This document shows positions 1-64,000 of a stretch of 64,000 nucleotides of DNA, piece after piece. The notes beneath the pieces are model-generated. The model saw only the letters and a program-made list of their open reading frames with translations. It did not search any database and had not been told where the DNA came from. The DNA is from Neophaeotheca triangularis (lineage: Eukaryota). The stretch lies in assembly GCA_054600435.1 (NCBI GenBank), contig BAAIJX010000045.1:1-64000 (forward strand), in the 5' to 3' direction. Each line of letters begins with the position of its first letter. Positions within the stretch are counted from its first letter, which is position 1. The position numbers were made by a program, and so were the translations under genes.

Positions 1-12
1 CCCCCCCCCCCG

Positions 13-62
<50 letters not shown>

Positions 63-70
63 CCCCCCCC
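1..70. repeat. Poly-C tract at the window start
   Basis: About 70 nt of C with two G interruptions. It may be a real homopolymer or an assembly/sequencing-end artefact. Confidence 0.9.
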
Positions 71-1070
71 GCGCGTCTTACTATTACTACTACTATTACT
101 GCTATACACTGCCGTCGTTAACCCCTACCTTTAATCCGTTTAATCCATTTGATTCGGTGTAGACGTTTGGATAGAACATAAGAGCAAGCGGGATATCCAC
201 GATAAGTTTAGTTTCTAGTAACGCTCGTTTCTTATCTCGAGATTGAAGAGTTGATACCATTCGCTGATCCGCTAGAGTCGGTGCCGTTTGCTACTCGTTA
301 TTGTATTGAGAGGTAGGTAGGTCTTTTGCGTTGTTAGTAGAGTTGATCTATTTATAGGGTTGGGGTTGGGGTTGGGGTGAGATTCTTTGATGGGTGGGGA
401 GTGACTTTTTGCTAGTGTCGAGATGGGAGAGCGAGGGTATTGTTATGCGTTTGGTTTGGCTTGGTTTGGCTGGCTTAGCTGGTCGGTTGGTCGCGTAGGG
501 TAGAGTAGAGGAAAGTTCATTGCTTTCGGGATTTGGAAGGGCAGGGAGATTGAGGCGTTGGAGGTTCGTTCCAGTGGACGTGCTTTGTGTTATGTACGGA
601 GATGCCTTTACTGACTGACTGTCTAATAACACTTCCTCCGTGTAGGTGTCTTCCTACCTTAAAGACCGGACTTACAAAAGCTAGTCTTGTGTGTCTATAC
701 ACAATGAAACGGTATAGAAGTAATTATCAAATCCAACGACCATCACGTGCAGCAAACAGTCCGGTCCGATCGTTCCTGACATGCCAAGCTTCCGGACCCT
801 GCATGGCCGGACGTTGTATTGCGTGGAGGGCCGAACGCTCGCTCGCTCACTCGCCCGCCCAAACCAGAGTCCACCCACCTACGCATCTCATCAATCCACC
901 AACTCCAACTCCAACTCCAACCAACCCCCCAAAAAAGGCCCACAATCTCCGACACAAAATCAACCACCACACCGCCGACGACATCTCGCCCACCACCACT
1001 TCCACAGTCTCGACAACCCGCCCACCACTCCCACCGCGGCCAACCGCGCCCCCACTCCCTCACGCACGCA

Positions 1071-2200
1071 ATGCGCCCCTCAACCTCCCTCTCCCTCTCC
1101 CTCTTCTCCCTCACCTCTCTCGTCTCCGCTTTCCCGCGCATCACTTCACCGGCACCGGGCGGTCGTGTCGCTGCCGGGCCTATCGATGTCGAGTGGGAGG
1201 ATAATGGCGATACGCCCCGGTTGGCGGATTTGGGCGATTATACTTGGCACCTAATTGTTGGCGGGAATGAGGGGGCTGAGCAGGTAGGTGCTTTTCAATT
1301 TTATATTTTGGGAGTGGGTTTGAGTAGGGAAGTTTGGACCGGGTGGGAGGTTTGGGGTAGGGGAAGGGATTGGGAGGGATGAAGACGGGTGCGAGGGGCG
1401 ATGGGGCGCTGGTTGGGCATGCATGGGACGTGGCAAGGTCGGCAGAGGTGTCGTTCATCATGCTAACCGACTTCTGTCTTGCAGAAACCTCTCGCTGACG
1501 GCCCCGGCAGCACTCCGATTGCTTCGGGCTCCACTGAAGTGGAAATCGACCCAGGCTTGTCAGAGACGGTTCGCAATGGCTTGTGAGTACACACGCGTGC
1601 GCGACACGCAATAGAAAGGTCTTTCTGGCTAATTCTCCATTAAGCTACTTTAAAATGGTCTGCACAGCAATCGACGGCGGGACTGTAACCGTCTATTCCG
1701 ACCGCTTCACCATCACTGATATGACGGGTGTTCTTGAGCCCGAATTTGCCGACGCCGTGGAAGGTTTGGGTACCAAGGGACCTGAAAATGTCAACACTGT
1801 CGGGGCAGACCCTATCAATGACGGCGATGCCGACGGCGGCGATGGTGATGATGATGAACCCGAAGCTTCCCTCTTCAAAGTGCCCTTTGCCGAGCAGACC
1901 GGTTCGACCAGGTACTGTCCGATGCAGCCGATTGCGCCCACGAAGATCACCGCCAAGAAGGCTTCGCGCATGCATCCGACAAGCTCGTATTCGGTTGCCA
2001 CGACTTGGCTGCCGATGCCGAAGATTGCCACGACCATTACGCAGAAGCAGACGTTTACTGTGAAGAGTATCGAGAACACGGTAAGCTTTGGCTACACTTC
2101 ACCTAGCATAGACGATTTCCTGACCCATGTGATCCAGGTCCCTCCCATCTCAGTCGCAACCGACGACCTGGATAGGTTTCTGGCAAGGTGGAAGGATTAG
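1071..2200 (+). CDS. KRE9/KNH1-family beta-1,6-glucan biosynthesis protein (secreted), 4 exons
   Basis: ATG 1071 with signal peptide MRPSTSLSLSLFSLTSLVSA. GT-AG introns at 1284-1484, 1583-1644 and 2081-2137 join the frames. Motifs YFKMVC..GGTVTVYSDRF, VPFAEQTGSTRYCPMQP and C-terminal DLDRFLARWKD* are typical of Kre9/Knh1. Confidence 0.85.
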
Positions 2201-2775
2201 AGTGTCGAGCAATTGTTCCCGCGACTTGGGCATTTCTGCGGCGACGGCGTTTCTCTCTGGTCTCTGGAGTTGTGTGTGTTTTGGGCACTAGATTTACATA
2301 CCTCTCAGCGTTCGAGATTGGGCATGGCGCGGTTGTTGTATAGGTCCAGGGCCAGCATGCAAGGTATGGGTGGATACGTAGGAATCGTCTAATCATTTAT
2401 CCTGCACACTACAGAATGAAATGGCGATTTCTCCAGTTTGGAGGACTTTGTTGTCTTTGATGCTTTGTATCTGTTCTGAAAGTACGTCTGCCTGGCGGCC
2501 TGGTACATGTCGAGCAGTGGCTATCGCTCGAGTGGATTCCTGCACCTCCTCATACTTGCAGACTCACCAGACTGGGACATTTAGGTTGGATCCCTCTCGA
2601 TTCAATCCTTATCAGCCGGCGATAAGCGCTTACAGTTGCACTTCAACGTCTCCACACCAGCAACGGCAGCAGCACCAGCAGCTTTCCCTGTGAACGAATC
2701 CAAGTAGTTTTGGTGTGTAGCACTTCAATCAAAGACGCAAACAACCGCAACAAAATCACTCGAGACGTCGCCATC

Positions 2776-4367
2776 ATGGTCAAATCAATCGCAAATCATG
2801 ACCTGCCCGCTCCACCGACAGGCAAATACCCGGCCAAGGATCACGTTCGAAGGGTAGCGAAACACATTGCCGAGAATGGCGGTCCCAACACGGGCATCAT
2901 CTACGTCGAAGGGCAAATGACAAAGATGGTCGAGGTCAGAATAGTTCCACAGCGTTGACCTTCGAACACAACTGGATCTTCTCTAACCCCCCTCCAGGAC
3001 GACGACCAAGCCACCCATTTCCGCCAACGTCGCCACTTCTACTATGTCACTGGCTGCGATTTGCCCGACTGCTACTTTGCCTACGATATTGAAGCCGACG
3101 AATCCACCCTCTGGATTCCACCAGTCGATCCAGACATGGTAATGTGGGCGGGCATGCCGCTACTCCCCGATGCTGCTCGTGAACAATACAACATCGATCA
3201 CGTCCTCACGACCGACGACCTCAAATCGGGCAAGTCTCTCGCTTCCATGCTGAAGAACAAGTCCACGACCGTTTTCACCATCCTCGACCGCGCCGACCTG
3301 GACATTCTCCACAGCGATGAAATCGCCAAGCTGAAACCCGACATTGATACCGAGAGGCTCCGTCCGGCCATCGAGGCAAACCGTATGGTCAAGGATGACT
3401 ACGAGATTGCCATGATCCGTCACGCCAACATCGTGTCGAGCTACGCCCATCAACAGGTCTTGAAGAGCGTCCACGCCGCCAGCAACGAGCGCGAACTCAA
3501 CGCCGTCTTTGTCATGCATTGCCACGCCAACGGCTGCCGCGAACAAGCCTACGTAAGTCTAGTCCAGTCCAGTCCAACCCAACCCCAAGCCCCAGATCTC
3601 AGACTGACCCCATTCTCCCCACCCAACAGGGCTGCATCTGCGCCGCCGGCCCAAACGCCAGTAGCCTCCACTATCTGCACAATGACCAAGCCTTCTCAGA
3701 TAAACAAAACCTCCTCCTGGACGCCGGCTGCGAATACAACACCTACTGCAGCGACATTACCCGAACTTTCCCCCTCAACCCGTCCGGGAAATTCACCCCG
3801 GAATCCAAAGCAATTTACAACCTCGTCCTGGCCATGCAATCCCACTGCATGGCGCAAATCCGCGCCAACGTACGCTGGGAAGACGTGCACCTCCTCGCCC
3901 ACCGCGTCGCCGCGCAAGGTCTACGGGACCTCGGCATTCTCAACTCGGAACAAACCGTCGACGAAATCATGGAAACCAAAGTCACCACTCGCTTCTTCCC
4001 CCACGGTCTCGGCCACTTCATCGGCATGGACACGCACGACGTCGGCGGCAACGCGGACCCCGACGATCCCGACGAGATTTACAAGTACTTGCGTATCCGC
4101 GGCAGGTTGCCGGCGAACTCGGTCGTGACGAATGAGCCGGGGATTTACTTCAGGCCGTTCCCGCTCAAGCAGGAACTGGCGGATGGCAAGTGGGATGGGG
4201 TCGTGGATCAGTTGGTGTTGGCGAGGTATTGGGCGGTTGGCGGCATCAGGATCGAAGACGATGTGTGGGTCAAGGAGGACGGGTGTGAGAATTTGACGAC
4301 GGTTGTTAGTGCGCTCGAGGATGTTGAGGCGGCTGTGCTCGAGGGGAGGAGCGGGGGGGAGGAGTAG
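2776..4367 (+). CDS. pepP: Xaa-Pro aminopeptidase / prolidase (peptidase M24), 3 exons
   Basis: KYPAKDH N-terminus, FRQRRHFYY, LLLDAGCEY..YCSDITRTFP, FFPHGLGHFIGMDTHDVGG, VTNEPGIYF, GGIRIEDD. Introns at 2935-2997 and 3553-3629. Confidence 0.93.
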
Positions 4368-5627
4368 TAGTAGTAGCTCTGGGGTTCCTGGGATTAGGAG
4401 TCGAAGAGCTTTCTTTCCTCCCCATCAAGAGGTTGGTTACTTGAACGCTCTGTATTCGCCAATGTCAATTCTTGCCAGTCTTCTCGTCGAGTGGAAGAGG
4501 TCAAGTTATGGCTCTGCTTGGAGCTATTCGTAGCACTCGACCTCGACTCCCTTGAAAGATTCGTGTTATCGGGTCCGCATCTACCGCGGTCCCGACGTTG
4601 TCTTGGGTGTCTTGACGGAAGTGCGATGAGATAAATCCAGGATGAAGGTCTGCGAAGGCCGTGTTGGCGTTTTGGTACGTTTCCCTGGCAGTGATCAGGT
4701 CAGAGATGATTTTGATATTACCTAGTTAGGTAGTCAAGAGGAACAGGTCGAGGTGCTAGTGATGGAACTCCAGCATAATACCTAGACGCAGGCGGAGAAT
4801 CTGATATCGCTAGGTACTCCACTCGCCGGAGAGGGGGTGGGAGATGGCGGAAAGTACACGCCACACGTGAGCCTGGTATGACCTGACTAGGTATACATTC
4901 TGGGCCTCACTCGTAACTGAGCGCTTTCTATTGTGCATCTTCAAGTCTTGTAGAGGTACTGTCAGAAAGGGCCATCACGTGAGCCATGTACGATTGATGA
5001 TACGCATCTCATTAGGGCAGGTCCACCGTCTCCGCCATGACTCTGGTCTGGCAAGTCTGGTCGGGAGCCGCAAATACTCCGCAGCTCGATGTGATGTGAT
5101 ACCGCTTGTGGTATGGGGACCCTGGCATAATGCCTAGGTACAGGTACATAGTGCCACAGGAGTCGGTCAGTCTACTACTACCTAGGTACTCGAGGTACTG
5201 TATGCGTGTGTGTGTCTGAGACTCTCTCTTCCGTCTCTGAAATGCCTCGGTCTAGCAGGGCAACAGGAGGTACATAAGAACGACATCATCACATGTTGCT
5301 CGGCAAGTTCTAGTGAGCATCCGAAATGTTCTCGTTATTATTATTATAGCTACAAGACAGGTAAGTTACCACTCTCCTGATATCTTTGCCCATCTCTATC
5401 GCTTCCGTCGTTTCTCATTGTTTTGTTACATCTGTACACTACACACTACACTACACTACACTACATAGCATCTATCCTTAACCCGTACACGCCCGTCCTA
5501 CTCGTATCGAGGCAGGAGCAAACGCCGACCGACCCCACCACCCGTGCGTGCCTGCCACCCCCGGAATACCTCCATCCTGATTCGTTCCCCACCATCCACG
5601 TCCCCTTCGTCGAAACAGCTCGAGGCC

Positions 5628-7066
5628 ATGTCAGCAAACACAAACACCAAACACCAAGATTCTGCTTCTTCTTCTTCTTCATCCTCTCCTCAAAGTCGAC
5701 TCCAACAACTAAACGCACAAATGGGTTCAATGGGCGGCGGAATGAAGACTGCCTTCTCGGCCGACGCCGTGCCTCAGGCGCCAGAAGACCCTCTGTTCGG
5801 GTTGATGGCCGCCTACCGCAAGGACACTTTTGAAAACAAAGTCGATCTGGGCATTGGAGCGTATCGTGACAACAATGCGAAGCCCTGGGTCTTGCCCGTC
5901 GTCAACAAAGTAGGCCTCACCTGATGGAACTTGGAAGAGAAGAGGCACACGGCGGACATTGGCAATTGACACTCTCAAAACAGGCCGACGATCTCCTTCG
6001 CAAAGACCCCAACTTGAACCACGAATACCTCCCCATCGCTGGTCTTGCCGACTTCACCACCGCCTCTCAGAAGCTCGTCCTCGGCCAATCGAGCCCTGCC
6101 ATCAAAGACAAGCGCGCCGTCTCCCTTCAAGCCGTCTCAGGCACAGGTTCCCTCCACCTGGGCGCCCTCTTCCTCGCCAAATTCTACAACCCCTCCAACC
6201 CCGAAGCCAAATGCATCTATGTCAGCTCCCCGACATGGGCGAACCACAACCAAATCTTCTCAAACGTTAAGCTTCCCATGAAGAACTACCCCTACTTCTC
6301 CAAAGAGACCAAGGGCCTCGACTTCAACGGCATGATCTCCACAATCAAGTCCGCCCCCGAGGGCGCCGTCATCCTCCTCCACGCCTGCGCCCACAATCCC
6401 ACGGGTGTCGATCCCACCAAAGAGCAATGGAAGGAGATTGCCTCGGTCATGAAGCAGCGCTCGCAGTTCCCCTTCTTCGACTGCGCCTACCAGGGCTTCG
6501 CCTCTGGCTCCCTCGACCAAGACGCCTGGGCCATCCGCTATTTCATCGACCAAGGCTTCGAGCTCATGGTTGCGCAATCCTACGCCAAGAACTTTGGTCT
6601 CTACGGCGAGCGTGCTGGCTGCTTCCACTTCGTCACCTCCCCCGACACTGACGCCCAAAACGCCATCTCCCGCATCGGCTCCCAGCTGGCCATTCTCCAG
6701 CGTTCCGAAATCTCCAACCCCCCCGCATATGGCGCTCGCATCGCTTCCATGATCCTCAACGACCCCACGCTATTCGCCGAGTGGGAGGAGAACTTGCGGG
6801 AGATGTCGGGCCGCATCAAGGACATGCGCAAGGCTCTACGGGAGAAGCTGGAAGCCATGGGCACGCCCGGCACGTGGAACCACATTACGGATCAAATCGG
6901 CATGTTTTCTTTCACCGGCTTGACCGAGCAGCAAGTTCTGAAACTGAGGGAGCAGTCGCACATTTACATGACCAAAAACGGCAGGATCAGTATGGCGGGG
7001 TTGAACACCAACAATGTCGATTATGTCGCCAAGGCTTTCGATTCCGTCGTGAGGGAGACTTCGTAA
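5628..7066 (+). CDS. AAT2: Aspartate aminotransferase, cytosolic type, with N-terminal extension; 2 exons
   Basis: VPQAPEDPLFGL, DLGIGAYRD, HACAHNPTGVDP, FFDCAYQGFASG and PLP-lysine motif SYAKNFGLYGER. Intron at ~5909-5982. In-frame ATGs at 5628 and 5721. Confidence 0.95.
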
Positions 7067-7734
7067 GAGGGTCGCCCGGAGGTTTGAAGAGGGAGGTGGA
7101 TTGCGATTTGCTACATTTACGATCAATACCCGTTAGGCCGTGTAGAACTTCCTAATTAAGCTTGCCTAGTCACTATCCGTTCCAAGTCCCATATCGCGGT
7201 CTGTCAATATACACAATTTCACTGAACCGAGAAGAGGAAAGCCCAGCATCTTCCCCTAGATTTGGCGTAAAGCCTTGGAATCTCATGATCTACCAGACTA
7301 TATACGTGACGGCATATCTAGCTTCACTTAGCTTCATCAGTCAACATCAGCAATTTTCCGCCATATAGCCAGCCAGCCGCTCAAACCCCTCTCATACACA
7401 GGGAATGGAGAAAGAGCACTCCAGCCAGCACCAGCTACACCAAAGAGCCCATCCAACCTCAAACCTTCCATGCCAGCAATCCTTTGAACCGGGCGCCACG
7501 GAGCACGAGAAGTGCACCACAGAAAAAAAAAAAAAGAGTTAGAACTGCAAGATTTCCTCCAAGACTGAGACACCCTCCCTCGCCCCCATCGCCCGCTTGC
7601 TTTGATATTTTGTTGTTGTTGTTTGATTGCCTTCCCCCTGCTCAGCCGTTGTCCGAGGGCCTCGCAGATACTATGTACTCACTCGTTGTAGTTCGCGGTC
7701 GAGCTTTCTCTGCTGGTTCTTGAAGGGGGGTTAT

Positions 7735-7812
7735 ATACATGCATATATACATGCATATATACATACATACATACATACATACATACATACATACAGACAT
7801 ACATACATATAT
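7735..7812. repeat. (TACA)n-type microsatellite
   Basis: Imperfect atatacatgc/atacatacatac run. Confidence 0.85.
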
Positions 7813-8147
7813 AGGCGGGTAGTTTGTGTTTTTACGCGAAGGTGAATTTTGTCTTGTTTTGGCGTTGGCGGTTACATGGGACATGATATGGTTGGGGACT
7901 GGATCATGGGGATGAGTGCAGAATGGGGGTGGCCGGGGCGGGCGGTTGGCGGGCGGGGTGTAAGAGGGTTGCGAGGGCGCTGCGTCCGGGGCGGAGAGGG
8001 GGGAGAGGGGACTAATGCGCCGGGTTTAGCCAAATATATAAGAGTATGTTTACGAAGGCCAAGGGTGGATTTCGTCGCTAAAGTTTGATGATATAGGGGT
8101 AATTGACGAAGTCGGGATGTCAGAAATGCTCCCAGCCTGATCTGCTT

Positions 8148-9064
8148 TCAACGGGCGCCACTCCCCATCATCATCTCCGTATCACCCCGGCTTTGCTTTT
8201 CCCTCATCTCCTTCTCATCGCTCTTGTTGAAAAGGAGCATGACCGTCACAATCACCTTACCGACCGCGGACATGAGCAGCGCAAAAGCCGAACTGACCCT
8301 CGTGTACATGTACGCACCCACCAGAGTCCCCATGAACAGCGATATCAAGAAAGCAACTCGCCTATTCCTGCCACGGTTATGGCGCTTCAAGATGTGCGGA
8401 TCGACGAGCAGGTCCACCCACGCGGCCGTAGCCATGGCAGTGGAAATCTCCGTGCAAGCGAATGCGCGACTCAGGACGACCTGGCTACCGCTTGCAAAAC
8501 TCAGGAGAGCGATGACACCCAGCGCGTAAGCGCCTTGGAGTTGGACGCCGTGCCAGTGTTGTAGTCCTGCTGCTACGAAGACGAGAGCCGTTTGGACGAC
8601 GTTGCTGCCGAGGACCCATAGGCGACGCCGTGGCCCGATGAAGTGGCCTAGCTGGCCTATGCTCCAGCCTCCCGCGACGAAGCAGGCGAGGGAGAGACCG
8701 ACGTTTTCGGGGATGAAGAGGTCGTAGATTCCCAGGCCGGTTATGGAGACGGCGAGGAGGACTGTGTTGCCTGTTTGGTTGGAGGCGAAGCAGTGGTCTG
8801 TACGAGGCCCATGTTAGTGAGAGGCAAGATGAAACACAGGTTCTGTTAGTGGAACTTGCAGTCGGGAAATGTAAGTGCGTCAGCTATGCCAGTCGTAAAG
8901 GTGAGGAAAAGCAACTCAATCTCGAGGAACAGGTCAGCTTTGATGTTCGCGCAGAGATGTCGGACGATGCCTTTTCCGCGGCTCGTAGGCGCATCATGCT
9001 CGTCAAAGGTTCTCGTAGGCTGAATTGCGAAGTTGTTGGAGAGTTGCGCTTGCGTGTCGGCCAT
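8148..9064 (-). CDS. DUF1275 (YoaK-like) membrane protein, 2 exons
   Basis: Splicing 8798-8859 (GC-AG) gives TGIADALTFPDYHCFASNQTGNT. Later EISTAMATAAWVDLLVDP and RNRRVAF, with several hydrophobic helices. Confidence 0.85.
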
Positions 9065-11637
9065 ATTGATGAACGATTGCCGTCAAGCCTGATTGTGTGT
9101 GTCGACGTCCAGATGTGTTCTCAGCGTCCCCGAGAGGTTGGAAGAGGAGAAGCAGGCGAGCAGTCGGGTGGACGAGAACGGATGTTTCTCCCCTCCTCGT
9201 GCAGCAATGCAACCTAGGAAACCGGGAGACGTGCCGGGGAGCTTTGAAAACCCCAAGCAAAAAAATGCAGGTCACGCCGACGAAAATCACTTGAATGTCC
9301 GCGTTGAACGTCTTCGCCACAAAGATTACTGCTTGGCCCCTCCGATTCCGCTCTGGGGCTGGCTTGGCGCGCGGGCAGCTTTCCTGGGGTTATCGATATC
9401 GCCGAATCTCGACACTGCGAGCGTCGCGTCGGCTATCGCAACTGTTATAGGTATCTAAGTTGATAGCGAGGGGATTGTTGATAATGCTAATGGGGTCCAG
9501 TGCGTGTGATCGGAAGGGGTACAAGTTGTGGCACACTTCCTAGAAGTTCGCAGATTTATGCCCCGCCTGGTGTCCTCTGGATTCCCTGCCCAACAGTCGG
9601 ATAGCATTGCTGGCCAAAGCTACCCTGACTCAACATGTTGCAGTTGTTGCTGAGTAGTAGTTGAAAGAGCCGAGTCCTACAAAGTTCTTCGGAGCCAATG
9701 GGAAGATCGCGATTCTTTCGAAATCTTGATAAGCTCCATGGCAAGTTGTGCGGTTCGTCGCATCCCCTGGCGCAACACGTGCCGAACTCGAAGCACTGCT
9801 GGTAGGGACCATGGTCGATTTACCGCATAACGGCTCGATGACTGTCCTTGTGGACCTTTGTCCAGAGACGGAGTACCGGCGTCCCGCTATGGTCGTCAGC
9901 TTTGTATCGGGTCATGGCATCAATAGCGCTACAGAAGTTGCTCTTCGCACTCTGTTGTCGGAGGAAGAAGGCAGAATGCAGATACTTCAATGTCAGCGAA
10001 GAAGTAAGCGCATTTGTGAGTCCATCATTCGGAAGCGAGACGGCCATGTTGCGGTACCGACATCTAGGTGCCGGGCTGACGGCGAGACCACATAAATTTT
10101 GCAGGTTGAATGAAATCCGAAACAAGAAGACGTCGCCAACATAAGAGAGAGAATGAAAAGATGTAAGAAAAGTAGGGATGAGACTGTGGAACGGCATCTA
10201 AACCTCTAAAGCTGATATGGCTTCAAAAGAGGAAAATTCAGTACATCCACTCAATTCGGGGCCCCAACTTACCTTGCTACACCAACTTTTTCACTGCCCC
10301 CGTAGATTCGCGAGACATCTGCGTTGATGAGATTGAAACAGAGTAGAAGTGATGTTGCAAGTCGCAAAAGGAGGTTCTTTCGTTTGTAGCAGAATGCCAA
10401 GGATGGCGTGCTCGACTTGCCAGGGTGCAGATGGAGAGGGTGTTTCCATTGGCTCATTGAGATTCGCGCTAAGATTCGGCCGTTTATCTCAAGCACTCCT
10501 CGGACTGAGAAGAAAGAACATCATCACAATCGAGAACATCCATGCTACTTTCTCTATCGACACCTGCGGCCAAAGCACATTGATCGAAAGATGCGTTTCA
10601 TAATTACAGTTTCAGCCGCCGGCAGATTCGCTCGCCCGACCAGGCCAGCTCGAATGTCGAGATTTGAGAAAAGTAGATATAGCGTGTACTCCTAAGCAAA
10701 TATAAAGTGCTCTCGTGGCGGACGCAAGCATTCCAATGCTTACCAAGACCCAACAACGACAATACTGGCTAGTCCAAACATCCTACCCAACCAGCAAGAA
10801 GTTTCGCTTTGATTCCGCCCAGATCTCGCGGAGGCAGTGTGCTTCTCCAACGCTACGTGCTCAATGTTAGATGTACCTGGGCAGTCTCAGCAGAAGCAGT
10901 AAGCCCCAGATTGGTCTTCTCGGCGCCAGAAGCTTGTGTTGGCGGTGGCATCAGTGTTCAATACCATATGTGTGCTTTCCTCGCCAGGTAGTCGTCAATG
11001 GTCTCGAGTTTCCGCTCCCCAGAGTCCCGAGCCTCCAGCTCGTTTTCATCTTCGGAGTCCCATTCCTAGGTAACCATTAGGGGAAAGAATGTAAGGAACG
11101 TGAAATGGATCCAGTTTTCGTGCCACTTCATCGCGCTCCCGATTCAGCTGTTCCTGCTCAAGCTGCTTCCCAAGTCTCGCCTCAAGGTTCTGCAGGCGCT
11201 TTGCTCGACACGGGTCTCGAGACGTGGGCGGACCTCAGCTGTGCATCGACAGAGACTTTGCACTGATTAATGGATATCATTGCTTTGACAAGTGCAAGAT
11301 TATGCCAGAGAGTATGCTGGCGATGGGGTGCACCAGGGGCAAATTGACAGGCTCGCAGTAGGCCCTTGGATCACTCCAAGGTACACCTGATAATCTGGGT
11401 CAGGTTTCAGCTGAGTGATGTCAAATCAAGATAGGTCCACTGCACCATCTCTCTGGAGTTTTAAAAGGCGGTCCAAACCCTCAAGATTCTCGTCACATCT
11501 CCAAGGTCAAGACAGTGGCAAAACGAATCGGTCAAGAGTCTGTAGCAGTGCTGATATACATATGTACACATCTAGCTCTTGCCCAAGAAACGAAAAATTG
11601 CTCGATCGCTCGCAAAGGGAAAACAGCAGTTTATATT

Positions 11638-12541
11638 CTAAGCTGCTTGAGTCTCGGGCACCTGGGTGTCGCGCTCGAAATACTTCCATTGACCCTCGTC
11701 GGGTGACTCCTCGAGGTCCTCCCATCTGTGATGATGTGTTAGTATATTATCAAGAGGGCCTTGAGTTGGCAGCAAGGGGTTAAAAGCGTACGGCTTGTTC
11801 TCCACCATGTCTTCAACCAATGTCTTCTCGCCCTCGGCAACTTGGATGATCTCCTCAATCAGACCGGCGCCGATCTGCTGCTCGATCTCATTGATTCTGC
11901 AAATATATGTCAGTCCCAATGTACACGCGAACCGAACCTCGCCACTCTCCCGCAAGTTGGGAAAGTGCAAGCCTCTCAACGTACTGATCTTTGGTAAGCG
12001 CCGGCTCGGGCTCAATGCGAGGAATCTTCGCATTCTCCTCCCTCAAGTCCCTCGCCATAGCCTCGCCTTGCCCGCTCCTCTCCTCCTCCTCTCTCGGGCC
12101 CTCCAACTGTGGCTTGCCAACATACTCATCATCCCACTCCTCACTCTTCATGCCCTCAGCCGCACTAGCCCTCCAGATGATGTTGAAAGCTTTCTTGCCA
12201 GCCTCGCCCTTGCCCTCACCCACCGAGAGGGGTATCTTCCGGAAAGCCTCCGGGTGCGCATCCACGATTTGCTCAATGCGCGACTGCCATTCTTCCAGAC
12301 CTTTGGGTTTCACCGATTCCACGATGTTCATGCGGTGTTTTGTCAAGGCTTCGGTAGATTGGCGATAGACGCTGTGGGAGGGCAGGATCTGGAGTTGCTC
12401 GAGGGTTGAGCTGTAGAGGTAGAGCAGGGTGCTGCGCGGGGCGCTGTGGGTGAGGAGGCCAGTGAGGCCAGTGGGTGTGCCTGGTTCGAGGAATTGGGTG
12501 GTTCGCTGGACCGAGGCCAGGAGGCGAAGAGTTTGTCGCAT
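11638..12541 (-). CDS. NDUFA5: NADH:ubiquinone oxidoreductase 29.9 kDa subunit (NDUFA5/B13 family), 3 exons
   Basis: Mitochondrial-type N-terminus, PTGLTGL..H..PRSTLLYLY, SVYRQSTEALTKHR, IEQQIGAGLIEEIIQVAEGE, PWEDLEESPDEGQWKYFER. Two introns at ~11898-11984 and ~11727-11790. Confidence 0.9.
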
Positions 12542-12968
12542 CTTGATGTCGTTGCTGTCGGTTCAGGAAGCAATTGATTGTTGGAGAGGGCTGTTGGAGA
12601 GGCGATGTCATGATGTTGAAGCCGGGCGAGATGCCAAGACTCGCTTGAACGTCGCATCTGGACGGCATCAAAGGGAGCCAGGCAGCATCTCGATGATAAT
12701 CTCAATCTGGTAACCACAACGACGTCTGTTTGACTGGCAATCGTCTCTTTTTTCGATTTCGATTTGCAACGTCACCCACGCTCGCTAACTGTACACGTGC
12801 CTTCTTGCGGTTATTGACGCCTTCCTGACTTCCTAATCCGGCATTGGCCTGCCCCCTTCGAGTACATACCAAACTTGTCCACACGATAAGACTGCCATAG
12901 CCCACGCTCTACTATATTGTTGCGCATACCCACTGAACGGGCCTTTGCGCCCATTACTCGCCACCATA

Positions 12969-15209
12969 ATGCGGTCACTCTCGATATTACGACTCCTCGC
13001 TCTTCCACTCCTAGCCTCCGCCCTCTCCAACCCTTCCAAGGGCCACATAGAACAACACGCCGACACCCTTACCCCAGCACGGAAACTCTTTAAACGGGAA
13101 GACGCTCCCGCATCCGGTCCCTTTGACGGCGACCTCTCGACAACGACCGACGGCGGCCTTGAAGGCACAACCTTCAACGGCAAGAACGTGCCCCCGGGCA
13201 ATGAGTTCAACGCCGAGACCCTTGAGGTGGCCCTCAACACCGGTGGCCATTACCTCGTCGAGTTCTTTTCCCCCTATTGCCACCACTGCAAAGCCTTTGC
13301 GCCGACATGGCAGACCATGTACGAATTCTACTACACTAGCGATCCTGTACCGCAAGCTGCACAAGCGGATGAGGGGGACATGAACAGTTTTACCCGCTAC
13401 TACAATTTCAAATTCGGCAAGGTGGATTGCGTCGCTAATGGCGATGTCTGCTCTAATAAGGAGGTCAGGAGCTTCCCCACTACGATCTTGTTCAAGGATG
13501 GGCAGGAGGTGAAGCGACAGGTTGGGAACCAAAAGCTGGAGTTTATGAGTAAATGGGTTGAGGAGATACTGGAGACTATACGGCCGGGTAGCAGGGTGGA
13601 AGGGGGGCCCAAGCTACCCAAAGTCGGCGATCATGAGGTTGAGGTGACACCGATTCATAATGTTGTGGTGGAAGAGGAGGAGCCAGTACCTGCAAAGGGG
13701 GAATCGACGGAAGAAATCAAACCCAAAGTGCTCACAACCAAGCCTGCGGAAGTGTCAAGAGTGACCCCTAATCCCTCTGGCAAATCCGTTCCCCTCTCCG
13801 CCGAAAACTTCCAACGCCAGGTAACAATGACCCACGAGCCGTGGTTCATCAAATTCTACGTGCCCTGGTGCCAACACTGCCAGGCCCTTGCACCCAGCTG
13901 GCAAGGCATGGCGCGCCAAATGCAAAACTCTCTCAACGTTGGCGAAGTCAATTGCGACCAAAACAAACATCTCTGCCGCGACGTCAAAGTCTCCGGCTAT
14001 CCAACCCTTCTCTTCTTCCGCGGCGGCGAACGCATCGAATACGACGGCCTGCGCGGTCTAGGGGACCTCATAAACTTCGCCAACAGCGCTGTAGCCGTTT
14101 CCGAAGGCGTCCGCGACGTCTCAGCCGCCGAGTTCGAAGCTCTGGAGGAGAAGGAAGAAGTTATCTTCCTCTACTTCTACGACCACGCCACGACGACCGA
14201 AGATTTCAACGCCCTAGACCGCCTCATCATGTCGCTAATCGGGCGCGCCAAACTCGTCAAAACCTCAGACCCGCTCCTCGCCGCCCGTTTCCGCATCTCC
14301 ACCTGGCCCCGCCTCCTCGTCTCCCGCGATGGAAAGGCCACCTACTACAACGGCCTCTCGCCCCGCGACATGCGCGACTTCCGCCGCGTCCTCAACTGGA
14401 TGCAAAGCGTCTGGCAACCGATTGTGCCGGAAATCTCCGCCTCCAACGCAGGCGAAATCATGTCCCACAAACTAGTTGTCCTCGGCATCCTCTCGCGCCA
14501 ACGCAGCGATGAGTTCATCTCCGCCAAACGCGAAATCAAGAACGCCGCTCTAGAATGGCTCGACAAGCAAACTCAAGCTTTCCAACTCGAGCGCCAAGAA
14601 CTCCGCGACGCGAAACAACTCCGGATCGAAGAGGCCGAAGACCGCAACGACCAGCGCGCCCTCCGCGCTGCCAAATCCATCCGCATCGACATGGAAACCA
14701 TTGAGCGCAAAGACGTGGGTTTCGCGTGGATCGACGGCGCCTTTTGGGAACGTTGGATCCGGCAGACTTTTGGCTTCTCCATCGACGAAGCCGGCGAGCG
14801 CGTCGTTGTGTACGATGACGAGAACCGCCGCTACTGGGACGTCACTACGACCGGCAACCCCATCGTACCCTCCCGCACCTCCATCCTCGAGACTCTGCCG
14901 CGTATCGTCTCCAATCCCCCGAAACTCGTCGCAAAATCAACGGCCACGCCGCTTGGCCATTTGTGGTGGGTAGTTCGCGGTGGTTTTGGCGGACACCCGG
15001 TTCTTAGCATTTTGGGGTTGGTGGGGCTGATTCTTACCGGGCTGGTTTATGGCCGTAAAAGGCTTTTGCGTGGGAGAGGGAGAAGCGGCAGCGACGCTGG
15101 CGGGTTCTTCAAAGTTGGGATCAGTGAGAAGGGGCTCGGGGGCGCTATGGATGGGTTGCTGGGCGGGAATCACGGGGTAAATGGGGGTGGGCAGGGAAAG
15201 GTGGATTAA
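12969..15209 (+). CDS. Membrane-anchored protein disulfide isomerase-related thioredoxin-domain protein (EPS1-like)
   Basis: Signal peptide MRSLSILRLLALPLLASALS. Two CxxC thioredoxin sites (FFSPYCHHCK, FYVPWCQHCQ) and a C-terminal TM helix (VLSILGLVGLILTGLVYG). Single exon. Confidence 0.85.
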   Translation: MRSLSILRLLALPLLASALSNPSKGHIEQHADTLTPARKLFKREDAPASGPFDGDLSTTTDGGLEGTTFNGKNVPPGNEFNAETLEVALNTGGHYLVEFFSPYCHHCKAFAPTWQTMYEFYYTSDPVPQAAQADEGDMNSFTRYYNFKFGKVDCVANGDVCSNKEVRSFPTTILFKDGQEVKRQVGNQKLEFMSKWVEEILETIRPGSRVEGGPKLPKVGDHEVEVTPIHNVVVEEEEPVPAKGESTEEIKPKVLTTKPAEVSRVTPNPSGKSVPLSAENFQRQVTMTHEPWFIKFYVPWCQHCQALAPSWQGMARQMQNSLNVGEVNCDQNKHLCRDVKVSGYPTLLFFRGGERIEYDGLRGLGDLINFANSAVAVSEGVRDVSAAEFEALEEKEEVIFLYFYDHATTTEDFNALDRLIMSLIGRAKLVKTSDPLLAARFRISTWPRLLVSRDGKATYYNGLSPRDMRDFRRVLNWMQSVWQPIVPEISASNAGEIMSHKLVVLGILSRQRSDEFISAKREIKNAALEWLDKQTQAFQLERQELRDAKQLRIEEAEDRNDQRALRAAKSIRIDMETIERKDVGFAWIDGAFWERWIRQTFGFSIDEAGERVVVYDDENRRYWDVTTTGNPIVPSRTSILETLPRIVSNPPKLVAKSTATPLGHLWWVVRGGFGGHPVLSILGLVGLILTGLVYGRKRLLRGRGRSGSDAGGFFKVGISEKGLGGAMDGLLGGNHGVNGGGQGKVD

Positions 15210-15870
15210 AGTGAGCGAATGGGAATAGGTGGGTAGAAAAATAGGGGTGGCCATGGGGAAGTTGTGGGTATTTCTCGCCCGCGGAATTTGGACTTCCCAA
15301 GCCTCTTCTCTGACTTTTTTTTTTTTTTTCTCTTTTGGGCGAGGGAAAGGCGCGTGGCGTGTCATTCTGGATTTGTTTGCAGGTCACCTACCTTTTGTTG
15401 TAGCGATATGTACACTTTATACCCTTTGTTTTGGTCCTGGTTTCTTCTTCGTGGTGCCTGCGTGGCGCCGCCGGCTCACGGGCTTACACAGGCACGAAGA
15501 TGCCTCGTAACTTGAGCCAGCTAGTGGATGGTTCCGTTTTCAATCCCTGCGCTCACGTGGCTTACTACGGCTCTAGCAAACTTAAAGACTCGTTCTTAGC
15601 TACTGAGTCAAGCCTCTTACGGGCAAAAGGGTTGGGCAGTACATCAGGTGATATCGATATGATACTGTTTCGTAAGAAGTTTGGCACTTCACTTGATTTC
15701 GCGCTAGCTTCGCTTCACGTGATGGGATTTCTAACCCCCGCCCGCCTCGCCCGGACGAATTGTTTCGCTCTCCGCTAGCCAGCCGCTCGCTCAGCACCAG
15801 CGGCATTGCCTCCACAACCTCTTTCGGTCTTTAATTTACCCCCCACAACCAAGACCCAAAAACCCACTCC

Positions 15871-18010
15871 CTACCGGCCTCCCTGATTCGCAGCGTCAAA
15901 CCCACTCCCGCCAACCACACTACCACCCGCATCCCCCAACCCCTCCACCGGCCTGTTGTAACTCCACCCAGCAAACTGCTGCTGCATCGTCTGCGACAAC
16001 ATGGGACCCTCGACATAGCTGTCGGTGGGAGCCTCGGATGTAAATTCCTTGTCGAAATTGGCGGTGTCGCGCTCGTCGGCGACGCTGGGTTTGAAAGAAG
16101 GCTCGTACTTGCGGTCGAGGAGTTTGCGCCAGTCTATGGAGTGGAAGAAGGGATGGGCCTGTGCCGAACGTGTTAGTAAATGAAGAGGTAGGGGTTTAGA
16201 AATGAGGTGGGGAAAGGGTGGGGTTGCTTACTTTGATTTCGCTGGCCCCATTAACGCCCAATCTTCGGTTCGCATCCCGGTCAAGCAGTTTGCTTAATAG
16301 ATCCCTCGCTGCAGGGGGCACGATCTCAGGGCCGGGGAAGTGCAGAGGCTCCGAGAGGATCTTGCGGTACATTTCGTTTGTGTTCTCATCGTAGAATGGC
16401 GGCAGTCCTGTCAACATCTCGTACAAGAGCACACCTAGTGTCCACCAATCGACGGCTTTCGTGTAGCCTTGTCCGTGCAGCAGTTCCGGAGCGAGGTACT
16501 CTGGTGTCCCGCAGAAAGTGTTGGTCTTGTCTTCATCCTTCATGTCGAGTTTGCACAGCCCGAAATCGCAAAGGGCGATGTGGCCGACGTAGTCGATGAG
16601 GATGTTTTCGGGCTTCAGGTCGCGGTAGATGACTCCAAAACCGTGAAGGCATTCGAGCGCGCAAAGGAGCTCGGCGGCATAGAAGCGGCTGCGGTTGATG
16701 TCGAAGCGCTGTTCTTTCTGGAGATGGTGGAAGAGCTCTCCGCCGTTGACGAAGGCTAGGACGAGGTAAAGTTTTTCCGGGGATTGGAAGGAGAATTTCA
16801 GAGGCACAATGAAGGGATTGTTGATCTGGGCTAGGACTGAGCGTTCGGCGAGTGTATGGGCGACTTCGCTGCGTGAGATGATGTGTTGCTTTCGCAGGGT
16901 TTTGAGCGCGTAGATTCGTTGAGTGTCCTTCTTCATCACTTGCATCACTTTGCCGAAGGAGCCTTTGCCGACGACTTTGAGCAAGTCAAAGTCGTCAAGT
17001 TTGAGAGAGCGTTGCCGGTTCTCGACATATTGCACACCTAGACGAATTGCGCCGGTGCCGAATTGAATGTCCTGCCATTGCACTTTGCTGGAGGATGAGG
17101 ATGAATAGGAGGCCGGAGGCATGGATTTGCTGTCCTTCTTGCTGCTGCTAGACTTGCTGTCGGACGAGGATGGTGGAAGAGGGGCGTTGTCTTCGTGGAA
17201 AGAAGGAGTAATGCGGCAGGTTCCTATGAAGATGTCCTGACCGCGTCCAGCATTCGGAGGCGCCGCTGGATTGCGAATGTATAGAGATAGAGACAGCTCG
17301 GTGCTTCTGCTGACATCAAACTTGTACTGCGTATTCTCACCTGCCCATACCGGGTTCTCCGGCGTCCCCGACACAGCATTGACAAAGATCTGTTGTTTAT
17401 CAAAGTCGACGAGGGCGTAGGGGAGGTATTTGCTGCTGTATCGACCGTGGGATGAGGGAACACTGTTGATGCCTCCTGCTGCTGACGACGGGCGGAAGCT
17501 GTTCTGTTGTACGCTTGAAGATCCAGGTCGAGCGCTGTTACCTCCCAGATAGCTGCCAGCGAAGCTGCCCGTGCTCAGACTTCCCCCATGTCCCTGCCGT
17601 TGTTGGAAGGCTTGCTCCGCTCCAGGCGGTAGACTAAACCCTTTACCTTCGTGGAGGGTGAGGATGAGGATACCAGGCTTGGCGGGTGCTGCAGTTGCCG
17701 TGACCATCTTCTCGGAGGCAGCAATGCCTTGCGGGTCGGCACCATTGCTGCTGCTGCTGCTGACGGCGGTGGATGATTGCGATAGAGGGGTAGAGGCTGC
17801 AGGTGTGTTGGGTTGGGAGGGGGACTTTTGCGGGGCGGCGCCGTCACCGGTGAGGGTAGATTGGGACGATGAGCGGGAGAAGGTGTTGGCGAGGGGGCCG
17901 AGATGTGTCTCCTTTAGTTCTGGGGGAAGTGATGGTCAGTATCGATTGCGGTACGTGTGAGTGCGTGTTGTTGACGGGTTGGACTTACTCTTGGTGAGTT
18001 TCCACGACAT
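15871..18010 (-). CDS. YPK1: AGC-family Ser/Thr kinase Ypk1/Gad8, 3 exons
   Basis: MSWKLTKKLKETHL start after splicing 17920-17988. C2-like region, GKGSFGKV, YRDLKPEN, DFG, TFCGTPEYLAPE. After intron ~16159-16231 comes the AGC tail NFDKEFT and hydrophobic motif QQFAGWSY; stop at 15871. Confidence 0.95.
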
Positions 18011-18658
18011 GACGGCTAGGGGTCGGAGGAGGTGTGGTTGCGGATAATGGTTGGCACCTCTCAGGGTGTGAAGATGGAGGCGGTTAAGGTGAGGGTGAAG
18101 ATGTCAGATGTCTTGGCTGGGTCAGACACGCAGGGTGAACAATAATGTTGGACGACGGGAGGGCGAGGGTGGGCGGCTCGTCGTCAAGTCGGAGGGCGGG
18201 GAAGCAGCGGTTGTTGGACCGCAGGTGGCAGGTGCACCTCAGGGGTCGGTTGGCTGGAGATGATGCCTTGGTGTAGCCAAAGACTGGAAGGAGAGCAATC
18301 GAAGACGAGGTCGAGTTTGTTAGGTAGTTACAGGAGTAGTAGACGGTGACTACCTACTGTAGGTAGCTCAGAGTCGTCGTAAATAACACAACGGCATGAA
18401 CGGGAGCCGACATCCACGATTTGGAGGGGGGAGGCGGTGCTCGGACCCTGACTGCCGAAATACGGCAAGGCTGAAGTTTAACTTAACGTTAATCACGTAC
18501 TGCTCTATTACATAAGCCGTGCGTGACGCGCGACTGCCCACCACACGTGCCAAGCTAAGCTACCTTACCTGGAGCTACCTCCCAACACCTGGGCTACGCT
18601 ACTTCACTTCACTTTCGAATCCGAACAATATCCTTCCTGATCGGGTAGCGATATCAAC

Positions 18659-20266
18659 ATGGGTCTCATCACAAAAGCCAAAGGCGCTCCCAAGTCAGCC
18701 GACGGCCGCAGCTCCGGCGGTGGAGTCAAGTTCATTTGTAACGTGTGTAGCAACGACATCACTTCCACCGTCCGGATACGATGCGCCAGCAAGCAATGCC
18801 CGGACTACGACCTCTGCGTGCCCTGCTTCTCCACGGGACAGTGCAATCTCCACCATGAACCGCGCAGTCACCCGTACCAGGTCATTGAGCCGCATAGCAT
18901 ACCAATCTTCGAGGAGGGGTGGGGCGCCGACGAGGAGCTGCTATTGTTGGAAGGGGCAGAACAGTATGGGTTGGGTAGCTGGGCGGATATCGCCGACCAT
19001 ATTGGAGGCTTCAGGGAAAGGGACGAAGTTCGCGACCATTATATTCAGACATACATCGAATCCTTGCGATTTCCCCTCCCTGAACGCGCCAGTCCCCAGG
19101 ATACGACCCTGTCCGACAGTATCCCACGTGAAGAGTTCCAGGCCCGTAAAAAGCGAAGGATAGAGTCGCGAAAGGAAGCCATCGCAGATGCCGCCGCTAC
19201 AGCTCCTACTCCTGCCAAGCCCACTTCCAGCATACCAAGTTGCCATGAGGTGGCAGGATACATGCCTGGACGACTGGAGTTTGAAAATGAATACTTCAAC
19301 GAAGCCGAAGAAGCAGTCCAGCACATGCAATTCGCACCGGAGGAAGGTCTGAACACCACAACAGGAGCTTTTGACCCAGAGACCGAGCTCAAAATGGTCG
19401 TCATGGACATCTACAACGACCGGCTGACCAACCGCATCGACCGCAAGCGTGTCATCTTCCACCACCGCCTGCTCGAATATCGCAAAAATACTGCCCTTGA
19501 CAAAAAGCGCACAAAAGATCAACGCGACCTCCACCACAAACTCAAACCCTTTGCGCGCATAATGTCCCACCCGGACTTCGTGGCCTACAGCAGCGACCTC
19601 GAAGCCGAGCAAAACCTCCGCCAAGCCATAACTCAACTCCAAGAATGGCGCCGCCTCCGCATCCCAACGCTAGCCTTAGGCGAAAAATACGAAGCCGAAA
19701 AAGCCGCCCGACAAGCCCGCAATACGCAATCTCTCGGCGCTTTCGACCGCATGAGCAACGGCGTCCGACCCTCGAACAAGGCCCCGGCGCCCCCCGAAAC
19801 CGCCACCGCAGTCACCGAGTACACCACCAGCAAAGACATCCCCATCCGTTTAACGACCAACCCCACGCAACCCGAGTCCACCGACCCAGCCTCCCTCCCC
19901 TCCGCCCTTCCCACCGAACCCTCCGCCACAGCCTCAAACCCAACCCCCAAACGCGCTCCGCTTGCCCCTATCCCCAACCTCCCGCCCCTCTCGTTAAACT
20001 CCACGCACACCGATTCCCAGCTCCTGCTTCCGGAAGAACTCGAACTGTGCTCAAAACTCCGATTGCACCCGAAGGCTTACGGGAGTATCAAGCTGAGAGT
20101 GCTGCAAGAGGCTATGCGGAATGAGGGACGGTTGAAGAAGAAGAATGTTCGCGAGATTTGTGGGTTGGATACTACCAGGGGTGGGAGGCTTTTTGAGTTT
20201 TGGGTTGAGGGGGGGGTTTTGGGGAATGGAGCTGGTGGGGGTGCTGGGGGTGGGGGGAAGGGTTAA
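18659..20266 (+). CDS. ADA2: Transcriptional adapter Ada2 (SAGA complex)
   Basis: ZZ zinc finger (CNVCSNDIT..CPDYDLCVPCF), SANT (WGADEELLLLEG..YGLGSWADIADHIG), GYMPGRLEF and C-terminal SWIRM-like LLLPEELELCSKLRL. Confidence 0.95.
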   Translation: MGLITKAKGAPKSADGRSSGGGVKFICNVCSNDITSTVRIRCASKQCPDYDLCVPCFSTGQCNLHHEPRSHPYQVIEPHSIPIFEEGWGADEELLLLEGAEQYGLGSWADIADHIGGFRERDEVRDHYIQTYIESLRFPLPERASPQDTTLSDSIPREEFQARKKRRIESRKEAIADAAATAPTPAKPTSSIPSCHEVAGYMPGRLEFENEYFNEAEEAVQHMQFAPEEGLNTTTGAFDPETELKMVVMDIYNDRLTNRIDRKRVIFHHRLLEYRKNTALDKKRTKDQRDLHHKLKPFARIMSHPDFVAYSSDLEAEQNLRQAITQLQEWRRLRIPTLALGEKYEAEKAARQARNTQSLGAFDRMSNGVRPSNKAPAPPETATAVTEYTTSKDIPIRLTTNPTQPESTDPASLPSALPTEPSATASNPTPKRAPLAPIPNLPPLSLNSTHTDSQLLLPEELELCSKLRLHPKAYGSIKLRVLQEAMRNEGRLKKKNVREICGLDTTRGGRLFEFWVEGGVLGNGAGGGAGGGGKG

Positions 20267-22818
20267 TTTGGGGTAGACATTGGGGGATGGGTTCGGGCGA
20301 GGTGCGGGTGTTGCGTTTACTGCGTGTGGTCTGGAACATCTGTGCTGCTGAAGCTGAGGGTCGAGCGAAAAGCGACGATGAGGTCGCATCTTGTTGTTGG
20401 ATGTATGGGATTTTGAGATATATTGATACCCTTTACCGACGACAGTGGTTGGCAGCTCTAATCTATTTATTTATAAACACCTAGCATCAACGCCAAATGA
20501 ACAGCGCAAATGTATCTTTGCATCCCTTTTTCATTTTCCTCTCGTTACTTCACTCTGTCGCCCTTTCCCTCTCCTCCTCTTCCCCCATACTCCCCTTCCT
20601 CCCCCGCTATCCCCCCTCCTCAGCCCAAAAAAATCTCAACATCGACAAAGCCAGTTTTTTCCCCCTATGGAATGGAACAAAGTCCCAACACCCAGCTCTC
20701 TCTCTTCGATTCCGCACCATCCACTCCTTCAAACCTCTCAAGAAAAGGAAGGGTAAAAAAAGAAAAAAAGGTAAGCAACGCACCAAAAATCCAGCTAGCT
20801 TACCAACACCCCAACCCTCTTACCTCCAATACCACGGATACATTTATCACCAACTAGCACGCTACCAGCTACTTACCCAGGCCACGCGAGCCCAAGGGCA
20901 CGCGAGCCCAGCGTGCGTGCGAATGGCGCAATGGCGGAAATTGTTGATTTGCTGACCACCGCGCTCTCCGCTGCTGGGTGGACTTCACTTTGACGCTCGG
21001 ACCACTGGCGCACGTGCTCGGATGACCTGGGTCACTTGTCCCGGATCTTGGTGTATTGGCATTGGAACTCCAGATTGTCCGTTCCCACTGCTTTGCTCAC
21101 CTGATCATGGCTAAAGATGTAACGAAAGGTGGGTACTGGGAATTCATGTAATTTGCCTTCTCCGTGGCATCGGGTAGGTTGGCTGATCGCTTTTCTTAGT
21201 TTCTGGTTCCGAGGGTTTGGGGAGGTCGAGTTGATTACCACGATGTGAGTTAGTTGTGAAGACCTATGTGAGGCGTTGAGACCATTGGTGGTATTGCTAG
21301 ATCGCGCAATTTCTATTCACTGCTTTCCGGCCATGGTCTTTGGCTGGAGAGTCGAGGTTAGGATGCTTGCTTCTGTCGCTTTTGGCAAGCTTGTCCCTTT
21401 CCTTGCCTTCCCTGGGTTCTTGAGATTTTGGAGCGGAGGTCTATGTATGGTCTTTGCAGACCGCGATGCTGGCCGCTGAAGCGGATTCAGGGAACGTTGG
21501 GGATTGACCGTGAGTGCGGCTGCAACTATACACCCCCACCCACGCGCTCCTCGCCTAAAGGTCACATAAGGTCCAATTTTTGGCGATACTCTATCTTGAA
21601 TCCACTCACGACGTGGACACATTTGCAGCCTGGGGGGCGAAAAAAAGCCTCGAGGTCATGCGACCGGGTTAATATTTCCTTCGAGGTTGCGTAGGCTTCG
21701 ATGCTGGCGTTGTTGTGCGTGTTTCTATCCATCTCCTAGTCTATACTCCAATCGTCAACAGCCCATTGGCGCTGCTAAGCCAACTCTGAGAGGTTTTCCA
21801 AGAGGAGAAGGGAGATGTTGAGCAAAGCTTTCGACCCGCACATGCGGCTACGCTGCCTACTATCAAGCCGAACTTCACGGACGCATCGATGCTCTGCCGC
21901 TGAATGAGAATGTTCAGACGTTGGTTGTTGGAAGGGTACCTTACTCGACTTAGTCTAGTGAACGGCGTGAAATCCTCATTTGCTCGTGACGATACTGCGA
22001 GTCAGCCGAGTCTATTGGTGAATGCAGCTGCTGAGACCGGCGTGACCTGGCTCCAGATGGACGGAGAGAATGGGTCCCACAGGACACTATTGCTTTGCGG
22101 TTGCCTGGACTCTTCCCATACTATATCTGGGGCGCTATTGCTTGCCTACAAGGGGAAATCGGTCGACTCCCGTCTGCTAGGCCGGTTCGCTAGGTGGGTG
22201 TGCTGACCTTTGCCGTTGTTGTAGGATACACCCCTTCTGAAAAGCGTGGCCGCTTTGCTGATGACCAACTACTAACACGTGGCGCGGCACGGGTCTACTA
22301 TAAAATTCTCTCTTGAGCACGCGAACAATCGCACGTGAAACAGGGGCCCAAGGTTTGCGAACTTGATTATGCAGTATGGGGAACCATTATTCGCCTCTAG
22401 GTAAGCTGGCTGCTTCAGGACTGTGGCTCCTCTACAGAGAGACGTTGAGTGATTACGGCTGACCCCATGGGAATACCAGTGCCGATGCGCTGGGTTTCCA
22501 TTAGATCCTTCGCGCGAGGAGCATGCTTCAAGCGCCACCGTCGAGCGTTCTATAAGAAGGGGCTGCTCTGTCGCTGTTGCTTTTGCTCTCTTCCTATGCC
22601 ACCGCTCTACACCTCTCGTCAGTAATCTCTCTGTGGACTCTGACAAATACCTTAGCGTCTACTAGTTCACCGGCTCCCTGATAGCCTGCTCTACCATCAA
22701 ACCCTACTCTTTCACTCTCGACACCTACAAGCCCTCCTTTGGCCGACTGTTCGCAGCCTGGTGCCAACAACACCCGCTCATCTAACCATCAGTACCGCCC
22801 CGAGCAATCTTCAAAACC

Positions 22819-24568
22819 ATGCCCGTCATCGAAGTAGTCACCAGCGCCGCCGCAGCCGCAGCCGCTGTAGCAGCCTCAGAGGGCGCAGCCGTTGCCGCCT
22901 GCATTACCAGCGCTGGCAGCGCCGTTTATGGCTGGGTCTCAGGCGCTGCAGCTCTCACGGGCTGGGGATTGGCAGCTACCGGAAGCGCCACCGGCGGCGC
23001 GTTTGCCTCAGCCATGGCCGGAGTGGGCGCGGGCATTGCCACGGGACTAGGAGTGGTAGCCACAGGTGCCATGGTCGTCTTGGGCGTTATGGCCGTCATT
23101 GCCATCCTTGCGGCTACCATGGGGTTGGTTGTTGCTGGCCATTTCGCTTTTAATCTGGCTCAAGACGAGTTCAAGGAATTCATAGGGACTCAGGATGATT
23201 GGATTCAGGTGGGTACTTACGGTACCCAAGCATGCCGTAATGACCCTGCTGACTTCTTTGGTTAGAACGCTGGGATCCCAGGAGGTGGAGGCACGTGAGT
23301 TAATCTGGTCCTCACTTTCTCACAAGACAATAGCGGCATGCTGACATTCTATGTGTAGCAAACATGAGCACGAGATCGGCTACCAAATCCTCGACGGAGA
23401 AAGCAAGCACGCGAAGGTGTTCAAGAAGCAGAAGCACAAGGAGCTGGTCTTCAAGCAATGGAACATCGGCAACGGTGATGCTATTGCTTGTTGGAAGAAG
23501 CACAAAAGTAACTGCTTGTACTTCAAGAACATGTTTCTCGGTTGTGCTTGGAGTGGTCACAACATCCCTGCAGGCCCTGTAACCATGGAGATCAAGGGTG
23601 TTGAGGGTTCCGTCGAGGCGTACTGGTTCATGCCCAAGTAAGTGTCGAAAAGCCCTTTTTATCTTTCCCGAAATAACGGCTTTTTGTTTTCTTGCACTTC
23701 ACTTGATCGAAGACTGACACACCATTGCAACAGCTTCAAGCACGGTTCATGTTGGCCCGGATTTCCCAACGGAGAGCCCGGATGGTCTGAGTTGCCTGGG
23801 GTCAATGCGACATCTGAAAACAGGCCCGGCGGCGAGTGGCCGAACAAGGAATACTTCCCTGCTTCCGAGAAAATAAAGATCGTGCACAAGGCAGGCCCCG
23901 GCCGCAGAGATGAGAGGAATGCCGAGTCAGCAATATCTGACCTCCACGCCCGTGGGATCGTTCCTCACGACTGGGTTCTCGAGCCGGCCAGCAGCGCCGC
24001 AGCCACAGACACCAACAACTCCAACTGCCTCCTCGACCACTGCTTCACCGCGCCTCCCAGCGCTAATCTCCCCCCAAACACAGCGGCCGACAAACCCCAC
24101 ACCACCCTCGTCAACGCCATCCTCTCCACCCTCCTAGCCTCGCACCCAACCGCCGACCTCTCCAACCCTCTACTCTCCACCCACCTCACCCCAGCCATCT
24201 CCTCCATCTCCAACCTCACAACCGCCCTCCTCCAACACCCCGACCACGGCATCCCGCACGCCCACGAAACCCTCCAGCACGCCATCACAGCCCTAATCAC
24301 CGACGACCGCATCAGCGAGCACGCCGACATCGTGGACGAAATACTCCTAAGCACCAGCCAGAGCTTCGCAGCCGACGACGGGAGCGAGGGGAATTTGGAA
24401 AGCCACGCGCATTCCGTAGGAGTGGAAGCCGGCTTCGGGATCACGTGGGATCGACTCCTAGCCGGCAGCGTCCGAGACGGGGACGTGCGCGTTTTCGAAC
24501 GCATGTTTGGCCATGTGAAGCGCAAGGAGGAGAGTTCGAGGGAGGATCGGGAGAGGCGGCGGAGATGA
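22819..24568 (+). CDS. Hypothetical ~510-aa protein with Ala/Gly-rich hydrophobic N-terminus, 4 exons
   Basis: Exons 22819-23208, 23266-23294, 23359-23637 and 23734-24568. Introns GTGGGT..CTGAC..TAG, GTGAGT..CTGAC..TAG and GTAAGT..CTGAC..CAG join three separate ORFs into one 1533-nt frame. Confidence 0.75.
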
Positions 24569-25180
24569 CTTTGATGACCTGGGTTGGACGCAAGAGGGTG
24601 CAAAGGATCTTCACGCGTGTTTTGCACGGCTGGCGTTTCGGGAGTTGAGGCTTTGCTCTGCTGCTAGCAGCTTTGGCGCATGAGGTTCTCCCGTTGTTTT
24701 TATCGGCGTCCGTGCTAGGGGGTCGGATCCTATCGAGCCCGTTGGAAGGCGAGTCGCGAGTGAACGATTGGATGATTGGGGTTTTCTGGGATTGAAAAGT
24801 TTGAGATGCGCCAAAAGCAAAACCAAGAAGAAAAGAGAAGAAAAAAAGGGTCAAGAGACAACTGATAATTTCCGTCTTTTAACAAACCAGGCGTTGGCAG
24901 TTCGGCTTTCTCTTTCCACCAGGATGGACCACGGGTCGCATGGCTTGGATGTAAATCTTGAGTCTACCATGTCGCGGCGCTAGGTACTTGTCTTGAAGGG
25001 TCGGCGTCGGTTGTAAGTACGGATTGGATCTGGCTTTGTATACTTGGTTCTGCTGAAGTCCTTGGCTTTTGGAGCGCTTATCTCGCTGACCAGGATGGAA
25101 TTGGAGTTGGATGGGGCGAGCGCAAGGTATTGGATTCTAGAAAAGTTGTCGTGCCGACCTCTTTCGCCTGCTTGGTTTCG

Positions 25181-25228
<48 letters not shown>
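25181..25228. repeat. (GCTT)12 microsatellite
   Basis: Perfect tetranucleotide run downstream of MCD4. Confidence 0.95.
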
Positions 25229-25229
<1 letters not shown>

Positions 25230-25446
25230 GGTATCGTCGTTATAATAGTCACGGTATTGACGTTTAAATCTTGGAATCGTCTTCGCCACTTCGCCGGTAT
25301 AATACCTTACATTTGCTCTGCGCTTGCAACTGCAAACTTCGTAGACTTTTTGATTCAAGTGCTCTCTCTGCTCGGGGCGAGCAAGCTCGTCGCGTATATT
25401 ACACAGCACGCATCCCACGCACCCACGCTATCGCGACCAAACCGCA

Positions 25447-28400
25447 CTACCTCCCCTTCTTCCCCTTCCCAGCAGTGCCATTACCATTAGCCTGCCCCAC
25501 CGGCCTCGGAGGCGCGACAGCCCCCTCATCCTTAAACGTAACCCCCTTAACCAAAACCTCCGAAATCCCCTCTAACCCGGCAACAAAAACACACAAACAA
25601 CTGGCGACAAAGAAAACACTAATACTCTCTCCAATCTCCAACCAGCTACCTTCATCCCTGACAGCCCAGAAAAACCGCAAAGTTAAAAAGTCGCCCAAAC
25701 CCATGACGACGGCGAAAAGACTGCCACCTCGGAGTCGGAGTCTCTTGGTGAGGATTCCAAGGTTGGCGGAGACGAGGATGAAGGGCGCGAGAATTTTGAA
25801 CATGAGGAGCGCGCCTTGGCTGAAGGGGTCGAAGATGGGGATTAGGCGGTAGACGGCTTCGAGGCTGAAGGAGGAGATGGAGGCGATGTTGCCTGTGCTG
25901 AAGAAGGCGGATTGCAGGAGATAGAGGAAGAGGAGGGAGGTGCGGGTGTCGGAGAGCGTTAAGGGGCGGTAGGTTGGTTGCGGGGCGTTTGCGGGGTTTA
26001 ACGGGTCGGTGAGCTCGGTTTTGAGATCGCTTGTTGGGTTTACTGGTGAGGTTCTGCTGAGCGTGAGCAGGTGGATGCGGTGTTCGAGGCGGACCCAAGT
26101 GACGAGAGTGACGGAGATGGCGAAGTAGAAGAGGCCTTCGTAGCTGATTGTTAGGATGATGAAGGTTGGGCCGAGGGCGAGGAAGATGACGGCCAGGCGG
26201 TGGAGGTACTCGTCGCGAGGTTGCAGAGCGTGTAGGAAGGGTACGATCAGAGAGGTGATGAGCACGATCCAACCAAGCATTTGTGTGCCGAGAGGGAGAC
26301 CCTGTTTCGCTTGTAGAGAGATTACGCCGGACCGCGTGACTACCATTGCGAGAGCTACGAGGCCGACCTGAATGCCGAGGAGAGTGCGGGAGAGGGTGTC
26401 GTCCTTGTTTGATGCCAGTTTGTTGTTACTGTCCTGATCGGTGCGGGCGAGCAGACTCTTTTCGAAGAAGATGTAAAGGAGACCGAGAAGCAGAACAAGA
26501 GCTCCGCCGGTCAATATGAGCGTCAAACTTTCCACTTTGAGCGCGGGAAGCAGAGTGAAGGCGCTCATAGAAACACAAGAAAGCGCCCAAGTCGCACAGA
26601 GGAGCCAATTGGCGCGTACAAAGTCCATCCCAGATAGCATAGGCCAGAATGCTATGGCGATGTACACAATGGTGTAGACTTCACGGTGGTAGTAGCTCTG
26701 CACCATGACCTCTAGCATCCCGATGAAAGCAAGGAAGTTCAAGCCTAACTTCGAGACGTCGCCTCGAGACATCTTCGAGAAGAGCATGTTCTTGCCTTCG
26801 ATCAACGCTCTTCGACGAGCAAAGACCTCTTCCCAGAATACTACAGGGAAGAAGGCGTACACGTAATAGCGGATAGTCGAGGACTGAATGAACAGAAGAG
26901 CGTACAACCCGACAAGAAAAGACGAGAAAGCGATGATGCTTCCTGTACTCCGCGATGTTGCGACCTTGCCATCGAGCACATATACATCCACGGCAGTAGT
27001 AAAAGCGAAAGCGATCCATCCGAGGTATCCTGCGGTCACCAGCAGTCGTAAGAAGAGCCAGTCGTAGGTTTGCAAGTAGCGTAGACCCTGGAGACCAAGC
27101 TTGATGAGCTCGTCTGAGGCCTCGATTGCTTGCTGATACTGGCCATTGTCGATCAAGGATTGGATAAAGGTACATCGCTCCTCAACAGTCTCTCCCTCTT
27201 TTGCGAAACCTGAATAAGGCTTGTAGCGAAGTTCTGCCTTCATCTTTTCCAGCTCCTTGACATGGTACATCTCAAGAATGCTACGAGCATTTGTGTACAG
27301 AGCTTGAGCCTTCTGCTTGTCGTCCGTGTCCAGATACGCCAGCGGAAGCTCGCCAACAGAGTTTACAGGGTACTCCAGTCCAGCTAGGTACGCCATGAGA
27401 GCGGCAACATTTGCCTGCGGCACGTCGTTTCGCTTTACATGCGCGAGGTTCCAGTCGTCCGAGAAGCCGTCCTCGTGGCCAGGTGCCTTTCCACTGCCCA
27501 CCGTGACCGGCTTCGCCACGCCCGATCCCCAAGCGATCAAAGGGGTCCTAGTGTTGTCTGGATGTCCGTCTCCATGGCTTCCCCAATCACTCATGCCATG
27601 ATCTGCAGTAAAGACATAAGCCGTCTCTCCATCGCCGTAGAAGTTCTCAATCAGCTCAGTAATCTCCTTCACACCCTCGTCGACTACCTGTATGTTGTGC
27701 AAATACTCTTTCGAATACGGCCGATACGAATGCCCCGAGGTGTCCAGCCCTAGCAGATGCAGGAAGAAGACAATCTTGTCCTCTCGCAACCGCGCATCCA
27801 ATTCCGGGTCTGTTTCCGCGTCCTTGAAAAGCTTCTTCACTCCATCGAAGACCCAGAAATCCAACTCTGTCGCATCCTTACTGAAATCCTCAAACTCGTG
27901 CCCGTATGTCTGATCCTCCACTCTGCCTGGCACAGCACCAGTAGAGAACATGGGCAAGATGTCGGGACTTCCCCAGCTCCATGTATGCCTACTGCGGTTG
28001 AAGACACTGTCGAAGTTGACAGGGTTCATCTTCCAGCCTGTCATTACCGCCGAGACATCTTCGTATAGTCCTGCGATGAGCGCTACATGGCCGGGTCGAG
28101 ACTCTGTCGGCACGCGAGTATGCGACACACCAAAGGTACCATGCTCGAGGACCCTCGATCGAAGGAAAGGTGCCATTGGGCGGGGTTCAAGGGCGGATGA
28201 GTCGTTGTAAGCGGAGGGCGAAGGATCCGGGAAAGATTGGAAGGCTTTATCCGCTCTTAGGCCATCGCCTTGGTGGTAGCGTGTTAGAAACTACTCTCGA
28301 CTGCCATGGTGATTCCGAACCCTGCCATACCGACATAAAGGACCAACCTCTTCGCCGGCGCCTTTTCGCTTTCCACTTTGAATGGGCGCATGCCCTGCAC

Positions 28401-28499
28401 TATGGGCGAGACGAAGTAGACGTCGAAGATGGTGTAAATGTAGGTAACGTGGAATACCACGGCAATGGCTAGGAAGCCCAACCGTCCAAGTCGAGCCAT
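25447..28499 (-). CDS. MCD4: GPI ethanolamine phosphate transferase 1 (PIG-N/Mcd4), 2 exons
   Basis: IFDVYFVSP..PAKRLVLYVG|DGLRADK after an intron at ~28270-28330. SHTRVPTESRPGHVALIAG, FLHLLGLDTSGH, FTADHGMSDWGSHGDG, then a multi-TM C-terminus ending EGSWLEIG. Confidence 0.96.
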
Positions 28500-29371
28500 G
28501 TTGAGAGGTGAGAGGGCGTGGGAGGTAGAGGGGGAGAGAGGTGACCTCCTGGTCAGGTAGGTAGGTCGAAGAGAGGTCGAGAATCACGAGCGCGTTATGA
28601 TAACCATCAGGGTTGGAAGATGGATGCGCATTGGTTCGAAGCTGCCTCCCTGCGTCAGCCCAGGGACCTTAGGAGGCTCTGCGGTGCCAAGGGCGGATAT
28701 GTGAAATCTGGGGGCGGAGCTCCAACGGCAGTTCGCTGGTTGGTTCCTTGTCGTGTTTGCCGTCCTGCAACGTTCTGGGCACCTACCTGTATCGACAGCG
28801 AAGTTCAGCCATGGTCATAGTAGTCGGATTCAATATAAGTTCGGACATGTCGATTATCAACAGTTGGGGCATCTCAATTGCGAAAAGCTCCAGAATAAAT
28901 CTCATGCACTGATGCTAGCCCTGACAGCTATTCAGAGCTTCAAGCTTGCATACAGCCAGCTTGACGTGGATGTCTACTATCCGTGGGGCTTTTGAGGGTC
29001 AGAGTTTGGGTGGACTACTCTTCCATGATGGAGTGTCTACTGTATATATTGTTCACGGGCATGTTCGCCGCGGTGGTCGAAACATTGTCTTCAAGGATAG
29101 AGACATCTTTCAAAAAAAATTCATTGACATGTTACGTGAGAACCATCGCTGCCAAACACTCGGCGATGCTGTAGAATCGGCTATTGCTCTCGTCCCCCGG
29201 CATTTGAAGGCAACTGGGCCCAGATGCAATGCGGTCTCCTCAAGGCGACTATAAATTTACCTGCAAGTGCATCTTTGGACGAGTTTACTTGATCGAGAGA
29301 AGTGTTTGAACTTGATCACTATCTCATATCCCTCATCACTCCACCATTCATAATCTCACACCTAAGCCAAC

Positions 29372-30506
29372 ATGACCAACATGCCCAACAACGAGCTCAA
29401 AGGCCGCCTGGCCTTGATCACAGGTGCTTCAGGCGGGTAGGTCGAGACTCTGGGATCAGACAAGAAGGAGCCATAATATCTAACCCTCAACAGCATAGGC
29501 GCCGCCTGCGCCCTGCAGCTCGCTGCGGAAGGCTGCGATCTAGCCTTGACCTACTCCTCCAGCAAAGAAGCCGTCGACGCCATCGCCGAGAAGATCAAGG
29601 CCGAAGCCTCATCGCGCAACTTCGAGTCTCAGAGAGTCTCGATCCACAAAGCGGACATGGGCGTTCCGGACGAAGTCGTGAAGGTGTGCCAGGCTGTGAG
29701 GGCCGAGCACGGTAGGGGTGTTGAAGTGCTGGTCGCTAATGCCGGTGCGTTATCTCCTCCCTACCGAATGTAGCAAAAGTGTCCTACGATATGAGATTGC
29801 ACTGAATTCAGACTCGTCTGGCATGATTCCGCGGGAGTCGGGGTGGTCAACGTGAGCGGTCGATCTAACGAGGACAACAGGCTACGGCAAACGCATCCGC
29901 GATGTCTCCGAGATCCCCCTAGAGGAGTTCGAGCACACTCTCAACGTGAATCTGCGCGCTCCGTTCCTGTGTGTCAAAGGCGTAGTCGACGACATGAAAG
30001 CCGCGCGGTGGGGCCGTATCATCTTCATGTCCTCAATCGCAGCGTACGGGGGTGGAGCCAACGTAAGCCATATCCCCCAGACAATCGACAAAGTCCCCTA
30101 CCGCCATGCACTTTCAATGCGAACACGGAAACTAATCTCGCACCCCCCTTATCAAACACAGGGCTGCCACTACGCGGCCTCCAAAGGAGGCATGACCGCC
30201 ATGTCCCGCAACCTCTCGACGACGTTGGCACCGTGGAACATTTCCGTCAACGACGTAGCCCCCGCAATGATCGGAAACACAGGCGAGTACATACCCACAA
30301 AGCTAGATACATACCTTAGCAGTGTCTCTAACCGGGCATGCATATCAGGCATGTTCCCCAATCCGGACACGCTACCCGGGCTCGTGGATTCCATTCCCCT
30401 GAAACGGCTTGGAGAGCCCGACGAGGTCGCCAATGCCGTTACGATGCTGGCGAAAACCGGGTGGATGACTGGACAGAGCTTGTTGATGACTGGCGGGTTG
30501 AAGTAG
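29372..30506 (+). CDS. Short-chain dehydrogenase/reductase (FabG-like), 5 exons
   Basis: ITGASGG|IG Rossmann motif, VANAG, VNLRAPF, WGRIIFMSS, YAASK catalytic motif, RLGEPDEVA. Introns at ~29437-29493, ~29745-29880, 30063-30161 and 30283-30348 (GC-AG). Confidence 0.88.
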
Positions 30507-31922
30507 TTTAGTCGCGTACCTTATCTTGGGGCAGTGGTGTTTCTTCCCTGTGTTTGATAGCCGATCGAATCATGGGGCAGGACTGGTGGCTGGAACCGGG
30601 TGATGCAAAACTGTGTGGAAGCCACAAACTGGGGTTGCAAACGCCATCCATCAAGCGGGCTGGAGGTGTAAAAAACGTGGGCTGCAGGGGTACCTTTTGG
30701 CCAGATTGCTGTATCGACCTACCGTAAAATTCAATTCAGAGCAGGGTAGATATCTTGGCATTTGATCGCGTGCGTTTTGAGCAAGATGTGGAAGATGGTG
30801 CCGATGAGCCAACGTTACAGTCGAATGAGGTTGTCGTTGCTTTGAAATGTGCTCCTCGACGGACATTTGGGGAAGGGGGCGAAACAGTGGTGGGGTCTGT
30901 TCTCGCCTGCCTGCCTTGCCTGTCACTCGACCACGTCTTCGACTCGAACGATAATAAGTTCGACTTTGCAGCATTCTTCTCTTCGAAGTGAACGTTTAAG
31001 CGACCTTTACATGGCCGCCTTGGTATCGAAGCTATCCAATCGAAAGATCTGGGACCGAGCACCCGCGAAGGACCGAGATTAGAAACCGACGGCTTGTTCT
31101 TCCGTGGAAAGGGTCTCTCAAGACGTGTGTACGTAGGTAGTAGACGGAAAACTTCAAGCTGCGCGTATGAGATGGATGCATAGGTGGCGATGTCGTCGTC
31201 TGCTACACTTGGACGTCACCATCGACCGTCATAAATTTCATTTGCATCGAATCACCGTATAAGAAAAATTTCGGGCTGTGCAATTCGCGGTACACGGGAA
31301 ATACGGCTGTGTGGCAAAAATGATTGCTGTAGCCTGTTGGGTTTCGGCAGCCCATGTACAGCAAAATCCGATCCACTGTATGTACTCGGGTACTAGGAGG
31401 TAGGCCTCGTACCTAATGTATCATCGATCATGTGATGAGTGCGTGCGTTATACACGTGCAAGAGTACCGATCACATGATGGCTGCATGCGTTACACACGT
31501 GCAAATACCTAGAGAAACGGTCTAGATTTGGTATGTCGGCGAGGCTGTGCAGCGGCAGTTCCGCAGATGATGATAAAAGTGAGAGGGATGATGTCGTGGT
31601 GGGGCCTGAGGCATCGGATGAGTGTCTGTAGACTGTGCATCGTGGCGGACCGTAATGGAAGGGCAGTAGTGAGGTGGAGATCGAATCACGTTGACCTTGT
31701 ATGTCAGCTCTCTGCCTCACGATTCCCGAGTCCCGACGCTTGGATAGGATTCGGCGTGGTTGATGTATAAAACTAATGAGATAACTAACCTTCCTTATGC
31801 ACGCTGGATTCACGTCCAACGAGCCGTGGACCACAAATATTTAAAATCATTGGATTACAGTGCACGGCCATCACGTTGACCCGTACCACGGACTATGACC
31901 TAATAAAGTAGGAGATTATTAT

Positions 31923-31950
31923 GCTTTTGCTTTTGCTTTTGCTTTTGCTT
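31923..31950. repeat. (GCTTTT)n short tandem repeat
   Basis: gcttttgcttttgcttttgcttttgctt in the long region upstream of the permease. Confidence 0.8.
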
Positions 31951-33017
31951 AGGCTAGGCCAGGCCAGCTCCACCTCCGCAATGCTTCCTCACCCTCATCC
32001 TCGGACTACGGAGCCTTGAGGTATTCATTGAGTGCGACTTCATCTCGTGCCGAGATACGATAAGGTATACATGTAGTAGTACGGGCAGTACCTAGTACCT
32101 ACCCATCACCCAAGTGGCAGGGTCAGGATTGGAATCAAGCTCCGGAGATGTGCAGCACCAAGAAATACCTTAAGCAACGGAAGACTTGACTGGAAAGAGA
32201 GAAGCTGTGCAGTAGGCGAGATAAGAAATTGCCAACCATCGGTACATACCTAGGTACATACATAGTAGTCAGATCTAGAGAGTCGAGTCGAGTGACAAGA
32301 GTACAAGACCGCCTCGAGCCTGGACCAGTACATAGTAGTACTAGTGGACCTCGCCGCATCTACCAAGCATCCAAGTCAACTTAGCCAGACGAGGCTTAGC
32401 TTAGCGTACTACTGACTACGAGACTACCTACTAGTAGGTACTCTCAGTAGTACTCTACTCCCTTCGTACCTTCTCATGCCAAGCATCCTATGTCGTCTCT
32501 GTATGGTCGACCTCACGGGGACATAGAACAACCTTCCGACTCTTCCCTGCCCGCTCCATCGTGTGCTCTCGCATGCCTGCTCCGACCTGGTCTAGTCTAG
32601 CTTCCGGCCCAGTAGCAAATCCAAAATCTGAGAGAACCCGCTCACCCCTCCCACGCTTCTTTACCCCCCTATGCGCTCATGCGCCATCGCTAAAAACGTG
32701 AATCTGGCCCCGCCGCCATGGTTTGATCTCGCCTCGTTATTATATTCCACCCTTTCCACTGGACCGTTTCGTTTCGTTTTGTTTCGTTTCGCTTCATTCC
32801 ATTCCACCCTCTGCCCACGCCTGGCACTCACCTTTATACCACCACCACATGTATAGTGTGTCTCTTAGCTGATCTTGAACCTGCGCTGAACCTTTCCCTC
32901 CCAATCTACCCTCAACCCTCTCCCCATTGCGCCCACCCCCAAAGCGACTACACCCTTCCTGGGTACTCCCAAAGCAACTCTTACTCCCCGGCTCGACCCT
33001 CCTTGCCCTACGCGACC

Positions 33018-34891
33018 ATGGGCTTCCTCGATAACTACAAGAAGGGCGAGAAGCGGGACACGGATTCCGATGAGCTGCCCAACTACGACAATGCCGTCGA
33101 CGGCGAGGTCCAGACCGGCTTCGTCGCCGACAACACAGACATGTTGCACCGTAAACTTGCCAACCGTCAAATCCAGCTTATTGCCATTGGTGGTAGTATC
33201 GGCACAGCCCTCTTCGTCTCCATCGGTCAAGGTCTCGCCAAGGGTGGTCCCGGTAGCCTTTTCCTCGCCTACACCGGTTACTCCCTGATTCGCGCCTGTA
33301 TGAACAACGGCCTTGCTGAAATGATTACCTACCAACCCGTAGCTGGCGGTTTCATCCGCCTTGCTGGACACTGGGTAGACGACGCCCTTGGATTCACCGC
33401 CGGCTGGAACTTCTTCTTCTACGAGGCCATCCTGATACCCTTCGAAATCACCGCCTTGAATCTTGTTCTGGGCTTTTGGAGCGATAACATCCCACCTGCG
33501 GCCATTATCGTTGCGTGCATTGTCCTCTATGCGTACGGCTCCCATTTCCCAATGCGACTTTTTCTGCGAGAGCGACTACCCAAACCAATCCTTGCTGCTT
33601 TTACCCACATGCGACACATACCCATTGCGTCCTACATGCTAAACTTTTGATTCATAGGCTACTCAACATTCTCGCTGTCAGCGCTTACGGTGAGGCCGAA
33701 TTTTGGCTCTCCGGCGGCAAAGTTATTCTCATCTTTCTGCTATTCGGCTTCACCTTCGTGACCATGGTCGGCGGCAACCCAGCCGGCGACGCTTACGGCT
33801 TTCGATACTGGGAAACCCCTGGCTCCTTTGCGACGTGGATCAGCAGTGGCTCGCTCGGTCGCTTCGAGGGCTTCCTCGCCGCGCTCTGGTCTGCAGCCTT
33901 CACAGTCGTCGGACCGGAATACATTGCCATGGTCGCCGCCGAGGCCAAGCGCCCACGCACTTACATCAAGAACGCCTTCAAGACCGTATACTGGCGCTAC
34001 GCCATTTTCTTCATCGGCGGCGCCCTATGCTGCGGCATCGTCGTCCCCTACGACGACGACACCCTCAAAGGCATCATCGCCGGCACCGACACATCGAGCG
34101 GCGCGGCAGCGTCTCCTTACGTCATCGCCATGGAAAACATGGCCATCGAAGTCCTCCCGCACATTGTTAACGTGCTTCTCATCACCTCCATCTTCAGCGC
34201 CGGCAACACCTACACCTACTGCGCCACTCGTTCCCTCTACTCGCTCTCCCTCGAAGGCCGCGCGCCCAAATTCCTGCGCTACACCACCCGCAACGGTGTC
34301 CCCATCTGGTGCTTCTGCGTCGTCATGTGCTTCCCCTTCCTCGCCTTCCTCCAAGTCAGCTCCGACGCCAGCACAGCGCTGACCTGGCTGGTCAACCTCA
34401 CCACCGCCGCCGGCCTCATCGACTACATCATCATCAGCATAACCTTCATCTTCTACTACCGCGCCACGCAAGCCCAAGGCTTCGACCGCAAAAAGCTCCC
34501 TTACTGCGGCTGGTTCCAACCCTACTGCGCCTGGATCAACCTCGTCTTCGAAATCCTCGTCGCCCTCTTCTTCGGCTACGCCTCCTTCAAACCCGAATGG
34601 AGCACTTCCACCTTCTTCAGCAACTACGTCATGGTCGGCGTCGCGCCGCTGCTCTTCGTCTTTTGGAAATTCTTCAAGGGCACCAAATTCGTCAAGCCCC
34701 ACGAGTGCGATCTCATCTTCCAGGCCCCGCTCATCGATGCTTACGAGGCTACGCTCGTGGGCCCGCCCACCGGTTTCTGGACCGAGATGGTACAGCTTGT
34801 CGGTTTCAAGCGCGGGCAAAAGGAGAACGACAAGAGGGTCGGTGAGGTTCGAGGGCGCTCTGACTCTACTCGCGCCATGTCGGAGGTCTGA
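33018..34891 (+). CDS. APC-superfamily amino acid permease (Agp2-like), 2 exons
   Basis: RQIQLIAIGGSIGTALFVSIG, YGEAEFW, GFRYW..PG, GPEYIAMVAAEAKRPR, SPYVIA, NTYTYCATRSLY. Intron at ~33533-33657. Confidence 0.93.
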
Positions 34892-35214
34892 GGCATGGGC
34901 GGTCGGTTTGATTTGTATTCATTTACCCCGGTTGAGTAGGTGGGGACGTTTAGACATCCTTTCACCATGTTCTTAAGTATAGTAAGAGATATGAAAGCCA
35001 GCTAGCTAGTTTGACTACGAACCGAAATCAAATTTTTTGAATTTGCACACATCTCTTTTCGTCCGATGCTTTCATACTCTATAAACTACTGTGAATGCCA
35101 AAAAAAGCATCATCATCCACACTCAAATCTCGAATCTACTTCCTACCCTTCCAATCAGCGCATCTTCCCACAACACTTCCACCGCTCTAAGGGGGTAGAG
35201 GTAGCGTTGCTTGA

Positions 35215-35215
35215 G

Positions 35216-35244
<29 letters not shown>
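35215..35244. repeat. Poly-A tract
   Basis: About 29-nt A run between the convergent permease and PGI1 genes. Confidence 0.9.
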
Positions 35245-35246
<2 letters not shown>

Positions 35247-35905
35247 AGAGCATCCAAGCCTCCCGCGTCCAGCGCCAAGTCCGGCCAGCCTATATACTGC
35301 CACGCACCAAGGTCTCCTCGAGGAGGAGCAAAGTGTGGAAAATCCACATTTTTATTTTCTTTTTGCCCGTTCTGCCGCCACACGGCCATGTCGGTGCTTT
35401 GTTTGGTCTTGGGGAAAACGCCGCCCGTGCTGTGCTGTCACTGTCAGCAGGGCTGAGATTCCTTCCACACGGAGAGGTGTATGAGTGACTTGCTCCGTTT
35501 TTTTTTTTTTTTTTATATCTATGCAAGCGAAAGAAAGAGTTGGCCGGAGTGAAAGGCGTCGAGAGCTTGCAAATGACTACTTTGGAAGGGGTGGTGGTGA
35601 TGATGATGACGAGAGGTGCGATCAGAGAGGGAACGTTCAGCATGGATGAGCGAAGGAAGAGAGAGCACTGGAGGTAGCATTTTCGCATGGCACACACAAA
35701 TGAAAGGGGGTTTTTTTTTTTGAACTTTTGCTTCGTGGTACGTTATTTACGTCTCATGTGAAGCCGTAGCTCGTGACCGCATCGCTATCGACATTGCACG
35801 CGTCTTCGAAACCTTTCCGTCCTTATCTGCTGCTACCGCGCTGATTCACAACTTCGAAGCCACGTCTGCTTCAGTGTTGCCGTTGTCGACTCCACGACCA
35901 TCTAT

Positions 35906-37646
<1,741 letters not shown>

Positions 37647-38288
37647 TCAGCTGGGGGGGATTGTTGAGTTCGGGGAGGTCTTTGTAGCTGGAAGCGGTGT
37701 TAGCCGATCCCTGCCTGCTCGAGCATCGCCGTCGCAAACTTGCCTTCCTGATTGGATTGGTAAGAAGATGCGCAGGGATTGGTAGGCTTGCTGGCGTGAT
37801 GTGAAGGTGAGGAAAAAAGTGAGGCAGCTCTCAACTCTTCGAAGGAACCCAAGTAGACTACTAGACACAGGTGACGATGAAGTGGGGCTTGGAGCGTGTG
37901 GCGGGGTGTCCATGCGAGGTGCGGTCAGACAGCCAATGGGATGATGAGTGCTGCGATTGCCGCTTGGGCTTCACTACCTTACTACTACAAGTAATAAGGT
38001 ATTGTTACTGTACAGCATTGACATGATGTTAGGAGATACATGCATTCGAGGTTTGCTACTCCTTTTGATGGCTGCAACGCTACTTCCATGTGGGTATACT
38101 AATTAGCTACGGGTATATGCTTCCTTAGCTACAGTCGATCGTCATCACTGTGAAGCTGGCTAAAATATTCTCCCGCTGTATGTTTGTCCCCTCCGTCCAT
38201 GGCTTCAACCACATCGGTGCCCTTAGGCATTGAAGTCTTGACGCCGTTTTGGTAGCCGTCTCGTCAAACCCGAGAGAAAGACGCAGGC

Positions 38289-39191
38289 CTAACGGGGTTC
38301 GACTTCCCACAGCTTAGGATCCACGGCATTCATGAGGGCGAGAATGATCGCTTCGCCACGAAGATCGAGCAGTTTGCGGATGGTTTCGATGTTCGCAATA
38401 TGCTGTGTCCAGGAGGCTTGCGCAGAGGCTGTTAATTTAGGGGCAGGCCCTTTCTTGAATTCGACGCGCAGGCCTTGCGAAGGATTCAGAGTCAAGACCA
38501 CATCCGCGACTCCACTGGACTCATACCATGGTTTGCCAGTCGACACGCCGAGACGACGGAGGTTGCGGACAGCCCAGAGTCCCGCTCTTTTCACGAAAAT
38601 CTGTGTCACATTGCATACTCTGTCTGCCGCTGTATGGCGGCTTCCAGAAGGGCTAGCTTCTAGCTTGAGGTTTAAGCCAGCGTAGTAGGCTGCAAGAACC
38701 CGCTGCCTCATCGCTTTGTTTATATTTGCAATCGCTGGGATTGACAAGCCTTCGACGCTGACTTTATCACCCCAGCGTTGAACATCACGCACGACAGGCT
38801 CGGACTTTTCAACGGCATGCTCAATCACTCGATGCTTCAATACCTCGGGCAGATCCAACAGTCGAAAAGGCGTCGCAAACTTGGGCAGGAACGTCTTCAG
38901 CTCGTAGGCGTTCCGTTTCACGTGCTCCGGCAGACGGTTGACAACGGTCGGAGAAACGAAATTGAGCATGAAAGCGGCGCAAGCTGAAGACTTCTGCTTC
39001 TTTTGGTTCTGGTCGAGCAGTTGGTTCGCACCCGATGAGGCACGCTTCTGTACGAATCTTGGTTGGAGTACTAGACGCCAATCGTCGTATTTGACCTTTC
39101 CGGCTGCGTCCACGCGCTTGTACCACTCTTCAAAGTCGCTGCCCTCGTGGAGTAATCCGCTCTGGCTTAGCAGGCCAATCTCGGATGACAT
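38289..39191 (-). CDS. Hypothetical 300-aa protein: Gag-like N-terminus plus F-box-like motif (paralog 1)
   Basis: Intronless ORF with F-box-like PFRLLDLPEVLKHRVI. Aligns by eye along its whole length with the 40833-41717 product. Confidence 0.8.
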   Translation of the reverse strand: MSSEIGLLSQSGLLHEGSDFEEWYKRVDAAGKVKYDDWRLVLQPRFVQKRASSGANQLLDQNQKKQKSSACAAFMLNFVSPTVVNRLPEHVKRNAYELKTFLPKFATPFRLLDLPEVLKHRVIEHAVEKSEPVVRDVQRWGDKVSVEGLSIPAIANINKAMRQRVLAAYYAGLNLKLEASPSGSRHTAADRVCNVTQIFVKRAGLWAVRNLRRLGVSTGKPWYESSGVADVVLTLNPSQGLRVEFKKGPAPKLTASAQASWTQHIANIETIRKLLDLRGEAIILALMNAVDPKLWEVEPR

Positions 39192-39840
39192 CCTGGCACT
39201 TGAAGAGAGGCAAGCGAGAAACGCAGGTGATAATGCCTAGGTGGGGATTGGGCTTGTCACGCTTGTGATACTGTCGCCTCCCTGCGGTCTCGGTTTTGTG
39301 TTGCTAAAAGTGGTTCAGATCCGCCAATGGTGAATGAAGGTGTGTGGAGTGCTGGTAGTGGATGGCATGAACGGGGTGTAGTTGTTGCAGACTAGGAGCC
39401 GATGTGTTGCGGTATTGTAGTAAGAGCAGTGGCTTGTCGGGAGGTCGTCAAATCAAGGGCTAGGCTTGCGCACGAATGGAGAAGGTGCAGTTGGAGTAAG
39501 CGTGGCTCCGACCTGAGTGAGGTGCAGTGTCGGTGGGTTCAGTCTGCAGTGCGGTGCGCGTCCGCCCACGGAGAATAGAGGTGACTGAGGGTTTCCGCGT
39601 TCGAGAGAGCGTGTGTCAAGTTCGCCAAGGTGTCGTGCTGTTGCAGCAAGAAGAAGTACCTAGTATGTCGAGAGTAGAGCGTGTGAAGTTTCGGAAAAGC
39701 GTGGTGAGGTTGAGGAAGGAGCGTTGGTGTGAGTAGATGTCGTCGGAACAGGTACTTGGCTTGCCAACTAAAGAGGAAGACGCAACGGCGTAAGTGAGAC
39801 TCCCTTAATGGTACCTACTGACTACAGACATCATATTCAA

Positions 39841-40004
39841 GCTCCCGCAAGCCACTTCAACGAAACCGCCCACGTGACAAAACCAGTACGTTCGCCCCTC
39901 CACAGCAAATGTCGAATCCGGAACTCAAGCTAACTAGACCTTCAGATCCCCCTTCCCCATCCCCCATCCCCTAATAGACCTGGGTTCGAAACCCCGTGGT
40001 AGCG
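39841..40004 (+). pseudogene. Possible degenerate tRNA-like element (B-box/T-arm relic)
   Basis: CTGGG-TTCGAAA-CCCCG-TGGTAGC-G at 39980-40004. GCTCCCG at 39841 could pair 6/7 as an acceptor stem. D-arm and anticodon arm are not recognisable. Confidence 0.25.
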
Positions 40005-40832
40005 CCCGTCCCCTTTCTCAGTCACGACGTTAAATTAGCGACTGAGGCGTCGTGCAGTTCACCGACGTTAAGTACAACTGTCTCGAAAGCTAAACCAATT
40101 CTTCATTGAATGAGTTCACTTTACCTCTAGTGCTTAAGTTACTAGAGGCTTTCTTTTTTCGTCTTTTGAACTTCTTCACAGAATATGCCAATCGGGTGGT
40201 GAGGGAAAAGACGGACGATTAGCGTTTGATTCTACTTCACAGCAATTGTCGACGACGTATCACGTGATACCCAAATCCGAAATAACAAGATTCTTGTCCT
40301 ACTACAGTGCAATTGGAGACGCATCAGGGGTAGGTGTGAGCAGGAGCAAGCGCAATGAGGAATGTACTTTTGCCCATCTTTGCACAGCCTGGAGCTAACG
40401 AACAGGGGCTGGAGAGAATGTTTTTGCAGGCCAGCTAATCGTCGACGCTAAGTTTATCTTCTGGAATAACGCGCTCAACAGTATGCCGACCCAGCGGTGG
40501 GAAATGACCTCTGCACGGCCAGATGCTCCGCTAGCTGATAGCCTGATGCTCGTCCAGGCCGTGACCCGTTCTTTACGCTTGAAGCCTCTAAAACCCTTCG
40601 CCGTCCCTGCATGCGCGCCATAGCGGCCATACCATTCCAGCACAACCAGCAGCTGCCTGTGCATACCCCCTTGAAGCTTTCAATTCGTCATTCTCCTCAC
40701 TACCCATCATTCAATCGAGAGCCCAGATCTCTAGGACAGTGGACTACCGACATGCCTTCGTGAGGCGCTAAAGATCCACGCCTGTATCTTGATGTTGGTA
40801 ACCGCTCGTGTTCGCTTCATTATTGCCACCAC

Positions 40833-41717
40833 CTAGTATCCTTCGAGCTTGAGTATGCCCTCATCCCACAGACTTGGATCGCCGGCAATGGCCATAGCCA
40901 GACATTCACCCTGGAGTCCAGCCGCTAATCGCATCGTCTCTACCCTCCTGACGTGCTTGCTGAGCTTCGCCTTGGACGCTGCCGCCAACGCCCTTGATAC
41001 ATTGACCGTCAGTCCTTTCAAAGGGTGGAATTGGAAATCGACCAGGACCGTGTCGTCACATTCTTCACCTATGCACCAGCAACCGGGCCAACACGGGCTT
41101 TGAGGGCCACTGGCTCCAAACTTGACGCTGAACCGTCGCACATAGCGGATATGGTGAGTGCCAATGAAAGCAACAAAGTCTCGAATAACCTCGACAACGG
41201 CTTCGCCACACCACGCATCGGTGATACCTGGACAGAGGTGTTGGTAATATAGCGGCAAAAGCTCCCTACGGATTTGCGATGAGGCCTGCACGAGCGGTGT
41301 GGAGCTGACTTCTCGCAACCCGCCCTTCACATCAAAATTTATCTCTGGCCGTGTGTTGCGTAAAACCTCGGAGAAGATTCGAAGCCTAACTTCAGGAGGA
41401 AGATCCATCAGTGGGAAAGGTTGGGCGTTTTTGGCGAGCCATTCCATGAGCGATTTCCGGCGCTTTCTCGCTTCGTTTGGCATCCGGGCGAGGAGGCTTG
41501 GGGCTATCTTTGCCTTGAGAATGCCGAGATCGAGCAGGTTCGAGTCGACGGATGGAGATGATGAAAACATTGAGATCCGCCGAGGCTCGCCAATATCGCA
41601 AAAGGTGCTGGACTTGCTCAGGGCTTTGAAAAGGTGGTTTAAGCTTTCTTTCATTTCTTCGAAATTTCCCTCATAGAGCAGTCCGCATTTGGTCAAGGTT
41701 CCGAGTTGTTCACTCAT
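40833..41717 (-). CDS. Hypothetical ~294-aa protein: Gag-like N-terminus plus F-box-like motif (paralog 2)
   Basis: ATG 41717 MSEQLGTLTKCGLLYEGNFEE matches paralog 1 MSSEIGLLSQSGLLHEGSDFEE. F-box-like PFPLMDLPPEVRLRIFSEVL and shared C-terminus (GLQGECLAMAIAGDPSLWD vs DLRGEAIILALMNAVDPKLWE). Confidence 0.8.
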   Translation of the reverse strand: MSEQLGTLTKCGLLYEGNFEEMKESLNHLFKALSKSSTFCDIGEPRRISMFSSSPSVDSNLLDLGILKAKIAPSLLARMPNEARKRRKSLMEWLAKNAQPFPLMDLPPEVRLRIFSEVLRNTRPEINFDVKGGLREVSSTPLVQASSQIRRELLPLYYQHLCPGITDAWCGEAVVEVIRDFVAFIGTHHIRYVRRFSVKFGASGPQSPCWPGCWCIGEECDDTVLVDFQFHPLKGLTVNVSRALAAASKAKLSKHVRRVETMRLAAGLQGECLAMAIAGDPSLWDEGILKLEGY

Positions 41718-42720
41718 CGTGAATATCTCAGTCGCGCTTGCAGTGGAAGGGTAAGTGAAGAAGAAGGGTCGGAGGACAGGATCTATCGGTCGTGGCCGAA
41801 CGCACTCAAGAGGAGTCTGGGTTTCGTTTTGCCTGTGGCTGTCGAGATTCCGAGATTCCAAAGGTCTTGATTCGATCCCAGCCTTGCCGGGTTCCCGGTG
41901 CCGGTCCGTCTTGACTTAGCCGAAGTAACCAGACTGCAGCGTCGTGCTAGGGTGAAGTGAAGTCAGAATTGGAGATGCTGCTCTCCCGAGTCCTGGCTCG
42001 ATGGTATCGGACCGGTTTTCCGTATCAGCGGTTTTGTCGAGAGATTTGCAGGAAGCAGTATCGGTACTGCATCGAGGCCGAACTATCTCGTGGCAGACCT
42101 CCCACGGGAGGTGTCGCTGATCCGCTTGAATGGCACTACGGGTGGCCAAGGGATTGTGACTTTGTGTTGTGTTGAGGAGAGGTGAGTTTCGGAAGCAGCG
42201 CTTGGAGTGCAGCAGCTGTAAAGATGGCGGGTCTAGACAGCTACGTTGAGTCCCACTAAAGAGCTGTTTCAGTGGTATATGCCGGAAAGAGGCGGTTACT
42301 GGGGGACAGAGGCACTGAACTGGGGCTGAGAAAAGCAAAACGGGAGCTGCTTTAGTTTCACAGCAAGTGAAACTCCGCTGTCGATGAAGATTGAAGTTGG
42401 AAGGAGGCTTGCAGGGAGGTAAAGCACATTGTTCATTAGCAAAAAATGACTACAACATGGTTACCACTGCTGAAGACTAAAGCGACTCATTGGTCCGACT
42501 ACAAGTTAACTAGCTCGTACACCATACACTCGCTAAGACCCTGCTGTAGTTTACAATGTCCTTTGTCCATCGACACTCCGAAGGCAAAACGATACAATTT
42601 TGAACCGCCCATGACGCTTTCCACAACGGCACTCCTATACTTGTAGGCTCGATGCTTCCTCTATCGCGACGTATCCATCTCCCCTAGACCACGCTCAATC
42701 ATCCCGTGGCACTGTGTCTC

Positions 42721-43164
42721 TCAGTCACCCACTTCCTCCGAATCTGAATCGTCTACTAACTCCAAGGCCAACGTCTGCTTCCCCATGCGAAGCACCTCAA
42801 GCCTTATCTCTGGAGGGAGATCCTTCAGGCGGAAGGAGTGGCGGACTCCTCGAGGCAATGCATCGAAATCTCTGTCCCTGACATCTGGTATCCTAGAGCA
42901 TAGCTCATCGCGGGCCCCTCTTAGAATGATCTCAACGATACGTGGATCGATAGCCGGTGTCAGACCGTAGATAAACTTCGGCATCTTCTGCCATGGTAGA
43001 GTGGCTTTGATCCTCCGTCCTAAGCAGCTGGCTCAGCCTCGCTGCTGCCACCAAGCAACCTCAAGAAACTTCAATATCTGGATACAGGAGACGGAGGCTA
43101 CCCGGAGCACTCGTGGCCGTCCGAGCCCCTACACAAGCAGGTAGCTTCTCATCTTTGCATGCCA
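42721..43164 (-). pseudogene. Truncated/decayed third copy of the Gag-like-F-box family
   Basis: IVEIILRGARDELCSRIP...HSFRLKDLPPEIRLEVL followed by an early stop. Upstream, in another frame, GSLRLLYPD..*..ARLSQLL resembles the GLLYEG start, implying a stop plus a frameshift. Confidence 0.55.
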
Positions 43165-44565
43165 TTCCCAGCAGCCTCAAGAGAAAATGTGACCGAGCAG
43201 GAGCCCACGACAAATTATCTATTCAAGTCCAGAATGCCTTTACTATCTCAGAGACATGTCTCCGTGAACCGATGTGTCCCCCACTGAAAATCGCTAAAGA
43301 ATCGGCCAAGTACTCATTGAGATATCGTAACTCAAGAATGCTGAAGGAGATAATGCCCGTGGCTTGATGCATCCCAAAACTAGCGCAAGATTTCACCCAA
43401 TCGCAAGCCGGTAACCAGCGCACGGACATGCAAGTGAAGATCGACCTCTTCCAAGGTTGAGAAATTGCACCGCGCATGTGCTAATTCGAGACCCAAATAT
43501 GAGGTATGGGAATACTTTCATAGCACCCTGAGTCATCTAGGACAGTAGAAAGGGCAATGGCAGGCTATACAACCGCAAGGGGAGCACCGCCGCTTAACCG
43601 AAATAGTTGAGGTGGACAGTCAATATCCCGGAAGACGATTTCGACGATGAGTTTGATGTTCGGACGTTCATCAAAGGTATACAACTACCTACTTTTGTGG
43701 ACGAACACCAAGTAGTGGCAAGTGGACCGCACCTCAGGACAGGAGCTTCTAGAGGCCCGATGGATGGGGAGGCGCCGTACCTACTTCACATCATTACCGG
43801 CCACGTGAATGACTGTGAAACCTTCGTTGCCACACATTCTCCCTAGTTCAAATGACTGACCGCCTTGGAGGAGAACCCGTGGTTGGAAGGGTGCTGCTAG
43901 ATACCCGTATCCCATGAATCCCTGAGACCTTTATATCCTTACGACTTTATCAAGGTCAATCGGTCTTTATCAAGCGAGTACTCATTGCCTTCGGGGGTCT
44001 ATAAGCTGAGCAAGCCCAAGGCGCCATATTCGCTTTTGAGTCGATACAAGGCTTCGCTCGAAGATACGTTTTCTTGTCTGTGGTCAAGAGCGTCGCGGGG
44101 GCGAACCGGGCGATTCGTCTTTCCGGGTGCAAGTGGTCAAAGTGATAGCGGCCGGGTTTTGTAGGAGTTCGTAGAAACCATGGTTTTACAACTAATTAGG
44201 GCCAGCTGCAGGATGTAGATTTTGGCTACGCTGGCAGATTTTTTCTCAGCCGATCGGGATATGAATGATCGCATATTAGGATGATCTCACGTGTCAGTGC
44301 TTTGCTGGCGGTATCGTACGTAGCTGCAGACTGAAAAGGGTAGCAGAAAGAGACAGGCAATGGAGGATTCTTCCTGGAGCGCGGCAGATCCATGCCAACC
44401 AAATCGGCTGTTACTGGGAGACTCGTCGCACAGTGTCGTTTTGGCCACTGAAGGTGTTGTGAAGTAATGGAGGGTACGGTCATCTCCGATAGATACTCCA
44501 GAAAGACGCAGGTCACCAAATTCTACTTTTGTACGTCCTCGTTGCAGAATCTTGCAAAAAGTAAA

Positions 44566-44728
44566 CTCCCCGGCTCACGATTCGAACCCACGCCCTCTTC
44601 CCCCCTCGAGAAAACGGCAGGGAAAAAAAGAAGACACCACCCACCGTAGCCGTCGACTCCCCCCAACGTCTGAGAACCGACCGAGCTGTTGCCCGGCACT
44701 ACCCCTATCCCACTGCGGTCCCCAAGGA
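44566..44728 (-). pseudogene. Degenerate tRNA-like element with long insert
   Basis: Minus strand: 5' TCCTTGG pairs with 3' CCGGGGA; A-box-like GGACCGCAGTGG; B-box GGTTCGAATC; followed by TTTACTTTTT (Pol III terminator-like). The T-stem pairs poorly. Confidence 0.4.
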
Positions 44729-45242
44729 CCGAGTGTCTCAGTATACCCGTTGGAGAGATCTCGACAGACACCTGGGGATGCTTGCTTTTCACCCTCCCGA
44801 ATCGGGAAGGAAGTCGAAAGAAGCTACACCCTTACTGAGGAAGAAACGTAACCACTAGACTACATCTTTTTGAAGAGTCGGTTTTTTGGTTAAAGGGATG
44901 GGCGCGGGGAGGTACATAGTGTTTTGACCTTGGTGGCGAATGCTCGGTGGCTTCACTTCACTTCGCTTCACTCCTCCTCACCCAACTTCACACACTGCCG
45001 AGGTTCCTCTGAAGTGTACTGTGGTTTCCACCTAAGAGACAGAAACGACCCCGGTATTTGCACGGTTCTTTCGCACCTTGTATTGACATCCGCGTTCGTT
45101 CCAGCTATTGAATAGCACCGTACCTCACGATGAAGATGAGAAAGTGTCAAGTGACAAATAACGAGTTACAATGCCTACCTTCACCAACACCGACCTCAAG
45201 TAAAAGCTCTTCGCGACATTGATCCAGTCTTCCGCATGACCT

Positions 45243-45953
45243 CTACATCTTCCCCTGACCCGCGACCTCCACAACCTGCTCACATCCTGGATAAGGCGGT
45301 AAATCAAATCCATACTTATCCGCAACCTCCCGACTGACAAACCTGCCACCCACAAAATGCCTGCCAGAGAACCACCGGACCAACGGCTTCGGCGCTGTCA
45401 ACGAAACGAGCGCATCCGGGTGATACCCCTTACCGGGCCCTTCCCCAGGCGGCCCAGTTTCGATGTTCCAACTACTCGGCGCATCCACAGCCAAAACGGG
45501 CACTTTCGAATCCCGCAAAGCCTCAATAACCGCGGGAAAAGGCTCCCTCACCTCCCCGGAGAATGAGAAACCAAAGACTGCATCGATAAGGAAGTCGCTC
45601 TCCCTTGCTCTCGCGGGAAAATCTTCCGTCACGAAAGGTACGCGGAGCTGCTCGAGCTGCGTCCTTAAGCGGCCGTAGAGTTCATTCTTCGACTGCTTCG
45701 GATAGTAGACGGAGGGTTTGTAGCCGAAGTGGTGTAAATGTCGCGCTGCTACGAGTCCGTCGCCGCCGTTGTTGCCTGGCCCGCAGGCTATGAGGATTTT
45801 AGGCGTCGAGGTGGGTGGCGAGAGTTTGTACATTGCTTGTGAGACTGCAAGACCCGCTAGCTCCATGAGTTGGTCGATGCTGAAGGCGCCGCTGGACATC
45901 AGTTCTTCGTCTAGAGCAGCTGCGGCTTTGGGGCCAAGGGTGCGGAGGGCCAT
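45243..45953 (-). CDS. NNR1: NAD(P)H-hydrate epimerase (YjeF_N)
   Basis: FSIDQLMELAGLAV, CGPGNNGGDGLVAARHL, DAVFGFSF, VDAPSSW, LVSLTAPK, HFVGGRF. An upstream in-frame ATG lies at 46133. Confidence 0.94.
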   Translation of the reverse strand: MALRTLGPKAAAALDEELMSSGAFSIDQLMELAGLAVSQAMYKLSPPTSTPKILIACGPGNNGGDGLVAARHLHHFGYKPSVYYPKQSKNELYGRLRTQLEQLRVPFVTEDFPARARESDFLIDAVFGFSFSGEVREPFPAVIEALRDSKVPVLAVDAPSSWNIETGPPGEGPGKGYHPDALVSLTAPKPLVRWFSGRHFVGGRFVSREVADKYGFDLPPYPGCEQVVEVAGQGKM

Positions 45954-46280
45954 TGTTGTGGTGGTGGAGTTGAGGCCTGGCTTTACTCTTTTCACTGGAA
46001 ACTCGTTCGATTTCGCGCGTTTGAAGACGGTGAGCCTTAAGTGAAATGTCCTTTCTAGATCTAGTAGAGTTCTCAGTACATTCAAAGTCACTGAGGTTCC
46101 AAGATTCCATTGGCGGTATGTCGCTGCCAACATGACGTGAAGTCGACCAGGGTTAGGGTAGAACTCACTTCCAGCGGGACGTCTCCGCCTTGCGAAGCCC
46201 AGGAGAAAGCTCGCTCGCTCGTCTTGTCGACTTTAAACCGACACCATTGCGCCTCGACCCGCCAGTCCAGAATCACCAGC

Positions 46281-47245
46281 ATGCATCTCACATGCAAAGC
46301 AGCCTTGAGCGGCCTCGTGTCCTCGACAGTGCCCCGCACCACCTCAACGCTTCCCGCCGCCTTCCTCCTCCCGGCGTTCAACAATCTCAACCTCAGTCAG
46401 CAGCAGACCTCCAACTTCTCCACCACCCAAAACCTCTGCGCGCGCAAACGCCGTCGCCGCGACAACAACCCAAATCGTGGTGTCAGCGCCCTCCACCGCA
46501 CCGGTCTCAAAGCACGCGCCTTTGACTTTCTAGGCTCGCGCCACAACGCCAAACGCGCTTCCCCTACCCTTCCGCAACCCGTCCTAGACCCCCAGAAGCG
46601 CTCCGATGTCCTCGTCCCGGAAAACCATGGCCTGTGGGGATTTTTCAACGAAGATCGAGCGGCGCTTACCACGCCCGAGGGCGATAGCAACCATGGCCGC
46701 GGCTGGAGAGTGCAGGAGTTGAGGAGCAAGAGCTGGGAGGACCTGCATGCGTTGTGGTGGATGTGCGTCAAGGAACGGAATCGCATTGCCACGTATGATG
46801 CCGAGAGGACGCGTTTGAAGGCTGGATATGGGCAGCATGAGAGTGAGATGAGGCTTGCTGAGGTGAGTTGAAGTGATACTTTCGTCGGCAGGATGAATTG
46901 AGTAGAGGATCTTGGCTGACAGTGACTGGAATATTAGGTCAAGAGGACGCAGAAATCTATCAAACAGACTTTAACCCAGCGGTGGTATGCTTGGGAGAAT
47001 GCTCGTGTTGCGGCTATGGAGGACGAGGAGATTGATCTGTATGCCGACCCCGAGAAGGGTGAACCTGCGTATTTGCCCAAGGACAGGACACAAGAGGTAT
47101 GTAATATTCTTCGGGGTGAATCTTGAATACGATGCTGACATTTTTCAAGGACAACGTGCCGCCACCGGCACCAAAGCGAGCAGAGACTGATGAGACGCTG
47201 CCCCCACCGGTCAACGAGCAGAATGCCCGGGAGGTCAGGGCGTAG
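46281..47245 (+). CDS. MRPL4: Mitochondrial large-subunit ribosomal protein uL29m (Mrpl4), 3 exons
   Basis: RGVSALHRTG, HGLWGFF, HGRGWRVQELRSKSWEDLHALWWMCVKERNRIAT, IKQTLTQRWYAWE. Introns at ~46863-46938 and ~47097-47149. Confidence 0.92.
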
Positions 47246-47730
47246 TACTTTGTGCATTTTAGGAGAGTCGACTTGTGATGGAATGTTTTGGCGCACTGTC
47301 AGTAGAGATCGGTAGATGGACCACTGTAGATCATCGTTGTACAACAACTGAAGAAAACTGGCTCGTCTTGCAATTGTATTCTATTTGCAAACCGAGTGGA
47401 ATTGCTCAAACGAGCCGTGGCCAGCTCACCAACACCATCATGTCTCCTACTTCCCTTCCCTATTAAAATCTCTGATGTCGTTTCAAACTGTAGCGATGTT
47501 AGAGTTGGTCGAAGCTCGTTGGAGTTGAACCCTTTGCCTCACTCCACTTCTTCCAGGTGACCTCGAATCGACCCCACGTCCACAGGCTCTCCCTATGTCA
47601 CTAGTCACAGCTCAGGTACTTTAAGGTTAGCTTGCAGATACAGACCGCCAGGAAACATTCCACTTCCTCCTCCCTTCCCAAAACACATCCTCAACTACTC
47701 TTCATCACTGCAATCAACACCACCACCACC

Positions 47731-49269
47731 ATGGAAGATATCGCCCCTTCGTACGATGTCGTCGTCCTTGGCACCGGCCTGACCGAATGTGTTCTCTCCG
47801 GGGTCATGTCCGTTAAGGGCAAGAAGGTGCTCCACATCGACCGCAACGACCATTACGGCGGCGAGTCTGCTTCGGTGAACCTCGAGACCCTCTTCCGCAA
47901 ATATGGCAATTTCCAGGAGGGCACCGAGCCCTGGAAGAAGTACGGCCGGGCCAACGACTGGAACATCGATCTCGTCCCCAAGCTGCTCATGAGCAATGGC
48001 GAGTTGACCAACATTCTCGTCAGCACTGATGTCACGAGGTACTTGGAGTTTAAGCAGATTGCCGGGAGCTATGTTCAGCAGGGGCAGGGAAGCAAGGCTA
48101 CTGTCGCCAAGGTGCCGAGTGATGCTGGTGAGGCGCTGAGGAGTCCGTTGATGGGCCCGTTTGAGAAGAGGAGGGCGAAGAACTTCTTGCAGTGGGTGGG
48201 CAACTTTGACGAGAGCAACCCTAGCACGCATAATGGTAGGTCGATATAGTGCTCCAGCATGTTAGGGGGTTCAACAGGGCCACGCTGACATGCGACTCCT
48301 TGCCAGGCATGAACCTCTCCCAATGCACCATGAAGCAAGTCTACGACAAATACGGCCTTGAGGCTACCACCCGTGACTTTCTCGGCCACAGCATGGCCCT
48401 CTACACGACTGACGACTACATCAACGAAAAGGGTGCGGCCAAGGACTGCATCGAGCGCATCCGCCTCTACGTCAACAGCATGGCCCGTTACGGCAAATCG
48501 CCTTACATCTACCCTCTTTACGGCCTGGGTGAGCTGCCCCAAGGTTTTGCTCGTCTGAGCGCCATCTACGGTGGTACCTACATGCTCAACACCAACGTCG
48601 ACGAGATTACCTACGATGAGAAGGGCAAGGCGACAGGGATAAAGGCAACGATGAAGGAGCGCGGGGAAGAAGGCGACGGCATGAAATTCGAGACAAAGTG
48701 CAGCAAGATCTTCGCCGACCCGTCGTACTTCCCCGGTAAAGTACAGAGCGTGGGGCACTTGATCAAGGCGATCTGTATCCTTAATCACCCGATCGACAAG
48801 ACCGACAACTCCGACTCCCTGCAACTCATCATCCCGCAATCCCAAGTCGGGCGTAAACACGGTAAGTCATCTTCCGAAGACCACCCATGTCTTCTCAACT
48901 AACCCCTCCCCTCCCACAGACATCTACATCGCCTCCATCTCCTCCGCCCACAACGTGTGCCCCAAAGGCTACTACATTGCCATCGTCAGTACCATCGCCG
49001 AAACTTCCGCAAACCACCACCTGGAACTGCAACCGGGTCTTGACCGGTTGGGCAAAATCGAAGAGAAATTCATGGGCCCGCCGATCCCCATCTACGAACC
49101 TTTGGAAAGTGGCGTCAACGATAACATCTTCATTTCCAAATCTTACGACGCGAGCAGCCATTTCGAGACTACGACGGATGATGTGAGGGATTTGTACCGC
49201 AGGGCCGAGGCGGAGGAGTTGAAGGTTGAGGGCCTTAGGGAGGGGCAGAATTTGGTTGCTGAGGATTGA
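47731..49269 (+). CDS. GDI1: Rab GDP-dissociation inhibitor, 3 exons
   Basis: YDVVVLGTGLTECVLSG, HIDRNDHYGGE, NIDLVPKLLM, SPYIYPLYGLGELPQGFARLSAIYGGTYML, SYDASSHFETT. Introns at ~48236-48307 and ~48862-48919. Confidence 0.97.
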
Positions 49270-49784
49270 GGGAGGTAGTCGGGTCAAGGACGGCATGGAG
49301 AGGTTTTTCAAAGCAATGGAGGACCGGTCATGCTGTGCCATGGGTTTTAGTGGCTGCGTTGTGGCGTTTGTGGTAAGAAGCTCATATCCCCAGCAAGGAA
49401 GAAACACGAATTGCACGCGCCTTGATCGTTCACGGCTTGAAGACATTATTCGTGATCGTAAATGAGGTGCTAGAAGCGGCCAGCAATGGTTTTCCTTCTT
49501 CCTGTCAGCTTAATGCAAGCATGTGCCAGGATGTTGTGGTCTCTTAATCGCCTATTACCCGAACAGAACTTTCACAGACCAACAAGGGATGTAACAGTTC
49601 TTCCATGGACCGCTTACGTGGAAATACACCGAGCAGCGCGGAGACGCAAAGTGCCATGTGTCTGCGAAAGCGTCCGCACCATCGGGTCCTGGAAACAACA
49701 CATTGTAACACCTTCCGACCCAAAACCAATCGAGCGCTGTCCCTCCCAGTCTACAAACCGTCTACTCGAACCCAGGCTGCAAAT

Positions 49785-51406
49785 ATGAGCGAGACCAACC
49801 CACACGGGGGTCAGGCCGAGCGCTTGAGAGAGATCGCCTCCGCCTCTCTGCAACAAGTCAACGACAACGACGCACAGCTCGCTGCGAATCGGCACCGTGC
49901 CGACTATCTGGCCGACATTCGCAACGACCCCTACCTCAACCACGAACGCCGACTAGAGCAAGAACGTCAATATATGTTGCAGAAGATCGAGAATCATAAG
50001 CGCCGTGCGGTAGTTAAGTCGGGTGGACAGGTCGTGGACGGAAGTGACCTGGTAGTCTACCATTACGCTTCTTCTACACGTTTTGACAGAAGTTGTTTGG
50101 CTGACTTGAACCGAAGATCACTGTCGACCGCAACCTGCAACCTGCAGTCAGAGCCTTCCAAGAACCGCCACTTGGATTCGATCTTGGCGACCCAGTTCCC
50201 TTCAACGGCGGTGGTCGCAGAGCTGTCGCAACCCCTGTGGCACCAGCTCCAGAGCCAATCTTGCGTAGTTCTGTGTCCTTGAAGTACCAGGGACAGGGTG
50301 TTTTCAGAGGCTCCGTGGCACCAACCACTGCGCCGAAAGCCAGTGGTGCTGCTCCCTTTGCTAGCCTTGGGAGGGACAACTTCAAGCCCTCCCTAGCATC
50401 AGCTATGGGATCGGCGTATAGTGTTCCTGTATTCAGCAATCGGGGACGAGGAGCCGTCGGGGCCCCCCGTCGTGTACCTACGAAGCCCACCACGGGCGGT
50501 CCTGCTACCTCTAGAGACGTCGGACATGGAGAAGCCAGTCAGACCAACAAAGAACAGAAATCTGCAGGCACACCTACTTCAACAACCACCGACAGTGAGA
50601 GAACCATCCAACAGCAGGCAGAAGAGCAGATAGAGAACGCAACGTCCCCTACTTACGAACGCACCTTCAACACAGCCAAAGAGGCCGAAGCTTTCCTACA
50701 CGGCGACGGTTGCGAGCATATTGAGCTCAATATAGACTCCGACGACGTAGAATCATGCACACCCGACGTCTTCCACAACCTTGCCTCGGACATCTTTCAA
50801 AGCTTCTGGGCGCCCAACCCCACAACGACCCAGGACTCATCCAAAGGCGAGCAAGAAGCCTCGCAATGGATTCGCCACCTCCACCAGCACCCCAACCAAA
50901 CCACGCGAGCCAACGCAGTCGCCGTCACAATAGTCGCAGCCGCGCAAAGCCTCCACGAAAAGGGCATCCCCTCGCACGAAGTCTTCACAAGCCCTCATCA
51001 GCTCATCACCGAGCGCGGCTACCCCTTGGATCACAGCACGAAATTCACCACGCGCATCAGCAAAATCGCCCGCGTTCTCACAAATAGCAAACTCGCCGCC
51101 AAAGATGTCCTCGTCGATGACGCCTTTTCGGCGCGAGTCCGGGATTTGGTTTACGCCCCGGACGCTTACCTCGCGAGAAAGGTGACGAATGCCAAGGGCA
51201 ACGCTAGAAGGGCTGGAAACAAGAAGCGCTCGCGATCTCAGACGGAACAGGTGGCAGGCGGTCCTGTTGCGAACCATAAGCCGCTGTCTGCTGTCGCTGT
51301 TGATGATGATGACGCGGAGGCTGCGTTGAGGCGGGAGGCGGAGGATTATTTGCGTGGCGAACAATCGCAGACTTTCGAGGGGATTGTGGACTTGACCTCG
51401 CCTTGA
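49785..51406 (+). CDS. Hypothetical protein, 2 exons
   Basis: ATG 49785. Intron 50052-50116 (GTAGTC..CTGAC..AAG) joins to the 50237-51406 frame. C-terminus has LVYAPDAYLARKVTNAKGN and a basic NLS-like RRAGNKKRSR. Confidence 0.7.
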
Positions 51407-51866
51407 AGATGACTGAGGCGACAGGATAGATGGGCGGTAAGAGAGATGAATCCTGGCGCTTGGGGGTTTCTTTACTTTTCTTCTCGGCGTTTGAGGCGAC
51501 TCACTGGTGACGACTACGAACTGGCGCTGCCGTCTCTGGAGCACAATGCACATCCAGTATCTGTTCAGTCTCTTTCCACAGACATGCGTAATACAGCCAT
51601 GAATGCTCGACCACTTGAAGGCTTTGCGCTTGCTGTGTGAAGAGAACTCGAGCATGTTCATGTTCAAAGGTCAAGTTTCCAGATTTTTCGAGGGGGATGC
51701 ATGTCCCATGTCGTTCGTTACTCATTGCTTACAGCGCTGACCGGGCGGACAAATGGGTGAGCCTTGTGCACTTCGTAGTTAGGCGCACTTCGTAAATAGC
51801 GAAAGCTAAGTCCGTAGTCCTGAAAACTACCGCATAGAAAAGTAGCTGAGCACCGGCAGGAGGAAA

Positions 51867-52692
51867 TGCGCGAGAAGGCCTGAGTGTAGTGTTGACCAAG
51901 CGGCCAGCAAACAAGACCGACTGCGTGCTTGAGGCTCGGGGATGCATTCAAAGTCACTAGCGAGATCCGCCTGCCTTCCGCGCGAAAAGTGAAAACACAT
52001 GAATCGTCTCGGCCAGGGATAGGCGACAGTATTCTTTCTACAGTCCAGCGGCCGTGTATCTCTACTTCGTAACTTCCATCGAGTGAAGTCCAGCCGTAGT
52101 TGTTGTTCAGCTTGTCAGCGCCGAATTGAGCAAAGCAATGCTAATTCTTCTCCAAGCCCTTGCCCAAGCAAAGCACGTTGATGAAAAATAGAGGTTCGCG
52201 TCAGCCAGAGATAGTGCGATACTGGCGACACGGTGACAGTGAGCATGCGCAAGCACAGGAGCTCACTACCTGATGCCAAAAATAAGAATAATCTTGAGGG
52301 TCCCGTAGGACCGTTTCAGAGATTAAACTGAAACTAAAAGAGGAAGGAGTCAGTCTCTGCATCGTGGGTCGTTCCTTCCTAAATAGGCAACTTACAGAAC
52401 AGATACTACACTTGATCTAAGCCAAAAGGCCTTGAAGAGAGTACAAGTTAGCATATAATCGAGGTGAAGTTACGGGTGGGAGTTGAACGTACAAAGAGAG
52501 CTGGAAAAGGAAAAGAGGAAGATGGAGGGAGGCGGCGGCGCGGCCGAAATTATAGTTGCGCGAGAAGGCCCGTGCGTGCCAGTGACTAAGCAGCCAACAT
52601 CAAAAGCGAGACCAACGGCGTGCCTGAGGCCTTACGGTGTGTGCGGGCGGAGGCAGACACGTGAAAGGGAAAAAAAAACGCATGAATCGTCT
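51867..52692. repeat. Two diverged direct copies of a ~140-bp block (51867-52009 and 52557-52692) flanking U2
   Basis: Shared in order: TGCGCGAGAAGGCC, TGACyAAGCrGCCArCA, AGACCrAC.GCGTGCyTGAGGC and CATGAATCGTCT. Confidence 0.85.
52192..52442 (-). ncRNA. U2: U2 spliceosomal snRNA gene containing a 62-nt spliceosomal intron (52334-52395)
   Basis: Minus strand reads GCCTTTTGGCTTAGATCAAGTGTAGTATCTGTTCT | intron | TTTCAGTTTAATCTCTGAAA. Sm site ATTTTTG at 52277-52283; 3' stem-loop IV-like CCAG-TATCGCACTATC-TCTGG. Spliced length is ~190 nt; ends are approximate. Confidence 0.95.
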
Positions 52693-52747
52693 TAGGTCTA
52701 CTAGATACTGGCGAGTATCCTAAGCCTAGCCCATGTATACACCCCCA

Positions 52748-54685
52748 TCACTCCTTCCTACCCTTCCCTGCCATCTCCTCCCTCATCTCCCGCTTCATCC
52801 TAGTAATCGTGCCTACACCACCATACATCATCGCGGTATAAACTTGACAAACACTAGCCCCGGCGTTCAGAATTTCGAGACACTGGCTGCCATTCGTGAT
52901 ACCCCCGGTTGCGAAGATGACCTTAGGCTCGGCAGCCAGGCGCGAGCTAGATGGAGAAGCCGCCGAGCTGGGCGATGATGATGATGACGGTGGTGGTGGT
53001 GTGGTTGTTGAGGGGCTCGTCGCGGTCTCTGGGGATGCGGAGGTGGAGTCGGCGGCTTCCGTGTTTTGGGCTAGTGAGGAGGAGGGGGAGAGGTTTCCGA
53101 CGGGAGAGGAGGCGGGGGAGGTTTTGGACTGGTCGGGGAGTTGCAGGAGGCTCTGGGAGTCTTGAGAATCGGAGGGATTGGATGGGTTTAGGGATTTTAG
53201 GTGCGCGGCGTCGCGGGCGGTGCTTGCTTCTGTTGGGTCGGGCTCCGAGGATGCACTTTTGGGAGATGGCTTAGTGGATTCCAGCGGTGGGATGCTCTTG
53301 GCTGCTGAGTTGGGCTGGTTTGGTGTAGAAATGTTCGATTGTTTTTTCGCTGCGGACAAAGAATCGTTGTCGATTGAGGCGGTGTCCAGTTTGTTGCGAT
53401 ACTTCTTGACGAGCTCTAGTGTCCGGCTGAACATTTGCGGGCCAGAGTAGCCGCCTGCCTCTGTAAGAAGCCTTTCCTCTTCGGCTGGCATTACGTAGCC
53501 TTTTGGAATTGGGTCTGGTCGCTTTTTGGTGGTGTTTCCGACTATCACGCCATCAACGCCGCTTGCCCAGACAGCGGAGCAGATGCCCTCCACTTGGCTC
53601 TCGCCATCTTCATCAGGCGAAACTTTGACCATGACCGCTGGCTTGTTTTTGCGATCGCACGATTTTGCTGCATTCACTACCGCCGACAAGATAGCTGTAA
53701 GAGGAGCAGTGGCCTGCAAGTCACGCAAGCCAGGTGTGTTTGGCGATGAAACATTCACGACAAGAATATCCGCGTATTTGGCTAGGGTGTCGACGCAGTA
53801 GACGTAGTCAGCAGCCACTGCGGCAAGATCGTTGTCCGGAGTTGTTTTGTTCTTTGCGACCTGCACGGCCAGCAGTTTACCGGGTACCAGACTACCCGGT
53901 GGCACGCCTTCTTCGCCGTCAAGGATGAGGCGCTCGCCTTCGGGGTCCAAGCCTAGCCCGTGCTCGTAGGCATACTCTCTCACCCGCTGCCGAAGTTGCA
54001 CAGCAACGTGATCAGCACCATCAGAATTCAAACCATAGCGATTGATGAGAGCGTTTTGGGACGGAAGACGGAACACTCGAGGCTTGGGATTGCCCTCCTG
54101 GGGTCTGGGTGTTGCGCCTCCTACTTCGACGATTGCCGGGCCGAGCGCGAAGAGAGCGTCGGGGATATCTGCATTTTTGTCTATGCCAGCAGAAGTACCA
54201 ATGGGGTTATCCAGTACATGCCCAAAGACCTCAACGTGGAGATCGCCTAGCTTAACATCTTTATCTCCCCGCTCGCGTGGATGGAGATTGAAGTCGAAAA
54301 GGCCTTTGATGTACTTGATTCCGGCATGGTGGGCACCTTCGGGGTCGGAATGCAAAAGTCGCAAGGTTGGGACGACGAACCACTGGTGAATAGAAGCTCG
54401 AGTGTCGGTAACGTAGAGGTAGGTGAAGCCAAGGGCGAGTGCTATGGCCGAGCCGTACAGAGCGTTCTTTGCCCGAGTAGCTGCTGAACGAGCCTCTTTG
54501 GCTTCGGTCGAGGCATATCTATAGGGTGTCTGGCTTTGGGGTACTCTTGATGCTGGTCTTCTGGGTGTGAGAGCGTTTGCGGAGAGTTGGCGGTGCCATT
54601 GACGCTGGAAGAGGCGAGGTGAAGTCCTGTGTAAGACGTTAATGGGCCTTAGCAGCCTTGCTGACAGTTCTTTCGTCCCTTGCAT
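52748..54685 (-). CDS. URA9: Dihydroorotate dehydrogenase (quinone), mitochondrial, class 2
   Basis: Mitochondrial presequence and TM anchor, NPIGTSAGIDKN, PQEGNPKPRVFRL, INRYGLNSDG, VNVSSPNTPGLR, KVSPD, GNTT, GGYSG, ATGGI, QVYTAMMYGG. Confidence 0.96.
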   Translation of the reverse strand: MQGTKELSARLLRPINVLHRTSPRLFQRQWHRQLSANALTPRRPASRVPQSQTPYRYASTEAKEARSAATRAKNALYGSAIALALGFTYLYVTDTRASIHQWFVVPTLRLLHSDPEGAHHAGIKYIKGLFDFNLHPRERGDKDVKLGDLHVEVFGHVLDNPIGTSAGIDKNADIPDALFALGPAIVEVGGATPRPQEGNPKPRVFRLPSQNALINRYGLNSDGADHVAVQLRQRVREYAYEHGLGLDPEGERLILDGEEGVPPGSLVPGKLLAVQVAKNKTTPDNDLAAVAADYVYCVDTLAKYADILVVNVSSPNTPGLRDLQATAPLTAILSAVVNAAKSCDRKNKPAVMVKVSPDEDGESQVEGICSAVWASGVDGVIVGNTTKKRPDPIPKGYVMPAEEERLLTEAGGYSGPQMFSRTLELVKKYRNKLDTASIDNDSLSAAKKQSNISTPNQPNSAAKSIPPLESTKPSPKSASSEPDPTEASTARDAAHLKSLNPSNPSDSQDSQSLLQLPDQSKTSPASSPVGNLSPSSSLAQNTEAADSTSASPETATSPSTTTPPPPSSSSSPSSAASPSSSRLAAEPKVIFATGGITNGSQCLEILNAGASVCQVYTAMMYGGVGTITRMKREMREEMAGKGRKE

Positions 54686-55065
54686 CCTCCTCACTGCTGC
54701 GTGCCGAAGATGGCGAGTGAGGTGAGGTCACGGTTGAGTGCCGTCGGGTGATCGGGACTTGTCGTTCGTCCGTCCCAGCCACGCGGTTGCGTCGCGGCAA
54801 CGGGCCGATGCCACGCGCTTTCCAGGTTTGGACAACCCTTTTAGATTAATTTCGTCATGGAGCAGCTCGAGCGCGTCTCCCGTCTGGCTGAAAGCTCCCG
54901 AGGTCAAGATTGCGACTAAGACATCCTTCTGTTGACTCTCCCCTTCCTGCAGTTTGTCTCACGTTGGTACGAAATGCCAGACTACACACCATCAACGATA
55001 CATTCTACTGCTGGACACGACAAGACGATAACTACTTCCCCATAGCGTCCACCTCGACGAGCAAA

Positions 55066-55780
55066 ATGCCACCGTCCAAGTCGCGTCCAGACCCTGACTC
55101 GAGGTCTGATGCCTCGAGTGTCAAGGAGAGACAAGCTCTCGCCGCAGCACATGCGAGGAAGAGCAAGGCAAACAACAGTGCGGCGTCGTCAGCAGCAGCG
55201 AATGCGAGTGCGCCCAATAACGGTGGAAGTAATCTGAAAGAGCTCGCTTTGGTAGCTACGGCAGATGGGGGCGTTGCAGGGGGTGCAATGAGCGCAGGAG
55301 TAAGCTTCCCACCTGTACAGATACCATAACATAGTCATAGTCGATGAAACTGACACTTTGGTTTCCAAGATGCACTGGGACACAGCCTCGCCCGAACTCC
55401 TCAACAACTACAGAGTTGCCCACTCCTTACAAGCACCCGCGGCCTTCACCTCGCCTTTGAACCAAGCTCGACTCACGATCCCTGGAATCGGCAGGCAAAG
55501 CCCAACAATGGCACGACGAAAGGACAAGAGACGCATAAGTAAAGACCAGCTCGCGCTAGCAGTGAGGAAGAACTTTAACAGCGCAGCGGTGAATGAGATT
55601 GATGTCGTGGTAGATTTGGTGTACAAAGTTCGGAATCAAGGTGAGTGGCTCAAATGCAGACGACAAGGGGCATTCATTGCAGTTTAATGCTTGTGGTGAG
55701 CTCGATGTTGACAAGCGAATACAGACAAGGCGTTTAGAATGCGCTCCGCACCGACTGGATCCGGAATTGCGAAGAAGTAG
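55066..55780 (+). CDS. SAP30: Sin3/HDAC-associated SAP30-family protein, 3 exons
   Basis: Sin3-binding-domain-like SKDQLALAVRKNFNSAAVNEIDVVVDLVYKVRNQ|DKAFRMR. Introns at ~55300-55369 and ~55641-55724. Confidence 0.8.
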
Positions 55781-56447
55781 TATTCTCGTCCACCACCACG
55801 CTATTGCGATGGATGATAGCGGATTGCTCGCTTTCGGCCGTTTTGCTTTACGAAGCCGGTCGCGCTCTTGCATACACGACGAACCTTGGCATAATGTACA
55901 GCATCTTCGATACCCCTTGACGCATTGTTACTCGACATGAAACCGACATTCGCTATGAAATTGGACTTGGGTCAGGGATGGGTGTTGGATCGTTGGATCG
56001 AACAGCGCATTCTGGTCTTTCGACATGGAGTTGGATGGTGTTTTTAGTAGGAGAAAGGGATCCTATGTATGCAAAGCTTGCACAGTGGATAGATTCTAAT
56101 CCTCACAAGTATGTTGACTCGCCGAGCCTGTCAACTAGAGTTCGCAATGTCCCGCCATCGTACTCGTAGGAATTCTTGTGAATGTCGACATCTGCATGTT
56201 TGATTCCAAGGTTGTCCACGGCCGTCTTTCTGAGACCCCCTTTCGTCTGGACATCCATCTCGAATATTCTCCCGCAAGCCGAGCTTTGACCGGATGACGA
56301 TCCGTAAAAAGTATTGTCACTTCCGCGGCAAACTTCACAGATTCACTGGGTATTCCCTTTCCAACACATTGATCGCATACTCGCTGTACCAATACCAACA
56401 AACATCACCTCCATCCTTTAAAAAAGAAAACACTACATGCTCCCACG

Positions 56448-58148
56448 ATGAGCCTCGCTTCGCCAGCGGTCCTGCCCAAAGCCGCAACGCCCTTACGCCT
56501 TCTCGCAGCAAGCCGGCCATCATGCCCGCAACAACGACACCACGACCGTCATCATCGCCAATACCACACACGCCCCTCGATACACTCGCAAAAACCCGCA
56601 GACGCTAGCAGATCAAATCAACAACGCCGCGGTTTCCACGCCTCCACCCCGAGTTTTGCGACCAAGGACCCTTACAATGTCCTTGGCGTTTCCAAAGGCG
56701 CATCGTCTGGCGAGATCAAAAAGGCTTACTATGGCCTAGCGAAAAAGTATCATCCCGACACCAACAAAGACCCTCAGGCCAAGGAGACCTTTTCCGACGC
56801 CCAGTCCGCTTACGAGCTGCTCTCTGATCCTAAGAAGAAGGAGACTTACGATAAGTATGGCGCTGCGGCTTTCGACCAGGGCGGAGGCTTTGATCCGTCC
56901 GGAGGCGCGGGAGCGGGCGGTGGGTTTGGCGGTGGAAGCCCGTTTGGAGGAGGGTTTGGCGGTGGGTTTGGAGGCAGCCAGGGCTTTGGCGCCGACTTCA
57001 ACTTTGAGGACCTGTTCTCGGCTTTTGGCGGAGGATCCGCGAGGAGAGGGCGAGGAGGCCGGGGCGGTGGCAGCCCATTCCAGGAGGAGGTGTTGGTCGG
57101 TGAGAACATCGAAGTGCAGACAAACATTTCGTTTATGGATGCTGCAAAGGGCGTGCAGAAGGATATCACCATCACTCCACTGGTTCAGTGCAAGACTTGT
57201 TCTGGAAACGGGCTGAAGAAGGGCAGTTCGAAGAGTAAGTGCAAGACTTGTGATGGATCGGGGACGAGGGTGCATTTCATGCAGGGAGGCTTCCAGATGG
57301 CTTCGACGTGCGGCTCGTGCGGCGGACAGGGTGTCCAGACGCCCAAGGGCAGCGAGTGCAACACCTGTCGCGGCAACGGCGCAGTTCGCGAGAAACGTAC
57401 CGTGACTGTGGACATCCCCGGCGGTGTGGAAGACGGCATGCGCCTGCGTGTCATGGACGAGGGCGACCACCCTCCTTCCGGCCAAGCAGCCAACAGCTCC
57501 GCCAGGTCGACGAAGGGAGACCTCTACGTTTTCATCCGCGTAGCACAGGACTCTAAATTCTCACGCAACGGCAGCGACGTCCTCTACACTGCTTCGATCC
57601 CCTTGACGACCGCTGTGCTCGGTGGAGAAATCAGCGTGCCGACTCTGGACTCCGAAGTCAAGGTCAAGGTCGCAACAGGCACTAACACGGGCGACAAAAT
57701 CACTCTTAGCGGAATGGGTATGAAACGCATCACCAACCGCTCGCGGACCTCCAACGGCGACCTGCGCGTCGAGTTCAAGGTCGCAATGCCCAAATACCTA
57801 TCCGCGAACCAGCGCACCATCATCGAAATGCTAGCGGACGAGATGGGCGACAAGACCGCCAAGCGAATCATGAACCTCAACTCCTTCAAAGACGACGGCA
57901 AGTCGCCTTCAGGCGGTAAGGGCGGTTCTGGAAGCGCGGCCAGTGGCAATAGCGCCGCTCAGGACCCGGCTGAGAGTGGCAATGCCGAAGATCACAAGAA
58001 CGAGGGCTTCTTCAAGCACGCTTGGCACACTTTCACCGGCCAGCACGAGCACGCGAACGAGACGGAACAAACCGGCGACCGCAACGAGGGCCAGAAGAAG
58101 CAGAACGACGACGAGTCGCCCAAGAAGAGCGCCGGCGGTTCTGGGTAG
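56448..58148 (+). CDS. MDJ1: Mitochondrial type-I DnaJ chaperone
   Basis: Presequence ending RRGFHAST, J domain with HPD, G/F-rich region, four CxxCxGxG repeats and DnaJ C-terminal domain. Confidence 0.95.
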
Positions 58149-59125
58149 ACTGAAGGAGGGGTATACCAGGCCTTGCGAGTGTACTGATATGGAATCTCTG
58201 CTTTTAGCGATCTGCTTGCATCTTCCGGAGTTTTGGGCTGTCTTAACTACCCCCAAAGAACTTGTCTCTTGCTCAGCCACTCCATATAATGCAGGGATGT
58301 GTAGGGGAAGAGGTGCATGGATCTTTGTACAGAATATAGAAGACCCTCGGGGCAGGGGAGCTGGATGTATAGTACTACTCTGCTTACTGTTGATTGTTTT
58401 GATATCGGGTAGTAGTTGCTCGGGTCAGATCTTCTCGACTCTTCACCGACTTTGCTTTCCTCGTAACTTTTGCCCACAACAAGAACTTTGCAAGGGGCCC
58501 TCTAGTACCTACGACTGTGTGACTTCAGGCTCCCACGACAGCGGCGAAGAACATGCGGCTTGAAGAAGCGGCAAAACCCAAGCTCCGATTAGAACAAGAA
58601 TCTGCCGTCTTCTTGAACAAGCACCGGTGCGATACCCGAGTCTAGTCGAGCTTTCTCCCGATTTCCGCTTCGGACAAGCAAAAGCCGAGAGCCGACCATG
58701 CTGCATGCTGGCAATAATTTGGCAAAGCTCTACCACCTGCAATTTTGATGGGGCGGCAGATGCCCGGCCCCATTGAAGTGGGAGAGTCACGAGAGTGAAT
58801 ATAATTTTCCCGCAAGAGCTTTTAGTGCATCTTCACCCGTGCACGAATCATGCAGTACCTGATGGTGTACCTACCTTACCTCCTTCTCTCCACCGCTCGA
58901 CATGGCTTCCATGGCCCCCCTGTTCGTGTTGGAAGTATCGAAAGCTACGGACGTGGCTTGTGCGAAGCCCGGAAATGGGATCGGTATGTAGGCCGGAAAC
59001 GTAACTTGTACATGATGACGTTCACCTCAGACTCCAGAGGACGTTGAACCCGGCCTGGAGATGGAGCTTTGCAACTACTAACTCCACCATCTCCACCAGC
59101 CAGAATCATAAGTGCGGGGGATCCT

Positions 59126-59181
59126 AATCACTCTCCCACCTGTGAGAAGGAGGAGACCCAATCAGCAGTGGGAGAGTGATT
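59126..59181. promoter_or_regulatory. Perfect 14-bp inverted repeat upstream of GH42
   Basis: AATCACTCTCCCAC (59126-59139) and GTGGGAGAGTGATT (59168-59181) with a 28-nt spacer. A regulatory role is inferred from position only. Confidence 0.6.
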
Positions 59182-59443
59182 GGAATTTCCCCACAAGTGC
59201 CTGCGAGAAGTCCACCGTGACGGTACCGTGCGCTGCCCTCGGGGTCTTCATCGTTTTCAACCCGGAGCAGCCAGGCGCTCATTGATCAGACCACCGGAGA
59301 GCTTCATGAGATGACGAAGTGCGGACGATCGCACACCAATAGCTACGGGTCTTTTAAAGTATGATATAAGTCACGTCTGTCTTGCTTCACTTTAGTTGCG
59401 ATACGTCTGAAGCTCAGTTCAACAACTCCGACCTCAACCAATC

Positions 59444-61663
59444 ATGCCATCATTCCTCAAGTGGTCATTATTTGCTGGGCTCGTCAACGCCGCTGCGGTC
59501 CAGCAAACACGGCGAGATGAGATTGACCTCGCCTCGTACATTCCGAACCCAGACGCCAGTCGCTGGCCTGCTGGTCTACACCTTGCTACCGAGTGGTATC
59601 CGTCCCAATGGCCCGAGTCCATGTGGGAGAGCGACGTAGCTGCCATGCGCGATGCCAACCTCACCTATGTGCGCGTCAACGAGTTCGACTGGACAATTCT
59701 TGAGCCAACAGAGGGTCAGTATAACTTTACCCTGCTCGACCGCTCCGTTGAGCTTCTGTCTCAGTACGGGCTCAAAATCATCATTGGCACCCCGACCGCC
59801 ACGCCGCCGAACTGGGTTTTTGAAAACTACAACATCAACTTTGTCGATCATCGTAACCAGACGCTGCTGTTTGGTTCGCGCCGAGCCTACAGCTTCTCTT
59901 CGTTCGACTACCGTATTCAGAGCCAGAGGATCACGAAAGCGCTTGCGGAGAGGTACGGCGACCACCCCGATGTCGTTGCATGGCAGTTGGACAATGAGTT
60001 TGGTTGTCACGATACAGTTCGCAGCTACGACCAAGACGCCATCACCAGGTTCCGATCATGGCTCCAAGACAAGTACGGCACCATCGAGGCCTTGAACGAG
60101 GCTCAAGGCCGCGTTTTCTGGTCTAATCAGTTCGTCGACTTTGAAGCCATCCTTCCCCCTTACTTGGAGGTGTACACTTTCAACCAGGCTCACACTCTGG
60201 ATTGGTACCGATTCAGCTCCGATATGGTCATTGAGTTTGCCAAGGAGCAGACCGCCATTATCAGGCAGTACGCTCCCAGCCAGGCGATAACGACCAATTT
60301 TATGGTTCTCTTCATGCTCTTCGATCACTACAAGTTTAATCGTGAGGTCGGCCTTGACTTTGCTACTTATGATCAATATGCTCTCGCGGGGCTTGGTGCT
60401 GTCTCCGACGTCAGCGATCAACAGATGCAAGAGTACCTTCGCACGGGTCTTCCCGACCTCCAGATGTTCAACCAGGATCAGTACCGCGGTGTAGCTGGTG
60501 CGGCTTACGGCAGCAACGAGGGACCGCACGGTGTCATGGAGATGCAGCCCGGTGTTCTCAACTGGAACGAGTACAGAGTCTCTCCCGCCGAAGGCATGGT
60601 TCGCCTATGGACGTTGGAGACGTACGCAGCCAAGGGTGACATGGTCAATTACTTCCGCTGGCGCCAGCCTCCGTTCGCGCAAGAGCAAACCCTTTCCGCA
60701 CTCCACACTTCGGACAACGCGCCGGACTTTGGCTTCATCGAGTCACAAGTGGTCGCACAAGAAGACCTGCCACCGCTACGGGAGGCAATGGGCAACAACA
60801 GCGGCTGTGCTGACGTCGCTCTAATTTTCGACTACACCGCTGACTGGGTCTTCGGCATCGAGCCCTACAGCGGCAGCTGGTCCACCTATGATGCTGGCTA
60901 TACCGACGCCGTCATAGCCTACACCGACCTCGTCTACAACTTCTACTCGGCGCTCCGCCGTCTCGGTATCACCGTCGACGTCATCTCGGCCGAGACCTCA
61001 ATCCAAGATTATAAGATGGTCGTCGTGCCAAGCCTTCCCGTCATCCCAGACACTTTCAACAACAACCTGGCCGACTTCAACGGGCCCGTAGTCTTCGGAC
61101 CACACACGGGCTCCAAGACAACCAACTTCGAAATCGTCCCCGGCCTCAACCCAGCCGCCGGCACACTCCGCGACCGCCTCCCCATGCGCGTCACTCGCGT
61201 AGAGACCCCCCCTGACTACGCCAACAGCGGCATCGTCTACGGCGGCGCCAACTACAGCATCGCCGACTGGGAAGAAACAATCTACTGCACGCGGGCCAAC
61301 GCTTCCAGCGAAGCAACCGTAACCTCGACATCCAGTCACCGCCGCGGCCAAGCCGCTGCTTGCGCCAACGACGGCTTGCACTACCTCGCTTTCAAGACAC
61401 CCATCGAGTTCCTCGTCGCTTACCTTGGTGATGTCGCTGCCGAAGCCGGGGTGCGGGATGCCCTTGGACGCACTGCGGACAAGGCGAGCGATCTCGGTGA
61501 GTCATTGCGCATGACACGCCACGGGAACTTGCTTTGGGCTTTCAACTATGGCGCCGAGGCGCAGAGCATGCCGCAGGCTGTTGAGGGGCAGCTGATTGTG
61601 GGCCAAGATGGCAATGGGCGAGAGGTGCCCTCCTACGGCGTCAAGGTTTGGGATGTTAGGTAA
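59444..61663 (+). CDS. Secreted glycoside hydrolase family 42 beta-galactosidase, intronless
   Basis: Signal peptide MPSFLKWSLFAGLVNA, WYPSQWP, VRVNEFDW..LEP..GQYNF, IGTPTATPPNW, acid/base WQLDNEFGCH, nucleophile VMEMQPG, YFRWRQ..AQEQ. Confidence 0.92.
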   Translation: MPSFLKWSLFAGLVNAAAVQQTRRDEIDLASYIPNPDASRWPAGLHLATEWYPSQWPESMWESDVAAMRDANLTYVRVNEFDWTILEPTEGQYNFTLLDRSVELLSQYGLKIIIGTPTATPPNWVFENYNINFVDHRNQTLLFGSRRAYSFSSFDYRIQSQRITKALAERYGDHPDVVAWQLDNEFGCHDTVRSYDQDAITRFRSWLQDKYGTIEALNEAQGRVFWSNQFVDFEAILPPYLEVYTFNQAHTLDWYRFSSDMVIEFAKEQTAIIRQYAPSQAITTNFMVLFMLFDHYKFNREVGLDFATYDQYALAGLGAVSDVSDQQMQEYLRTGLPDLQMFNQDQYRGVAGAAYGSNEGPHGVMEMQPGVLNWNEYRVSPAEGMVRLWTLETYAAKGDMVNYFRWRQPPFAQEQTLSALHTSDNAPDFGFIESQVVAQEDLPPLREAMGNNSGCADVALIFDYTADWVFGIEPYSGSWSTYDAGYTDAVIAYTDLVYNFYSALRRLGITVDVISAETSIQDYKMVVVPSLPVIPDTFNNNLADFNGPVVFGPHTGSKTTNFEIVPGLNPAAGTLRDRLPMRVTRVETPPDYANSGIVYGGANYSIADWEETIYCTRANASSEATVTSTSSHRRGQAAACANDGLHYLAFKTPIEFLVAYLGDVAAEAGVRDALGRTADKASDLGESLRMTRHGNLLWAFNYGAEAQSMPQAVEGQLIVGQDGNGREVPSYGVKVWDVR

Positions 61664-62211
61664 CTGTAATTATGGCTGGAAGTGGCTGCGGAAATATATA
61701 TATACTGGTGTACGAGTGTCAAGTCGTCCTCAATATCACGGAAAAGGGACAAGTGTCGTATGGCTTGGGACGTGGATATATCAGCCAGGGCTTGAAAGAG
61801 ACGCATGCTTTGCTGCAGCCTCGCGAGCCTCTATTTTTTGTGTCCGGCATACATGCGAGACATCACATCTCAACTCATGCTCGGGTTGCCAACTGGGGAA
61901 GCTTGAGGGTACCTTTAGAGCTGAATAAAGACGAGCATCGAGAAGGGTTCAGAATCCCCGCTTTAATGGCAGACTTTTAGTAGGGGATGATTCGCCGATG
62001 GAAGATCTTCCGAGGTGCTTTCATCATTCAATTGCCGACGACGAAGTTTAAGCTTTGGTTCCCGACGATGCTGGCAGTGGAGTAGCCGCGAACAGCCTCC
62101 TGCACGGTCAAAGTTCCATCTTCTCAGGAGCTATAGCAAACGCTTTGTACAATGTCTACACAACCCAACGCTGCCCCATTGTCTAATCGTGGCTACATCC
62201 AGAGAACGCTC

Positions 62212-63492
62212 CTACTTCTTCGCCAAACCCGCGAAATGGAACTGTTGCAGTGCCGCCGCAGCCATCGGGCAAGGGTATTTGATGGCAATACACTTATTCA
62301 CCGCCTCGGTAAGCTTCCTGCACACCTCATCCGCCTCCTTGCATTCGGATAGACTCCAGACATCCTTCTCGAGCATCGCGGGAATGCACTTGGTGAACAT
62401 GGCGTTCCACCCGGCGGCCTTGCTGATGATCTCGTACATGATCTTGCTGTCGACGCCGAGTTTCTGGCAGAAGGCCATGCCCTCTACGGACGCCGCGAGG
62501 TGGATGCCCGAAAGCAGGTCGACGATGGTGTCCTTACTGATCTGGTGGTTCGAGTTCATGTTGACGTCGGCGTTGGCGCTTTGAGCTACGAGGTCGCCCT
62601 GGGATTTGGGGAGGTAGAGTTGCACCAGTTTAGCGTCATCGTCGCGGAGCATGCCCGCTTGCACGCCTTGCCAGTAGCATTGCTCAGCGCAAGCTACCAT
62701 TGGGGTGGGGTGTTGGCTCTTCCGAGCCGTGTCTGTCACGATGCAGCAGTCTTTGTGGATGATGCCCAGGGCTGAAAGCGGTGACCAGTCATTCTTGAGC
62801 ATGTGCGGCGCTCGGTTCTCGAACATGAAGCTAGCGCCGTCGGACTTGTTCACATGGTCTGTGACTGCTTGTGTGTTGAGGCCGACAGTGGCCGCGAGAC
62901 CCAGAGCTTCCGACGCGGTGATGATGTTTGTTGCGGCGAGCAATTGGTGGATAGTCTTGGTCTTGGTGCCTTGGCTGATGCCTCCCATGCGGTATAGGTT
63001 ACCCGACATGCACTCGAGCACTGCCTTTGCGTTGTCGAGGTCTGCATCGGGTCCCGACTCGAAGATTGAAAGTGTGCCATTTCCAGCTCTGATGGTGCCG
63101 CCGGATACCGGGCAATCTAGCAGCTTCACATCTGGTCGCTCAAACTCCTCGTCAAGCTTCAATCGCAGCTCATGCAGCCAGTGCGGTGGGCAGGTCGAGC
63201 AAAGGATAAAGGTCTTGCCCTTTCCAAGACCATGGATTGCCGCGTTTGCTCCTTCAAATAGTAATGCCTCGTTTTGTGCCGCGTTTGCTACCATGGAGAC
63301 TAGAAAGTCTGCTCCCTCTGCTAGCTCTTTCGGCGTCTGTGATCGCTTGCCGCCTGCCTCGACGAAACTGTCCATGAGAGGTTGGTAGACGTCGTAGCCG
63401 GTCACTTGGAAGCCTTCCTTGACCAAATTCTTCGCCATACCGCCGCCCATGGCTCCCAGGCCGGCGAATGCTACTGTCGGCTTACCAGACAT
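62212..63492 (-). CDS. Beta-hydroxyacid dehydrogenase (3-HIBADH/LtnD-like) with duplicated C-terminal helical domain
   Basis: AFAGLGAMGGGMA, DCPVSGG, catalytic KTIHQLL, SFMFENRAPHM. A second helical repeat reads LLSGIHLAASVEGMAF...IISKAAGWNAMF. Confidence 0.88.
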   Translation of the reverse strand: MSGKPTVAFAGLGAMGGGMAKNLVKEGFQVTGYDVYQPLMDSFVEAGGKRSQTPKELAEGADFLVSMVANAAQNEALLFEGANAAIHGLGKGKTFILCSTCPPHWLHELRLKLDEEFERPDVKLLDCPVSGGTIRAGNGTLSIFESGPDADLDNAKAVLECMSGNLYRMGGISQGTKTKTIHQLLAATNIITASEALGLAATVGLNTQAVTDHVNKSDGASFMFENRAPHMLKNDWSPLSALGIIHKDCCIVTDTARKSQHPTPMVACAEQCYWQGVQAGMLRDDDAKLVQLYLPKSQGDLVAQSANADVNMNSNHQISKDTIVDLLSGIHLAASVEGMAFCQKLGVDSKIMYEIISKAAGWNAMFTKCIPAMLEKDVWSLSECKEADEVCRKLTEAVNKCIAIKYPCPMAAAALQQFHFAGLAKK

Positions 63493-64000
63493 GATGCTAA
63501 AAGTTTCGAGTGGGACGTTGGTAGTCAAGGGATGGTGGGAGGGAGGATATGGGATATTGTTGAGGGACGCTTGATTTTGGGAGAGGAATGATTGAGTGGA
63601 AAGAACACGAAAAGGCAGGGCCTACTACTATAGACAACCTTGTCGGGTACTTGTACTAGGTATTGACGCATTTCCCCACGTAAACCCCCAAGGAGATTCA
63701 AATCCACTTGGCTGGGGAAGCGTGGGGGTCACCGGGGGTCAAACACTTAGCAGTGGAACTACTCTGAGAGGCAGCAGCGTCGAATGGACAAGAACATACA
63801 ATGGTGCTTGTGGTAGCGATATTCCTTATGTTGCAACAGCCCGAGTGCACGAAGAATCGCATCACAAGTGAAGTCATCTGATGGTCCCGGCTGTTGGATG
63901 CCCCCGGCAAAGAGTCCAAGACATCTCGCGATTCTTTCCGCTTCGGGACTAGCGCCATCAAGTCTTCGACGACTTCAGCCGCTCAGACCTCGCAAACAAT

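Follow-up and report, generated by a model that had tools for sequence, protein, structure and literature searches.

The window, the whole stretch of 64,000 nucleotides that was analysed, carries on its minus strand two intact genes of one family and the remnant of a third. Paralog 1 (38289..39191, ATG at 39191 and stop at 38289) is a single-exon open reading frame of 300 amino acids, and paralog 2 (40833..41717, ATG at 41717 and stop at 40833) is one of 294. They are 27% identical over 314 columns and align from end to end (BLASTP, E 1e-21), in agreement with the earlier note, which had described intact, intronless, same-strand, diverged paralogs with a common C-terminal domain. In paralog 1, residues 1–106 (38874..39191) are predicted to adopt the fold of a copia capsid N-terminal domain (NTD), residues 107–172 (38676..38873) form an F-box-like domain of the 2EXR type with a loop insert, and residues 173–300 (38292..38675) form an alpha/beta domain with the terminus H...E..R..LGL.GEA...W. 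The same three domains (N, F and C) occupy approximately 41427–41717, 41238–41423 and 40842–41207, respectively, in paralog 2. The F-box-like motifs previously listed, PFRLLDLPE, PFPLMDLPPEVRLRI and SFRLKDLPPEIRL, were all found in the locus.

The third copy (42721..43178, minus strand) is a pseudogene remnant consisting of the end of the N domain and the first F-box helix. Positions 56–111 of the family profile match at about 42939–42790 with 17.1 bits, and a short in-frame match, EW..KM...L, lies near 43170. The frame contains stops at 43179, 43131 and 43035 and ends at 42723; no significant match was obtained with the N-domain profile alone. The decayed copy is real but weaker than had been claimed; the profile match is partial and the C-terminal domain is missing. 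The ATG near 43164 taken as its end belongs to another frame, which has no family match.

The genes lie between phosphoglucose isomerase (PGI, PF00342; 35906..37631, minus strand), a housekeeping flank, and the NAD(P)HX epimerase (YjeF_N, PF03853; 45243..45953, minus strand), which serves as synteny anchor; both Pfam matches bear out the location originally proposed. A second anchor, dihydroorotate dehydrogenase (52751..54727, minus strand), adjoins the epimerase in the related locus L035. Searches of the 64,000-nt window for long direct repeats, tRNAs and Rfam families were all negative, and an identity of the locus as retroelement, LTR, tRNA or ncRNA was rejected. None of the genome's RVT_2 (0/8) or rve (0/6) matches is on the window's contig, and none of the 11 spacer open reading frames tested has a Pfam match, consistent with the prior statement that neither LTR nor pol genes are nearby. 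The RIP index (CRI) of the locus genes is −0.65 and −1.00, that is, without RIP signature, against 1.45 to 1.91 for seven copia reverse transcriptase relics. Because the locus has neither long direct repeats nor pol and no RIP signature, the evidence supports the family copies being host genes, not an element. In one metatranscriptome, in which 9% of the words are present, contigs span PGI and the epimerase and none of the three family copies, which is evidence neither for nor against their expression.

A capsid-like N-terminal domain

Paralog 1 was modelled with AlphaFold without templates and with no Gag in the alignment (pLDDT 87.5). The best two matches of the model among 48,161 solved chains were the capsid NTD of Drosophila Copia. 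Residues 10–106 superimpose onto residues 6–87 of 8vvw_A with a Z-score of 8.2 and an r.m.s.d. of 2.8 over 82 aligned residues, a Z-score that, by the tool's own guide, helical bundles commonly reach. Residues 9–108 superimpose onto residues 6–90 of 8s41_A (Z 7.0, r.m.s.d. 3.3, 85 aligned). The matches ranked 1–7 are all capsid-derived, and retroelement capsids make up 21 of the 27 matches listed on residues 3–112. The Copia capsid NTD comprises residues 1–90, and NTDs build the centre of the capsomer (PMC11835246); the N domain of the family has the same modelled fold and extent (Copia CA residues 6–90). Unlike Copia Gag, the family has no CA-CTD, zinc knuckle, pol or LTR: the NTD is followed directly by the residues assigned to the F-box-like and alpha/beta domains, and a zinc knuckle CX2CX4HX4C occurs in none of 151 proteins.

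Sequence comparisons point in the same direction at low scores. Among 91 family members, DUF4219 (five members) and Retrotran_gag_3 (two) were matched at E ≤ 0.1, with the N-terminal motif as the matching part, and these were the only multi-member Pfam matches besides the F-box-like families. All DUF4219 matches are below the Pfam cut-off, the best (P0047, E 0.00019) reaching 21.5 bits against a cut-off of 27. The L-x-G-x-N-[FY]-x-x-W-like motif of Copia, DUF4219 and Retrotran_gag_3 is found in 31/91 members. In language-model comparisons, copia N-terminal clusters are among the neighbours (0.78), which is a lead only. The N profile matched three stand-alone Gag open reading frames with an E of 0.002 and an hhalign probability of 13% (E of the controls: F, 0.39; C, 0.12).

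Other searches were negative. Searched singly against Pfam, the window paralogs and their N domains match no Gag family, and the paralogs no 2EXR. Foldseek with the full model found nothing in PDB or BFVD at E ≤ 0.001, and a search of PDB sequences with the family profile gave nothing at E ≤ 10. Similarity to Gags resident in the genome is very low, with a probability of 0.5% for the family profile against one of them and scores of 3.2 and 1.0 bits for two open reading frames. The absence of a match between the N profile and seven decayed copia elements is uninformative, as these are heavily mutated. No long relative of one resident Gag was found among 419 candidates or among three from viral contigs, and hence there is neither a deep Gag profile nor a named donor lineage.

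Of the checks suggested with the original by-eye resemblance to copia Gag, the model fold match was positive, whereas Pfam on the window paralogs and Foldseek at E ≤ 0.001 were not. The resemblance itself holds, with the Copia NTD at the top of the fold search and weak DUF4219, language-model and profile signals beside it. Derivation of the N-terminal domain from copia Gag, specifically from the capsid NTD, is supported, as judged from a predicted structure. The N domain has a conserved motif of its own (LTxSGLLYEG, R86-x-P88), and its origin appears to be a single ancient capture, not a series of captures from present-day Gags.

F-box-like and C-terminal domains

The middle domain is matched by 2EXR in 70, DUF7730 in 29 and F-box-like_2 in 25 of the 91 members, and by the canonical F-box PF00646 in a single one (E 0.09). 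These matches support an F-box-like domain of the 2EXR/F-box-like_2 kind, in the predicted position after the N domain. Its conserved residues are L114, P115, E117, R119 and Y123, then V157, S158, R159 and R162, giving an LPxEL..I[YF] plus VSR pattern; mean pairwise identity is 34%, where N has 25% and C 21%. The paralog 1 model resembles solved F-boxes weakly (9o04_G, Z 3.8; 5ibk_E, Z 3.5). The F-box-like helices are interrupted by an insert of 20–30 residues, and the domain lacks the canonical Trp. The F domain of paralog 1 is degenerate relative to the family, without the E of LPxE. The junction is invariant: in 88/91 members, 12 residues separate the Leu of the last NTD helix from the F-box Leu.

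The C domain folded alone has a pLDDT of 84.3 and a best Z-score of 4.9, to a clamp-loader collar; Foldseek found no fold match, which does not establish a new fold. The order N-F-C is present in 117/151 proteins, and N in 143/151. The N and C domains go together, since most F-box-like loci of the genome (34 of 38 records) have neither N nor a full C domain. At least 13 2EXR matches occur in the same genome. Fungal 2EXR, DUF7730 and F-box-like_2 proteins (PF20150, PF24864, PF13013) share the middle domain with the family; the others in the genome carry neither a capsid domain nor a complete C domain.

Extent and turnover of the family

The family comprises at least 190 clusters at 50% identity, with named members in Teratosphaeriaceae, Mycosphaerellaceae and Neophaeothecaceae, across two orders of Dothideomycetidae. 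In a second fungus, a mostly broken array of five copies adjoins the same epimerase gene (81% epimerase identity). The array sits at the 3' end of the epimerase gene in the window and in L034/L035, and the neighbours at related loci are housekeeping genes. Copies interrupted by stops or a frameshift number four of five at L034, and one of two copies is broken at each of L036 and L039; neighbours within tandem arrays are 26–39% identical. Birth-and-death evolution, as had been proposed, is seen both in the window and in the array of the second fungus. Because many copies elsewhere are broken, single copies appear dispensable. There are no close orthologs. Open frames and conserved columns are maintained in both fungal orders and at a syntenic site although identity is down to 25%, which would imply constraint. 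Differences between alleles, partly in broken copies, are nine non-synonymous and three synonymous, a near neutral ratio that is uninformative and does not show positive selection. Synteny or a host-like distribution in at least two families, by which PMC8321522 recognises co-option, is found here. In a tree of 111 rows built by a quick method, long branches of 1.59 and 1.47 lead from an unresolved fork to the window paralogs, and the two copies of C107 fall together at 99.

Possible functions and related systems

The reading tentatively favoured, at a little less than an even chance, is that the family acts as an adaptor of the SCF type, the kind that marks proteins for destruction, with the capsid domain serving for assembly. 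The F-box-like part would dock on Skp1, and substrate choice would fall to the C-terminal domain, as it does in ordinary F-box proteins. The CA-NTD, packed rigidly on the F-box, would drive oligomerisation of the adaptor with itself or with paralogs. Both the SCAN domain and the D-domain that precedes some F-boxes have an oligomerising role, to which the one proposed for the CA-NTD may be likened. Rapid gain and loss of copies would be expected of adaptors directed against changing targets.

There is precedent for F-box genes capturing transposable element domains N-terminally as interaction platforms (PMC12062965). F-box A2 of Caenorhabditis (Mariner HTH-F-box) and zebrafish F-box-CxC7 carry such domains in multi-copy adaptors, the donor being a DNA transposon, while plant DUF4219-ankyrin fusions captured the same Gag piece with ankyrin, not F-box, as partner. 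The main text of that paper contains no capsid-F-box fusion, the words gag, capsid and copia having no occurrences.

Alternatively, the CA-NTD could join or recognise assembling copia particles as a decoy or receptor, and the F-box deliver Gag to SCF and the proteasome; this, in essence the model of the earlier note, is rather unlikely. It is similarly doubtful that each paralog acts against some element family and decays once that family dies. The broader proposal, of a large fungal immune family diversified in tandem arrays and acting as a TRIM5/Fv1-like, capsid-directed ubiquitin ligase, whose domesticated NTD would bind to or enter the capsids of retroelements (or viruses) and so expose them to SCF-dependent degradation, is also held to be unlikely. 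The whole NTD, which forms the capsomer centre in Copia, is retained, and the tandem arrays of diverged neighbours with many dead copies would suit such a role. Gag-derived restriction is known in fungi, namely Drt2 (PMC10951436), and capsids are the target of both Fv1 and sheep endogenous Gags, with degradation as the outcome in the sheep case (PMC13709905).

However, p22/p18 and Drt2 of S. cerevisiae are likewise one half of a Ty1/copia capsid, but the other half: they are CTDs precisely matched to a target of their own subfamily, near-identical to it, unfused, young and confined to one species (PMC10951436, PMC13709905). The window family, known from sequence and a model, is by comparison a CA-NTD, fused, old and multi-copy; Drt2 is among the fold-search matches of the paralog 1 model (Z 4.6). 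The apparent single capture, N domains so drifted that neither window paralog alone matches a Gag Pfam family, and the barely similar resident Gags also argue against a decoy. All eight copia reverse transcriptase matches of the genome are stop-riddled, and the seven measured are RIP-like. The C-terminal domain occupies the usual substrate-binding place of F-box proteins, the 9:3 allele ratio does not indicate positive selection, and capture of transposable element domains is frequent in multi-copy families by numbers alone (PMC12062965). The adaptor is preferred to the decoy because there seems to have been one old capture, far from the resident Gags, and the Ty1 restriction factors use the other half of the capsid.

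It is quite unlikely that a protein of Gag origin works here outside SCF as a scaffold or sensor, with a 2EXR-type motif that leaves Skp1 unbound and with its NTD, F-box-like helices and C domain joined in a single compact body. This reading would account for the single PF00646 match, the insert, the missing Trp and the LPxE lacking its E in paralog 1, and perhaps for the invariant junction, if the NTD hides the surface that Skp1 would use. Papers with the term 2EXR, judged by title or the start of the abstract, include none on this gene family. On the other side, the F part is the best conserved of the three with its pattern retained, and it aligns to Skp1-bound F-boxes. That convergence has made a small helical bundle of the ordinary kind resemble capsid, or that the genes are functionless debris, as the middling Z-score, sub-threshold sequence scores and many broken copies might suggest, is very unlikely, since fold, Pfam, language-model and profile evidence agree on the same domain and superfamily with a match stopping exactly at the NTD boundary, and open frames persist between orders.

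The family is apparently undescribed, no description having been found in the literature searched, and the text and three supplementary files of PMC10799480 do not mention F-box. It is apparently an old domestication of a transposon part by its host, present in multiple copies. A survey of deep gag co-option gives three fungal cases, all single copy, and judges co-option rare (PMC8321522). In that survey, Crtg12 and Crtg13 are copia gags co-opted above the family level in Dothideomycetes, with synteny; from their description, they are set apart as single-copy genes of Pleosporales/Mytilinidiales, and the main text of that survey mentions neither F-box nor Capnodiales. The same source describes SCAN, likewise half of a capsid that recurs as a building block in a large family of host genes, but a Ty3/gypsy CTD in vertebrate zinc-finger transcription factors where the window family has a copia NTD.

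The family would add a multi-copy, cross-order copia co-option that Pfam thresholds missed, retaining the half of the capsid that the known yeast restriction factors do without. If the decoy model were true, protein-level capsid surveillance would join RIP and RNA silencing among the defences of fungi. The family offers many natural variants for asking what a lone CA-NTD does, and a test case for whether the abundant, little-studied fungal 2EXR domains bind Skp1.

The gene family in the window and beyond

Two intact minus-strand genes, paralog 1 (39191–38289, 300 residues) and paralog 2 (41717–40833, 294 residues), are uninterrupted open reading frames whose products are 27% identical end to end (BLASTP, E = 1e-21). 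The third copy of this array is a remnant on the same strand (about 43178–42721), where the family profile scores 17.1 bits over the end of the N-terminal domain and the first F-box helix. Its frame contains stops at 43179, 43131 and 43035 and terminates at 42723, and no C-terminal domain is present downstream. The array is flanked by the genes for phosphoglucose isomerase (PGI) and NAD(P)HX epimerase. This arrangement agrees with the earlier note, except that the ATG near 43164, taken there as the end of the decayed copy, is not in the matching frame. As also reported there, no LTR or pol gene is nearby: no LTR-like repeat, tRNA or Rfam match was found in the window, its contig carries none of the eight RVT_2 and six rve matches of the genome, and no similarity was found between the window and seven decayed copia regions. 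The 61-base PGI intron at 36537–36597 is skipped by an RNA contig, which confirms it.

With paralog 2 as query, phmmer found 190 family proteins at E ≤ 0.001 among 1.84 billion cluster representatives; the 150 best were listed. An alignment of 91 near full-length members chosen by eye (A2) was cut into profiles for the capsid-NTD-like (N, residues 1–106 of paralog 1), F-box-like/2EXR (F, 107–172) and C-terminal (C, 173–300) domains. The domain order in 151 proteins, including the 91, is N-F-C (117), N-F (20), F-C (5), doubled (6) or other (3). The N domain is doubled or split, or two whole units occur per predicted protein, in P0018, P0028, P0058, P0103, P0113 and P0145; doubled forms may be tandem-copy read-through or real duplications. 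An organism is recorded for 7 of the 30 members checked (Elasticomyces, Meristemomyces, Zasmidium), and the named members span Mycosphaerellales (two families) and Neophaeothecales. One further record, labelled Neophaeotheca triangularis, is identical to a paralog of the host genome at 183 of 189 residues, which makes that species or a near relative the probable host.

The host genome (G000) contains two further copies on contig C107, which are sisters in a quick tree that leaves the sister status of the window pair unsettled. One (L020:2199–3017, plus strand) lies 8 kb from the other (L019: about 4430–3440, minus strand) in divergent orientation; in the latter, F and C are in different frames, and the segment between them bears intron-like signals. 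N and C mark the family, since 34 of the 38 F-box-like locus records examined in this genome (about 24 distinct places) have neither N nor a full C. Genes of the 2EXR/F-box-like type without the capsid domain are also locally clustered (G000:C2 738006–740999 and 777417–781261; C4 526319–528178; C5 781600–783821), so that local clustering is not peculiar to the family but common to the 2EXR group at large.

Domains of the family proteins

A structure was modelled with AlphaFold2 on A2, without templates or Gag rows (pLDDT 87.5, pTM 0.75). The best match among 48,161 solved chains is the Drosophila Copia capsid 8vvw_A, with residues 10–106 of the model on chain residues 6–87 (Z 8.2, r.m.s.d. 2.8 over 82 residues), a Z of 8 by itself not being decisive for helical bundles. 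It is followed by Copia capsid 8s41_A (Z 7.0, r.m.s.d. 3.3 over 85 residues, chain 6–90) and, at ranks 3–7, by dArc1, Arc and PEG10; retroelement capsids make up 21 of the 27 fold-match rows listed for N. As the Copia capsid NTD spans residues 1–90 according to a passage of PMC11835246, the match covers the NTD and ends at the domain edge. Foldseek gave no match to the model at E ≤ 0.001.

Matches to DUF4219 (5 of 91) and Retrotran_gag_3 (2 of 91) at E ≤ 0.1 are located on the N-terminal motif, below the cut-off, and language-model neighbours include copia N-terminal clusters at 0.78, a lead only. When the N profile was compared with a profile built from three resident Gag ORFs, E was 0.002 (probability 13%); the controls F and C gave 0.39 and 0.12. 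Searched singly, the window proteins matched no Gag family, and neither a CTD nor a zinc knuckle was found downstream of N. From the predicted fold and this weak sequence evidence, the N domain very probably originates from a copia capsid NTD.

The middle domain, which contains the F-box-like motif noted earlier, is matched by 2EXR in 70 of the 91 A2 members, by DUF7730 in 29, by F-box-like_2 in 25 and by the canonical F-box in a single one. Conserved columns read PF.L.DLP.ELR.RIY, then, after an insert of 20–30 residues, P.L..VSRQ.R.E.LP.[FY]Y. The modelled region bears a weak structural resemblance to solved F-boxes, with Z of 3.8 and 3.5. Mean identity is highest in F (34%), followed by N (25%) and C (21%). 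The last NTD helix is separated from the F-box by 12 residues in 88 of 91 members, a constant spacing which suggests that the two form a rigid unit. Folded alone, C is predicted confidently (pLDDT 84.3); it is not an LRR by the model, and no clear fold match was found (best Z 4.9). The host Skp1 is at locus L021; homologs of Skp1, 33–84% identical, were seen on viral-collection contigs L030–L032.

Turnover of the arrays

All eight copia RT matches in the host genome (L022–L029) have in-frame TAG or TAA stops. The seven measured relics have composite RIP indices of 1.45–1.91 and GC contents of 27–39%, compared with −0.65 and −1.00 and 53–54% for the window paralogs. The stop-riddled RT matches and the strong indices of the seven AT-rich relics indicate present or past RIP activity in this host, and the window paralogs are regarded as host genes.

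An alignment of 12 members was used to scan metagenomes and found seven loci, five of which have two or more head-to-tail copies. Two of them, L034 and L035, are 99.4% identical over 3,540 bases and hence represent one species. In both, the 3′ end of the epimerase gene (protein 81% identical to that of the window) adjoins an array of five copies, which is inverted relative to that gene. Dihydroorotate dehydrogenase follows beyond the epimerase, an order shared with the window, and the site is taken to be old. In another fungus (L036:31–1873), a family gene pair adjoins Ada2, which in the window (18641–20263) lies 18 kb from the array; this pair thus occupies another site within that chromosomal neighbourhood.

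In L034, four of the five copies are disrupted by a frameshift or by stops, and the remaining one shifts frame ahead of C; L036 and L039 each have two copies, one of them broken. Neighbouring array copies are 26–39% identical. The birth-and-death turnover proposed earlier is observed, and it is fast. Between alleles, the family stretches differ by 9 non-synonymous and 3 synonymous changes, some of them in broken copies, compared with none in 112 epimerase codons; this is near neutral and no proof of the proposed arms race.

Possible mode of action and other gag-derived genes

The capsid-F-box family is a real multi-copy domestication of a copia capsid NTD into F-box-like proteins, and is apparently undescribed: no published description was found in a search covering mostly papers available without subscription. 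The three fungal co-opted gag genes in the part of PMC8321522 consulted are all single copy, unlike the present family; none is from Mycosphaerellales or Neophaeothecales, and an F-box is not mentioned there. The consulted part of PMC12062965 describes worm and fish F-box genes that have captured TE domains and, for plants, fusions of DUF4219 with ankyrin. By a term search, a capsid-F-box fusion is absent from its main text; its supplementary table of 820 F-box/TE co-occurrences may bear on novelty. An F-box entry was not found in the text and three supplements of PMC10799480.

Beyond the documented origin, architecture, age and turnover of the family, its proteins are putative SCF-type adaptors. 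We tentatively favour an assembly role, in which the capsid domain would be an assembly module, because it stands just ahead of the F-box, with a separate conserved domain in the usual substrate position, because it seems to derive from one old capture and has family-specific conserved residues, and because it is far from the resident Gags. It is less likely that the domain is a decoy directed against retrotransposon capsids. Fv1, a capsid-derived factor acting on capsids, is a precedent and is distant from its target; the whole NTD is retained, and dead copies fit genes outliving their targets. However, p22/p18 and Drt2 poison the lattice by means of a capsid CTD matched to the target, as described in PMC13709905 and PMC10951436, whereas the window family has a capsid NTD. 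A role outside SCF, with the canonical F-box so rare, is slightly less likely still than a decoy. Convergence of the N domain on a capsid-like fold, or genes that are debris, is improbable beside the Copia match and the intact paralogs.

Other copia Gag ORFs occur in the host genome. An intact stand-alone ORF of 217 residues (L017:3460–4110, on C14) comprises NTD and CTD (PF14223, E = 2e-12), has no RIP signature (CRI −0.39) and no long pol ORF within the 10 kb read, and is followed by an exact repeat pair of 29 nt and by short tandem repeats; it may itself be a domesticated gag gene. On C1, tandem ORFs (L018:2252–2701 and 3268–3816) resemble only the copia capsid NTD, without an F-box. The second matches PF14223 positions 4–71 (E = 2e-7), and the first has no Pfam match but aligns with the second. 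Neither has a RIP signature, and by sequence they look like a second, NTD-only capture.

Follow-up and report, generated by a model that had tools for sequence, protein, structure and literature searches.

Searched in full with Rfam cmscan, the 64-kb stretch of DNA analyzed here (hereafter the window) gives a single match above the gathering score, to the U2 snRNA model RF00004 on the minus strand (52441..52190; 110.4 bits, the gathering score being 46; E = 1.9e-21; model positions 1–192), which bears out the initial annotation of a U2 gene on that strand. No U1 or U5 gene was detected at the Rfam gathering level in the 64 kb. In the RF00004 alignment, stems IIa and IIb, the Sm site, and stem-loops III and IV are covered by paired columns with high posterior probabilities. 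The Sm site and the 3' stem-loops show no large gaps relative to the model and are intact, as had been claimed. The alignment also contains 79 inserted bases, against 16 expected, between the branch-site region and stem IIa. The features that we recognize at the locus are collected in table 1. We read them as those of a real and probably functional U2 gene containing two introns. Spliceosomal introns in snRNA genes are of an already known kind; the present locus adds a U2 gene with two of them. For one protein of the window, mitochondrial and DnaJ-like, we examined the nearest Atlas cluster, which is mostly composed of Ascomycota.

Table 1. Predicted features of the U2 locus, in the order of transcription, with positions in the window
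Feature	Position	Strand	Basis or remark
TATA box (TATAAT)	52549..52554	minus	52 nt upstream of the proposed U2 start; sequence reading
C/T-rich tract	from the TATA box down to 52503	minus	sequence reading
Exon 1, 10 nt, AGCUCUCUUU, capped 5' end of U2	52493..52502	minus	alignment, HMM
Intron 1, 62 nt, GTACGT / GCTAAC / AAG	52431..52492	minus	signals, HMM, splice-aware alignment, same-site relatives
Exon 2, 35 nt, stem I, U6-pairing region, and linker up to stem IIa	52396..52430	minus	alignment, Rfam
Branch-site recognition hexamer, within exon 2	52409..52404	minus	Rfam alignment
Intron 2, 62 nt, GTAAGT / GACTGAC / TTTTAG	52334..52395	minus	signals, Rfam insert, HMM, splice-aware alignment
Exon 3, ~144 nt, stems IIa/IIb, Sm site, stem-loops III and IV	52190..52333	minus	Rfam model ~64–192; 3' end approximate
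Stem IIa, wholly in exon 3	52333..52314	minus	Rfam alignment
Sm site AUUUUUGG	52283..52276	minus	sequence reading, Rfam alignment
3' flank, TTTTTCAT motif at 52188..52181, then a short inverted repeat	52150..52189	minus	sequence reading

Relatives of the gene were sought by scanning metagenome contigs with a 20-base stretch of stem IIa, a search pattern that rules out introns inside positions 46–65. At least 117 loci were found. Three of the 117 listed (L030, L048, and L075) are not U2, leaving 114 U2-like loci. The 5' end is included in 92 listed loci, which correspond to 87 distinct, fungus-like U2 sequences. Each locus was compared with the spliced window U2 by a splice-aware dynamic-programming aligner, which accepts inserts of at least 35 nt that start with GT or GC and end with AG. 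In addition, 35 natural U2 genes lacking introns served to build a profile HMM, which was searched with nhmmer, and six genes including that of the window were aligned with MAFFT.

Intron 2 runs from G52395 to G52334, exactly 62 nt. Its GACTGAC motif has the branch A 16 nt from the 3' end, and no other AG intervenes between the branch and the acceptor. Between the branch-site recognition hexamer and this intron there are 8 nt, and its insertion point coincides exactly with the 5' base of stem IIa. In the six-gene alignment, the other five rows are cleanly gapped over its 62 columns. The initial annotation had proposed such an mRNA-type intron, located shortly 3' of the region that recognizes the branch site; the coordinates and motifs given there are exact, and the HMM supports the exactness of its predicted excision. 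The accompanying statement that excision restores stem IIa applies to the junction between the linker and the stem, not to the stem itself, which lies wholly in the downstream exon. No intron at this site, position 45 of U2, was found in the 114 U2-like metagenome loci among the matches listed. Intron 2 contains an 8-bp inverted repeat, but shuffled controls fold just as well (z = 0.11), and we rejected the hairpin as a feature.

The organization of the 5' region is less apparent from the Rfam match. At many metagenome loci, a TATA box is followed by a C/T-rich tract, by the invariant 10-nt start AGCUCUCUUU, and then by the stem I sequence. In the window, the 10 nt at 52502..52493 are likewise AGCUCUCUUU, and they are directly followed by GTACGT, GCTAAC, and an AAG acceptor ending at 52431, after which the stem I sequence continues. 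The branch A in GCTAAC is about 17 nt from the 3' end of this putative intron, and AAG is the first AG past the branch. Between TATAAT (52554..52549) and A52502 there are 52 nt; in the metagenome genes in which a TATAW was found, the corresponding distance ranges from 37 to 62 nt among the matches listed. The site of intron 1, 10 nt from the cap and inside the 5' strand of stem I, is common to three loci among the matches listed (L034, L105, and L110), and the tails of their introns do not imitate a U2 5' end. In the six-gene alignment, the introns that L034 and L110 carry at this site fall in register with intron 1. The level of identity between introns is not decisive: the best value with a same-site intron is 0.69 (L110), and the median over 63 introns is 0.58. 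Intron 1 folds no better than shuffled controls (z = 0.56).

The 5' end of the predicted U2 therefore lies at about A52502, some 60 nt upstream of the start given by Rfam and by the initial annotation, and the segment 52441..52431 is the pyrimidine tail and acceptor of intron 1, not the U2 5' end. On the minus strand, the 7-mer CTCTCTT occurs twice, at the end of exon 1 (52494–52500) and near the 3' end of intron 1 (52435–52441), and it is because of this repetition that Rfam and MAFFT place the U2 5' end in the tail of intron 1. The gene had been described as beginning at 52442 and as containing one intron. Neither point is retained: the TATA spacing, exon 1, and the same-site introns put the start at about 52502, and a second 62-nt intron occupies 52492..52431.

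Excision of the two introns was evaluated with the HMM. The unspliced window gene is matched in two pieces, of 100.1 and 36.1 bits. Deletion of intron 2 leads to one match of 155.0 bits covering HMM positions 10–187, and deletion of both introns to a full-length match of 167.2 bits (HMM positions 1–187). The removal of intron 1 is thus worth 12 bits and extends the match to HMM position 1, exon 1 matching HMM positions 1–10 only once this intron is removed. The splice-aware aligner also recovers both introns on the window itself. As judged from these sequence comparisons, exact removal of both introns restores a contiguous conserved U2 RNA. One mRNA intron of the host, with its reading frame determined by eye, was available as a control within the window (48237..48306, 70 nt, GTAGGT / GCTGAC / CAG). 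The U2 introns, of 62 nt each, resemble this single control in size and signals, each having a consensus donor and a branch site of the CTRAY type. The gene holding the control intron was taken by eye as a GDP-dissociation-inhibitor homologue.

The exons of the window gene are highly conserved. The six-gene alignment shows no variation in the TATA columns, in the 10 columns of exon 1, in the 35 columns of exon 2, or in stem IIa. The spliced window sequence was also compared, in an alignment, with the full-length mature U2 sequences of 80 distinct genes, and it agrees with them at all 72 columns that are invariant across these genes and at 97 of the 98 columns conserved at 95% or more; a single disagreement is an ordinary value, 12 of 81 sequences having one as well. 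For pairs of genes sharing an intron site, the exons are 0.97–0.99 identical and the introns 0.67–0.92 identical. As the exons are so much more similar than the introns in these pairs, such split U2 genes are under selection, with constrained exons and introns that drift yet are predicted to remain functional.

Just past the U2 3' end, the motif TTTTYAT was identified in 85 of 104 loci among the matches listed, often with a short hairpin after it. This motif, represented by TTTTTCAT in the window gene, and the inverted repeat that follows may constitute a signal for 3'-end formation. In fission yeast, 3'-end formation of U2 is known to depend on RNase III. Just upstream of the U2 gene and on the same minus strand, a 648-aa ORF (52748–54694) is by eye dihydroorotate dehydrogenase-like, and its C-terminal half contains a long segment rich in Ser and Pro.

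Among the matches listed, 49 of the 87 distinct U2 genes contain one to three introns: 38 genes have none, 42 have one, six have two, and one (L054) has three. The initial annotation had questioned whether U2 introns are frequent among filamentous ascomycetes; these 49 split genes among 87 fungus-like ones would, if their hosts are ascomycetes, speak against that doubt. The aligner called 57 inserts, one of which (in L006) is an artefact, the real insert not ending in AG. These 57 inserts among the matches listed are 48–164 nt long (median, 55 nt), and their commonest donors are GTAAGT (16 inserts), GTACGT (10), and GTCAGT (9). A CTRAY motif with the branch A located 9–25 nt from the 3' end is present in all 57, and this feature was not demanded by the aligner. 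According to a hand tally of the matches listed, 50 of the 56 real introns are inserted at positions 6–31, with site 24 as the commonest (11 introns), and the remaining ones at positions 66 (three introns), 89, 156, and 166. In total, 23 distinct intron sites are represented in the 87 distinct genes among the matches listed. In 57 × 57 comparisons, the metagenome loci yielded no pair of spliced and unspliced copies, which could have served as evidence at the RNA level.

Several of these loci have unusual organizations. First exons of only 6–9 nt are found in many of them (for example L003, L020, L050, L053, L077, and L104), and GTCAGT is a frequent donor at the cap-proximal sites, 6–9 nt from the presumed cap. 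L028 and L053 harbor second introns at sites 166 and 156 (57 and 58 nt, respectively), both with a GTAAGT donor. As these second introns are in the 3' part of the gene, U2 introns are not confined to its 5' region. L006, on a 728-kb contig, is U2-like (88.7 bits) and carries a 48-nt insert inside the branch-site recognition hexamer, with a GTGAGT donor and a CTAAC branch motif. This insert ends in CG, and use of the next AG would delete part of U2. L006 may be a pseudogene, a gene with a non-canonical acceptor, or an assembly error.

We submitted 20 loci to Rfam, and each of them exceeds the U2 gathering score, with 140.6–160.5 bits for the four intron-less loci and 69.9–131.4 bits for the 16 split ones. 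Covariance-model annotation detects split U2 genes but gives them wrong ends and keeps their introns in. For the window gene, standard annotation had been expected to miss or truncate the locus. Its detection is in fact well above threshold, but the 5' end is misplaced and intron 2 swallowed.

The window U2 has its introns at sites 10 and 45, and its nearest full-length relatives among the matches listed have them elsewhere. L009, L062, and L066, with about 0.87–0.89 identity to the window U2, share sites 24 and 66; among the other near relatives, L116 has an intron at site 24 only and L112 has none. L054 combines three introns at sites 11, 24, and 30 (70, 50, and 49 nt), which leave an internal micro-exon of 6 nt, and L057, whose exons are 97% identical to those of L054, has the site-24 intron alone. 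These differences between close relatives indicate that intron sites turn over quickly.

We propose that the locus is an RNA polymerase II-type U2 gene of an ascomycete-like fungus, occupying the minus strand between positions ~52502 and ~52190, in which three exons of 10, 35, and about 144 nt would be parted by two 62-nt spliceosomal GT-AG introns. The TATA box located 52 nt upstream would drive the synthesis of a precursor of about 313 nt, and the existing spliceosome would remove both introns to yield a U2 of about 189 nt. A two-intron U2 gene that is transcribed and spliced is, as a whole, the best explanation for our observations, and we assign it a probability of about 0.8. We infer that the RNA is made and spliced and that it is the functional U2 of the cell. 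As both introns need the spliceosome, new U2 would depend on U2 that is already present. Such a need of old U2 for new U2 would be a dependency and not a demonstrated regulatory loop, of which the initial annotation had raised the possibility. U2 selects the branch point of every intron, and a twice-spliced U2 gene would tie the supply of this RNA to existing U2. This organization would also mean that first exons of 10 nt are tolerated, and of down to 6 nt in related loci.

Three other interpretations were considered. The gene might contain one intron only. U2 would in that case start near 52441–52443, only 52395..52334 would be an intron, and the succession of AGCTCTCTTT and GTACGT upstream would be a coincidence. 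The Rfam alignment does reach model position 1 at 52441, MAFFT aligns the sequence likewise when the same-site homologues are left out, and the alternative 5' end provided by the tail of intron 1 could, by eye, pair as an acceptable stem I. However, the nearest TATAW upstream of this start is about 111 nt or about 15 nt away, outside the range of 37–62 nt, and the 10 nt past the C/T tract correspond to the invariant U2 5' end with a consensus donor directly after. A single intron is also at odds with the 12 bits gained, and HMM position 1 reached, upon removal of intron 1, and with the occurrence of an intron at this site in L034, L105, and L110, where the intron tails do not resemble a 5' end. 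We consider a one-intron gene to be very unlikely.

The locus could also be an interrupted pseudogene or a spare copy, with its insert or inserts retained or the whole locus silent, and with an intron-less U2 gene elsewhere supplying the cell. The uniqueness of the intron 2 site with respect to the 114 U2-like loci among the matches listed would be in keeping with such a fate. Against it, the exons show no decay, all 72 invariant and 97 of 98 near-invariant columns being kept, the promoter architecture is intact, and both introns retain full sets of splice signals; in addition, more than half of the distinct U2 genes sampled, among the matches listed, are split, and split genes display exon-specific constraint. 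A pseudogene or spare copy is on this evidence unlikely. U2 is enlarged in budding yeasts, and its length varies among fungi. By analogy, the two inserts might be lineage-specific expansion segments retained in the mature RNA, and this length variation is the one argument for it. Expansion segments would hardly be expected to carry complete donor, branch, and acceptor signals, as both inserts do, or to break stretches that are invariant in every other gene, and neither insert folds better than its shuffled controls (z = 0.11 and 0.56). This last interpretation is therefore highly improbable, and the two-intron U2 gene is the reading that we follow below.

How the two introns of the window gene were acquired is a separate question. 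It had been suggested that an introner-like insertion could be involved. When both introns were searched for with blastn in the 64-kb window and in the 117 listed loci, only self-matches were returned, other matches being at most 19 nt long with E values of at least 0.09, which lends no support to this suggestion. Positions 6–31 of U2 pair with U6 and with the branch site in the spliceosome's catalytic core. The concentration of intron sites in this U6- and branch-pairing part of U2 fits the idea of intron gain by reverse splicing, as presented in excerpts of a 2018 review (PMC5855946). A plain bias toward the 5' end would yield a similar picture of sites. We likewise infer the route of acquisition for the window introns, which may have been reverse splicing. 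More generally, we tentatively suggest, at somewhat less than even odds, that spliceosomal introns have been gained and lost repeatedly in the U2 genes of ascomycete-like fungi, which would make these genes a hot spot. If this is true, U2 would naturally record how introns enter, through reverse splicing, RNAs at the active site, and the site-45 intron of the window, at the base of stem IIa, would have been acquired recently and in its own lineage only. The main evidence from nature that has been put forward for introns being gained through reverse splicing close to the catalytic center comes from introns of snRNA genes. If the pattern holds in named genomes, the intron sites of U2 could be compared with spliceosome structures, which would test reverse splicing.

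In the excerpts of the 2018 review (PMC5855946), the only U2 intron cited is that of Rhodotorula (Erythrobasidium) hasegawae (Takahashi et al. 1993). Introns of U1 and U5 are cited there from the same species (Takahashi et al. 1996), together with many unrelated introns in fungal U6 genes (Tani and Ohshima 1989, 1991; Canzler et al. 2016). In Aspergillus fumigatus, predicted lengths of 276 nt for U2-1, 277 nt for U2-2, and 505 nt for U4 are given in table 3 of PMC2377427. According to the excerpted parts of that article, which make no mention of introns, these RNAs are only partially alignable and their sizes on northern blots differ from the predictions. The A. fumigatus U2 and U4 lengths given in these parts (PMC2377427) would fit the presence of unrecognized introns. 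In the full-text literature that we searched, which covers few subscription journals, we found no survey of U2 introns comparable to that of U6, and within this literature frequent multi-intron U2 genes with varying sites are undescribed.

The U2 intron of R. hasegawae, reportedly about 60 bp long and placed just past the region that recognizes the branch site, is much like intron 2 of the window. Both genes are RNA polymerase II U2 genes with a spliceosomal GT-AG intron in their conserved 5' part, as far as the excerpted account of the R. hasegawae gene goes (Takahashi et al. 1993, in PMC5855946). R. hasegawae is a basidiomycete yeast, whereas the host of the window gene is ascomycete-like, and two introns are present in the latter gene, including one that lies only 10 nt from the cap. 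The U1 and U5 genes of R. hasegawae similarly have mRNA-type introns in conserved parts of Sm-class snRNA genes, according to the same excerpts, in snRNAs other than U2. The fungal U6 genes share more features with the sampled U2 loci. As described in the excerpts of PMC5855946, their introns are numerous and unrelated, with as many as four in one gene; these introns have canonical signals and are concentrated near catalytic-core sequences, and in U6 as in the sampled U2 genes, intron sites are common to some relatives and absent in others. Unlike U2, U6 is an RNA polymerase III transcript. Conversely, the fungal U3 snoRNA (Myslinski 1990; Canzler et al. 2017, excerpts of PMC5832005) is, like U2, a structured RNA polymerase II transcript with a TATA promoter and a spliceosomal intron, in this case in a different RNA with a different function.
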